DNA of 41,989 nucleotides, from the IMG/VR virus record IMGVR_UViG_2778261105_000011; one strand, 5' to 3'. The position numbers and the translations under genes are program-made. The notes under the pieces were generated by a model. The model did not search any database and was not told the origin of the DNA. It saw nothing but the letters and a program-made list of their open reading frames with translations. This DNA is from a virus (taxonomy: Duplodnaviria; Heunggongvirae; Uroviricota; Caudoviricetes). Position 1 is the stretch's first letter. Every line of letters starts with the position of its first letter. Positions 1 to 41,989 of this stretch are shown here, piece by piece.

Positions 1-1248
1 ATGGCACTGAATATTCCATTCAGAAATGCGTACTATCGTTTTGCATCCAGTTACTCATTTCTCTTTTTTATTTCCTGGTCGCTGTGGTGGTCGTTATACG
101 CTATTTGGCTGAAAGGACATCTAGGGTTGACAGGGACGGAATTAGGTACACTTTATTCGGTCAACCAGTTTACCAGCATTCTATTTATGATGTTCTACGG
201 CATCGTTCAGGATAAACTCGGTCTGAAGAAACCGCTCATCTGGTGTATGAGTTTCATCCTGGTCTTGACCGGACCGTTTATGATTTACGTTTATGAACCG
301 TTACTGCAAAGCAATTTTTCTGTAGGTCTAATTCTGGGGGCGCTATTTTTTGGCTTGGGGTATCTGGCGGGATGCGGTTTGCTTGATAGCTTCACCGAAA
401 AAATGGCGCGAAATTTTCATTTCGAATATGGAACAGCGCGCGCCTGGGGATCTTTTGGCTATGCTATTGGCGCGTTCTTTGCCGGCATATTTTTTAGTAT
501 CAGTCCCCATATCAACTTCTGGTTGGTCTCGCTATTTGGCGCTGTATTTATGATGATCAACATGCGTTTTAAAGATAAGGATCACCAGTGCGTAGCGGCA
601 GATGCGGGAGGGGTAAAAAAAGAGGATTTTATCGCAGTTTTCAAGGATCGAAACTTCTGGGTTTTCGTCATATTTATTGTGGGGACGTGGTCTTTCTATA
701 ACATTTTTGATCAACAACTTTTTCCTGTCTTTTATGCAGGTTTATTCGAATCACACGATGTAGGAACGCGCCTGTATGGTTATCTCAACTCATTCCAGGT
801 GGTACTCGAAGCGCTGTGCATGGCGATTATTCCTTTCTTTGTGAATCGGGTAGGGCCAAAAAATGCATTACTTATCGGAGTTGTGATTATGGCGTTGCGT
901 ATCCTTTCCTGCGCGCTGTTCGTTAACCCCTGGATTATTTCATTAGTGAAGTTGTTACATGCCATTGAGGTTCCACTTTGTGTCATATCCGTCTTCAAAT
1001 ACAGCGTGGCAAACTTTGATAAGCGCCTGTCGTCGACGATCTTTCTGATTGGTTTTCAAATTGCCAGTTCGCTTGGGATTGTGCTGCTTTCAACGCCGAC
1101 TGGGATACTCTTTGACCACGCAGGCTACCAGACAGTTTTCTTCGCAATTTCGGGTATTGTCTGCCTGATGTTGCTATTTGGCATTTTCTTCTTGAGTAAA
1201 AAACGCGAGCAAATAGTTATGGAAACGCCTGTACCTTCAGCAATATAG
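1..1248 (+). CDS. MFS transporter of the LacY / oligosaccharide:H+ symporter family (probably host gene flanking the prophage)
   Basis: 415 aa ORF starting with ATG at position 1; polytopic hydrophobic profile; overall similarity in length and motif layout to LacY-type permeases (for example the ...FDQQ..F... and GxxxGPxxNALLIG-like segments). Family call is from memory, not a search. Confidence 0.7.
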   Translation: MALNIPFRNAYYRFASSYSFLFFISWSLWWSLYAIWLKGHLGLTGTELGTLYSVNQFTSILFMMFYGIVQDKLGLKKPLIWCMSFILVLTGPFMIYVYEPLLQSNFSVGLILGALFFGLGYLAGCGLLDSFTEKMARNFHFEYGTARAWGSFGYAIGAFFAGIFFSISPHINFWLVSLFGAVFMMINMRFKDKDHQCVAADAGGVKKEDFIAVFKDRNFWVFVIFIVGTWSFYNIFDQQLFPVFYAGLFESHDVGTRLYGYLNSFQVVLEALCMAIIPFFVNRVGPKNALLIGVVIMALRILSCALFVNPWIISLVKLLHAIEVPLCVISVFKYSVANFDKRLSSTIFLIGFQIASSLGIVLLSTPTGILFDHAGYQTVFFAISGIVCLMLLFGIFFLSKKREQIVMETPVPSAI

Positions 1249-1271
1249 ACGTAAACTTTTTCCGGTTGTTG

Positions 1272-1307
1272 TCGATAGCTCTATATCCCTCAACCGGAAA
1301 ATAATAA
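1272..1307. terminator. Inverted repeat (CCGGTTG ... CAACCGG, 7 bp stem, long loop) just after the transporter stop
   Basis: Direct reading of sequence; no clean U-run on either strand, so terminator function is uncertain. Confidence 0.3.
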
Positions 1308-1777
1308 TAGTAAAATGCTTAGCCCTGCTAATAATCGCCTAATCCAAACGCCTCATTCATGTTCTGGTACAGTCGCTCAAATGTACTTCAGATGCGCGGT
1401 TCGCTGATTTCCAGGACATTGTCGTCATTCAGTGACCTGTCCCGTGTATCACGGTCCTGCGAATTCATCAAGGAATGCATTGCGGAGTGAAGTATCGAGT
1501 CACGCCATATTTCGCTATCAGGATTCTGTGTGATGGTTACATCGCCCGGCCCAGGGCTGTTTAGTCATCAGCGCTTTCTGACAGTGCTGAGATTTCAACC
1601 TGTTGCAGTAAAAATGAGTAGATATAAGGCAAGTGTGCTGCCAAACCCATCTTTTACGGGGTGAAGGTAGATTTCGTTTGAAGGGTATCTGGTGTCCCCT
1701 GCAGACATCTACTTGAGGCGGCAGGGGATTGATTGGAATGGTGTTTTTTAGATGTGAGAAATATTTTACCCGCTATT

Positions 1778-1978
1778 TTACCCATTAGCGCGGCTTAAGA
1801 GCTTATTTTTGAATTCACAATGGTCACGATATAACCATCGTGCTCGCCCGTGGATAACTTTGGCTTTTGGCAGGTCGCCGGACTTAATCCGGTCGTAGAT
1901 GAAGGTTTTACCAAAGCCAGTATCGGCCATGATGAATTTCAAATCAACCAGTGAATCAGGCTGTAGTTCGTGTTGCAT
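1778..1978 (-). CDS. AlpA-family phage regulatory / excisionase-like protein (likely Xis of this prophage)
   Basis: 66 aa; ATG start; motif pattern ...GFGKTFIYDRIKSGDLPKAKVIHGRARW... fits the AlpA/Xis helix-turn-helix family (TIY..I..G.FPKP...G.R...W). Last gene of the leftward operon. Confidence 0.6.
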   Translation of the reverse strand: MQHELQPDSLVDLKFIMADTGFGKTFIYDRIKSGDLPKAKVIHGRARWLYRDHCEFKNKLLSRANG

Positions 1979-2031
1979 GAGTGCTATCTCCGAATAGGGA
2001 ATCGAACCTGCAAATCAGGTAATAAAAAACC

Positions 2032-2052
2032 GCCATCAGGCGGCTTGGTGTT
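2032..2052 (-). terminator. Rho-independent terminator on minus strand (GCCGCC-TGAT-GGCGG then T6)
   Basis: Hairpin plus U-run read directly from the reverse complement of 2032-2052; lies between the zinc-ribbon gene and the AlpA-like gene. Confidence 0.55.
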
Positions 2053-2109
2053 CTTTCAGTTCTTCAATTCGAATATTGGTTACATTGTTTTAATATATGA
2101 ATAAATAAA

Positions 2110-2289
2110 TTAGCTTTTTTCGTTGCCTTCGCGTTCTTTATTAATTTTAACAAACTCGTTTTTACCACGCTCTCCAAATGCGTCTTTAGAGTCGTTGTAT
2201 CCGCAATCGCAGCACACATAATCACCAGACCATCCACGCATTGTTTTTTCTTTTGCAATATTTCCAGAACCGCATTTTGGACAAGACAT
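2110..2289 (-). CDS. Small zinc-ribbon protein (CPKCG ... CCDCG), hypothetical
   Basis: 59 aa from the internal ATG at 2289, which is preceded by a GGAGG Shine-Dalgarno; two CxxC pairs. The track ORF 2110..2322 is the N-terminally extended version. Confidence 0.5.
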   Translation of the reverse strand: MSCPKCGSGNIAKEKTMRGWSGDYVCCDCGYNDSKDAFGERGKNEFVKINKEREGNEKS

Positions 2290-2385
2290 ATCACTACCTC
2301 CAAAGCATGAGTGAGATGACAACGTAACATTGATTGGAGATTAACAATAGATTGCTGATGTAAAAGATATGTATAAGCTTCGCTT

Positions 2386-3000
2386 TCAAAGTGGAGGATC
2401 TGGTAGCGGCATCCAGTGTGACGGCTCACATACCCCTTCAACACCATTCATGTAAAAGAATTGAAATAACCCTTTACCTTTGTGAAACCCTACCATCTGC
2501 TCTTTTGTGTCTGAGCAATAAACCAAAACATCTTCTTCGTTTGGCATTCGCTCACTACAGCTTATCCAACCATCCGGAGTTACCGGATAGTTGCCGGGTT
2601 CTTTAATGTGCAAGCGAGGCTCACCATCTTTTGGCTCAGGCCACTGGCGCTCCATGTTGATCTTCAATTTATCTTCCATAGCAGCGGTAATTTCAGCATC
2701 GCTGATGCCAGCACGGCGCTGTGCATCCCACAACAGAAACTGCATATCAGCCCACTCGCTAAGATCGTCTGGTTCGGCTGCGGCTTCCAGTGCCTCTTTT
2801 GAGAGATGTTTCAGCTGACCAATGGGGCCAACGCAGCCAAATGTGGAGTCAGACCATTTGGCATGCTCGTGGCGAATCTGTTCGCGTTCCAGTGATGCCA
2901 GTGCAATTCGTGCCAGTTCCATTTGTTCGCCACGGGTAAGCCCGTTATCAAGCGGATTTTTAATGAATAATTCGATACGTTCTTTGGTTATAGCGCTCAT
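2386..3000 (-). CDS. Hypothetical early protein, C-terminal DUF551-like region
   Basis: Start ATG at 3000 preceded by AGGAGAG; C-terminal W..C.ERMP...VLVY...HWMPLP pattern typical of a phage early-protein domain. Track ORF 2386..3030. Confidence 0.45.
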   Translation of the reverse strand: MSAITKERIELFIKNPLDNGLTRGEQMELARIALASLEREQIRHEHAKWSDSTFGCVGPIGQLKHLSKEALEAAAEPDDLSEWADMQFLLWDAQRRAGISDAEITAAMEDKLKINMERQWPEPKDGEPRLHIKEPGNYPVTPDGWISCSERMPNEEDVLVYCSDTKEQMVGFHKGKGLFQFFYMNGVEGVCEPSHWMPLPDPPL

Positions 3001-3001
3001 A

Positions 3002-3838
3002 TCACTCTCCTTTGATGCGAATGCCAGCAAGCCAGTTTCTTATGCCGATATATTCAGCGTTCCTGAAACCGCTTTTTACATATATAAATGGCAAGCGAAG
3101 ATTGTGACCATTGGCTGCCAGGTAGTCTTTACAACCCTGTTCGGTGAAACAGCAGGTAACGAATTCATCAATATCTTTCACAGCAACGCGCCGCCATTTT
3201 TCTGGTGGCTCTCGAAAGTTTTCGTGAAGTAGTTCGAGACGACGACTTTGGCGTTTATTGGCTTCATTGCCATCTTCATCAACCCAGACAATCCGGTCAT
3301 AGTCATAATCAGCATCAACAACGATTTCGCGCTTTTGATACACACAAAACATGGGATCTGACGTTATTCGATTGTCCTGTGTCCGAATATTTTCACCGAT
3401 GATGCCAAACGAATCTGGTGCAGATTTTGTCTGCATCTCTCCGATACGTTCAGCCATCGCAGCACACTCTTCAAAGTTGCTTAATGCTTTTCGCTCCCAT
3501 TCAGCGCATTGTTTTTCCAGTTCTGCAATGCGCTTACCTCCATCCGCGATTACTCCATCGTAATACTCACGCTGCTCGTTGAGTTTTGATTTTGCTGCTT
3601 CAAGCTCAACACGCAGCTTCCCTACCGTTAGCGCAATTTCCTCGTTCTCCTGGTCGCGGGATTTGATGTATTGCTGGTTTCTTTCCCGTTCATCCAGCAG
3701 CGCCAGCACAATGTGTGGCGTTATCAGGGACTCAAATTCGGCAACAGCTTGCTCGCCTCGCTTGTAATTCTTAATCCCACCTAAATCTTTCGCGTTCTGC
3801 GCCGCCTCACGCAGTGCCTGATAGTTTATTTTGGTCAT
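3002..3838 (-). CDS. Hypothetical early protein with central coiled coil (Ead/Ea22-like)
   Basis: 278 aa ORF in the leftward operon, abutting neighbours with 1-2 bp spacing; family name is a guess from memory. Confidence 0.4.
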   Translation of the reverse strand: MTKINYQALREAAQNAKDLGGIKNYKRGEQAVAEFESLITPHIVLALLDERERNQQYIKSRDQENEEIALTVGKLRVELEAAKSKLNEQREYYDGVIADGGKRIAELEKQCAEWERKALSNFEECAAMAERIGEMQTKSAPDSFGIIGENIRTQDNRITSDPMFCVYQKREIVVDADYDYDRIVWVDEDGNEANKRQSRRLELLHENFREPPEKWRRVAVKDIDEFVTCCFTEQGCKDYLAANGHNLRLPFIYVKSGFRNAEYIGIRNWLAGIRIKGE

Positions 3839-3839
3839 A

Positions 3840-4139
3840 TCACATCACCCTGAAGCCGTTGCATTTACGTAAAAAATCGCAGATATAGCCCTTCATTTTT
3901 TCATGCCAATCTCGATCATTCCCATTGCACCAACCATCAGGTGGAGTCCAGTTTTCTATCAGAGCAGCCATTTTCTTTGCTTTCGCCGGAGTAGCTGTTG
4001 CGGTATCGCAGTAATGACGAGTGTCAACCAACGCATCCATACCATCGATATCAAGTACGCAAAACCATGTGTGATTCGGAATTCCTACAGGTGGTATTTG
4101 TTGCCCACGTCGACGTTTATCAATAAGATATACACTCAC
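3840..4139 (-). CDS. Hypothetical early protein
   Basis: Likely GTG start at 4139 preceded by AAGGAGG; 4 bp overlap with the stop of the upstream gene. Track ORF 3840..4160. Confidence 0.35.
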
Positions 4140-4303
4140 TGCTTGCCTCCTTTGCGCCACATCGCATTCAGATATTTGTTTTGATTTACTGACGGAAAAG
4201 AATTTCTCTTAAGCAATTCCTCTCTCGATGGCATTGGCTTTACGCGTTGGCGAATAATCATTTCTGCCGGAAGAATGCCGGGATTGTATGCAAGTCCTCT
4301 CAT
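4136..4303 (-). CDS. Hypothetical small protein
   Basis: ATG at 4303 preceded by GAGGAA; track ORF 4136..4336 is the extended form. Confidence 0.3.
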
Positions 4304-4313
4304 GGTAAATTCC

Positions 4314-4610
4314 TCAGTCATTACTGATAGCGCCATAGCGTGAGCGGTAATTACGCAGGCGCGGGTCGATATATTCAGGGAAGTGGGTATATATGGCTTT
4401 GCGGAATGGTCGGATTGATGTTTCGTTTATTCGGTCTTTTTCCTGTTTTTCTGCGAGTTGTATATCGCGTCGGTACTTCCGTTCTGCTTTTGTTTCTGGT
4501 GGCAGAGCAAGAAACGCGTCGAGATTATTCTTGATATTTTCCAGCACCTCCGATACGGAATTGCCGGAACAGCGGCGCGCGTCATCCGCACCATACAGAG
4601 GCGCTGGCAT
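4314..4610 (-). CDS. Hypothetical early protein (98 aa), in the position occupied by Abc-type genes in P22
   Basis: ATG at 4610 with AAGGA Shine-Dalgarno; operon position next to erf/SSB-like gene. Function not recognised. Confidence 0.4.
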
Positions 4611-4633
4611 AATGGAATCCTTATTTTGCTAAT

Positions 4634-5017
4634 TTAGAAGGGAATTGAATCGTCGTATTCAGGATTATTTTGATGATTGCTACTTTGCTGCTGTTGGCTG
4701 TTTCCTGAAGTTGCAAATCCAATCTTTGCATTCAGTAATTCAAGAGTGATTGATTGACCATTTTGCCCCTGATAAACATCAACCCTGATGTTTTCTCCGG
4801 TAATTTCCACAATGCCACCTTCAACAAGAACACTACGGTAGTAATCCGCTTGCGCTCCCGGCTTGGCAAATACAACGGCGCTGTAGTTTGTCCATTCTTT
4901 CTTTTTTGTCTGGCGATCGTAATACTGAACGCCAGCACGGATGTTGAATCCGATATTTTCCCCGGCCTGAAACTCTCTTGCGGGCTTGTTTAGTCTTACA
5001 GTAATCGAATGTGCCAT
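4634..5017 (-). CDS. SSB-like single-strand DNA-binding protein with acidic C-terminal tail (ends ...EYDDSIPF)
   Basis: 127 aa; AAGGAG Shine-Dalgarno; start overlaps the erf stop (TAATG); C-terminus resembles the SSB DDDIPF tail; Q/N-rich linker before the tail. Confidence 0.55.
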   Translation of the reverse strand: MAHSITVRLNKPAREFQAGENIGFNIRAGVQYYDRQTKKKEWTNYSAVVFAKPGAQADYYRSVLVEGGIVEITGENIRVDVYQGQNGQSITLELLNAKIGFATSGNSQQQQSSNHQNNPEYDDSIPF

Positions 5018-5622
5018 TAAGCAGCCGCTCCTTCTAATTCGTCTCGTCTGATGTTGTAAACGTCCTGCGCTTTGTGCTGCTCAGGTGTGCCTTCGAGCAT
5101 CTTCCACGCTTTGGCGAACGCCTGTTTAAGCTCTTCTACGGTGTTTTTCTGCATTGCTGCGTCAGTGAATGCCTTTAAAACCTGTTCAGGTGTAGGTGAT
5201 GGCTTTGATTGCTTTGCTGCTGCGTTCTGCTGATGTTTATGCTCGTCTGTATCTGCATCTTTCGCATCATCTATGCCGAACAAACCATTGAGGCAATACT
5301 TGCGTGCATAAGAGCTTGTAGCTCCAGTAACTTGTGCAGAATCCATTCCTTTCTTGCTTTCTTCCTCTCGTGCAAGGGCGGTTGCCGTATGACTGTTTTC
5401 GCCATCGGTAATAGTTGCCGTGGCTTTCACGTAATACCGATCACCAATCAACACAACTTCATCGCTGATTGATAAAAACAGGCCATTCAGTAGCGGCTTA
5501 ACGCCTTCAAGAATGTCTTCGCAGCTTCTGTATTTATATTTTCCGAATGAGTTGTACTGATTCTTTGGCGCGTTCAGATTCTCCTGAATGGCTGCCAGTC
5601 TTGCGTAAAATTCTTTGCTCAT
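5017..5622 (-). CDS. erf: Erf single-strand annealing recombinase (P22 Erf homolog)
   Basis: Translation MSKEFYARLAAIQENLNAPKNQYNSFGKYKYRSCEDILEGVKPLL... closely matches remembered P22 Erf; start taken at the internal ATG (5622) of track ORF 5017..5652. Confidence 0.85.
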   Translation of the reverse strand: MSKEFYARLAAIQENLNAPKNQYNSFGKYKYRSCEDILEGVKPLLNGLFLSISDEVVLIGDRYYVKATATITDGENSHTATALAREEESKKGMDSAQVTGATSSYARKYCLNGLFGIDDAKDADTDEHKHQQNAAAKQSKPSPTPEQVLKAFTDAAMQKNTVEELKQAFAKAWKMLEGTPEQHKAQDVYNIRRDELEGAAA

Positions 5623-5631
5623 ATGATTGTT

Positions 5632-5802
5632 CTCAGAATGGACATGGCCCAAGGAAATAACGCTGATTTAATACTTCAGTCTTTGCCGCATTTAAAAATA
5701 CGCGAACACCTTCACGATCTCCCTTCTGGCGATACATTAACGCCTGCTGCGTGTACATGCGTCTCTGTAACTTGCTCTCCTTCACTGTGGTTGCAAGTGA
5801 CA
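5632..5802 (-). CDS. Small ORF (56 aa) upstream of erf, Arf/Kil-position small protein
   Basis: ATG at 5802 preceded by GAAGGAGAT; not in the supplied track (<60 aa). Overlaps the alternative ORF 5712..5882 out of frame, so only one of the two is likely real. Confidence 0.3.
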
Positions 5803-5882
5803 TGAATATCTCCTTCGTTACCGATTAATTCTTTCATCTGACGAATGAATTCTTCGTCTGACCAGTTATCTGTAAAACTCAT
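5712..5882 (-). CDS. Small ORF (56 aa from the internal ATG), alternative to 5632..5802
   Basis: ATG overlaps the stop of the kil-like ORF (ATGA); track ORF 5712..5897 is the extended form. Confidence 0.25.
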   Translation of the reverse strand: MSFTDNWSDEEFIRQMKELIGNEGDIHVTCNHSEGEQVTETHVHAAGVNVSPEGRS

Positions 5883-6031
5883 TTCCTGCGATACCACGGA
5901 AGATTGATAGCTGATTTCATCGCTTTATTTGCTTCAAGCCACATTTTGGAATCACCAATAAATCTGGCTATTACTGCTTTGTTCTGTGCAGCACGAAGCA
6001 TCTGGTGATTGATGGCTATTTCATTGCGCAT
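5879..6031 (-). CDS. Kil-like small early protein (50 aa)
   Basis: ORF MRNEIAINHQMLRAAQNKAVIARF... directly downstream of cIII, with coupled start/stop overlaps on both sides; assignment is by position only. Confidence 0.3.
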   Translation of the reverse strand: MRNEIAINHQMLRAAQNKAVIARFIGDSKMWLEANKAMKSAINLPWYRRK

Positions 6032-6147
6032 AATAAGACCTCAACTCTTTTCCATCCGTCACGTAATTTACGGGTGATTCGTTCAAGTAAAGATTCATTT
6101 AATTGGAAGGCACCCATGCGAGCGCCTCCCGCGATTGCGTAAATCAT
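6016..6147 (-). CDS. cIII: CIII-like protein (FtsH inhibitor, lysogeny establishment)
   Basis: 43 aa ORF MIYAIAGGARMGAFQLNESLLERITRKLRDGWKRVEVLLCAMK; the ESLLERITRKLRDGWKR core matches lambda CIII. Not in the supplied track. Confidence 0.6.
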   Translation of the reverse strand: MIYAIAGGARMGAFQLNESLLERITRKLRDGWKRVEVLLCAMK

Positions 6148-6171
6148 GGGTGGTTCCTTATGTTGGTTTTA

Positions 6172-7140
6172 TTAGTAGGTTATTTTTGTTGCGAATACTT
6201 CGCCTTTTACGATGGCTGTTATGATATTTTTAGCAACATCTTCTGATGCGCCAACCTTGATAAGGTCAGCAAGTATTTTGTTATTTACTTCTTTCCGGTG
6301 AGCTTTATCCTTTGCTCTACGCTCTTCTTCGTCCTTGATTCTTTTTTCTTCTGCTATTCTGGCTTGCTCTTTTGCTTCAGCCTCACGACGGATTCGTTCA
6401 GCCTCCTCCTGTGCTTTTCTGCGTTCTGCTTCAATTGCTGCCTGCTTTTCTCTTTCAGCTCGTTCTGCTGCCTCTTTTGCTTCGCGCTGTGCTCGTTGCT
6501 CGGCTTCAATGCGTTCACGCTCTGCACGTTCCGCTGCGGCCTTAGCTTCTGCTTCTCGCCTTGCTGCTGCTTCAATTTCGGCTTTTGCCTTTGCTTCGGC
6601 TTCTGCTCTGGCTTTCTCTTCAGCTTCTCTTTTTAAGCGTTCTTCATGCTCTCGCTTTTCCTGCTCCGCTTTGAGTCTTGCCTCTTCTCTTTGGCGGTCA
6701 AATTCGCGATCCATCAAAATCGCTATTTCATGGTCAGACTCAATTTGCTTTGCGAGAGCTTCAGCTGCTGCCTTAGCTTCTTCTTCGGCTTTAATCCGCG
6801 CCTGTTCTTCCTCATAATCAGTAAGAGGCTGGCGTACCTTGGCTTTCAGCTCATCAAGGCGATCACGCACTGTCTTGCGGTTGGCATCAATTAGCTTTGG
6901 AATTTCCTTCAGTTCAGCAACAAGGTCTTTGCCAAGACCATCGAGATATGTTTTCGTCTGCGCAACTTTATACGCCAGAGAAGCGATCTCCTTTCTGCCC
7001 TTTGCCGTTGCGATATCAGGCACAAAGGACATAACTTCACGTTCAACCTTTTGAAGGATTTCTTCAATCTGGTCGGCAGACTGAAATACAGTCATTGCAT
7101 TTGCTTTTTCAATAACAACTAAATCTGTTACTTCACTCAT
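6172..7140 (-). CDS. Hypothetical protein with very long E/R/K/A-rich predicted single alpha-helix / coiled-coil segment
   Basis: Start ATG at 7140 preceded by GGAGGA; about 150 aa of KAEEEAKAAAE / RREAEAK-type repeats; plus-strand ORFs 6298..6894 are low-complexity shadows of this gene. Confidence 0.5.
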   Translation of the reverse strand: MSEVTDLVVIEKANAMTVFQSADQIEEILQKVEREVMSFVPDIATAKGRKEIASLAYKVAQTKTYLDGLGKDLVAELKEIPKLIDANRKTVRDRLDELKAKVRQPLTDYEEEQARIKAEEEAKAAAEALAKQIESDHEIAILMDREFDRQREEARLKAEQEKREHEERLKREAEEKARAEAEAKAKAEIEAAARREAEAKAAAERAERERIEAEQRAQREAKEAAERAEREKQAAIEAERRKAQEEAERIRREAEAKEQARIAEEKRIKDEEERRAKDKAHRKEVNNKILADLIKVGASEDVAKNIITAIVKGEVFATKITY

Positions 7141-7152
7141 ATATCCTCCGTC

Positions 7153-7179
7153 AAAAAAATTGCCCTCACACTGGAGGGC
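7153..7179 (-). terminator. Rho-independent terminator on minus strand (GCCCTC-CAGTGT-GAGGGC then AATTTTTTT)
   Basis: Read from the reverse complement; sits between the 3-gene cassette and the coiled-coil gene. Confidence 0.55.
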
Positions 7180-7283
7180 GAAGAAGATTTCCAATAATCA
7201 GAACAAGTCGGCTCCTGTTTAGTTACGAGCGACATTGCTCCGTGTATTCACTCGTTGGAATGAATACACAGTGCTTATTCGTA

Positions 7284-7754
7284 CTAATAAAATACCCAAT
7301 TTTCTGTTTCTTGGTTGTGTCCAAAGTTATATTCAATATCTGGTGTTGATGTATCAATATTCTTCATCCCATCAACAAGAGTTGATACAACAGCCAAATC
7401 TTGTTTGATTCTCATTAAATGGTATTTCTTCCGGCGCAATAAACTCTCAATGGCAAGTTTCTTCGTTGGGAATGCAAAAGATCTTTCTGCATTTTTTGCT
7501 ACTTTCTTAATTGCATATCTATTTCTCCTTTGTTTCCATTCCTGTAACCACTGATTTGGTGCTGGTTTAAAATTAACAATCCAATGCGCAGGAACCAACC
7601 ATGCATAATGCTCTGTCTGATGAAAAGCTATATATTGAAGTGCGAATATTTTGATTCCATCTTCTTCAACTGTCGCTTGGAATCTCCAGAAAACAGGCAT
7701 TCCCTCATGTTCAGTTTCTGATTCAGGAAAAGGTACGCTCCATGATTTTGTCAT
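7284..7754 (-). CDS. Hypothetical protein (156 aa), third gene of cassette downstream of N
   Basis: ORF with ATG start, tightly spaced after the stop of the upstream gene; AT-rich codon usage relative to neighbours; no recognised domain. Confidence 0.5.
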   Translation of the reverse strand: MTKSWSVPFPESETEHEGMPVFWRFQATVEEDGIKIFALQYIAFHQTEHYAWLVPAHWIVNFKPAPNQWLQEWKQRRNRYAIKKVAKNAERSFAFPTKKLAIESLLRRKKYHLMRIKQDLAVVSTLVDGMKNIDTSTPDIEYNFGHNQETENWVFY

Positions 7755-7757
7755 ATA

Positions 7758-8087
7758 TTACTCATCTCCAAGGGCTTTGCTGATTGCTGACTGTGCTTTC
7801 GATACTTCATCAGGATAATGGTCATTCCAGTTTTGCTTGTATGCCTTGTTTAGCATTGCTTGCAGGGCATTTAAAAGGTCTGGTGCTGCCGCTATTAGAT
7901 GGGCATTAGCGATTGTTTTATCGAAAGAAGTCTGATTGCATCCTCCAATTATTGAAGGAGTGCTCTGGAGATATGCAATTTCATGCAGTGACTCAGATGA
8001 ATTAATTTCTATGCAAGCCACGCTTGCGTCACTTGCGCTGCTGTGAGAAAAACTCCATTTACCAGGAGTACCATTAAACTCTTTCAT
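7758..8087 (-). CDS. Hypothetical protein (109 aa), second gene of cassette downstream of N
   Basis: ATG at 8087 preceded by GAGGTG; the track start at 8093 is a GTG codon. Confidence 0.5.
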   Translation of the reverse strand: MKEFNGTPGKWSFSHSSASDASVACIEINSSESLHEIAYLQSTPSIIGGCNQTSFDKTIANAHLIAAAPDLLNALQAMLNKAYKQNWNDHYPDEVSKAQSAISKALGDE

Positions 8088-8124
8088 CTTCACCTCTGTT
8101 GTTTATGCCAAAAATAAAGGCCGA

Positions 8125-8748
8125 CTATGCGGCCTCGGAAGGAAGTCCAATCATCTTATTCAAATCTTCTACCCGTAAAGCAGGAAGTGCTGTACTTGCT
8201 TTATCTGCTTCTTTTGGTAGCAATTCTTTGCTTTCAGGCCAAACCTCAATAAGTCGCTTAACTGTTGTGACTGAGTTCAAAGCAGCCCATACATTTGATT
8301 CGATATCCTTTTTCTTGGCTTCAAGTTTTTGTTGCAATGCGCAGATTTCATCAAACCTTTTTGTTATTTCGTGTTCTGCGCTAAACATGCATTTATCTTC
8401 GTTCGGAGTAGGGAGCAATATATCTTCGCCGTTGCCGTCTTTCCCATATGAAAGCCATCCAACCCTTCTGCCAGATACAGTCAGATAAATTGAAATAGAA
8501 CGAACATCGTATGAGTAAAATGAACATCCCATCTTTCCAAGTTCTTCACTTATAGCTACCAACTTGGATGATAACTGATCCACTTCCTCAGTTTTCTTTT
8601 TACCGCCAAACGCAATAACTCTGGCGTCAAGTGCAAGCTGGTTCTTTAACTTTGTTACTTCTTCAAGTTCAGTGAAAACCCCAGACTTAATTAAAGCGTT
8701 ACGAGCGATTTCCTCTTTCATTCTCGTAGTTAAGCGGATTGATGACAT
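8125..8748 (-). CDS. Hypothetical protein (207 aa), first gene of cassette immediately downstream of N
   Basis: ATG at 8748 preceded by GAGAGGAA; track ORF 8125..8808 is an extension that would overlap N. No recognised domain. Confidence 0.5.
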   Translation of the reverse strand: MSSIRLTTRMKEEIARNALIKSGVFTELEEVTKLKNQLALDARVIAFGGKKKTEEVDQLSSKLVAISEELGKMGCSFYSYDVRSISIYLTVSGRRVGWLSYGKDGNGEDILLPTPNEDKCMFSAEHEITKRFDEICALQQKLEAKKKDIESNVWAALNSVTTVKRLIEVWPESKELLPKEADKASTALPALRVEDLNKMIGLPSEAA

Positions 8749-8759
8749 ATTAATTCCTC

Positions 8760-9059
8760 TCAAATAAGTGGTTTGCTGCCTAATTTCATTTTCTGGCGAC
8801 CAACACAAGTCACACCCATTTCACTGCGTGGCTTGCGGTAGTAAATACGATTCTGTTTACGCTCGACTTCTTCTGCCTTCTTGCAGCGAAGGCTTCCGAG
8901 TGATGCTGCTTTATCTGCTCTGACGCAACCAGAGAGCTTTAGCGCAATCTTTCGCGCCAGTCGCTGCTCTTGCATTGCCTGTTCACGTTGAGCCTGTCTG
9001 CGTGCTCTGCGGCGATTTCTGGCGTTATCGTCAGCCAGATATGTAATGACTACTGTCAT
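8760..9059 (-). CDS. N: N-type transcription antitermination protein
   Basis: C-terminus ...RIYYRKPRSEMGVTCVGRQKMKLGSKPLI parallels lambda N ...RTWYSKPGERGITCSGRQKIKGKSIPLI; N-terminal arginine-rich motif NARNRRRARRQAQ; ATG at 9059 with AGGAGG Shine-Dalgarno. Track ORF 8760..9131 is over-extended. Confidence 0.8.
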   Translation of the reverse strand: MTVVITYLADDNARNRRRARRQAQREQAMQEQRLARKIALKLSGCVRADKAASLGSLRCKKAEEVERKQNRIYYRKPRSEMGVTCVGRQKMKLGSKPLI

Positions 9060-9099
9060 GTTGACCTCCTGGAAGGTACACATCCTTGTGTGTCGATGA

Positions 9100-9219
9100 T
9101 TATTTGTTTTTGCGTTCCCACATCCAGTCATCTACTTCAGACCAGATAGTGAAACCGAAGCAGATGGCGAATGTGGTAACTAAACCACCGAGAATTGGGT
9201 TGGTCATGATGTCTAACAT
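9100..9219 (-). CDS. Small hydrophobic peptide (39 aa, one predicted transmembrane helix) between nutL and N
   Basis: ORF MLDIMTNPILGGLVTTFAICFGFTIWSEVDDWMWERKNK; ATG at 9219 preceded by GAGGA at 7 nt; not in the supplied track. Confidence 0.35.
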   Translation of the reverse strand: MLDIMTNPILGGLVTTFAICFGFTIWSEVDDWMWERKNK

Positions 9220-9389
9220 TTTCTGTTCCTCAGATGATTAGCTTTGGTGGTGTGGTAGGTGGGAGACCCATTTCGCCCCGCTTCGTCCGACTTCAATTCG
9301 GCAATAGTCCCGCATGCCTCGCCGCTTTACGTGCGGCATATTCCCGTCCATGAACCCTTCACCACACCCCAAAGCCAACTACTCTTTGG

Positions 9390-9431
9390 TTCCCGCATTT
9401 CGGCGGGACAATCCCATCAATGTTAAAGAGC
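9390..9431 (-). promoter_or_regulatory. nutL site: boxA-like GCTCTTTAAC followed by boxB hairpin CCCGC-CGAAAU-GCGGG
   Basis: The same 19 nt boxB sequence occurs in the opposite orientation at nutR (10546-10565); boxA resembles the CGCTCTTTA consensus. Confidence 0.6.
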
Positions 9432-9469
9432 CTGCCAATCTGTTCCGTTTGGCTACCAGCGTCCTGCTG

Positions 9470-9560
9470 ATGGCTTAAATTTAAGATCTCTTTAATTAAT
9501 GGTCAAGAGTATTTTTGAAGAAAACTTAAATTTTCTTTCGTAACTTAAGTTTGGCTTTGA
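9470..9560 (-). promoter_or_regulatory. pL / OL operator region
   Basis: Several TTAAG/CTTAA-containing operator-like half-site repeats similar to those in the OR region; located between nutL and the 3' end of the repressor gene. Confidence 0.45.
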
Positions 9561-9573
9561 TTTTTAAAGGAAA

Positions 9574-9598
9574 TAAAAAAAAGGGGCGAATGCCCCCT
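9574..9598 (-). terminator. Rho-independent terminator immediately after the repressor gene (GGGGGC-ATTC-GCCCC then T8)
   Basis: Read from the reverse complement of 9574-9598. Confidence 0.6.
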
Positions 9599-10248
9599 TA
9601 TGGAAGGTTTGCTAGTTTTGCATCGACAACTACGCCGATGATTTTGCAGTTTCCGTTGATCTCGATCATCGGATATTGTGGGTTAAGTGGTTTTAGAAAC
9701 TTCCTGCCTGCATCAATAACTAACTTCTTGAAAGTTGCCTCGTTTTCTCCTTCGAGCTTTGCAACTACCAGTTTCCCGTTACGCGGCTCTACTTCAGGAT
9801 CGACAAGTATTATCATTCCTTCAGGGATACTGAGACCGGCCGGAGCCGTCATTGAGTCTCCCTTCACGTCCAACCAAAACGAATCTTCTGAACAGTCTAC
9901 GGTTGTATCGTACCAGTTATCTATTGCACGCTTATGATATGGTTCTACAGCTTCCATCCAGCATCCTGCGCTCACCCAGCTAATCAGAGGGAATGACCCT
10001 CTTGGATCATGCCTACTGTGATAGGCAATGTTTGAAAGACTTTCCTCTCCTTTCATCAGATAGTCAGGGGAACACTTCAACGCATTAGCCAGGGCGAGAA
10101 GATTCTCTCCATTTGGCTCTGTCTCAGAGCGTTCCCACTGAGATATGGCAACATTAGACACGCCGACCATCTTTCCAAGTGCGGCCTGCCTGATCTTGAG
10201 TTCTTTTCTCCGAGCGCGAATGCGCTCTCCCATCAATTGAGTTTTCAT
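9598..10248 (-). CDS. c2: P22 c2-type immunity repressor (HTH N-terminal domain, LexA-like S24 peptidase C-terminal domain)
   Basis: 216 aa translation is near-identical over its length to remembered P22 C2 (...GERIRARRK.LKIRQAALGKMVGVSNVAISQWERSETEPNGENLLAL...); no Shine-Dalgarno before the ATG, consistent with a leaderless pRM transcript. Confidence 0.95.
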   Translation of the reverse strand: MKTQLMGERIRARRKELKIRQAALGKMVGVSNVAISQWERSETEPNGENLLALANALKCSPDYLMKGEESLSNIAYHSRHDPRGSFPLISWVSAGCWMEAVEPYHKRAIDNWYDTTVDCSEDSFWLDVKGDSMTAPAGLSIPEGMIILVDPEVEPRNGKLVVAKLEGENEATFKKLVIDAGRKFLKPLNPQYPMIEINGNCKIIGVVVDAKLANLP

Positions 10249-10250
10249 AG

Positions 10251-10314
10251 TTAAGACATCTTAAATAAACTTGACTTAAGATTCCTTTAGTGGATAATTT
10301 AAGTGTTCTTTAAT
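10251..10314. promoter_or_regulatory. OR operator region with pR (TTGACT 10271-10276, GATAAT 10293-10298) and divergent pRM
   Basis: Three 14-18 bp partially palindromic sites of the TTAAGA...TCTTAA type between the repressor and cro genes. Confidence 0.7.
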
Positions 10315-10328
10315 TTCGGAGCGAGTCT

Positions 10329-10514
10329 ATGTACAAGAAAGATGTTATCGACCACTTCGGAACCCAGCGTGCTGTAGCTAAAGCGTTAGGCATTAGCGAC
10401 GCAGCAGTCTCTCAGTGGAAGGAAGTCATCCCAGAGAAAGACGCCTATCGACTGGAAGTCGTTACAGCTGGCGCCCTGAAGTATCAAGAAAGCGCTTACC
10501 GCAAAGCGGCATAA
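10329..10514 (+). CDS. cro: Cro repressor (P22 Cro)
   Basis: 61 aa translation MYKKDVIDHFGTQRAVAKALGISDAAVSQWKEVIPEKDAYRLE... matches remembered P22 Cro almost exactly. Confidence 0.95.
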   Translation: MYKKDVIDHFGTQRAVAKALGISDAAVSQWKEVIPEKDAYRLEVVTAGALKYQESAYRKAA

Positions 10515-10520
10515 GCAAAT

Positions 10521-10565
10521 TGCTCTTTAACAGTCATGGTCCTCATTCCCGCCGAAATGCGGGAA
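10521..10565 (+). promoter_or_regulatory. nutR site: boxA TGCTCTTTAACA and boxB hairpin CCCGC-CGAAAU-GCGGG
   Basis: Identical boxB to nutL in the opposite orientation; positioned between cro and cII as in lambda and P22. Confidence 0.6.
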
Positions 10566-10622
10566 TACAACGCGCATAAGTTGATGCGCATAACTTCTTA
10601 TTTGCTAAGGAAATACTTACAT

Positions 10623-10901
10623 ATGGAACTTACAAGTACTCGCAAGAAAGCGAATGCAATTACAAGCAACATCCTGAATCGAATTGCTGTACGTGGTCAG
10701 CGAAAGGTTGCTGATGCATTAGGGATCAATGAATCGCAAATTTCGCGATGGAAAGACAGCTTTATCCCAAAGATGTCCATGCTTCTGGCTGTACTGGAGT
10801 GGGGTGTTGAAGACGAGGAGTTGGCGGAACTGGCTAAGAAAGTAGCCAGAATGCTGACAAAAGAAAAAGCCCCGAAGAACGGCGAATTCTTCGAGGCCTG
10901 A
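10623..10901 (+). CDS. c1: CII-type transcriptional activator (P22 c1)
   Basis: ...ITSNILNRIAVRGQRKVADALGINESQISRWKDSFIPKMSMLLAVLEWGV... matches the lambda CII / P22 C1 family; start moved to the internal ATG at 10623 because the track ORF 10536 start would include nutR boxB. Confidence 0.85.
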   Translation: MELTSTRKKANAITSNILNRIAVRGQRKVADALGINESQISRWKDSFIPKMSMLLAVLEWGVEDEELAELAKKVARMLTKEKAPKNGEFFEA

Positions 10902-10935
10902 TGTAGAAAGACTGGATCAATCCACAGGAGTAATT

Positions 10936-11097
10936 ATGACAAAACGTCGTAAGAAATACCAGGAAAAAGAAGAGATTCGACACCCTGATTCACCTGAGGG
11001 ATTAGTGGTAGCCGCAGCAAATAACAGGGCGTTCGCAGAGCGCCTTGTTGGTGTTTACAGACTAGCCAAAGCAGGAGTGAAACATGGGCGTCGTTAA
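10936..11097 (+). CDS. Small basic ORF (53 aa) between cII and the replication initiator gene
   Basis: ATG preceded by AGGAG; overlaps the upstream start of the O-like ORF by 14 nt; not in the supplied track. Confidence 0.25.
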   Translation: MTKRRKKYQEKEEIRHPDSPEGLVVAAANNRAFAERLVGVYRLAKAGVKHGRR

Positions 11098-11974
11098 GTT
11101 AGCTGATTACAGGCATAACCCTGTACAACATCAGGAGGCATCCAGTATGGGGTATGTCTCTATACACCGCCAGTTTATGGACAGCAGGCTCTATAAGGAC
11201 TCTCAGGCAGTACATCTTTGGCTTCACTTAATCCTCAAGGCTAATCACGAATCTACTGTCGTCAATACGGATATCGGTCCGATAACTGTTGATCGCGGTC
11301 AGATGATAACTGGACGCCCGTCGCTGGTCAGAGAAACATTCATCCCCGACAACAAAGTTCGGAGCTTATTACGGACTTTTGAGTCGAAAGGTATGCTTAA
11401 TATTTGCTCGATGGGGAAGAAATTTAGCCTGTTTACAATCGTTAAATATGACGATTTTCAGGCAAAAAATTGTCCAACGGTTGTCCAACGGTTGTCCAAC
11501 GCAAACACCAGTAATGGCGCGGCTCTCAGCGGAGATTGTCCAACGGTTGTCCAACGGTTGTCCATAAACAATAATATAAATAATATCTCTAATACTGACG
11601 TATTAGAGAGTGCCACAGCAGACAAAAAGTCTGACAAGAAAAAACCTTCCGTTAGCTGTCAGGATGTTGTCGATGCTTACCACGAAATCCTTCCTGAAGC
11701 GCCAAGAATCCGCGCACTGAATGACAAGCGTAAAAACCAGATCCGAACGTTCTGGCGCAAAGCCGGAGTGATAACCCGACAGCTTGACGGGCATGGTTTC
11801 ACGATGCAGGACTGGAGAAATTATTTGAGCTACGTAGGCGAAAATTGCCGATGGATGTTCGAAGAGCGTCCAAACCATCAACGCGGAACCGTCTGGCACA
11901 AAAAGGGATTTGATTTCCTGCTTAACGATAATACCTACCTGAAAGTTCGTGAGGGTGAACACGATGACCGATAA
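11084..11974 (+). CDS. Replication initiator (lambda O / P22 gene 18 type) containing the origin iterons
   Basis: Gene position immediately upstream of the DnaB-like helicase; iteron repeats and AT-rich tract inside the coding sequence; AGGAG Shine-Dalgarno before ATG 11084 (an alternative start at 11147 with AGGAGG is also possible). Confidence 0.8.
   Translation: MGVVKLADYRHNPVQHQEASSMGYVSIHRQFMDSRLYKDSQAVHLWLHLILKANHESTVVNTDIGPITVDRGQMITGRPSLVRETFIPDNKVRSLLRTFESKGMLNICSMGKKFSLFTIVKYDDFQAKNCPTVVQRLSNANTSNGAALSGDCPTVVQRLSINNNINNISNTDVLESATADKKSDKKKPSVSCQDVVDAYHEILPEAPRIRALNDKRKNQIRTFWRKAGVITRQLDGHGFTMQDWRNYLSYVGENCRWMFEERPNHQRGTVWHKKGFDFLLNDNTYLKVREGEHDDR
11470..11600. repeat. Replication origin: five to six direct 11 bp iterons (TTGTCCAACGG) in two clusters (11470-11502, 11536-11566) followed by an AT-rich tract
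   Basis: Direct reading; classic lambdoid ori architecture embedded in the initiator gene. Confidence 0.8.
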
Positions 11975-13400
11975 TTTTTATGCGCCGCCCCATAGCATCG
12001 AGGCAGAGCAGGCGGTGATTGGTGGATTGCTTCTGGATGATGACAGCAGTGAGCGCGTCCGGAAAGTTCTGGCGATGCTGAAGCCTGATTCATTTTACAG
12101 CCGACCACACAAAATCCTTTTCGAAGAAATAACCAGAATGCACCGGGAGCAAAAGCCAGTAGATGGGCTGACGCTTTTCGATGAACTGGAGCGTAAATCG
12201 TTAACGGCGTCTGTTGGCGGTTTTGCTTATATCGCTGAGATCGCAAAGAACACGCCAAGCGCAGCAAACATCGTTGCCTATGCAATGCAGGTTCGTGAAA
12301 CCGCAATGGAACGCTACGCCATCAACCGCATGACTGAAGCGACGGAATTGCTCTATTCCCGCAACGGAATGACTGCGACGCAGAAGTACGAAGCTATTCA
12401 GTCGATTTTCACGCAACTGACAGATCATGCAAAAACCGGATCGCGTCGCGGCCTTCGTTCATTTGGTGAGGTCATGGAAGACTGGGTTAGCGACCTTGAG
12501 AAGCGATTTGACCCATCAGGCGAACAACGGGGAATGAGCACAGGGATCCCATCGCTGGACAGGATGCTGTCACCGAAAGGTCTGGTGAAAGGCTCTCTGT
12601 TTGTCATTGGCGCTCGCCCTAAGATGGGGAAAACGACGCTATACAGCCAGATGGCAATCAACTGCGCAGTGCATGAGAAAAAGCCCGCTCTGATGTTCAG
12701 CCTTGAAATGCCCGGTGACCAGATACTGGAAAAACTGGTAGGACAGAAGTCAGGTGTTAACCCGAATATTTTTTACCTTCCGGCGACAAATGACGCTGAT
12801 GACGGCTATCAGGGTGATTACGATGGTGACTTCAACAGGGCGATCGAAACAGCTAATCGCTTGAGTGAAATCGACATGCTTTACATCGACGACACGCCGG
12901 GATTATCTCTGGCTCAAATCGTCAGCGAAAGCCGTCGAATCAAGCGAGAAAAAGGATGTGTTGGCATGATTCTGGTCGATTACCTGACACTAATGACCGC
13001 TGAGAAGGCCGATCGCAACGACCTTGCTTACGGCATGATCACCAAAGGACTGAAGAACCTTGCCAAAGAGCTTGATTGCGTTGTTGTGCTTCTGACACAG
13101 CTTAACCGCGCACTGGAAAGCCGAACCAATAAACGCCCATTACCAAGTGACTCACGAGATACAGGGCAGATTGAACAGGATTGCGATTATTGGGTTGGGA
13201 TCCATCGTGAAGGCGCTTTTGATGACAGTGTTCCACCTGGTGAAACCGAACTAATCCTTCGTCTCAATCGTCATGGCAATACCGGCACGGTGTATTGCAT
13301 TCAGGCAAATGGCGCTATTTATGACACAGACCAACAGTCTGCTGAAATGCGCCGACGTGAACGCGAGGAACCGCAGTCCAAGAAGAAAGGAGGATTCTGA
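11964..13400 (+). CDS. DnaB-family replicative helicase (P22 gene 12 type)
   Basis: N-terminal ...PPHSIEAEQAVIGGLLLD... DnaB N-domain signature, Walker A GARPKMGKTT, and DnaB-like C-terminal motifs; start taken at ATG 11964 (the track start 11949 is GTG). Confidence 0.9.
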   Translation: MTDNFYAPPHSIEAEQAVIGGLLLDDDSSERVRKVLAMLKPDSFYSRPHKILFEEITRMHREQKPVDGLTLFDELERKSLTASVGGFAYIAEIAKNTPSAANIVAYAMQVRETAMERYAINRMTEATELLYSRNGMTATQKYEAIQSIFTQLTDHAKTGSRRGLRSFGEVMEDWVSDLEKRFDPSGEQRGMSTGIPSLDRMLSPKGLVKGSLFVIGARPKMGKTTLYSQMAINCAVHEKKPALMFSLEMPGDQILEKLVGQKSGVNPNIFYLPATNDADDGYQGDYDGDFNRAIETANRLSEIDMLYIDDTPGLSLAQIVSESRRIKREKGCVGMILVDYLTLMTAEKADRNDLAYGMITKGLKNLAKELDCVVVLLTQLNRALESRTNKRPLPSDSRDTGQIEQDCDYWVGIHREGAFDDSVPPGETELILRLNRHGNTGTVYCIQANGAIYDTDQQSAEMRRREREEPQSKKKGGF

Positions 13401-13430
13401 TGACCATCTACATCACTGAGCTAATAACAG

Positions 13431-13457
13431 GCCTGCTGGTAATCGCAGGCCTTTTTA
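13431..13457 (+). terminator. Rho-independent terminator downstream of the helicase gene (GCCTGC-loop-GCAGGC then T-run)
   Basis: Read directly. Confidence 0.55.
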
Positions 13458-13476
13458 TTTGGGGGAGAGGGAAGTC

Positions 13477-13917
13477 ATGAAAAAACTAACCTTTGAAATT
13501 CGATCTCCAGCACATCAGCAAAACGCTATTCACGCGGTACAGCAAATCCTTCCAGACCCAACCAAACCAATCGTAGTAACCATTCAGGAACGCAACCGCA
13601 GCTTAGACCAAAACAGGAAGCTTTGGGCTTGCCTTGGTGACGTCTCTCGTCAGGTTGAATGGCATGGTCGCTGGCTGGATGCAGAAAGCTGGAAGTGTGT
13701 GTTTACCGCAGCATTAAAGCAGCAGGATGTTGTTCCTAACCTTGCCGGGAATGGCTTTGTGGTAATAGGCCAGTCAACCAGCAGGATGCGTGTAAGCGAA
13801 TTTGCGGAGCTATTAGAGCTTATACAGGCATTCGGTACAGAGCGTGGCGTTAAGTGGTCAGACGAAGCGCGACTGGCTCTGGAGTGGAAAGCAAGATGGG
13901 GAGACAAGGCTGCATGA
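13477..13917 (+). CDS. ninB: NinB (Orf-family recombination mediator)
   Basis: 146 aa translation matches remembered lambda NinB nearly end to end. Confidence 0.9.
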   Translation: MKKLTFEIRSPAHQQNAIHAVQQILPDPTKPIVVTIQERNRSLDQNRKLWACLGDVSRQVEWHGRWLDAESWKCVFTAALKQQDVVPNLAGNGFVVIGQSTSRMRVSEFAELLELIQAFGTERGVKWSDEARLALEWKARWGDKAA

Positions 13918-14759
13918 TAAATGTCGTTAGTTTCTCCGGTGGCAGGACGTCAGCATATTTGCTCTGGCTAATGGAGCAAAAGCGACAGGCTGGTGAAGAC
14001 GTGCATTACGTTTTCATGGATACAGGGGCAGAGCACCCTAAAACATATGAGTTCATCCGAAATATCGTCAGTAACTGGAAAATAGACTTACATTGCCTTC
14101 GTGTAATACCTAATCCAGAAATGGGGAAGGCCAGTAGTTATGAAGAGATAGGTGTCACTGATATTGGTCCAGATCTTATACCGTGGAAAAGGATGTTGAA
14201 TAAATACGGACATCCATATATCGGCGGTGCGTTCTGTACCGACAGAATGAAGTCTGTTCCATTCACCAAATATTGTCAGGAAAAGTTTGGGAAAGGAAAT
14301 TACATCACATGGCTTGGCATTCGCACAGATGAACCAAACAGGCTCAAAAGGGCTAATGGTTTTAGGTACTTGGCTGATATAAGCGATTTTGAAAAACAGG
14401 ATGTGCTTGATTGGTGGAGTGAGCAGAAGTTTGATCTTGGCATACAGGAGCATCTTGGTAATTGTGTTTTCTGTATAAAAAAAAGTATGCAAAAGGTTGC
14501 GCTGGCAGCCATGGATGAGCCAGAACTTGCAGATGCATTTATCAACATCCTTGATACAGAAATAAAAACAGGAAAGGAACCGGTTATGTATCGAGGGAAT
14601 AATACACTTAAATCACTGATTGCCTTGTTTAGTGATATATCAAGAGATGAGTTAGCCTCAAGAATGACATCAATGCGACAGTATGATTCAGGTTCGTGTT
14701 CTGAATCATGTGAAGCATTTTCATGTCAGCTTGGATTTAATTTTGAGGATGCGACATGA
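13914..14759 (+). CDS. ninC: NinC (PAPS-reductase-like fold protein)
   Basis: [24 protein letters not shown]... matches lambda NinC; ATGA overlap with the ninB stop. Confidence 0.85.
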
Positions 14760-14932
14760 GACGACAGCGACGAAGTATCACCGACATAATCTGCGAAAAC
14801 TGCAAATACCTTCCAACGAAACGCTCCAGAAATAAACGCAAGCCAATCCCAAAAGAATCTGACGTAAAAACCTTCAACTACACGGCTCACCTGTGGGATA
14901 TCCGGTGGCTAAGACATCGTGCGAGGAAATGA
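14756..14932 (+). CDS. ninD: NinD
   Basis: 58 aa [23 protein letters not shown]... matches lambda NinD; not in the supplied track. Confidence 0.75.
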
Positions 14933-15294
14933 CAATGGATTATTCACAGTTAAGTGATTTTGAAATTAACAAGCGAGTGGCAATTTGCTGTGGATTTACT
15001 CCCGAAGATTGCGAAATCGCAAAGTTGGGAACATCAATCGTTGGTGTTGAGTGGGATGACGAAACTGGTTATGCAATAAAAACGGTTGATTACTGTAAAA
15101 GCCCATCAGACGCAGAGCCGATTATCGTAGAGAACAGAATTGGCATTATTCCAGCGCCAGAAAATGGATTATGGAAGGCAGCGCATAGAAAAGTTGGCAG
15201 TGATAGTACCCCATATCATATGACTCAAGATGAAAACCCACTCCGCGCCGCCATGATTGTCTTTCTCATGATGCAGGACGCCAATAATGCTTAG
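14929..15294 (+). CDS. NinX-like hypothetical protein
   Basis: ATG overlapping the ninD stop (ATGA), GAGGA Shine-Dalgarno; track ORF 14893..15294 is the extended form. Confidence 0.5.
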
Positions 15295-15463
15295 CCCATC
15301 CCAATCCCTTCAATACCAGAAAGAAAGCGTCGAGCGAGCTTTAACGTGCGCTAACTGCGGTCAGAAGCTGCATGTTCTGGAAGTTCACGTGTGCTCCGAT
15401 TGCTGCGCAGAGCTTATGAGCGATCCGAATAGCTCAATGTACGAGGAAGAAGACGATGAATGA
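15287..15463 (+). CDS. ninF: NinF
   Basis: 58 aa with C..C...C..CC zinc-ribbon-like pattern, as in lambda NinF; not in the supplied track. Confidence 0.65.
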   Translation: MLSPSQSLQYQKESVERALTCANCGQKLHVLEVHVCSDCCAELMSDPNSSMYEEEDDE

Positions 15464-16178
15464 GTTAATAAATGGCAATGCCATCAAAATGACAAGCATT
15501 GAAATCGCTGAGTTGGTTGGTAAGCGTCATGACAATGTGAAACGTACCATCGAAACGCTGGCTAAAAATGGTGTTATCCGGCTTCCTCAAATTGAGGTTT
15601 CCGAAAGAATCAATAACTTAGGGTTCAATGTTCAGTACGAGCATTACGTTTTCGAAGGCGAACAAGGTAAGCGAGACAGTATTGTCGTTGTTGCCCAGTT
15701 GTCGCCGGAATTCACCGCTCGCCTTGTTGACCGCTGGCGAGAGCTTGAAGAAGCTGCGGTTAATATCCCCAAAACGCTACCAGAAGCGTTGCGCCTTGCT
15801 GCTGATCTTGCTGAGCAGAAAATGCAACTGGAAAACCAGCTCGCAATTGCCGCACCTAAAGTTGAGTTTGCCGATCGCGTTGGCGAGGCCAGCGGAATTT
15901 TGATTGGAAACTTTGCAAAGGTTGTCGGTATTGGTCCAAACAAACTGTTTGCGTGGATGCGCGATCACAAAATCCTTATTGCTTCAGGTTCCCGGCGCAA
16001 TGTGCCAATGCAGGAATATATGGATCGCGGCTATTTCACAGTGAAAGAAACAGCGTTCAACACAAATCACGGAATACAGATATCGTTCACCACAAAAATC
16101 ACCGGGCGTGGTCAACAGTGGCTGACCAGAAGGCTGCTCTATAGCGGAATGCTGAAAGTAACAGGGGAGGCTGCTTAA
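15456..16178 (+). CDS. Rha-family phage regulatory protein with C-terminal antirepressor (KilAC/Ant-like) domain
   Basis: N-terminal ...TSIEIAELVGKRHDNVKRTIETL... Rha-type motif; C-terminal region resembles the Ant C-terminal domain. Inserted in the nin region. Confidence 0.55.
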   Translation: MNELINGNAIKMTSIEIAELVGKRHDNVKRTIETLAKNGVIRLPQIEVSERINNLGFNVQYEHYVFEGEQGKRDSIVVVAQLSPEFTARLVDRWRELEEAAVNIPKTLPEALRLAADLAEQKMQLENQLAIAAPKVEFADRVGEASGILIGNFAKVVGIGPNKLFAWMRDHKILIASGSRRNVPMQEYMDRGYFTVKETAFNTNHGIQISFTTKITGRGQQWLTRRLLYSGMLKVTGEAA

Positions 16179-16468
16179 TGGCTAAACTACGCAAAGAAGC
16201 GCGCGGCAGAGAATGCCAGGTACGTATTTACGGCGTATGCAATGGTAATCCTGAAACTACAGTTCTGGCACATTACCGGATGGCTGGAATTTGCGGAACG
16301 GGAATGAAGCCTGACGACCTGATCGGCGCATGGGCTTGTAGCGCGTGTCACGATGAAATCGACCGACGCACCCATAATCTCGACAACAAAGACGCCAGAC
16401 TTTACCACCTCGAAGGCGTGATCAGGACGCAGGCGATACTACTGAAGGAGGGGAAGATTAAGCCATGA
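16178..16468 (+). CDS. YbcO-like protein (DUF1364, putative zinc-binding nuclease)
   Basis: 96 aa with Cys/His-rich pattern resembling DLP12 YbcO; located directly upstream of rusA as in DLP12. Confidence 0.55.
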   Translation: MAKLRKEARGRECQVRIYGVCNGNPETTVLAHYRMAGICGTGMKPDDLIGAWACSACHDEIDRRTHNLDNKDARLYHLEGVIRTQAILLKEGKIKP

Positions 16469-16827
16469 ACGAATATCAGTTTGTGCTTCCATACCCGCCG
16501 TCGGTGAATACCTACTGGCGAAGACGGGGAAGCCAATACTACATCAGCGATAAAGGCCAGAAATACCGAAAAGACGTTCAGCAAATCATCCGCCAACTTA
16601 AGTTAGACATTTTCACCAAATCACGACTCCGCATCAAAGTCATCGCAGACGTTCCAGACTCCCGCCGCCGCGACCTCGATAACATCCTGAAAGGTTTACT
16701 CGACTCCCTTATCCACGCCGGATTTGCGGAAGACGACGAGCAATTCGATGACATTCGCGTAATTCGTGGTGTGAAAGTACCAGGCGGACGGCTTGGAATA
16801 AAAATCACCGAACTGGAGAACGTATGA
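16465..16827 (+). CDS. rusA: RusA Holliday junction resolvase
   Basis: 120 aa; ...LPYPPSVNTYWRRRG... and ...DSRRRDLDNILKGLLDSL... match the RusA family. Confidence 0.85.
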   Translation: MNEYQFVLPYPPSVNTYWRRRGSQYYISDKGQKYRKDVQQIIRQLKLDIFTKSRLRIKVIADVPDSRRRDLDNILKGLLDSLIHAGFAEDDEQFDDIRVIRGVKVPGGRLGIKITELENV

Positions 16828-17012
16828 ACGCCACAATTCAAACGATACCAGAGCTTCTTATCCAGACACGAGGCAATCAGACCGAAGTGGCGAGGATACT
16901 TTCCTGCGCAAGAGGAACAGTGCTCAAGTACAACCGAGACAGCAAAGGCGAGCGTCACGTAATAGTTAACGGCGTCCTGATGGTCAAACAGGGCAAGAGG
17001 GGAAGACGATGA
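16824..17012 (+). CDS. ninH: NinH
   Basis: ...TIPELLIQTRGNQTEVARILSCARGTVLKY... parallels lambda NinH ...TIPDMLVEAYGNQTEVARRLKCSRGTVRKY... Confidence 0.75.
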   Translation: MNATIQTIPELLIQTRGNQTEVARILSCARGTVLKYNRDSKGERHVIVNGVLMVKQGKRGRR

Positions 17013-17632
17013 GACTCGAAAGCGTAGCTAAATTTCATTCGCCAAAAAGCCCGATGATGAGCGACTCACCACGGGCCACGGCTTCTGACTCTCTTTCCGG
17101 TACTGATGTGATGGCTGCTATGGGGATGGCGCAATCACAAGCCGGATTCGGAATGGCTGCATTCTGCGGTAAGCATGAACTCAGCCAGAACGACAAACAA
17201 AAGGCTATCAACTATCTGATGCAATTTGCACACAAGGTATCGGGGAAATACCGTGGTGTGGCAAAGCTTGAAGGAAATACTAAGGCAAAGGTACTGCAAG
17301 TTCTCGCAACATTCGCTTATGCGGATTATTGCCGTAGTGCCGCAACGCCGGGTGCAAGATGCAGAGATTGTCACGGTACAGGCCGTGCGGTTGATATAGC
17401 AAAAACAGAGCAGTGGGGGAGAGTTGTTGAGAAAGAATGCGGAAGATGCAAAGGTGTCGGCTATTCAAGGATGCCAGCAAGCGCCGCATATCGCGCTGTA
17501 ACGATGCTAATCCCAAACCTTACTCAACCCACCTGGTCACGCACTGTTAAGCCGCTGTATGACGCTCTGGTGGTGCAATGCCACAAAGAAGAGTCAATCG
17601 CAGACAACATTTTGAATGCGGTCACACGTTAG
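17009..17632 (+). CDS. Q: Q late-gene antiterminator (lambda Q)
   Basis: 207 aa translation is essentially identical to remembered lambda Q. Confidence 0.95.
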   Translation: MRLESVAKFHSPKSPMMSDSPRATASDSLSGTDVMAAMGMAQSQAGFGMAAFCGKHELSQNDKQKAINYLMQFAHKVSGKYRGVAKLEGNTKAKVLQVLATFAYADYCRSAATPGARCRDCHGTGRAVDIAKTEQWGRVVEKECGRCKGVGYSRMPASAAYRAVTMLIPNLTQPTWSRTVKPLYDALVVQCHKEESIADNILNAVTR

Positions 17633-17672
17633 CAGCATGATTGCCACGGATGGCAACATATTAACGGCATGA

Positions 17673-17702
17673 TATTGACTTTTTGAATAAAGTTGGGTAA
17701 AT
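17673..17702 (+). promoter_or_regulatory. pR' late promoter with adjacent qut site (TTGACT ... TAAATT)
   Basis: Sequence TTGACTTTTTGAATAAAGTTGGGTAAATTTGAC is nearly identical to the lambda pR' region. Confidence 0.8.
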
Positions 17703-17845
17703 TTGACCAAACGATGGGTTAATTCGCTCGTTGTGGTAGTGAGATGAAAAGAGGCGGCGCTTACTACCGATTCCGCCTAGTTGGTCACTTCGACGCATCG
17801 TCTGGAACTCCAACCATCGCAGGCTGAGAGGTCTGTAAAATGCAA

Positions 17846-17902
17846 TCCCGAAACAGTTCGCAGGTAATAGTTAGAGCCTGCATAACGGTTTCGGGATTTT
17901 TT
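17846..17902 (+). terminator. tR' terminator (end of the 6S late leader RNA)
   Basis: Long hairpin TCCCGAAAC ... GTTTCGGGA followed by TTTTTT, as in lambda tR'. Confidence 0.8.
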
Positions 17903-18176
17903 ATATCTGTGTAACAGGTAAGAGCATTCTCCCTTATGGGGCTTGGCTTAAATGCACCGAGTGCTCTTATCGTTGTGGCAGCACAACGATAGTTTTCGTC
18001 AGAGTTGGCGACTTTGCGGTTTTTTAGAAACTGACCACAAAGATAAATGCAAACGATGATGTTGTTCTGATGGCGGCGTAATAGCCTGTAAGTCAGCAAG
18101 GTCTTCCGACTCCTTGTAAACAAATTCGGCGCACTGGCCCGGTGTGATTAATAATGGGCACACAACAGGTAAGAGC

Positions 18177-18230
18177 ATTGCGCGCCTGACGAGTCCATGA
18201 GGGACGAAACGCATTAGCGTCGCGCGGAGT
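18177..18230 (+). ncRNA. Candidate type I hammerhead ribozyme (self-cleaving RNA) in the late transcript leader
   Basis: Core CUGACGA (18186-18192), stem II GUCC/GGAC with 5 nt loop (18193-18205), GAA (18206-18208), stem III ACGC/GCGU with AUUA loop (18209-18220), C17 at 18221, and stem I 18181-18185 paired with 18222-18226 (CGCGC/GCGCG). Predicted cleavage after 18221. Confidence 0.7.
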
Positions 18231-18692
18231 ATCCCCAGCCGGGGAATAACTGGATACCAGGGGAGACAACCCTAAGCGCATTTACGAATGTGTTTAGGGC
18301 GTGGGTCGGCAATGACTCCCTGTGCAGCCGACATCTGGCCCGGCAACATACAGTGCTCTTTCCGTTGTGCTGAATTAAGCGAATACCGGAAGCAGAACCG
18401 GATCACCAAATGCGTACAGGCGTCATCGCCGCCCAGCAACAGCACAACCCAAACTGAGCCGTAGCCACTGACTATCCTGAATTCATCAGTGATAGTTATG
18501 CTGCGGCCTTCTACACATGACCTTCGTGAAAGCGGGTGGCAAGAGGTTGCACTAACAACCTCATGCCGTTTTGCCCGTGCATATCGGTCACGAACAAATC
18601 TGATTACTAAACACAGTAGCCTGGATTTGTTCTATCAGTAATCGACCTTATTCCTAATTAAATAGAGCAAATCCCCTTATTGGGGGTAAGAC

Positions 18693-19016
18693 ATGAAGAT
18701 GCCAGAAAAACATGACCTGTTAGCCGCCATTCTCGCGGCAAAGGAACAAGGCATCGGGGCAATCCTTGCGTTTGCAATGGCGTACCTTCGCGGCAGATAT
18801 AATGGCGGTGCGTTTACAAAAACAGTAATCGACGCAACGATGTGCGCCATTATCGCCTGGTTCATTCGTGACCTTCTCGACTTCGCCGGACTAAGTAGCA
18901 ATCTCGCTTATATAACGAGCGTGTTTATCGGCTACATCGGTACTGACTCGATTGGTTCGCTTATCAAACGCTTCGCTGCTAAAAAAGCCGGAGTAGAAGA
19001 TGGTGGAAATCAATAA
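18693..19016 (+). CDS. S: Holin S (lambda S105/S107)
   Basis: 107 aa translation essentially identical to lambda S including the dual start MKMPEK. Confidence 0.95.
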
Positions 19017-19476
19017 TCAACGTAAGGCGTTCCTCGATATGCTGGCGTGGTCAGAGGGGACAGATAACGGACGTCAGAAAACCAGAAATCATGGTTATGA
19101 CGTCATTGTTGGCGGAGAGCTATTTACTGATTACTCCGATCACCCTCGCAAACTTGTCACGCTAAACCCCAAACTCAAATCAACAGCAGCCGGACGTTAC
19201 CAGCTTCTTTCCCGTTGGTGGGATGCCTATCGTAAGCAGCTTGGCCTGAAAGACTTCTCTCCCAAAAGCCAGGACGCTGTGGCATTGCAGCAGATTAAAG
19301 AGCGTGGCGCTTTACCGATGATTGATCGCGGTGATATCCGTCAGGCTATCGACCGTTGCAGCAATATCTGGGCTTCACTGCCGGGGGCTGGTTATGGTCA
19401 GTTCGAGCATAAGGCTGATAGCCTGATTGCAAAATTCAAAGAAGCTGGCGGAACGGTCAGAGAGATTGAGGTATGA
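19000..19476 (+). CDS. R: Endolysin R (lambda lytic transglycosylase)
   Basis: 158 aa translation near-identical to lambda R. Confidence 0.95.
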
Positions 19477-19943
19477 GCAGAGTAACCGCGATTATCTCCG
19501 CTCTGGTTATCTGCATCATCGTCTGCCTGTCATGGGCGGTCAATCATTACCGTGATAACGCCATCGCCTACAAAGAGCAGCGAGATAAAAAAGTCAGTGA
19601 GCTGAAGCAGGCGACCGCCACCATTACTGACATGCAGCAACGCCAGCGTGCTGCTGATGTACTCGATGCTAAATACACGAAGGAGTTAGCTGATGCGAAA
19701 GCTGAAAATGATGCTCTTCGTCGCAAGCTTGATAATGGTGGCAGGGTGCTCGTCAAAGGAAAATGCCCTGTGCCATCCTCAGCCGAAACCTCCGGCGCCT
19801 CCGGCATGGGCAATGATGCCACCGTCGAACTCTCTCCAGTTGCTGGACGAAACGTTCTCGGTGTCCGGGACGGAATTATCCGCGACCAAACAGCACTGAG
19901 AACGCTTCAGGAATACATCAGGACGCAATGCCTTCGGCGATAG
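19473..19943 (+). CDS. Rz: Rz spanin (i-spanin)
   Basis: N-terminal transmembrane segment and coiled-coil; N-terminal half near-identical to lambda Rz, C-terminal half diverged. Confidence 0.9.
19693..19899 (+). CDS. Rz1: Rz1 outer-membrane lipoprotein spanin (o-spanin), embedded in the +1 frame of Rz
   Basis: Signal sequence with lipobox ...VAGC..., proline-rich mature part; same embedded arrangement as lambda Rz1. Confidence 0.7.
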
Positions 19944-20113
19944 CGATAATTTTACTCATCATCCTTCACATCTGGCTCTGTAGACAGGGTGGTGATCACT
20001 TCTGGAGTGAATCCAGATTAAACATCTCATTGCTGATGCTTGATATTGAGCATCTGGCGCGCGGTAAGGGGCTGCGTTGAGATAAGAGCCAGTCATTACA
20101 AATACCAGGATTT

Positions 20114-20138
20114 AGCCTCGCATTTGCGGGGCTTTTTT
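20114..20138 (+). terminator. Rho-independent terminator after the lysis cassette (AGCCUCGC-AUUU-GCGGGGCU then U6)
   Basis: Read directly. Confidence 0.6.
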
Positions 20139-20284
20139 ACATCTGCAGTAAACCGCGCATCGCAGCGCGTAACAATCCCGAGTCTTTCAGAAAGCTGAGC
20201 CTGAGAACTGCCGTATATGGTGGCGACCATCTCGGGGACGGCTTTTCTGTGCGAACAGGCTCATCTTTCTAAAAGGTAAACGCT

Positions 20285-20770
20285 ATGAATAACTTTGTTG
20301 AAATTACCTCAAGAATTGGTCGCATGTACCAAGATTTTCTTATAAGTGGAAAGGGGTCTGGCGACATCATAGAGGAAATTGACAAGCTAAGTGCAGAGCT
20401 GAGAAGGAATGGGTGTGTTAATTCTATCTTTTTTGAAACTTTGCTAAAGCAAGGCTTCATGTTTGACATGATTAATTACAACAAAGTCGCACCCAGTGCT
20501 TCGCAAAAATCATATGTGTACGTTCTGCATGCTGAAGATAGTGGGCTAACAAAAATAGGGTTTAGTCGCAGGGTTAATAAACGAATTTCAGAGATATCTC
20601 GCATGAGTGGTGGGAAGCTAAATCTAATTGCAAGGATTCCGGCCGATAGAGAGCTTGAAACCAAATTGCACCAAAAATATTACAACTATAGGTCGCACGG
20701 GGAGTGGTTTAGCCTCAATCGTTGTCATTTGAAAGAGCTAAAAGAAATGCCTGGTAACGAACTGAAATAA
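20285..20770 (+). CDS. T5orf172 / GIY-YIG-like (MUG113-type) domain protein with an N-terminal domain of unknown function
   Basis: C-terminal region YVYVLHAEDSGLTKIGFSRRVNKRISEI...RELETKLHQKYYNYRSHGEWF fits the T5orf172 pattern (YVYxL...KIGxT...R...E...H...EWF). Own upstream terminator and AAGG Shine-Dalgarno. Confidence 0.55.
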   Translation: MNNFVEITSRIGRMYQDFLISGKGSGDIIEEIDKLSAELRRNGCVNSIFFETLLKQGFMFDMINYNKVAPSASQKSYVYVLHAEDSGLTKIGFSRRVNKRISEISRMSGGKLNLIARIPADRELETKLHQKYYNYRSHGEWFSLNRCHLKELKEMPGNELK

Positions 20771-21017
20771 TCCCCGGGCTCACTAATTAACGGCAGTACA
20801 GCGAAACAACCCAAGCCAGAAAGTGGGGAAATAACACTGGCAGCCACTGAAAGATGAACCTCCAGCCTTATGGCAAAAAAGATTCTTTGTGGTGGCGGAC
20901 TGATGGAAAGACATCGGTTATTGCAGAGGCCATTCAATGAGTGGTCTCGACAATGGCTTATACCCTACACGGGATAACTTAACTGATATCCCTTTTAACG
21001 GATAAACGGAGCCAACA

Positions 21018-21260
21018 ATGGCAGAGATTATTCCCATGACTGAAGAACAGAAATTCCAGTTAGAGATTTACAAACTGGTCATGAACCAGAACGCAGCCGC
21101 AGAGGAAGCATTTCAGTTCATTGGCACTGACGAACTGAAGCTTGAGCTATTCAAAATTCACTTCCAGTCAGGCGGCGCTAATTCAGATATCACGACCCGC
21201 ACAATCGAAGCGGTGCGTAAATCGAAGGAAGCGTTAGACCTGTTCACTACCGGAGCATGA
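21018..21260 (+). CDS. Hypothetical protein (80 aa)
   Basis: ORF with GGAG Shine-Dalgarno upstream; no recognised domain. Confidence 0.4.
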   Translation: MAEIIPMTEEQKFQLEIYKLVMNQNAAAEEAFQFIGTDELKLELFKIHFQSGGANSDITTRTIEAVRKSKEALDLFTTGA

Positions 21261-21261
21261 T

Positions 21262-21441
21262 GTGAGCCGCGTAATCAATTTGGGTAAGGAGAAGAAATTC
21301 CCAATTACTCAAGAGCTATACGAGCGGCTGGAAAGCGTCATCCATGATTACGATGGTGAAATCAGTTTATGCGAGGCGATTGGTACACTCGAATTACTGA
21401 AGCAGTCACTGATTGAAGGCGCGAAAGAGTCCTCAGCCTGA
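21262..21441 (+). CDS. Possible small ORF (59 aa, GTG start)
   Basis: GTG preceded by GGAG; begins 2 nt after the upstream stop; not in the supplied track. Confidence 0.2.
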   Translation: MSRVINLGKEKKFPITQELYERLESVIHDYDGEISLCEAIGTLELLKQSLIEGAKESSA

Positions 21442-21458
21442 AATGACAATTAAGTGAG

Positions 21459-21887
21459 ATGAATATGGCGACTGAACCAAAAGCTGGTCGCCCCTCTGAT
21501 TATATGCCGGAGGTGGCTGACGATATCTGCTCGTTGCTTTCTTCTGGCGAAAGTTTGCTGAAAGTATGTAAGCGTCCTGGTATGCCGGATAAGTCCACTG
21601 TTTTCCGCTGGTTGGCAAAGCATGAGGATTTTCGCGACAAGTACGCGAAGGCAACTGAGGCACGAGCTGATTCTATTTTCGAAGAGATATTCGAAATTGC
21701 TGACAATGCGATTCCAGATGCTGCTGAGGTGGCAAAGGCAAGACTTCGCGTTGATACCCGCAAATGGGCGCTGGCCCGAATGAATCCCCGTAAGTATGGC
21801 GACAAGGTAACTAACGAGCTTGTCGGTAAGGACGGCGGCGCAATTCAGATTGAAACATCACCGATGAGCACTCTATTCGGAAAATGA
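21459..21887 (+). CDS. Terminase small subunit (Sf6 gp1 type)
   Basis: Translation MATEPKAGRPSDYMPEVADDICSLLSSGESLLKVCKRPGMPDKSTVFRWL... matches remembered Sf6 small terminase; ATGA overlap with the large terminase start. Confidence 0.85.
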   Translation: MNMATEPKAGRPSDYMPEVADDICSLLSSGESLLKVCKRPGMPDKSTVFRWLAKHEDFRDKYAKATEARADSIFEEIFEIADNAIPDAAEVAKARLRVDTRKWALARMNPRKYGDKVTNELVGKDGGAIQIETSPMSTLFGK

Positions 21888-23299
21888 CCTCGATTAATCC
21901 TATCTTTGAACCGTTCATTGAGGCGCATCGCTACAAAGTCGCCAAAGGCGGTCGAGGTAGCGGTAAGTCATGGGCAATTGCGAGGCTGCTTGTTGAAGCG
22001 GCGCGTCGGCAGCCAGTGCGTATTCTCTGCGCTCGTGAACTGCAAAACAGTATCAGCGATTCGGTAATCCGGTTGCTTGAAGACACTATCGAGCGTGAAG
22101 GGTATTCGGCTGAGTTTGAAATTCAGCGTTCCATGATTCGTCATCTCGGAACGAATGCTGAATTCATGTTCTACGGCATCAAAAACAACCCGACGAAGAT
22201 TAAATCGCTCGAAGGTATTGATATCTGCTGGGTGGAGGAAGCGGAAGCGGTAACGAAGGAATCATGGGATATTCTGATACCGACCATCCGTAAGCCGTTC
22301 TCTGAAATATGGGTAAGTTTCAACCCGAAAAACATCCTCGACGATACCTATCAGCGATTCGTCGTAAACCCTCCTGATGATATTTGTCTGCTGACGGTGA
22401 ACTACACCGACAACCCGCACTTTCCTGAAGTCCTCCGTCTGGAGATGGAAGAGTGCAAACGCAGAAATCCGACGCTGTATCGTCACATCTGGCTTGGCGA
22501 GCCAGTAAGCGCAAGTGATATGGCAATCATCAAACGTGAATGGCTTGAAGCCGCAACCGATGCGCACAAGAAACTCGGATGGAAAGCGAAAGGCGCTGTT
22601 ATTTCTGCGCATGACCCATCAGATACAGGGCCAGATGCTAAAGGTTACGCATCGCGTCACGGCTCGGTGGTTAAGCGCATTGCCGAAGGTCTACTGATGG
22701 ACATCAACGAGGGCGCTGACTGGGCTACTTCTCTGGCGATTGAAGACGGCGCTGACCACTACTTGTGGGATGGTGATGGTGTTGGTGCAGGTCTACGCAG
22801 ACAGACAACGGAAGCGTTCTCCGGTAAGAAAATCACCGCCACGATGTTCAAGGGCAGCGAATCGCCATTCGATGAGGATGCGCCTTATCAGGCCGGAGCA
22901 TGGGCTGATGAAGTCGTACAGGGCGACAACGTTCGCACTATTGGTGATGTGTTCCGCAATAAGCGAGCGCAATTCTATTACGCGCTGGCTGACAGGCTGT
23001 ATCTGACATATCGGGCGGTTGTCTACGGTGAGTATGCAGACCCCGACGACATGCTGAGTTTCGACAAAGAAGCGATAGGCGAGAATATTCTGGAGAAGCT
23101 GTTTGCAGAACTGACGCAGATCCAACGCAAATTCAACGGTAACGGGAAGCTTGAGCTGATGACCAAAGTCGAGATGAAGCAAAAGCTCGGTATTCCATCT
23201 CCTAACCTGGCTGATGCGCTGATGATGTGTATGCATTGCCCGGAGTCGGCTGCGCAACCCGACTATTCCAGTTACTCAATTCCTTGTGGTGTAGGTTGA
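21884..23299 (+). CDS. Terminase large subunit (Sf6/P22 type)
   Basis: 471 aa; Walker A-like GGRGSGKS near the N-terminus and nuclease-domain acidic residues in the C-terminal half. Confidence 0.9.
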   Translation: MTSINPIFEPFIEAHRYKVAKGGRGSGKSWAIARLLVEAARRQPVRILCARELQNSISDSVIRLLEDTIEREGYSAEFEIQRSMIRHLGTNAEFMFYGIKNNPTKIKSLEGIDICWVEEAEAVTKESWDILIPTIRKPFSEIWVSFNPKNILDDTYQRFVVNPPDDICLLTVNYTDNPHFPEVLRLEMEECKRRNPTLYRHIWLGEPVSASDMAIIKREWLEAATDAHKKLGWKAKGAVISAHDPSDTGPDAKGYASRHGSVVKRIAEGLLMDINEGADWATSLAIEDGADHYLWDGDGVGAGLRRQTTEAFSGKKITATMFKGSESPFDEDAPYQAGAWADEVVQGDNVRTIGDVFRNKRAQFYYALADRLYLTYRAVVYGEYADPDDMLSFDKEAIGENILEKLFAELTQIQRKFNGNGKLELMTKVEMKQKLGIPSPNLADALMMCMHCPESAAQPDYSSYSIPCGVG

Positions 23300-23300
23300 T

Positions 23301-25499
23301 ATGGCAGAAAAAAAGATGACTGACTGGCATCGCAAGGTGCTGTGCAACTTTGATAATGCCTGGTCAGCAACGCAGGATATGCGTGAGCAGATTATTGAGG
23401 CTCAACGTTTCGTCCGGGTATCCGGCGCACAGTGGGAAGGCAGCACAAACGCTGGTTACTCATTTGATGAAGGCAGGTTTGAGCATTACCCGCGCTTTGA
23501 ACTGAATAAGATTGCCCGTGAATGTGATCGCATCATTGGCGAGTATCGACAGAATCGCATCAGCGTTAAATTCAGGCCGAAGGACGATAAGGCATCGGAA
23601 GCGTTAGCCGAAAAGATGAACGGCAAATTCCGCGCTGACTATCAGGAAACATCCGGTGGCGAAGCGTGTGATAACGCATTTGATGATGCTGTAACGGGCG
23701 GATTCGGTTGTTTCCGCATGTGTGCCGATTACGAAGATGAAATGGACCCAAGTAACGAGCAGCGACGCATCAGCCTTCTTCCTGTTTACGACCCGGCCAC
23801 ATGCGTCTTCTTCGATCAGGACAGCAAACAATATGACCGCTCTGATGCTATGTGGGCTATGGAAATGTTCTCCATGACGCCCAAAGCGTTCGAGGCTGAA
23901 TACCCTGATTCCATCGCAGCAAGTCTTTCTCGTGATGACACTGGCACTCAATATGACTGGTCAACTCCTGATGCTATCTATGTTGGACGCTACTACGAAG
24001 TTCGCATAGAGAAGGTGAAGCTCACGGCGTGGCGCAACCCTGTTAGCGGAGAAACGGCAATCTATGATGAAGATCAAATCAAAGATATTGTTGACGAGCT
24101 AACCGACGGTGCATTCGAGCTGATCGGTGAGAGGACAGTGAAGAAACGCAGAGTTTATTGCGGTCTTCTGTCTGGCGCTGAATGGCTGGAAGAACCGAAG
24201 CGTATTCCGGGCGAACATATTCCTCTCATCCCGGTATATGGGCGTCGTTCATTTGTTGATAATCAGGAGCGAATCGAAGGCCACGCAGCAAAAGCGATGG
24301 ATGCACAGCGTCTTGAGAACCTGATGGTTTCCATGATTGCAGATAACGCTACTCAGGCTGGCGGTGATGGCATTCCTGTAGTTGATGTTGACATGATTCC
24401 TGGTCCTCTCGCCACTCATTGGGCGGAGCGCAACAAAAAGCGCCCGGCGTTCCTCCCGATGGTCAGTCTGAAAAACAAAAACGGAGATATTACTGCGCAG
24501 GCTCAGGTCAGCAGTTATACGCCTCCGACACAAATGCCTCCAGCTCTTGCCGGGCTATTGCAGTACACCGGAACGGCTATTCAGCAAATTACAGGTGCGT
24601 CGCAGCTTGAGAACATGCCGAGCAACGTCGCCACCGATACCGTTGATAGCATCTTTAACCGGATGGACACGCAGTCCTATATCTACATGGACAACATGGC
24701 TAAATCCATGCGTCGTGCTGGCGTCGTGTGGCTTTCTATGGCTCGTGAAGTCTATGGCAGCGATACGCCAATGCGCATCGTTAATGAGGATGGCAGCGAT
24801 GACGTGGCGCTGATGACTGGTGAAGTGGTTGACCGTCAGACAGGGCAGGTTATCGCGCTTAACGACCTTTCGCAGGGTAACTACGAAGTGACTGTCGATG
24901 TCGGTCAGTCGTTCGCTACTCGCCGTGATGCAACGGTTAAGTCGTTACTTTCCATGCTGGCACTTATCCCGCCAGGAACGCCGAAGCACGACCTTGTATC
25001 GTCGATGATTCTCGACAATATGGACGGCGAAGGGATGGACGACCTGAAAGAATACAACCGCAATCAGTTGCTTCTGTCTGGCGTTATCAAGCCGAGAACG
25101 CCTGAAGAACAGCAGATGGTTGAACAGGCGAAACAACAACAGGCCAGTCAGCCAGATCCGGCTATGGTTGCAGCGCAAGGTCAGCTTCTGGCTGGTCAGG
25201 CTGAATTGCAGAAAGCGCAGAACGAACAGGCAGCCATTCAGGTTAAAGCATTCCAGGCACAGACTGATGCTCAGGTTGCAGCGGCAAATGTTGTGAAAAT
25301 CCTCGCATCTGCCGATAGCCAGCAGAAATCTGATATCCGCGAGGCTCTGAAACTGCTCGGACAGTTCCAGCAACAGCAAGGAGACAATGCCCGTGCTGAT
25401 GCAGAGCTTGTCCTGAAAAGTCAGGCACAGGGCCATGCGCAGCGCATGGACATCAGCAGCATCCTGCAAAAATCAACTCAGCAACAACCACAGCAGTAA
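23301..25499 (+). CDS. Portal protein (P22 gp1 type)
   Basis: 732 aa, position after the large terminase gene, Q-rich C-terminal tail as in P22-like portals. Confidence 0.85.
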   Translation: MAEKKMTDWHRKVLCNFDNAWSATQDMREQIIEAQRFVRVSGAQWEGSTNAGYSFDEGRFEHYPRFELNKIARECDRIIGEYRQNRISVKFRPKDDKASEALAEKMNGKFRADYQETSGGEACDNAFDDAVTGGFGCFRMCADYEDEMDPSNEQRRISLLPVYDPATCVFFDQDSKQYDRSDAMWAMEMFSMTPKAFEAEYPDSIAASLSRDDTGTQYDWSTPDAIYVGRYYEVRIEKVKLTAWRNPVSGETAIYDEDQIKDIVDELTDGAFELIGERTVKKRRVYCGLLSGAEWLEEPKRIPGEHIPLIPVYGRRSFVDNQERIEGHAAKAMDAQRLENLMVSMIADNATQAGGDGIPVVDVDMIPGPLATHWAERNKKRPAFLPMVSLKNKNGDITAQAQVSSYTPPTQMPPALAGLLQYTGTAIQQITGASQLENMPSNVATDTVDSIFNRMDTQSYIYMDNMAKSMRRAGVVWLSMAREVYGSDTPMRIVNEDGSDDVALMTGEVVDRQTGQVIALNDLSQGNYEVTVDVGQSFATRRDATVKSLLSMLALIPPGTPKHDLVSSMILDNMDGEGMDDLKEYNRNQLLLSGVIKPRTPEEQQMVEQAKQQQASQPDPAMVAAQGQLLAGQAELQKAQNEQAAIQVKAFQAQTDAQVAAANVVKILASADSQQKSDIREALKLLGQFQQQQGDNARADAELVLKSQAQGHAQRMDISSILQKSTQQQPQQ

Positions 25500-25589
25500 T
25501 TAACCCATAACGTGCAATGGCTGTCTTTATGAGGCCTGGCACCCTATTGCCTTCCGATGGGCTGAACATCGAGTAAACAGGGGTAACAA

Positions 25590-26483
25590 ATGGACCAGAT
25601 GGCAGAAAACACACCAGAAGTTGAAATCGAAACCGACGCGTCAGAGCAGATTCCTGATGATGTCGAACTGGCTGAAGAAGTCGAAACAGAAGATGGCAGT
25701 GAGTCCTCCGGCAATGATGCAGAGGAAGCTACTGAAACTGATGACGACGAATCAGAACAGGAATTCTACTTTGGTGACGAAAAGCTGGATTCGCCAACCA
25801 GCGAAGATAGCGCAGAGCATGGACTGGTAAAACACCTGCGCAAGACGATTAAAGAGAAAGACCGCGAGCTGAAAGAGCTGATGCGTCAGTCTCAGAAACC
25901 CGTCGAGCAGCAGCCGGTAATCACTCAACCACCGCGAATGCCAAAACTGGATGATGAGGACATCGGTTTCGATGAAGAAATCTATCAGCAACGCATGGCT
26001 AAGTGGGCAGAGGATAACGGAAAGTACCAGCAACAGGAGATGGCTCGCAAGCAGAAGGAGCAGGAGCTTCAGGCTGCCTATCAAGAGCGATTATCCAAAT
26101 ATCAGCACCGTGTTAAGGCTCTCAAAGTTCCTGGCTATCAGGAAGCTGAGCAGGCCGTACTCGAGGAAATTCCCATCGAGACACAAAACGCGATCCTGTT
26201 TGAGTCAGAGAAGCCGGAAATCGTTGTTCTGGCACTCGGTCGCAACGCTGAACTGCGCAAGCAACTGGCAGAAGCTACCAACCCCGTAGCAATTGGTCGT
26301 CTGCTGGAACGTATCGAATCGAAGGCCAGAATCATGCCAAAAGCAAAAACCACGGCAGCCACAACCCCGACAGTTAAGGGGAGCAACGGCGCAGTAATCA
26401 ACAACCTCGACAAATTGAAAGCCAAGGCGCTGGAAACTGGTGACTGGACGCCGTATTTCGCCGCTAAAAAGGCAAAAAAATAA
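25590..26483 (+). CDS. Scaffolding protein (P22 gp8 type)
   Basis: 297 aa, highly acidic N-terminus, helical/charged composition, positioned between portal and coat genes. Confidence 0.75.
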   Translation: MDQMAENTPEVEIETDASEQIPDDVELAEEVETEDGSESSGNDAEEATETDDDESEQEFYFGDEKLDSPTSEDSAEHGLVKHLRKTIKEKDRELKELMRQSQKPVEQQPVITQPPRMPKLDDEDIGFDEEIYQQRMAKWAEDNGKYQQQEMARKQKEQELQAAYQERLSKYQHRVKALKVPGYQEAEQAVLEEIPIETQNAILFESEKPEIVVLALGRNAELRKQLAEATNPVAIGRLLERIESKARIMPKAKTTAATTPTVKGSNGAVINNLDKLKAKALETGDWTPYFAAKKAKK

Positions 26484-26501
26484 CCTATCGGAGCATTAAG
26501 C

Positions 26502-27755
26502 ATGGCTAACCAATTAGCAAAAGACCTTGAAATCATGTTCGAAAACTACGTTGAAGGCTTTGAGGCCGCCTGCGTAGTTTCCCGTAACGCTAAAAAATTC
26601 CGTCCCGGTGATACAGCAATGCAGCGAGCAGGTGATGTTCTGTATCGCCCGCAGCATTACCACATGAACATTGAGGAAGGCCTCGATCTCAGCAGCAAAA
26701 CGCCTACCGCACTGGTTCAGCGCCTTGTTCCTTCTGTGTTCAAGGAGCCGAAAAACATTCTGTACACTCTGGATGCGCGTGAAATGCGTGACCCGGAACA
26801 TAAAACTGAGGCTGGTCGAGCCGCAGGTATGCGCCTTGCTGCACAGATTGACTCTGACCTGATTTCCATGGTCACGCAGCGTGCTACTAACGTGATCACG
26901 ATGGCTGACTCAACCACAGGTACACAGGGCCGTGATTTGTGGAACTGTGCGGCAGGTATTGATGCCACCATGACGGCGATAGGTGTACCGCAGGGTATCA
27001 ACCGTCGCTCTTTCTGGAACCCCTTCAACTACAAAGACCTTGCTGGCGAGCTTGGTCACCGTGCCTATGCTCAGGGCGCAACCCTGACAGCATACGAAAA
27101 AGCGCAGATCCCTCCGGTTGCTTCCTTTGATAGCTACAAGACCGATATTTCTGGTCGATTACCGAAAGGAAGCACTGAATCCTTGACAGTATCAGGCCAA
27201 CCTGAACACAAGGTTGAAGCGAAAGATTCAAATGGTATGCCAGTTGATAACCGACAGGGGACTATTACGGTATCTGCATCTGGCTTGCAGGTTGGTGATG
27301 CGTTCACCATTGCCGGTGTGAATTCCGTACACCAGATCACAAAAGATACCACCGGTCAACCGCAGGTATTCCGTGTTCTGGCTGTTAGCGGAACTACCGT
27401 AACAATTTCTCCAAAGATTCTCCCTGTTGAAAATACTGATGTTGCGAGTCGTCCATATGCAAACGTCGATGCCAAACCGGCAGAATCAGCAGCAATCACC
27501 ATTCTCAACAAGAACGCAGCACCTGCTAACCTGTTCTGGGCTGATGGTTCTGTTGAGCTGATGTACGGCAAACTGGCGTTCCCGACTGGTCAGGGTCCAC
27601 AGGTAATGACAGCAACCACAGAGCAGGGCGCTACGCTGATCATGTCTTACGCCTTCGACCACATCAAAGGCGTAACCACTGCTCGTTTCACCACTCTGTA
27701 CGGTTGCTCTGTACTTGTTCCTGAATATACGGGCATCGTTATTGCCGGGCAGTAA
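26502..27755 (+). CDS. Major capsid (coat) protein (P22 gp5 / Sf6 gp5 type)
   Basis: 417 aa, position and size; followed by a strong terminator. Confidence 0.85.
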   Translation: MANQLAKDLEIMFENYVEGFEAACVVSRNAKKFRPGDTAMQRAGDVLYRPQHYHMNIEEGLDLSSKTPTALVQRLVPSVFKEPKNILYTLDAREMRDPEHKTEAGRAAGMRLAAQIDSDLISMVTQRATNVITMADSTTGTQGRDLWNCAAGIDATMTAIGVPQGINRRSFWNPFNYKDLAGELGHRAYAQGATLTAYEKAQIPPVASFDSYKTDISGRLPKGSTESLTVSGQPEHKVEAKDSNGMPVDNRQGTITVSASGLQVGDAFTIAGVNSVHQITKDTTGQPQVFRVLAVSGTTVTISPKILPVENTDVASRPYANVDAKPAESAAITILNKNAAPANLFWADGSVELMYGKLAFPTGQGPQVMTATTEQGATLIMSYAFDHIKGVTTARFTTLYGCSVLVPEYTGIVIAGQ

Positions 27756-27761
27756 TTTTGG

Positions 27762-27785
27762 TGGGGCTTCGGCCCCATTTTTATT
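27762..27785 (+). terminator. Rho-independent terminator after the coat gene (UGGGGC-UUCG-GCCCCA then U-run)
   Basis: Read directly. Confidence 0.7.
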
Positions 27786-27796
27786 GGGAGAAGACA

Positions 27797-27985
27797 ATGG
27801 CACGAACAATGCTCTATAAGCCTGGCAACATGATCACCTGTGGTCAGTTTGCTGTCGATTACATCATTGTTGATGACGAAGAAGTTAAATCTCACCTGAA
27901 AAAAGGCTGGGTAAAAACTCCTGAAGAAACCGCAACGAAGCATAAAGTGGCTAAGGCGGAAGAAGATGGCGAAAACGAAGGGTGA
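27797..27985 (+). CDS. Small hypothetical protein (62 aa)
   Basis: ATG at 27797 with GGGAGAAG Shine-Dalgarno; track ORF 27758..27985 is the extended form. Confidence 0.35.
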   Translation: MARTMLYKPGNMITCGQFAVDYIIVDDEEVKSHLKKGWVKTPEETATKHKVAKAEEDGENEG

Positions 27986-28427
27986 TCTCGTTCTTAAGGC
28001 TTTACGAAAAGCCGGGCTGTATTCCAATGCCACGTTGACAGATGCTGACCCTCAGGCAATTGAAGATGCCATTAATGACCTCGAAGACATGATGGCAGCA
28101 TGGCAGGCTAAAGGTATCGAGCTTGGATATCAGTTTGCTGATACAGAAAACGGCATCATGCCGTTACCTGACGATGATTCAGGTATCCCTGCATGGGCAA
28201 ATGATGGCGTCGCTTTGAAGCTCGCTGTGCAGGTGTGCATGGATAACGTCATTCAGCCGTCAGACGCTCTCCTTACCGCTGCTGACAGTGCATATCAGAC
28301 AATCTGCATCGCTTTAACCAAAATACCACCACTTGAGCGGCGAAATGACATGCCTCGCGGTAGTGGTAACAAAAGCGCGTTTACGTGGAATCGGTTTTAC
28401 ATCGAGAAAGATGATCCGAGTACGTGA
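27966..28427 (+). CDS. Head-to-tail adaptor (P22 gp4 type)
   Basis: N-terminus ..KTKGDLV..ALRK.G...ATLTD..PQ...DA..DLE.MMA.W matches remembered P22 gp4. Confidence 0.7.
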   Translation: MAKTKGDLVLKALRKAGLYSNATLTDADPQAIEDAINDLEDMMAAWQAKGIELGYQFADTENGIMPLPDDDSGIPAWANDGVALKLAVQVCMDNVIQPSDALLTAADSAYQTICIALTKIPPLERRNDMPRGSGNKSAFTWNRFYIEKDDPST

Positions 28428-28436
28428 GGTGAATAA

Positions 28437-29855
28437 ATGCCGATTCAGCAACTTCCGCTTATGAAAGGTGTCGGCAAAGACTTTAGAAACGCTGACTATA
28501 TCGACTATCTGCCAGTGAATATGTTGGCTACACCCAAAGAAATACTCAACAGCAGCGGATATCTTCGCTCATTCCCGGGCATTGCCAAACGTTCTGATGT
28601 GAACGGTATATCGCGCGGCGTCGAGTACAACATGGCGCAGAATGCTGTTTATCGTGTGTGTGGTGGAAAGCTCTACAAAGGCGAAAGTGAAGTCGGTGAC
28701 GTCGCCGGAAGTGGCCGTGTATCAATGGCGCATGGTCGGACATCACAGGCGGTAGGCGTTAACGGGAAACTGGTCGAGTATCGCTATGATGGCACGGTTA
28801 AAACCGTCTCAAACTGGCCTACAGACAGCGGATTCACGCAGTATGAGTTAGGCTCAGTCCGCGACATTACGCGATTACGTGGGCGTTATGCGTGGTCAAA
28901 AGACGGCACTGATTCATGGTTTATCACTGACCTTGAAGACGAATCGCATCCTGACCGTTACAGCGCACAATATCGTGCCGAGTCTCAGCCGGACGGCATC
29001 ATCGGTATCGGGACATGGCGAGACTTCATCGTCTGCTTTGGTTCATCGACTATTGAATATTTCTCCCTGACTGGCGCAACCACCGTTGGTGCTGCTTTGT
29101 ATGTCGCACAGCCATCACTGATGGTGCAAAAAGGCATCGCCGGGACTTACTGCAAAACGCCGTTTGCTGATTCGTATGCGTTCATCAGCAATCCGGCAAC
29201 GGGTGCGCCGTCTGTGTATATCATCGGCTCCGGTCAGGTGTCACCAATTGCCAGCGCGAGCATTGAGAAAATCCTCCGCTCCTACACTGCTGATGAACTG
29301 GCTGATGGCGTGATGGAATCGCTGCGATTTGATGCGCATGAGTTGCTGATTATCCACCTTCCGCGCCATGTTCTGGTGTACGACGCATCTTCAAGTGCCA
29401 ATGGTCCGCAATGGTGTGTGCTGAAAACAGGCCTGTATGACGATGTGTACCGCGCTATCGACTTCATTTACGAAGGCAATCAGATAACGTGCGGCGATAA
29501 GCTTGAATCGATGACAGGAAAATTGCAGTTCGATATCAGCAGCCAGTACGACAAGCAACAGGAACACCTGCTGTTTACTCCGTTGTTCAAAGCGGATAAC
29601 GCCAGAGTTTTCGACCTTGAAGTTGAATCGTCAACTGGAGTTGCGCAGTACGCCGACCGCCTGTTCCTCTCTGCAACCACTGACGGCATAAATTATGGTC
29701 GTGAGCAGATGATTGAGCAGAATGAACCGTTCGTTTACGACAAACGCGTTTTGTGGAAGCGTGTCGGGCGAATCAGGAAAAATGTTGGCTTCAAATTGCG
29801 CGTTATCACGAAGTCACCTGTAACTCTTTCTGGCGCTCAGATAAGGATTGAGTAA
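28437..29855 (+). CDS. Tail hub / head completion protein (P22 gp10 type)
   Basis: 472 aa, same length as P22 gp10 and conserved gene order. Confidence 0.8.
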
Positions 29856-30556
29856 TGGCGGATTCGAATCTCAACACTCCTGTTATTGTGCAGGCGACGC
29901 GGCTCGATACATCAATCCTTCCACGCAATATCTTCAGCCAGTCTTACCTGTTGTATGTCATTAATCAGGGGGCTGATGTCGGCGCAATTGCCGGGAAGGC
30001 AAATCAGGCTGGTCAGGGCGCTTACGATGCACAGGTGAAAAACGATGAACAGGATGTCGAACTGGCTGATCACGACGCAAGAATCACCGCAAACACAAAA
30101 GCGATAAATCTCCTTGAGGTCAGGTTAACAACCGCCGAAGGGAAGATAGTCGTACTGCGTAGCGATGTTGATTACTTGCTGGATGAGGTTATCGATATTC
30201 AGGCGCATCTGGTCACTGTTGACCAAAGACTGGATGACGTAGAAAACGATGTCTCTGGCATTAAGAGTGATTACGTATCGAAAACCGTAACAGAATCGCA
30301 GTCTCTTGCGTCACCGCTGGATGTAAAAACATCATATTCAGTTGATGGAATTCAGGTCGTTGGAGCAAGGCAGACCGGATGGACAGCGGCCACAGGCACA
30401 CCACTTCTTGGCTCATTCAACGCTAACCAGTCATACACGGTCGGCACTACGTACACACAATCCGAAGTCGCAGCTATCGCTACAGGTTTGCAGCAGGCGC
30501 GGCAGCGTATTCTGGCGCTTGAAACAGCACTTAGATTACATGGGCTGATTGACTGA
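29855..30556 (+). CDS. Tail needle protein (P22 gp26 type)
   Basis: 233 aa; N-terminus [36 protein letters not shown]... and C-terminus ...[19 protein letters not shown] match remembered P22 gp26. Confidence 0.9.
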
Positions 30557-31011
30557 TGATTACATTCAAACCAACGCGAAACATCGACCTGATCGAAGCA
30601 GTAGGAAATCACCCTGACATTATCGCCGGGAGCAACAACGGTGATGGATATGACTACAAACATGAATGCCGTTACTTTGAGGTTAACGTGCACGGGCAGT
30701 TCGGCGGAATTGTTTACTATCAGGAGATTCAGCCGCTGACCTTTGATTGCCACGCCATGTACCTGCCAGAGATTCGCGGATTCAGCAAGGAAATCGGGCT
30801 GGCTTTCTGGCGATACATTCTGACTAACACCACCGTTCAGTGCGTCACATCGTTCGCTGCACGCAAATTCCGCCACGGTCAGATGTACTGCGCAATGATT
30901 GGCCTTAATCGTGTAGGAACCATCAAAAAATACTTCAAAGGCGTGGATGACGTGACGTTTTACAGCGCCACACGCGAAGAACTAATCGACTTCCTGAATC
31001 ACGGGAGATAG
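30556..31011 (+). CDS. P22 gp14-type protein
   Basis: 151 aa, gene order after the needle gene as in P22. Confidence 0.6.
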   Translation: MITFKPTRNIDLIEAVGNHPDIIAGSNNGDGYDYKHECRYFEVNVHGQFGGIVYYQEIQPLTFDCHAMYLPEIRGFSKEIGLAFWRYILTNTTVQCVTSFAARKFRHGQMYCAMIGLNRVGTIKKYFKGVDDVTFYSATREELIDFLNHGR

Positions 31012-31013
31012 CC

Positions 31014-31706
31014 ATGTTATATGCATTTAAGCTGGGCAGAAAACTGCGCGGCGAGGAACCTTATTGCCCTGAAAAAGGCGGGAAAGGTGGCAGTTCTGAT
31101 AAAAGCGCAAAGTATGCCGCAGAAGCTCAGAAGTATGCCGCAGACCTGCAAAATCAGCAGTGGCAGACGATCATGAAAAACCTTGCTCCGTTCACGCCGC
31201 TTGCGGAGCAGTATGTTAACCAGCTTCAGAATCTTTCCAGTTTAGAAGGTCAGGGGCAGGCACTTAATCAGTATTACAATTCTCAGCAGTATAAAGACCT
31301 TGCAGGTCAGGCTCGTTACCAGAGTCTTGCTGCTGCGGAAGCGACTGGCGGACTTGGTTCGACAGCCACAAGCAATCAACTGGCTACGATCGCGCCGACA
31401 CTCGGTCAGTCTTGGTTATCAAACCAGATGAGCAATTACAACAATCTGGCAAACGTTGGGCTTGGTGCGCTGCAAGGTCAGGCAAACGCCGGGCAGACGT
31501 ACGCCAACAACATGAGCAGCATTGCACAGCAAAGCGCAGCTCTTGCCGCTGCTAATGCCAATAAACCATCAAGTCTTCAGACTGCAATTAGTGGCGGAAC
31601 GTCTGGTGCGATTGCCGGTGCAGGTCTTGCCAGTCTTTTGGGAACATCAACGCCTTGGGGCGCTGGCATTGGTGCTGGTATCGGATTGCTTGGCTCGTTG
31701 TTTTAA
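31014..31706 (+). CDS. Ejection (internal) protein, P22 gp7 type
   Basis: 230 aa, Q/A/G-rich with C-terminal glycine-rich hydrophobic segment; order gp14-gp7-gp20-gp16. Confidence 0.7.
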   Translation: MLYAFKLGRKLRGEEPYCPEKGGKGGSSDKSAKYAAEAQKYAADLQNQQWQTIMKNLAPFTPLAEQYVNQLQNLSSLEGQGQALNQYYNSQQYKDLAGQARYQSLAAAEATGGLGSTATSNQLATIAPTLGQSWLSNQMSNYNNLANVGLGALQGQANAGQTYANNMSSIAQQSAALAAANANKPSSLQTAISGGTSGAIAGAGLASLLGTSTPWGAGIGAGIGLLGSLF

Positions 31707-31715
31707 GGGGTAATC

Positions 31716-33122
31716 ATGGCTACTTGGCAAGGAACAAACGGCGGATTGTTAGCTGGTATCGGCGGCGTCAACTCAAACGCTCCGAGCGTAAATGACATCG
31801 GCAATACGCTTCAGTTTATCAGGCAGAACAATGATATTGAGCGTTCAGGCGCTAACAATGTTGGGCTGACTGCTTTGCAAGGCCTTTCAGGTATTGCGGG
31901 GGTGTTTCAGCAGGAAAAGCAGGCTCAGCGGCAGAAAGAATTTCAGCAGGCATACGCTAATGCTTATGCGTCTGGTGATCGCGGTGCTTTGCGTCAGTTG
32001 GCTACTCAATATCCAGAACAGATTGAATCCGTTCGTAAAGGCATGGGATTCATTGATGAAGATCAGCGTAATTCTATCGGCACCTTAGCGGCTGGCGCAC
32101 GCCTTGCGTCATCGTCTCCAGAAGCAATGCAATCATGGCTGCAAAACAACGCCAATGAGCTGGCGCGCGTCGGTGTTGACCCTAATAACGTTGCTCAGAT
32201 GTATCAGCAGAATCCTTCAGGATTTGGTGAGTTTGTTGATCACCTTGGAATGGCTGCTCTTGGTCCGATTGATTACTTCAATGTTCAGGACAAGATGGCT
32301 GGTCGTGAGATTGATCGCGGAAAACTTGCAGAGACAATCCGCAGCAATCAGGCTGGCGAGGCACTTCAGGCGAGAGGGCAAAACCTTTCCTATCAGTCAG
32401 CAATGACTGGGCACAATATCGCAGCACAACGCTTGGCTCTGGATCAGCAAGAGTTCGGGTTTAAAATGCAGCAAGCGCAGGAAAAGGCTCAGCAGTTGAT
32501 TAGCGAAGCACCTAAGCTGTCAGTAAACATGGAAAAAGGCATCGAGACGGCTGTAAACAATGCTACAGCATCAGCAAACTCAGCCAATTCTATGAGTGCG
32601 CTTGCTCAACAGTTCAGAGCAGAAAAACCAACGACAGGTTTGTTCGGTAACGCACAGAACATGTTCGCAAAACTTACCGGAAGCGATACGACATTGCGTG
32701 ATTTGCGCATTCGCCAAAATGCCCTTGTTAACAGTCAGGTTCTTAAATTCCTACCTCCCGGCCCAGCAACGGATAAAGACGTTGAGATCGTTCGACAGGG
32801 TGCGCCAACTGACATGGATAACCCTGAGACGGTCGCAAGATGGCTTGATGCAATGGCAAACCTTGAGCGACGAAACGCGCAGTTTAATGAGTTTAAAGCT
32901 GAGTGGATGAGCGCGAATGGCAACCCTGGACAATCGCGTAATGGCGGTCAGATATTGGGGTTGGATGTTAAAAAAGGTGAATCATTGGGGAGTGCCGTTA
33001 AGCGGTATATGTCAATGAATACTGACGCAGCACCAGCGCAAGATTCGACACCTTCAGGAGAACCACGGAATCAGGTTGGATCATATACCTCAAAATCAGG
33101 CATTCAATTTACGGTGGAATGA
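31716..33122 (+). CDS. Ejection protein, P22 gp20 type
   Basis: 468 aa, size and order. Confidence 0.7.
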
Positions 33123-34960
33123 TGAAAGTAACTGCAAACGGTAAGACATTTACCTTCCCTGATGGTACGAGCACGGAAGATATTGGATCTGCCATTGATG
33201 AGTATTTTGCTGGACAGTCTGTTCAGCAACAAACTGTCAGCCAGGATAGCAATGAACCAGCACGTGAAGAACCATCATTGATGCAACAAGCTGGCGATTG
33301 GCTCACTGGTGGTCAAAGTGCAGGGCAAATTGCAGAACAGGCTGGTCGTGGTCTGGTAAACATACCATTTGACGTATTGCAGGGTGGCGCAAGTCTGATT
33401 AATGCAATCAGTCAGGGGCTTGGTGGACCCAAGGTTTTGGATGATGTTTATCGTCCAGTAGACAGACCGACAGACCCCTACGCGCAAGCCGGTGAAACAA
33501 TTGGTGGGTATTTAGTTCCAGGAGTTGGAACGGCAGGAAGCATGGCTATTGGCTCACTGGCAGAGGCTGCAAATCAGAAAGGCGATTTCGCACAAAATGC
33601 AGCAAGAAACGCCGGAGTTAACCTTGCCGCTCAGGGGGTTCTTTCCGCAGCAGCAAAGGGAATAGGGCGTGGAATAACGGCTATAAAAGGTGATATTGCG
33701 CCAGAAGTGGCGAAGAAAATTGCCACATCAGAATCGATGGGCGTGACACCAATGACATCTGATGTTATCCCGCCGAAAAATGCTTTCACTCGCGGCCTTA
33801 CTCAGGATGCCGAGGGGGCTTTGCTCGGGACAGGCTCAAAGAGAGCGGAGCAATATGCAACGCGTAGTAAGCTGGTAAGCAATTATTTTGACCGTTTTGG
33901 TGAGTACAACCCTGATGATGTGGTGAAATCTCTGACCACCACGTTAAGGGGGCGGAAGGATGCCGCTGGCGCTGTTATCAATGACGTCACCAATAAAATG
34001 GGTAATGCCGCAGTTGATACCACAAATACCATGAATGCTCTGAATACAGCGATCGCAAGACAGGAACGGCTTGGGACTTCAGCCAATCAAAGCCTGCTTA
34101 CATCCTTGCGTAACCTACGTGAAGAATTAGCAAACCCTGCAACTGATTTGGATGTTACGTTTGATCTCTTGCGTCAGCACAGAACAGCATTTAGATCTAA
34201 TGTTCAGGGAGATTCTATGGTCTTCCCCAACCAGGCAAAAGCAGCTACCAATATGGTAGAGAATGCAATGTCAAAAGACCTTCGTAACGCAGTTGCAAAA
34301 AACCTCGGTGCGTCAGACGCAGCAAAATACCTTAAAGCAAATTCCGATTATGCAAACGTTTATAATAAGGTGCTTAATAAAAACATTGCTAACAAGCTCA
34401 ACAAGGCAAGCAGTGAAGCCAGTCCTGAACTTATAAATACCGTTGTATTAAGCAGAAAGCCATCTGACGTGAAACGAATCTGGAGCGCATTGGATGATAA
34501 AGGGAAAGATGCTATGCGTGCAGCTTACGTCAGCAAAATAGCGGAAAAGGCCGGTGACTCTCCAGCCAAGTTCATCACTGAAGTTAATAAGCTTAAATCT
34601 CAGTCAGGCGGTGAAATTTACAACACTATTTTTTCTGGAAAGCACATGAAAGAGCTTGATGCTCTTCATGAAGTTCTACAGCAAACAGCAAGGTCAGACA
34701 CCGCAAATGTAGTAACTCAGACGGGGCAATCACAAGCCAACAGGATAAGGACGATTGGCGCAACTGCGACTCTTGGAGTATCAATGGGGCTTGAGGCTGG
34801 CTTTGGTGCAATGATGCGTTTGTATGAGTCCAAAGCCGCAAGGAATATGCTTCTTCGTTTGGCAAACACCAAAGCAGGAACACCAGCCTATGAAAGAGCG
34901 CTAAATAACGCTGCGAATGCCATCAGACCGCTGTTTGCTACTGAGGCAACACAGCAGTAA
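33119..34960 (+). CDS. Ejection protein, P22 gp16 type
   Basis: 613 aa, size and order; ATGA overlap with the gp20-type gene. Confidence 0.7.
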
Positions 34961-34984
34961 CGTATGGGAAATTGGATTCAATCG

Positions 34985-35374
34985 CTAACATTTTCTTTTT
35001 ACTTTTCCAACAAAAGCTTTGGTTGAATCCATATTTCCATAACCGGAAATGGTTTTTGACATTAAAACTGTTCCAGTAGGATGTATTACCCATGAGTCGA
35101 TAACGCGTTGAGTTTCGCCATTCGCGCCGATTCCTATGATGGAGTTTTTAGACAATGCTTTGTAAGCCATGCCGCCCGCATCTGTCCCAGAATATGTGAT
35201 GCTGGCATCTTCACCGCTTGTCTTAATGATGAATGTTCCACTAAAACCATCTTCTTCCGGATGGAAATTATTTCGTTCTGAATAGCTTATTCCGCGCATA
35301 TCTCCAACGACCCAGCACTCTGCTGTAGCCCCAAAAGATATGAATAAGAACATAGCAGCAAGAAATTGCTTCAC
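34985..35374 (-). CDS. Secreted (periplasmic) protein of unknown function, moron in the sieA position
   Basis: GTG start at 35374 preceded by TAAGGAGG; N-terminal signal peptide KQFLAAMFLFISFGATA; track ORF 34985..35449 is the extended form. Confidence 0.5.
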   Translation of the reverse strand: MKQFLAAMFLFISFGATAECWVVGDMRGISYSERNNFHPEEDGFSGTFIIKTSGEDASITYSGTDAGGMAYKALSKNSIIGIGANGETQRVIDSWVIHPTGTVLMSKTISGYGNMDSTKAFVGKVKRKC

Positions 35375-35438
35375 ACCAACCTCCTTAGTTTTGAGCAGGA
35401 TACCAGATGATAATGTGTAGTTGGAGTAGCGCGGTTGT

Positions 35439-35530
35439 AATGCAAGCATTTTGTTTTAGTTTTATGCTTGCTTGTATGTGTGCACAGTGTATATAATGCA
35501 AGCATAAATCACAACAAAGGTGCTTGCATT
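35439..35530. promoter_or_regulatory. Divergent promoter region with four copies of an 8-10 bp motif TGCAAGCA / TGCTTGCA in alternating orientation (35441, 35466, 35498, 35522)
   Basis: Direct reading; the last copy overlaps the ribosome-binding region of the downstream gene. Confidence 0.45.
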
Positions 35531-36499
35531 ATGACTGAAAAGAAAAGTGGCGAAGGGAAAGCTAAGGGCGGGATCGCTCGCGCAAAGTCGCTGACTAAAG
35601 AGCAGCGTTCTGAAATAGCAAAGAAAGCAGCTGCTGCAAGATGGAAAAGTAAGATTCTCAGGGCAACTCATCGTGGTAACTTTTTAGATGATTTTGGCAT
35701 TGATGCTGAATGTTATGTACTGGATGACGAGTCGAAAACTGTCGTTGTTACGAAAACTGGATTATCTCAGTTGCTAGGGATTGGTGAACATGCCAGGGAT
35801 TTAGATCAACTGCTTGGCGCTCAGTATATGAGCAAATACCGAGATCTAGAATTGCAGCGAAAAATGGAAAATCCCTATAAATTTCAACTTACTTCGAAGT
35901 CTAAAACCGTTCATCAAGCGTTAGGTTATGACATTACAGCAATTGTTGATATTGGTAGGGCACTAATAGAAGCCAAAGATAATGACGATCTACCACAATC
36001 ACGGTTAAAGGCAGCCGCCGCAGCACAGAGACTTATTAATGCCTCCGCTAAGGCGGGAATTAAGGGGGTTGCGTATGCGCTTGCTGGTTATCGTCCAGAA
36101 GTTCAGGCTGTCATTGACGAGTTCAAAGCGTTTGTTCGTGAAGAGGCTCGTCAATATGAAAAGGAATTTCCAGATGAGCTATACGAGGAGTGGTATCGAC
36201 TGTACGGCCTGAATAGGCCAGAGAAAGGACGGCCTATTCGTTTTGGGCAGCTAACCAACATGCAGATATACACCCCGCTAGCAAAGAGTAAAGGTAAAAT
36301 CCTTGAACAGATTCGAGCCAGCCGAGACGAGAACGGAAAACAATCTGATAAGTTGCATCTGTTCCTTTCTGAAATTGGTGTCAAGGCTTTGCGTCAGCAT
36401 ATCGGTAAGCTTCTTGGGGTCGCAGCGATGAGTGAGACAAGAGAAGAATACGAAAAAGGAATAGAAAAGGTTTTTGGAAGAATGAAACCAGAAATCTAA
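35531..36499 (+). CDS. Hypothetical protein (322 aa) with basic N-terminal segment, in the sieA position of the immI region
   Basis: ATG at 35531 (track ORF 35468..36499 extended); N-terminus ...KGGIARAKSLTKEQRSEIAKKAAAARW...; remainder unrecognised. Confidence 0.5.
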   Translation: MTEKKSGEGKAKGGIARAKSLTKEQRSEIAKKAAAARWKSKILRATHRGNFLDDFGIDAECYVLDDESKTVVVTKTGLSQLLGIGEHARDLDQLLGAQYMSKYRDLELQRKMENPYKFQLTSKSKTVHQALGYDITAIVDIGRALIEAKDNDDLPQSRLKAAAAAQRLINASAKAGIKGVAYALAGYRPEVQAVIDEFKAFVREEARQYEKEFPDELYEEWYRLYGLNRPEKGRPIRFGQLTNMQIYTPLAKSKGKILEQIRASRDENGKQSDKLHLFLSEIGVKALRQHIGKLLGVAAMSETREEYEKGIEKVFGRMKPEI

Positions 36500-36505
36500 T
36501 TATGA

Positions 36506-36532
36506 AACCCACCGTCAGGTGGGTTTTTTGTA
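36506..36532. terminator. Bidirectional rho-independent terminator (AACCCACC-GUCA-GGUGGGUU flanked by U/A runs)
   Basis: Read directly; the mnt stop codon lies in the loop. Confidence 0.7.
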
Positions 36533-36766
36533 CAAATCCTTCAGCGTATCAAACACCATCTTCTTAACAAGTTCGGACTGCTCATCAGCGAGTCGTTCTG
36601 CATCGTCGCGATATCCAGTCACAGGCGATGGTTTTGATAGAGCATCTTGGACGATTTGTAACAACTCGGAGTTCATTGATCTCCCATTCGCCTCCGCCCT
36701 GAATTTTAATTTCTCCCTTACTTCCATAGGCATACGGAAGTTAAAGTGCGGATCATCTCTAGCCAT
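36515..36766 (-). CDS. mnt: Mnt repressor (ribbon-helix-helix)
   Basis: 83 aa translation MARDDPHFNFRMPMEVREKLKFRAEANGRSMNSELLQIVQDAL... essentially identical to remembered P22 Mnt. Confidence 0.9.
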   Translation of the reverse strand: MARDDPHFNFRMPMEVREKLKFRAEANGRSMNSELLQIVQDALSKPSPVTGYRDDAERLADEQSELVKKMVFDTLKDLYKKPT

Positions 36767-36788
36767 GCCATCACTCCAAGTTAGTGTA

Positions 36789-36840
36789 TTGACATGATAG
36801 AAGCACTCTACTATATTCTCAATAGGTCCACGGTGGACCT
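36789..36840 (+). promoter_or_regulatory. Pant promoter with Arc operator (36794-36814) and 17 bp palindromic Mnt operator AGGTCCACGGTGGACCT (36824-36840)
   Basis: TTGACA at 36789-36794 and TATATT at 36812-36817 with 17 bp spacing; operator sequences match the P22 immI region. Confidence 0.85.
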
Positions 36841-36856
36841 ATATTGTGAGGTGAAT

Positions 36857-37018
36857 ATGAAAGGAATGAGCAAGATGCCGCAGTTCAATTTGCGGTGGCC
36901 TAAAGAAGTATTGGATTTGGTACGCAAGGTGGCGGAAGAGAATGGTCGGTCTGTTAACTCTGAGATTTATCAGAGAGTAATGGAAAGCTTTAAGAAGGAA
37001 GGGCGCATTGGCGCGTAA
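36857..37018 (+). CDS. arc: Arc repressor (ribbon-helix-helix)
   Basis: 53 aa [53 protein letters not shown] matches P22 Arc; track ORF 36794..37018 is the extended form. Confidence 0.9.
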
Positions 37019-37022
37019 AGTT

Positions 37023-37054
37023 GAAGCCCCAACTGCGGGAACAGTCAGGGCTTC
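37023..37054. terminator. arc-ant intergenic hairpin (GAAGCCC ... GGGCUUC), likely terminator for arc and for an antisense sar-like RNA
   Basis: Read directly; position corresponds to the bidirectional terminator of the P22 sar/arc region. Confidence 0.45.
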
Positions 37055-37086
37055 GGTATCAACAAATCGGATTAGGAAATATTGAC

Positions 37087-37965
37087 ATGAAAAGTATAGC
37101 AAAGGCACAAAACGATTTCACCATCTTCAAATTCGGCGACAGTGAAATCCGCGTCATCAACAAATGCGGTGAGCCGTGGTTTGTAGCAAAAGATGTTTGT
37201 GATGCTTTAACCCTGACTAACTCACGCAAGGCGCTTACTGCACTTGATGACGATGAAAAGGGAGTAACTTTAAGTTACACCCTTGGTGGTGAGCAGAATC
37301 TAAGCATTGTTAGCGAATCAGGTATGTATACATTGGTTCTGCGCTGCCGCGATGCTGTCAATAAAGGTTCGGTCCCGCACAAATTCCGCAAGTGGGTAAC
37401 AGCAGAAGTTCTACCTTCAATTCGCAAACATGGCGAGTATGTGAAAGGCAAGAAAACCACTGTTGAGGAAAGAACGGCGCTACGCGATGCAGTAAACATG
37501 CTGGTAGGAAAGAAAGGACTTCGCTATGACGATGCATACAATATGGTTCATCAGCGTTTTGGTATTGACAGCATTGATGAACTTTCAATTGAACAAATCC
37601 CGCTGGCCGTAGAGTACATCCACAGGGTAGTGCTTGAAGGCGAGTTTATCGGCAAACAAGAGAAGAAAGCAAACGAGCTTTCTGCAAAAGAAGCAAACAG
37701 CCTTGTATGGCTATGGGATTATGCTAACCGTTCACAGGCATTATTCTGCGAACTGTATCCGGCATTAAAACAAATTCAATCGAACTATTCCGGCAGATGC
37801 TACGACTACGGTCATGAATTCTCGTATGTTATCGGAATGGCGAGAGACGTTTTAATCAATCACACACGAGATGTTGATATCAATGAGCCAGACGGACCAA
37901 CGAATCTTTCCGCATGGATGAGACTTAAGAATAAAGAATTACCTCCTTCAGTACATAACTACTGA
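37087..37965 (+). CDS. ant: Antirepressor Ant (Bro-N / Ant-type)
   Basis: ...[15 protein letters not shown]...LDDDEKG...[23 protein letters not shown]...[18 protein letters not shown]... matches the P22 Ant N-terminal domain; start taken at ATG 37087. Confidence 0.8.
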
Positions 37966-37984
37966 CAGATAACCAACGCGACAA

Positions 37985-38007
37985 CCCAGCTTCGGCTGGG
38001 TTTTTTT
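37985..38007 (+). terminator. Rho-independent terminator after ant (CCCAGC-UUCG-GCUGGG then U7)
   Basis: Read directly. Confidence 0.7.
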
Positions 38008-38065
38008 ATGCCCAAAATTCATCGTAGCCATGCTTCGGTGATTCCTTGTATCTGGAGCAAATTAA

Positions 38066-40135
38066 ATGACAGATTCAATAAATGCCAATGTTGTAGTGAG
38101 CATGCCTTCTCAACTCTTCACTATGGCGCGTTCTTTTAAAGCGGTTGCCAATGGCAAAATTTATATCGGTAAAATTGACACTGATCCGGTAAATCCTGAA
38201 AACCAGATTCAGGTTTATGTGGAAAACGAAGACGGTTCTCACATTCCTGTTTCGCAACCAATCATCATTAACGCTGCTGGTTACCCGGTATATAACGGGC
38301 AGATTGCCAAGTTCGTAACTGTGCAAGGCCATTCTATGGCTGTATATGATGCGTATGGTGCGCAGCAGTTCTATTTTCCTAATGTGCTGAAGTATGACCC
38401 TGACCAACTAAGACAGGAGTTAGATGGTGTTGGTGGGGTTAATTTAGTAAATGGGGCATTACATGGTGCCATGGATTCAGATCCAAATGTTGGTTTTAAA
38501 ATCACCACATCCTCAGGTGAGATTTACGAATATGCTCCGGGAATTACAGGTCTTGCCGATGGGTTTTCGGTATCAGCATCACAGTTATATTTAACAAGGA
38601 ATGGCCTATCTTATAAATACTCTTCACCTCATAACACACTGGTTTGGCCATCTCAGTATATCGATACGAGTGCTGATGCGAAATATTCAATTGAATCTAT
38701 TATGGCGCACGGATTGAATGTGGACCTTAACGGAACTACAGTTAAAGCCAGCACCATCAATATTACGAAAGATTTGATTAATGGTGAAATTGTTGCTATC
38801 GGAGATGAAGGATCATTTATAACAGTAAACTCATGCATGCTTAACAATATTAAAGTTAACTGCAATATGATGGCAATTAGAAGGCCTGTTCATATCAAAA
38901 CAGGGGCTGTTAATCCAGTAGTTAAGAATGTTGATGTTTTTGATAGTAATGGTTCTCAACTAACTTATGGTATTTTCATAGATGCAAATTCTGTATTGAA
39001 TTTTGTCGTTGATAACATATCAATACATAATATTACCACCATTGGAAATGGTATTCAGGGTGATGTAATTGGGCCATGTCGAGGGATTCTTGTAGGAACG
39101 GCACTTGATCCAGTACCATCAAATGATGATGAGGTATCAAGTGGAGTTATAAGTAACGTAAGGATTTACAAGCTAAACCCTTGGGAAGATGCTGATGGTG
39201 TTGTTATTCAGATTTACAACTCATCATCAAATATGCTCAGCGGGAAGAAAATAAAGGTTGATGGCGTTTATACTTACAATGCACTTAAGCGAGCAGTCAA
39301 AGTTCAGGCCAATGATGTTACAGTAACAAATGTATTTGCGGTTTGTGATGACGCCTCAGCAACTAACCCTATGTATAGTTGTGTTAGTGTTTATGGTAGT
39401 TCCTGTGTTGTTCGTGGTGTTAGTGGGCGAGGAAGGATTGGCAATGGTGTTGATTCATCTGATGGGTTCAATACTATCAGTGATGTTTATCTTAAGACGA
39501 CAGCAACCTATGAGCTAAGCGCAGGTCTACAGATAACTTCCGGGCAGGTAAACGCGAATAACATTCACTCTGAAGGATCAAGATACATAGTCGCAATTCG
39601 GGCAGTTAATAACACAACACCGTATGTAAATATTAATGGCATATATGGGCAAGGTTATGACGGGGCGATTTTGTTAGAAATCAGATACGGATTTAATATT
39701 GGTAATGTTTACTTAAGTGATATTTCAGTATCAAGTTCAAATCCCACAAGGTCTTCATTCTTCTTTGATATATTATCAGGTGGAAGTATATCTCTGATCA
39801 GCGTGTCAGACGTCAAGAGAATCAGTCAGGCATTTAACGGAGCAGATATAAACATTTCTGGTGGGGTTGCAAAAGCTATTGTTAAAAATTCAGTTTTTGA
39901 GAGTGGTTCGTCAAGCGTTGGTGTATCAATGACAACTGGTACTTTAGTTGCATCAAATATATCAGCACAAAGTAAATCTTATGCTGTCAACGCTGTACAA
40001 ACCACAAATTCACTTATAAATAACATTGATGGAATCGTTAGGGTTGATAGCACAACCAACAGTAATGTCGGCCTTTACAGAGGGATTACCTCTGTTGGGA
40101 CTAACACAGGACTGAAAACTGTTTTCTATCAATAA
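38066..40135 (+). CDS. Tailspike protein: P22-type N-terminal head-binding domain with a divergent beta-helix receptor-binding / O-antigen depolymerase domain
   Basis: First ~120 aa ([61 protein letters not shown]...) match the P22 gp9 N-terminus; the rest is S/T/N/G/V-rich as in beta-helix tailspikes but is not P22-like; low GC. Confidence 0.85.
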
Positions 40136-40741
40136 TTATATATAACCTTTTGATGTTTTATATGATGTTATCTTGGCAGGGACGCCAGCAATAGTGCAAT
40201 TTCCATCTTTAAAATCTTTGTTAACGACTGCATTCGCGCCTATTGCACAATTGTCACCTATAACTATCTTTCCGTAAATTTTTGCTCCAGGACCAATGTA
40301 GCAATTATCACCAATTACAGGGGATTCAAGTCCTGCTCCAGCTGATGTGCCAATATTCGTACCTACATGAATTCGGCAATTTGCACCTATCCTGGCTCCT
40401 GCGTTAACAACTATGTTACCATAATGTGGTATTGATAACCCTGGACCAAAGGTATTGATAGGTATTGAAAATCCAAGTTTCATTTGAATTTTGCGTAACC
40501 TAAGTCTTGTAATCAGAATTAAAACTTTATTTCCTTTGCAATTAGTAAGATACTCCAACCTCCTTAGCAATCTAAGGAATCTCCATATATCGTTGAATAT
40601 TATATTTTTTAACCTTGACCCCTGAAGCCTCATAGCCTTTTCGTCAAGGAGAAGGTATGACTTGTAATCTTCCTTGCTGCTTATCATTCTATGCTCGCCA
40701 GAAATGTGAATAGGTGTAAAGATTAAGAAAAACCTCAACAT
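40136..40741 (-). CDS. Hexapeptide-repeat (left-handed beta-helix) acetyltransferase of the CysE/LacA/NodL type; probable lysogenic-conversion (surface polysaccharide O-acetylation) gene
   Basis: C-terminal half ...GANCRIHVGTNIGTSAGAG...PVIGDNCYIGPGAKIYGKIVIGDNCAIGANAVVNKDFKDGNCTIAGVPAKI... shows hexapeptide repeats and the ...AGVPA.. motif; very low GC; convergent with and abutting the tailspike stop. An alternative start at 40687 is possible. Confidence 0.65.
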   Translation of the reverse strand: MLRFFLIFTPIHISGEHRMISSKEDYKSYLLLDEKAMRLQGSRLKNIIFNDIWRFLRLLRRLEYLTNCKGNKVLILITRLRLRKIQMKLGFSIPINTFGPGLSIPHYGNIVVNAGARIGANCRIHVGTNIGTSAGAGLESPVIGDNCYIGPGAKIYGKIVIGDNCAIGANAVVNKDFKDGNCTIAGVPAKITSYKTSKGYI

Positions 40742-40831
40742 TTTGCAAGATTAAGGTTAATCATAGTAAATGACAGTTGATCTGAATGCGCCTTAAGACT
40801 ACTGTGTATGCATGCAGTGATGTAGGTGGCA

Positions 40832-41989
40832 CTACCCCTCCTTTTCATCAAGCCAATCCGCCCACCACTGCATCATTTCTCTGCGCTTATCGAGATACTG
40901 AGCATGGTTGTAAATACCGCGCACAGATCCACCGTTGGCATGTGCCAGCTGCACTTCAATAGCGTCAGCAGGCCATTCGTGCTCGTTCATAATCGTGCTG
41001 AATTCATGCCTGAATCCGTGACCGCTTTCCAGACCTTCATAGCCGATTTGTTTGATCACAAGCAATACCGCGTTCTCGCAGATTGGCTTCTTCTTATCGT
41101 TGCGCCCGGCAAAAACAAACTCTGAGACTGGTTTGGTGATTGAGCTTAGCGTAGTGAGAAGTTCAACCACCTGGTCTGACATCGGGACCACATGAATTTT
41201 GCGTCCCTTCATCACACTGGCGTCGATGGTGATAATCCTGTTTTCAAAATCGACGTTCTTCCATAGCATGGAACGAAGCTCTTTCGTTCTTAGGGCTGTA
41301 TAACGTAAAACTTTGGTCGCAATGAGCGATACGATGCTTCCTGAAAATGTTGCCAGTGCTTTGTTGAATGCAGGGATCTGGTCTGCTGGAAGAAACGGGA
41401 AGTTCTTCTTGCGGTATCCTTTCATGGCATCTGCAAGGTCAGGTGCCGGGTTATATTTAGCCCTGCCGGTGACAATAGCGTAACGGAAAACCTCGCCGCA
41501 TCTTCTGCGGGCTTTGTTGGCTCTCTCCATTGCACCGCGATCTTCAAATCTGCGGATTACTTCAAGAAGTTGCATCGGCTCAATATCCTGAATCTCAAGA
41601 CCGCCGATGATGGGTAAAATGTCGTCATCAAACATTTTGGCAAGTTCAGTTGCATAGCCTACTGACCAGACTTGCTTCTTGTGCTCGTACCATTCCTTGT
41701 AAATCGCACTAAATGAATTGTTGTTAGACGAAGCCTTTTTCGCCTTTACCGGATCGATGCCAACCGAGATGTCTTTCCTCGCAGTCCATGCCTTATCCCT
41801 TGCTTCCTGCAAAGTCATAAGCGGATATTTTCCGACAGTCAGGATTTTCTCCTTACCGTCAATCTTGTAGCGAAGCTGCCATACCTTTTTCCCTGATACA
41901 GGGACATAAAGGTACAGGCCATTACCATCGAGTAGGCGGTATGGTTTTTCTTTCGGCTTTGCTGCTTCAATCTGCTTAACGGTGAGCAT
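40832..41989 (-). CDS. int: Tyrosine integrase of the P4 / IntS-like family
   Basis: 385 aa; N-terminal LTVKQIEAAKPKEKPYRLLDGNGLYLYV... (P4-type arm-binding domain) and C-terminal catalytic region with R...H.R...Y-type motifs (GHGFRHEFST...RGIYNHAQYL); the ATG is the last three bases of the window. Confidence 0.9.
   Translation of the reverse strand: MLTVKQIEAAKPKEKPYRLLDGNGLYLYVPVSGKKVWQLRYKIDGKEKILTVGKYPLMTLQEARDKAWTARKDISVGIDPVKAKKASSNNNSFSAIYKEWYEHKKQVWSVGYATELAKMFDDDILPIIGGLEIQDIEPMQLLEVIRRFEDRGAMERANKARRRCGEVFRYAIVTGRAKYNPAPDLADAMKGYRKKNFPFLPADQIPAFNKALATFSGSIVSLIATKVLRYTALRTKELRSMLWKNVDFENRIITIDASVMKGRKIHVVPMSDQVVELLTTLSSITKPVSEFVFAGRNDKKKPICENAVLLVIKQIGYEGLESGHGFRHEFSTIMNEHEWPADAIEVQLAHANGGSVRGIYNHAQYLDKRREMMQWWADWLDEKEG

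Follow-up and report, generated by a model that had tools for sequence, protein, structure and literature searches.

What is an acetyltransferase gene doing tail to tail with the tailspike gene of a P22-like E. coli prophage? The question is posed by a viral DNA of 41,989 nt (the window, in what follows), whose ORF map places the acetyltransferase gene between the tailspike and int genes. The original prediction had seen a spike of swapped specificity there, next to an enzyme that might modify the O-antigen or capsule. Our answer, which we consider probable without holding it strongly, is that the gene encodes a cytoplasmic O-antigen O-acetyltransferase that would mask the receptor of the spike to which it is linked.

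The tailspike gene (38066..40135, plus strand) encodes 689 aa. Residues 1-115 (38066..38410, plus strand) form a P22-type head-binding domain, the part that attaches the spike to the particle; Pfam Head_binding (PF09008) matches aa 4-114 with an E value of 6e-65, bearing out the prediction that likeness to P22 extends to about residue 115. PGAP calls the product a 'phage head-binding domain-containing protein' in three E. coli genomes. The domain is 88-94% identical in nucleotide sequence to those of HK620, CUS-3 and Sf6 and is found in 1131 of 5426 E. coli genomes. Sequence matches to PDB entries (the Sf6, P22 and HK620 spikes) are limited to the N-terminal ~120 aa, and beyond the head-binding domain the spike matched no Pfam, NCBIfam or PHROG family, as expected of a part that had been described as unrelated to P22. 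This part (38409..40135, plus strand) is a right-handed parallel beta-helix, the receptor-binding and presumed depolymerase domain, and it has no detectable sequence similarity to the receptor-binding domains of the P22, Sf6, HK620 or CUS-3 tailspikes. Among isolates the Shigella boydii Agtrevirus Gloob comes nearest, with 51% in one of its spikes; a contig search with the domain gave 80 pattern matches, none a confirmed relative. The abrupt change at the head-binding junction supports the swap of receptor-binding domain that had been proposed.

Opposite the spike, on the minus strand, lies the acetyltransferase gene (40136..40687; 183 aa), a short CysE-like fold by Pfam Hexapep, PHROG 2154 and a structure model. 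An AT-rich spacer of 144 nt (40688..40831, minus strand; GC 37.5%) runs from its start to the stop codon of the tyrosine integrase gene intS (40832..41989, minus strand; Pfam Phage_integrase, Phage_int_M and Arm-DNA-bind_3). In E. coli KD602 and K99B intS adjoins a tRNA-Arg gene and yfdC, and in related genomes the prophage ends at argW. The spike and acetyltransferase genes converge and abut, but their stop codons, once thought to overlap, are merely adjacent: TAA at 40133-40135 and TTA, the minus-strand TAA, at 40136-40138. Composition supports the reading of 38400-40741 as a foreign module of low GC. At 37.8% it is the minimum among all 2342-bp segments of the 42 kb (mean 46.7%, sd 3.3), and its GC3 is 28-29% against 53% in int. 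Even the finer point that the acetyltransferase is poorer in GC than the spike C-domain held up in this check of GC and codon usage, marginally (37.0% and 38.1%).

As scanned, the convergent hexapeptide-repeat ORF occupies 40136-40741 on the minus strand and has 201 codons. Its Pfam Hexapep (PF00132) score of 46.8 bits, against a cut-off of 27, agrees with the class first assigned to it, but its first ATG does not mark the true start. PGAP begins the protein at the ATG at 40687 (183 aa, WP_000625801.1), the close homologues all start MI.S... at this position, in-frame stops lie 9-39 nt upstream of the gene in homologous loci, and DNA homology to two other phages (L003 and L007, below) stops exactly at 40688. 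On these four grounds we rejected the hydrophobic N-terminus 'MLRFFLIFTPIHI' as part of the protein. The 18-codon extension (40688..40741, minus strand) is spurious: it is missing from the homologous loci, and no Shine-Dalgarno sequence precedes the ATG at 40741. Because it is an ORF artefact, the membrane association once suggested on its account is rejected too. It was also the sole hydrophobic stretch, is not conserved, and PF01757 (Acyl_transf_3, the multi-pass membrane AT3 family) found no match. A promoter and terminator scan gave no credible acetyltransferase promoter, the sole promoter-like match overlapping the start codon, and the gene's Shine-Dalgarno match, GGCGAG, is weak. A tandem-repeat search in and upstream of the gene found no NeuO-like phase-variation tract, and PADLOC matched no defence system to the acetyltransferase, the spike or two neighboring ORFs.

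The same pair of genes turns up elsewhere. A receptor domain of this kind, convergent with and abutting a 183-aa Hexapep acetyltransferase, occurs in at least four unrelated temperate backbones, the P22-like prophage included. We compared the cassette by blastn with three of these loci, whose flanks are unrelated to ours: L003 and L007 are 87-88% identical in nucleotide sequence over 38434/38588-40688, and L009 is 67.5% identical over 38409-40609. In L003 and L007 the cassette has 40-42% GC within phages of 54-55% GC. L003 is a podovirus-type prophage (receptor domain 89%, enzyme 86%) with a spike of 780 aa that differs in its N-terminal part; P0122, a relative of that spike and equal to it in length, carries the T7-tail-fibre domain PF03906. 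An Enterobacter hormaechei prophage retains 87% identity in the receptor domain and 95% in the enzyme. L009, a prophage of low GC, has 64% and 75%, and its spike uses a Tail_spike_N adaptor. Blastn and GC together thus delimit a mobile low-GC cassette of ~2.3 kb, about 38409..40688, and the comparisons show a receptor domain and an acetyltransferase that move jointly, as one unit. Downstream of more distant copies of the receptor domain (58-61%, in L010 and L011), the slot that the acetyltransferase occupies here holds an OafA-type membrane acyltransferase, Acyl_transf_3 plus SGNH, again convergent, and this version of the cassette extends to a lambda-like siphovirus backbone. Relatives of the receptor domain in lytic-type phages (L012, L013 and Agtrevirus Gloob) have no acetyltransferase. 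As for where the cassette came from, its GC, a Proteus vulgaris match and a cpxA/trmL-type locus, the only clues we have, suggest a low-GC source of Morganellaceae type.

Which glycan might the pair recognize? Among 5426 complete E. coli genomes the cassette is present in three (KD602, K99B and JNE132847), all with an identical O76-family wzx/wzy cluster, and that cluster is rare, being present in only five. The overlap has a naive hypergeometric P of 4e-10. The three genomes are not independent; K99B and JNE132847 have common gnd and his alleles. FORC_042 and MB98 are O76 strains that do not carry the cassette. JNE132847 was isolated with anti-O76 beads (PMC10790564); this lysogen still reacts with anti-O76 antibody, and therefore any change to its glycan leaves the serotype in place. 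According to a secondary source for composition (PMC10304059), the O76 repeat is O-acetylated and contains GalNAc, GalNAc3Ac and GlcA, with one O-acetyl site named (GalNAc3Ac, about 70%). With a single site named there, a second acetyl group that depends on the prophage is not on record. The O76 cluster encodes a 189-aa hexapeptide acyltransferase of its own. We considered whether the prophage enzyme might be a copy of it and rejected the idea, the similarity being only remote (E 6e-4). KD602 carries an O8 cluster as well, so the glycan it displays is uncertain, and it has a colanic acid cluster too.

What kind of enzyme is it? The model of the monomer (pLDDT 80) has four N-terminal helices followed by a left-handed beta-helix, and Foldseek returned CysE structures with probability 1.00 and TM about 0.7-0.75. 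The catalytic His88 aligns with CysE His158 and is invariant in 61 homologues. PHROG 2154 matches with an E value of 1.7e-45. EpsC and CysE are the best NCBIfam matches, both far under their cut-offs: EpsC (NF041874) scores 79 against 150, over aa 44-194 of the 201-aa ORF (aa 26-176 of the 183-aa protein), and the CysE equivalogs TIGR01172 and NF008349 score 62.9 against 210.65 and 44.4 against 397. WcaB (TIGR04016) scores 38.3 against 194.65, with 27% identity to E. coli WcaB. Pfam found no SATase_N domain (PF06426) in the acetyltransferase. At the five positions that line the Ser/Cys site in published CysE structures (Asp92, Asp143, Asp157, Arg192 and His193) the protein has Asn28, Ser74, Pro87, Glu121 and Ser122, with the same or similar replacements in close homologues. 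It resembles EpsC and WcaB in architecture without being an equivalog of either. The missing SATase_N, the low CysE and EpsC scores and the lost site residues support the view that it is not a serine acetyltransferase of central metabolism, an outcome that would have undone the original prediction.

Relatives of the gene live in telling places. A 72% homologue, P0004 at locus L004, closes an O-antigen-type cluster and adjoins trmL, which is the position of the Providencia O-antigen locus (bioRxiv 10.1101/2022.04.05.486866); 1.2 kb away is a genuine cysE of 273 aa, complete with PF06426. A 59% homologue sits within a Wzz/Wzy/exosortase EPS cluster, and one of the three chromosomal contexts examined, that of P0020, has no obvious polysaccharide locus. 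A contig search with the acetyltransferase alignment found at least four loci, all distant. The exact protein was found in 777 sample blocks, and all 10 contexts read have it intact; these include the degraded prophage of K99B, and L025, where an IS element splits the spike.

The anatomy of the locus, the mobility of the cassette, its association with a host O type and the loss of CysE features are there in the data. What we propose to add is a function. The 183-aa protein would be a trimeric O-acetyltransferase of the left-handed beta-helix type, working in the cytoplasm with acetyl-CoA, and its substrate would be a surface polysaccharide rather than serine; the comparative context points to the glycan recognized by the spike, in keeping with the surface-glycan role first suggested for it. 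The most likely substrate would be the O76-type O-antigen, acetylated as nucleotide sugar or as undecaprenyl-PP-linked O-unit, ahead of flipping and polymerisation. The gene would then serve in lysogenic conversion, coupled genetically to the domain with which the tailspike would bind this glycan and probably cut it. Acetylation in the lysogen would make the glycan harder for the tailspike to recognize or to cleave; superinfecting relatives would be excluded, and released progeny would not be wasted on cells that are already lysogenic. Because they lie adjacent, tail to tail, recognising domain and masking enzyme recombine into unrelated backbones as one 2.3-kb cassette, with one joint where adaptor meets receptor domain and the other at the start codon of the acetyltransferase.

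The rival that we take most seriously, unlikely as we judge it, keeps the enzyme and changes its target or its beneficiary: it would acetylate some other envelope polymer (colanic acid, ECA, LPS core, capsule or O8 mannan), or the benefit would be the host's, through evasion of immunity or protists or through serum resistance. WcaB and EpsC-type relatives do act on exopolysaccharides, the 59% homologue belongs to an EPS cluster, and both the colanic acid and O8 clusters are present in KD602. The preservation of the gene in decayed prophages, which we also count for masking, and the suggestion that O-acetylation of O76 affects uptake by amoebae (PMC10304059) speak for this rival too. Against it, the link between the enzyme and one receptor domain is tight and recurs from backbone to backbone, and in distant cassettes an acetyltransferase of a different type substitutes for it; linkage and replacement together are most simply explained if enzyme and spike have a common target. 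The confinement of the cassette to genomes with the O76 cluster, among complete E. coli, argues the same way.

It is a good deal less probable that the gene is a passenger without a selected role in E. coli lysogens, a remnant from a low-GC phage of Morganellaceae type with little or no expression. The foreign GC and codon usage, the weak Shine-Dalgarno and the want of a clear promoter are what one would expect of such a remnant. Intact copies wherever the exact protein was read in context, even where prophage or spike is disrupted, are not, and neither are 72-95% conservation across four backbones and a cassette boundary kept at the start codon. More improbable again is the mirror image of masking, in which the enzyme makes the receptor form that the spike needs and the pair travels together for the sake of susceptible or adhesive cells. 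Some tailspikes do require O-acetyl groups for binding, and the same genetic linkage would be predicted. A prophage has nothing to gain, though, by turning its own lysogen into a better receptor; lytic phages with the same domain family have to find receptors on naive hosts and manage without the acetyltransferase; and the precedents, NeuO and Oac, act through masking. Least probable of all is a true serine O-acetyltransferase, or a small-molecule or xenobiotic acetyltransferase, kept as an auxiliary metabolic or fitness gene: PGAP's name 'serine O-acetyltransferase', the standing of CysE as closest solved structure by sequence and fold, and the listing of a related gene of Citrobacter phage phiNP as 'serine acetyltransferase, fitness' (PMC6456863) are outweighed by the missing SATase_N, a score 3-fold under the CysE cut-off, the five lost site residues, the genuine cysE beside the 72% homologue and the receptor-binding genes that adjoin it in all the phages examined.

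A broader claim we make tentatively and, taken jointly, at a little short of an even chance. The locus would be a self-contained 'recognise-and-mask' cassette that hops among unrelated temperate backbones and genera, its mask slot open to two non-homologous types of acetyltransferase; no phage-borne acetyltransferase of the cytoplasmic, left-handed beta-helix type would have been shown before this one to convert a Wzy-dependent O-antigen; and the widespread PHROG 2154 'serine acetyltransferase' genes that lie beside tail-fibre genes would then form an overlooked, general receptor-masking class. The labels 'serine acetyltransferase' and 'unknown function', carried by hundreds of genomes and by several phage annotations in print, hide a probable role in surface-glycan modification. 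Recognition of a receptor and its masking could be passed on together, as a single unit, from one phage family to another, which matters for the joint evolution of host range and superinfection immunity. There is a practical side as well. The specific spike is tied to strains of O76, a minor STEC serogroup with an HUS isolate among its members, and the predicted prophage-dependent O-acetylation could have consequences for serotyping, for susceptibility to phages and for tools based on depolymerases.

Lysogenic conversion by acetylation is already known, and what differs here is most likely the enzyme family. The conversion genes of P22-like phages had been thought to be Oac-type or gtrABC. CUS-3 corrects that picture: the map of this P22-like (Lederbergvirus) prophage has neuO between the tailspike and int genes. 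NeuO is a soluble hexapeptide-repeat, left-handed beta-helix O-acetyltransferase of the acetyl-CoA type that modifies the polysaccharide targeted by the CUS-3 endosialidase spike (PMC3046976), and the title of a 2026 paper has NeuO acetylation raising phage resistance (PMC13001214). Our locus has the same kind of soluble enzyme in the same slot of the same kind of prophage. The two are not orthologous, however; pairwise BLASTP gives an E value of 3e-4 over 50 residues of beta-helix, and NeuO belongs to a branch like the maltose and galactoside acetyltransferases, whereas the enzyme here pairs a CysE-like fold with an N-terminal helical domain. neuO is co-directional with its spike and phase-variable through a 5' heptanucleotide repeat; the gene here is convergent and has no repeat tract. 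NeuO acts on a group 2 capsule, the likely target here being a Wzy-dependent O-antigen.

With Sf6 Oac and the OafA-type AT3-SGNH enzymes our enzyme shares a slot and, presumably, a role, that of acetylating the spike's receptor; in L010 and L011 AT3-SGNH genes stand in for it. As Acyl_transf_3 acetyltransferases, Oac and OafA are integral to the membrane and transfer their acetyl groups on its periplasmic face. The enzyme here, with neither that domain nor a conserved hydrophobic segment, is expected to be cytoplasmic. [quoted passage not shown] The short CysE-like enzymes of polysaccharide clusters, EpsC, WcaB and P0004, are equal to it in length and architecture; what sets ours apart from them, besides its scores under the EpsC and WcaB cut-offs, is that it is carried by a phage, outside any biosynthetic cluster.

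The window is a complete P22-like prophage, with Ead/Ea22, S24 repressor, DnaB-type helicase, terminase, P22 portal and P22 coat genes as its backbone and an immI-type region carrying a Bro-N/P22_AR_C antirepressor (Pfam). At its right end lie the gene for a 689-aa tailspike (38066-40135, + strand), a convergent hexapeptide-repeat ORF (40136-40741, - strand) and the integrase gene intS (40832-41989, - strand). In related Escherichia coli genomes, this end adjoins the tRNA-Arg gene argW and yfdC. At the far end is a LacY-family sugar/proton symporter (permease) gene (1-1248, + strand; Pfam LacY_symp, E 1e-193), presumably a host gene beside the other attachment site; it may be cscB, which belongs to the sucrose locus near argW. 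A 154-aa ORF (34985-35449, - strand) situated between the genes for ejection proteins and the immI region has a hydrophobic, signal-like segment and no match in Pfam or PADLOC; it may be a further moron or exclusion gene.

The original prediction had singled out 38400-40741 as a low-GC module, and so it proved: its GC, 37.8%, is lower than that of any other 2342-bp window across the 42 kb (mean 46.7%, SD 3.3), and codon usage agrees, with a GC3 of 28-29% versus 53% in int. The reading of the tailspike also held. A P22-type head-binding domain occupies residues 4-114 (Pfam Head_binding, E 6e-65); the remainder, said to be unrelated to P22, comprises ~575 residues with no match in Pfam, NCBIfam or PHROGs, and PDB sequence matches (the Sf6, P22 and HK620 spikes) end at about residue 120. 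The stop codons of the two genes, thought to converge and overlap, do abut (TAA|TTA, 40133-40138) but do not overlap. As for the hydrophobic N terminus 'MLRFFLIFTPIHI', it lies outside the real protein. The PGAP gene model (WP_000625801.1) has 183 aa and begins at the ATG at 40687, which is the start methionine in sixty homologues; in homologous loci in-frame stops lie 9-39 nt upstream of it, and DNA similarity to two other phages breaks off at 40688.

The enzyme is annotated as a 'serine O-acetyltransferase', and its nearest solved relative, whether judged on sequence (E 5e-11) or on fold (TM about 0.75), is CysE; the predicted model is a left-handed beta-helix preceded by four N-terminal helices. 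It is very probably not a serine acetyltransferase of central metabolism, an outcome that would have refuted the original prediction, for it fails all the CysE-specific tests applied. Pfam finds no SATase_N domain in it, its TIGR01172 score is 62.9 bits versus a cut-off of 210.65, and when it is aligned to a genuine 273-aa CysE, the catalytic histidine alone among the CysE-site residues is retained (His158, which is His88 in the enzyme). Asp92, Asp143, Asp157, Arg192 and His193 of CysE, whose functional roles we take to be those of the published structures, are replaced by Asn, Ser, Pro, Glu and Ser. By the tests applied, the enzyme falls outside the CysE, EpsC, WcaB, NeuO and AT3 families. 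Its own family is large (5379 matches, mostly 180-200 aa), and it matches PHROG 2154 ('unknown function'; E 1.7e-45). CysE has a tail whose C-terminal Ile docks into CysK. The enzyme too ends in Ile (...KGYI; 40136-40150, - strand), a likeness that is probably coincidence because the tail preceding it is not conserved with CysE.

The spike's receptor-binding domain (RBD) belongs to a very small family, 14 clusters among 5.8 billion proteins, that sits on various N-terminal adaptors: P22 head-binding, the T7 tail-fibre N-terminal domain (PF03906), Tail_spike_N (PF18668) and others without a Pfam match. We compared all retrievable RBD contexts. In an integrase-bearing podovirus-type prophage (L003; 780-aa spike, RBD 89%) and an Enterobacter hormaechei prophage (L007/L008; RBD 87%), the convergent slot holds an abutting 183-aa enzyme, 86% and 95% identical to ours, respectively; a low-GC prophage (L009; RBD 64%) has a 183-aa enzyme that is 75% identical, with a 4-nt overlap. 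The slot in a lambda-like siphovirus (L010; RBD 61%) is filled by a 615-aa Acyl_transf_3+SGNH membrane acyltransferase, and in L011 (RBD 58%), which shares its backbone with L009, by an Acyl_transf_3+SGNH gene in two fragments. Two lytic-type contigs (L012, L013) and Agtrevirus Gloob (RBD about 50%) have no acetyltransferase there. DNA identity of the window to L003 and L007 is 87-88%, from 38434/38588 to exactly 40688, with no common sequence beyond. The context comparison and this abrupt end argue that, in temperate phages, RBD and an acetyltransferase are co-inherited as a two-gene mobile cassette, whose acetyltransferase slot can take either of two non-homologous enzyme types. The cassette is 40-42% GC in L003 and L007, phages of 54-55% GC, and like its surroundings (32-36%) in L009 and L011; together with a partial relative from Proteus vulgaris, this points to a likely low-GC, Morganellaceae-type origin. 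After the homologous spike in L012 and L013 come a gene for a conserved 363-aa Exo_endo_phos (endonuclease/exonuclease/phosphatase) protein (8542-9633 and 8928-10019, respectively) and a Peptidase_S74 tail-fibre gene.

Three chromosomal relatives of the enzyme were examined. One, 72% identical, is the terminal gene in a cluster of O-antigen type (L004: Ugd, a GT4 glycosyltransferase, epimerases, Wzx and an AT3-SGNH acyltransferase) adjoining trmL-yefM/yoeB-cysE-gpsA-secB, the position of Providencia O-antigen clusters (bioRxiv 10.1101/2022.04.05.486866). A second (59%) is inside a Wzz/exosortase/Wzy EPS cluster; the third context is uninformative. In L004 (5885-8552), the 612-aa AT3-SGNH membrane acyltransferase sits immediately upstream of this 72% homologue; the two types paired here are those that alternate beside the RBD in phages, and the AT3 domain shares 49% identity with its phage-borne counterpart in L010. 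Short CysE-like relatives, 35-42% identical over local alignments, occur in three unrelated phages: Citrobacter phage phiNP (L034 1281-1835), Hafnia phage yong2 (L035 4800-5345) and Streptococcus phage 9871 (L037 4839-5366). All are annotated 'serine acetyltransferase' and directly follow tail-fibre, tail-fibre-assembly or baseplate genes; acetyltransferases beside receptor-recognition genes may therefore be a general phenomenon.

The head-binding part of the spike is present in 1131 of 5426 complete E. coli genomes, RBD plus enzyme in only three (KD602, K99B and JNE132847) and the enzyme without the RBD in none. Common to all three cassette genomes is an 'O76 family' wzx/wzy cluster in the galF-gnd region, with identical Wzy accessions, a cluster found in only five genomes of the collection. 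A naive estimate puts the chance of this overlap at 4e-10. The three strains are not fully independent: K99B and JNE132847 have flanking alleles in common, and those of KD602 differ. An HUS case yielded JNE132847, an STEC O76:H7 confirmed by serology (PMC10790564). PMC10304059, citing Perepelov 2013, describes the O76 repeat as a linear tetrasaccharide built of GlcA, two GalNAc and one GalNAc3Ac, the last about 70% acetylated. A hexapeptide acyltransferase (189 aa) is encoded in the O76 cluster itself and shows only a remote relationship to the prophage enzyme (E 6e-4). In KD602, two O-antigen clusters lie in tandem (NZ_CM145715.1 1837641-1861969): the O76-type wzx/wzy cluster is flanked by galF and gnd, and the additional one, an O8-type wzm/wzt mannan cluster, by wzzB and his.

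The exact 183-aa enzyme occurs in 777 sample blocks, and near-identical copies in Citrobacter amalonaticus and C. farmeri. A P22-like prophage with the same spike (98.7-99.7% nucleotide identity) was present in 10 of 10 contexts read, with int, yfdC and mlaA alongside, in an argW-like arrangement, in eight. In two E. coli assemblies (L024, L029), spike and enzyme adjoin host genes without an adjacent integrase (a tor-like molybdopterin/cytochrome/response-regulator set in one, dacD-sbmC in the other), suggesting other insertion sites or rearrangements. The K99B prophage (L001 1-3715) is cut by IS100 and by BREX and DEAD-box gene fragments, and an IS3-family insertion splits the spike gene in L025 (7352-8955); enzyme and int are intact in both. 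Survival of the enzyme in a degraded prophage and beside a split spike suggests selection in the lysogen.

We propose that the enzyme is a lysogenic-conversion acetyltransferase. It would act as a cytoplasmic acetyl-CoA-dependent trimer, O-acetylating the O76-type repeat or its precursor before export. The modification would alter the epitope that the spike binds or cleaves, and with it reduce superinfection and the loss of progeny. Counting against this mechanism, a promoter scan found none for the enzyme, the Shine-Dalgarno match of its gene is weak, the lysogen is still O76-typable, and the sole reported O76 acetyl site could be explained by the host cluster's own acetyltransferase. The likeliest of four rivals is a different glycan target or a role of benefit to the host. 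An unselected passenger gene comes second; it would sit easily with the promoter scan and poorly with the intact copies in K99B and L025. Third is the creation of a receptor rather than its masking, which the pairing with the RBD would also fit. True serine acetylation, the reading of the annotation, falls last on the CysE tests.

Conversion by acetylation remains our preferred reading, and the original prediction, a real observation interpreted largely rightly, yet overstated how unusual it was: in naming only Oac and gtrABC as P22-like conversion genes, it overlooked NeuO. A conversion acetyltransferase in the classic slot is thus of a kind already known. The literature searched offered no treatment of the cassette or the enzyme's role, and what appears to be new is a short CysE-like left-handed beta-helix enzyme probably serving O-antigen conversion, the linkage of this enzyme with one specific RBD in a cassette crossing phage backbones, and the O76 connection. 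The proposed action of the enzyme is like that of NeuO on polysialic acid; its proposed effect is similar to that of Oac/OafA-type enzymes, but those act from the periplasmic side.
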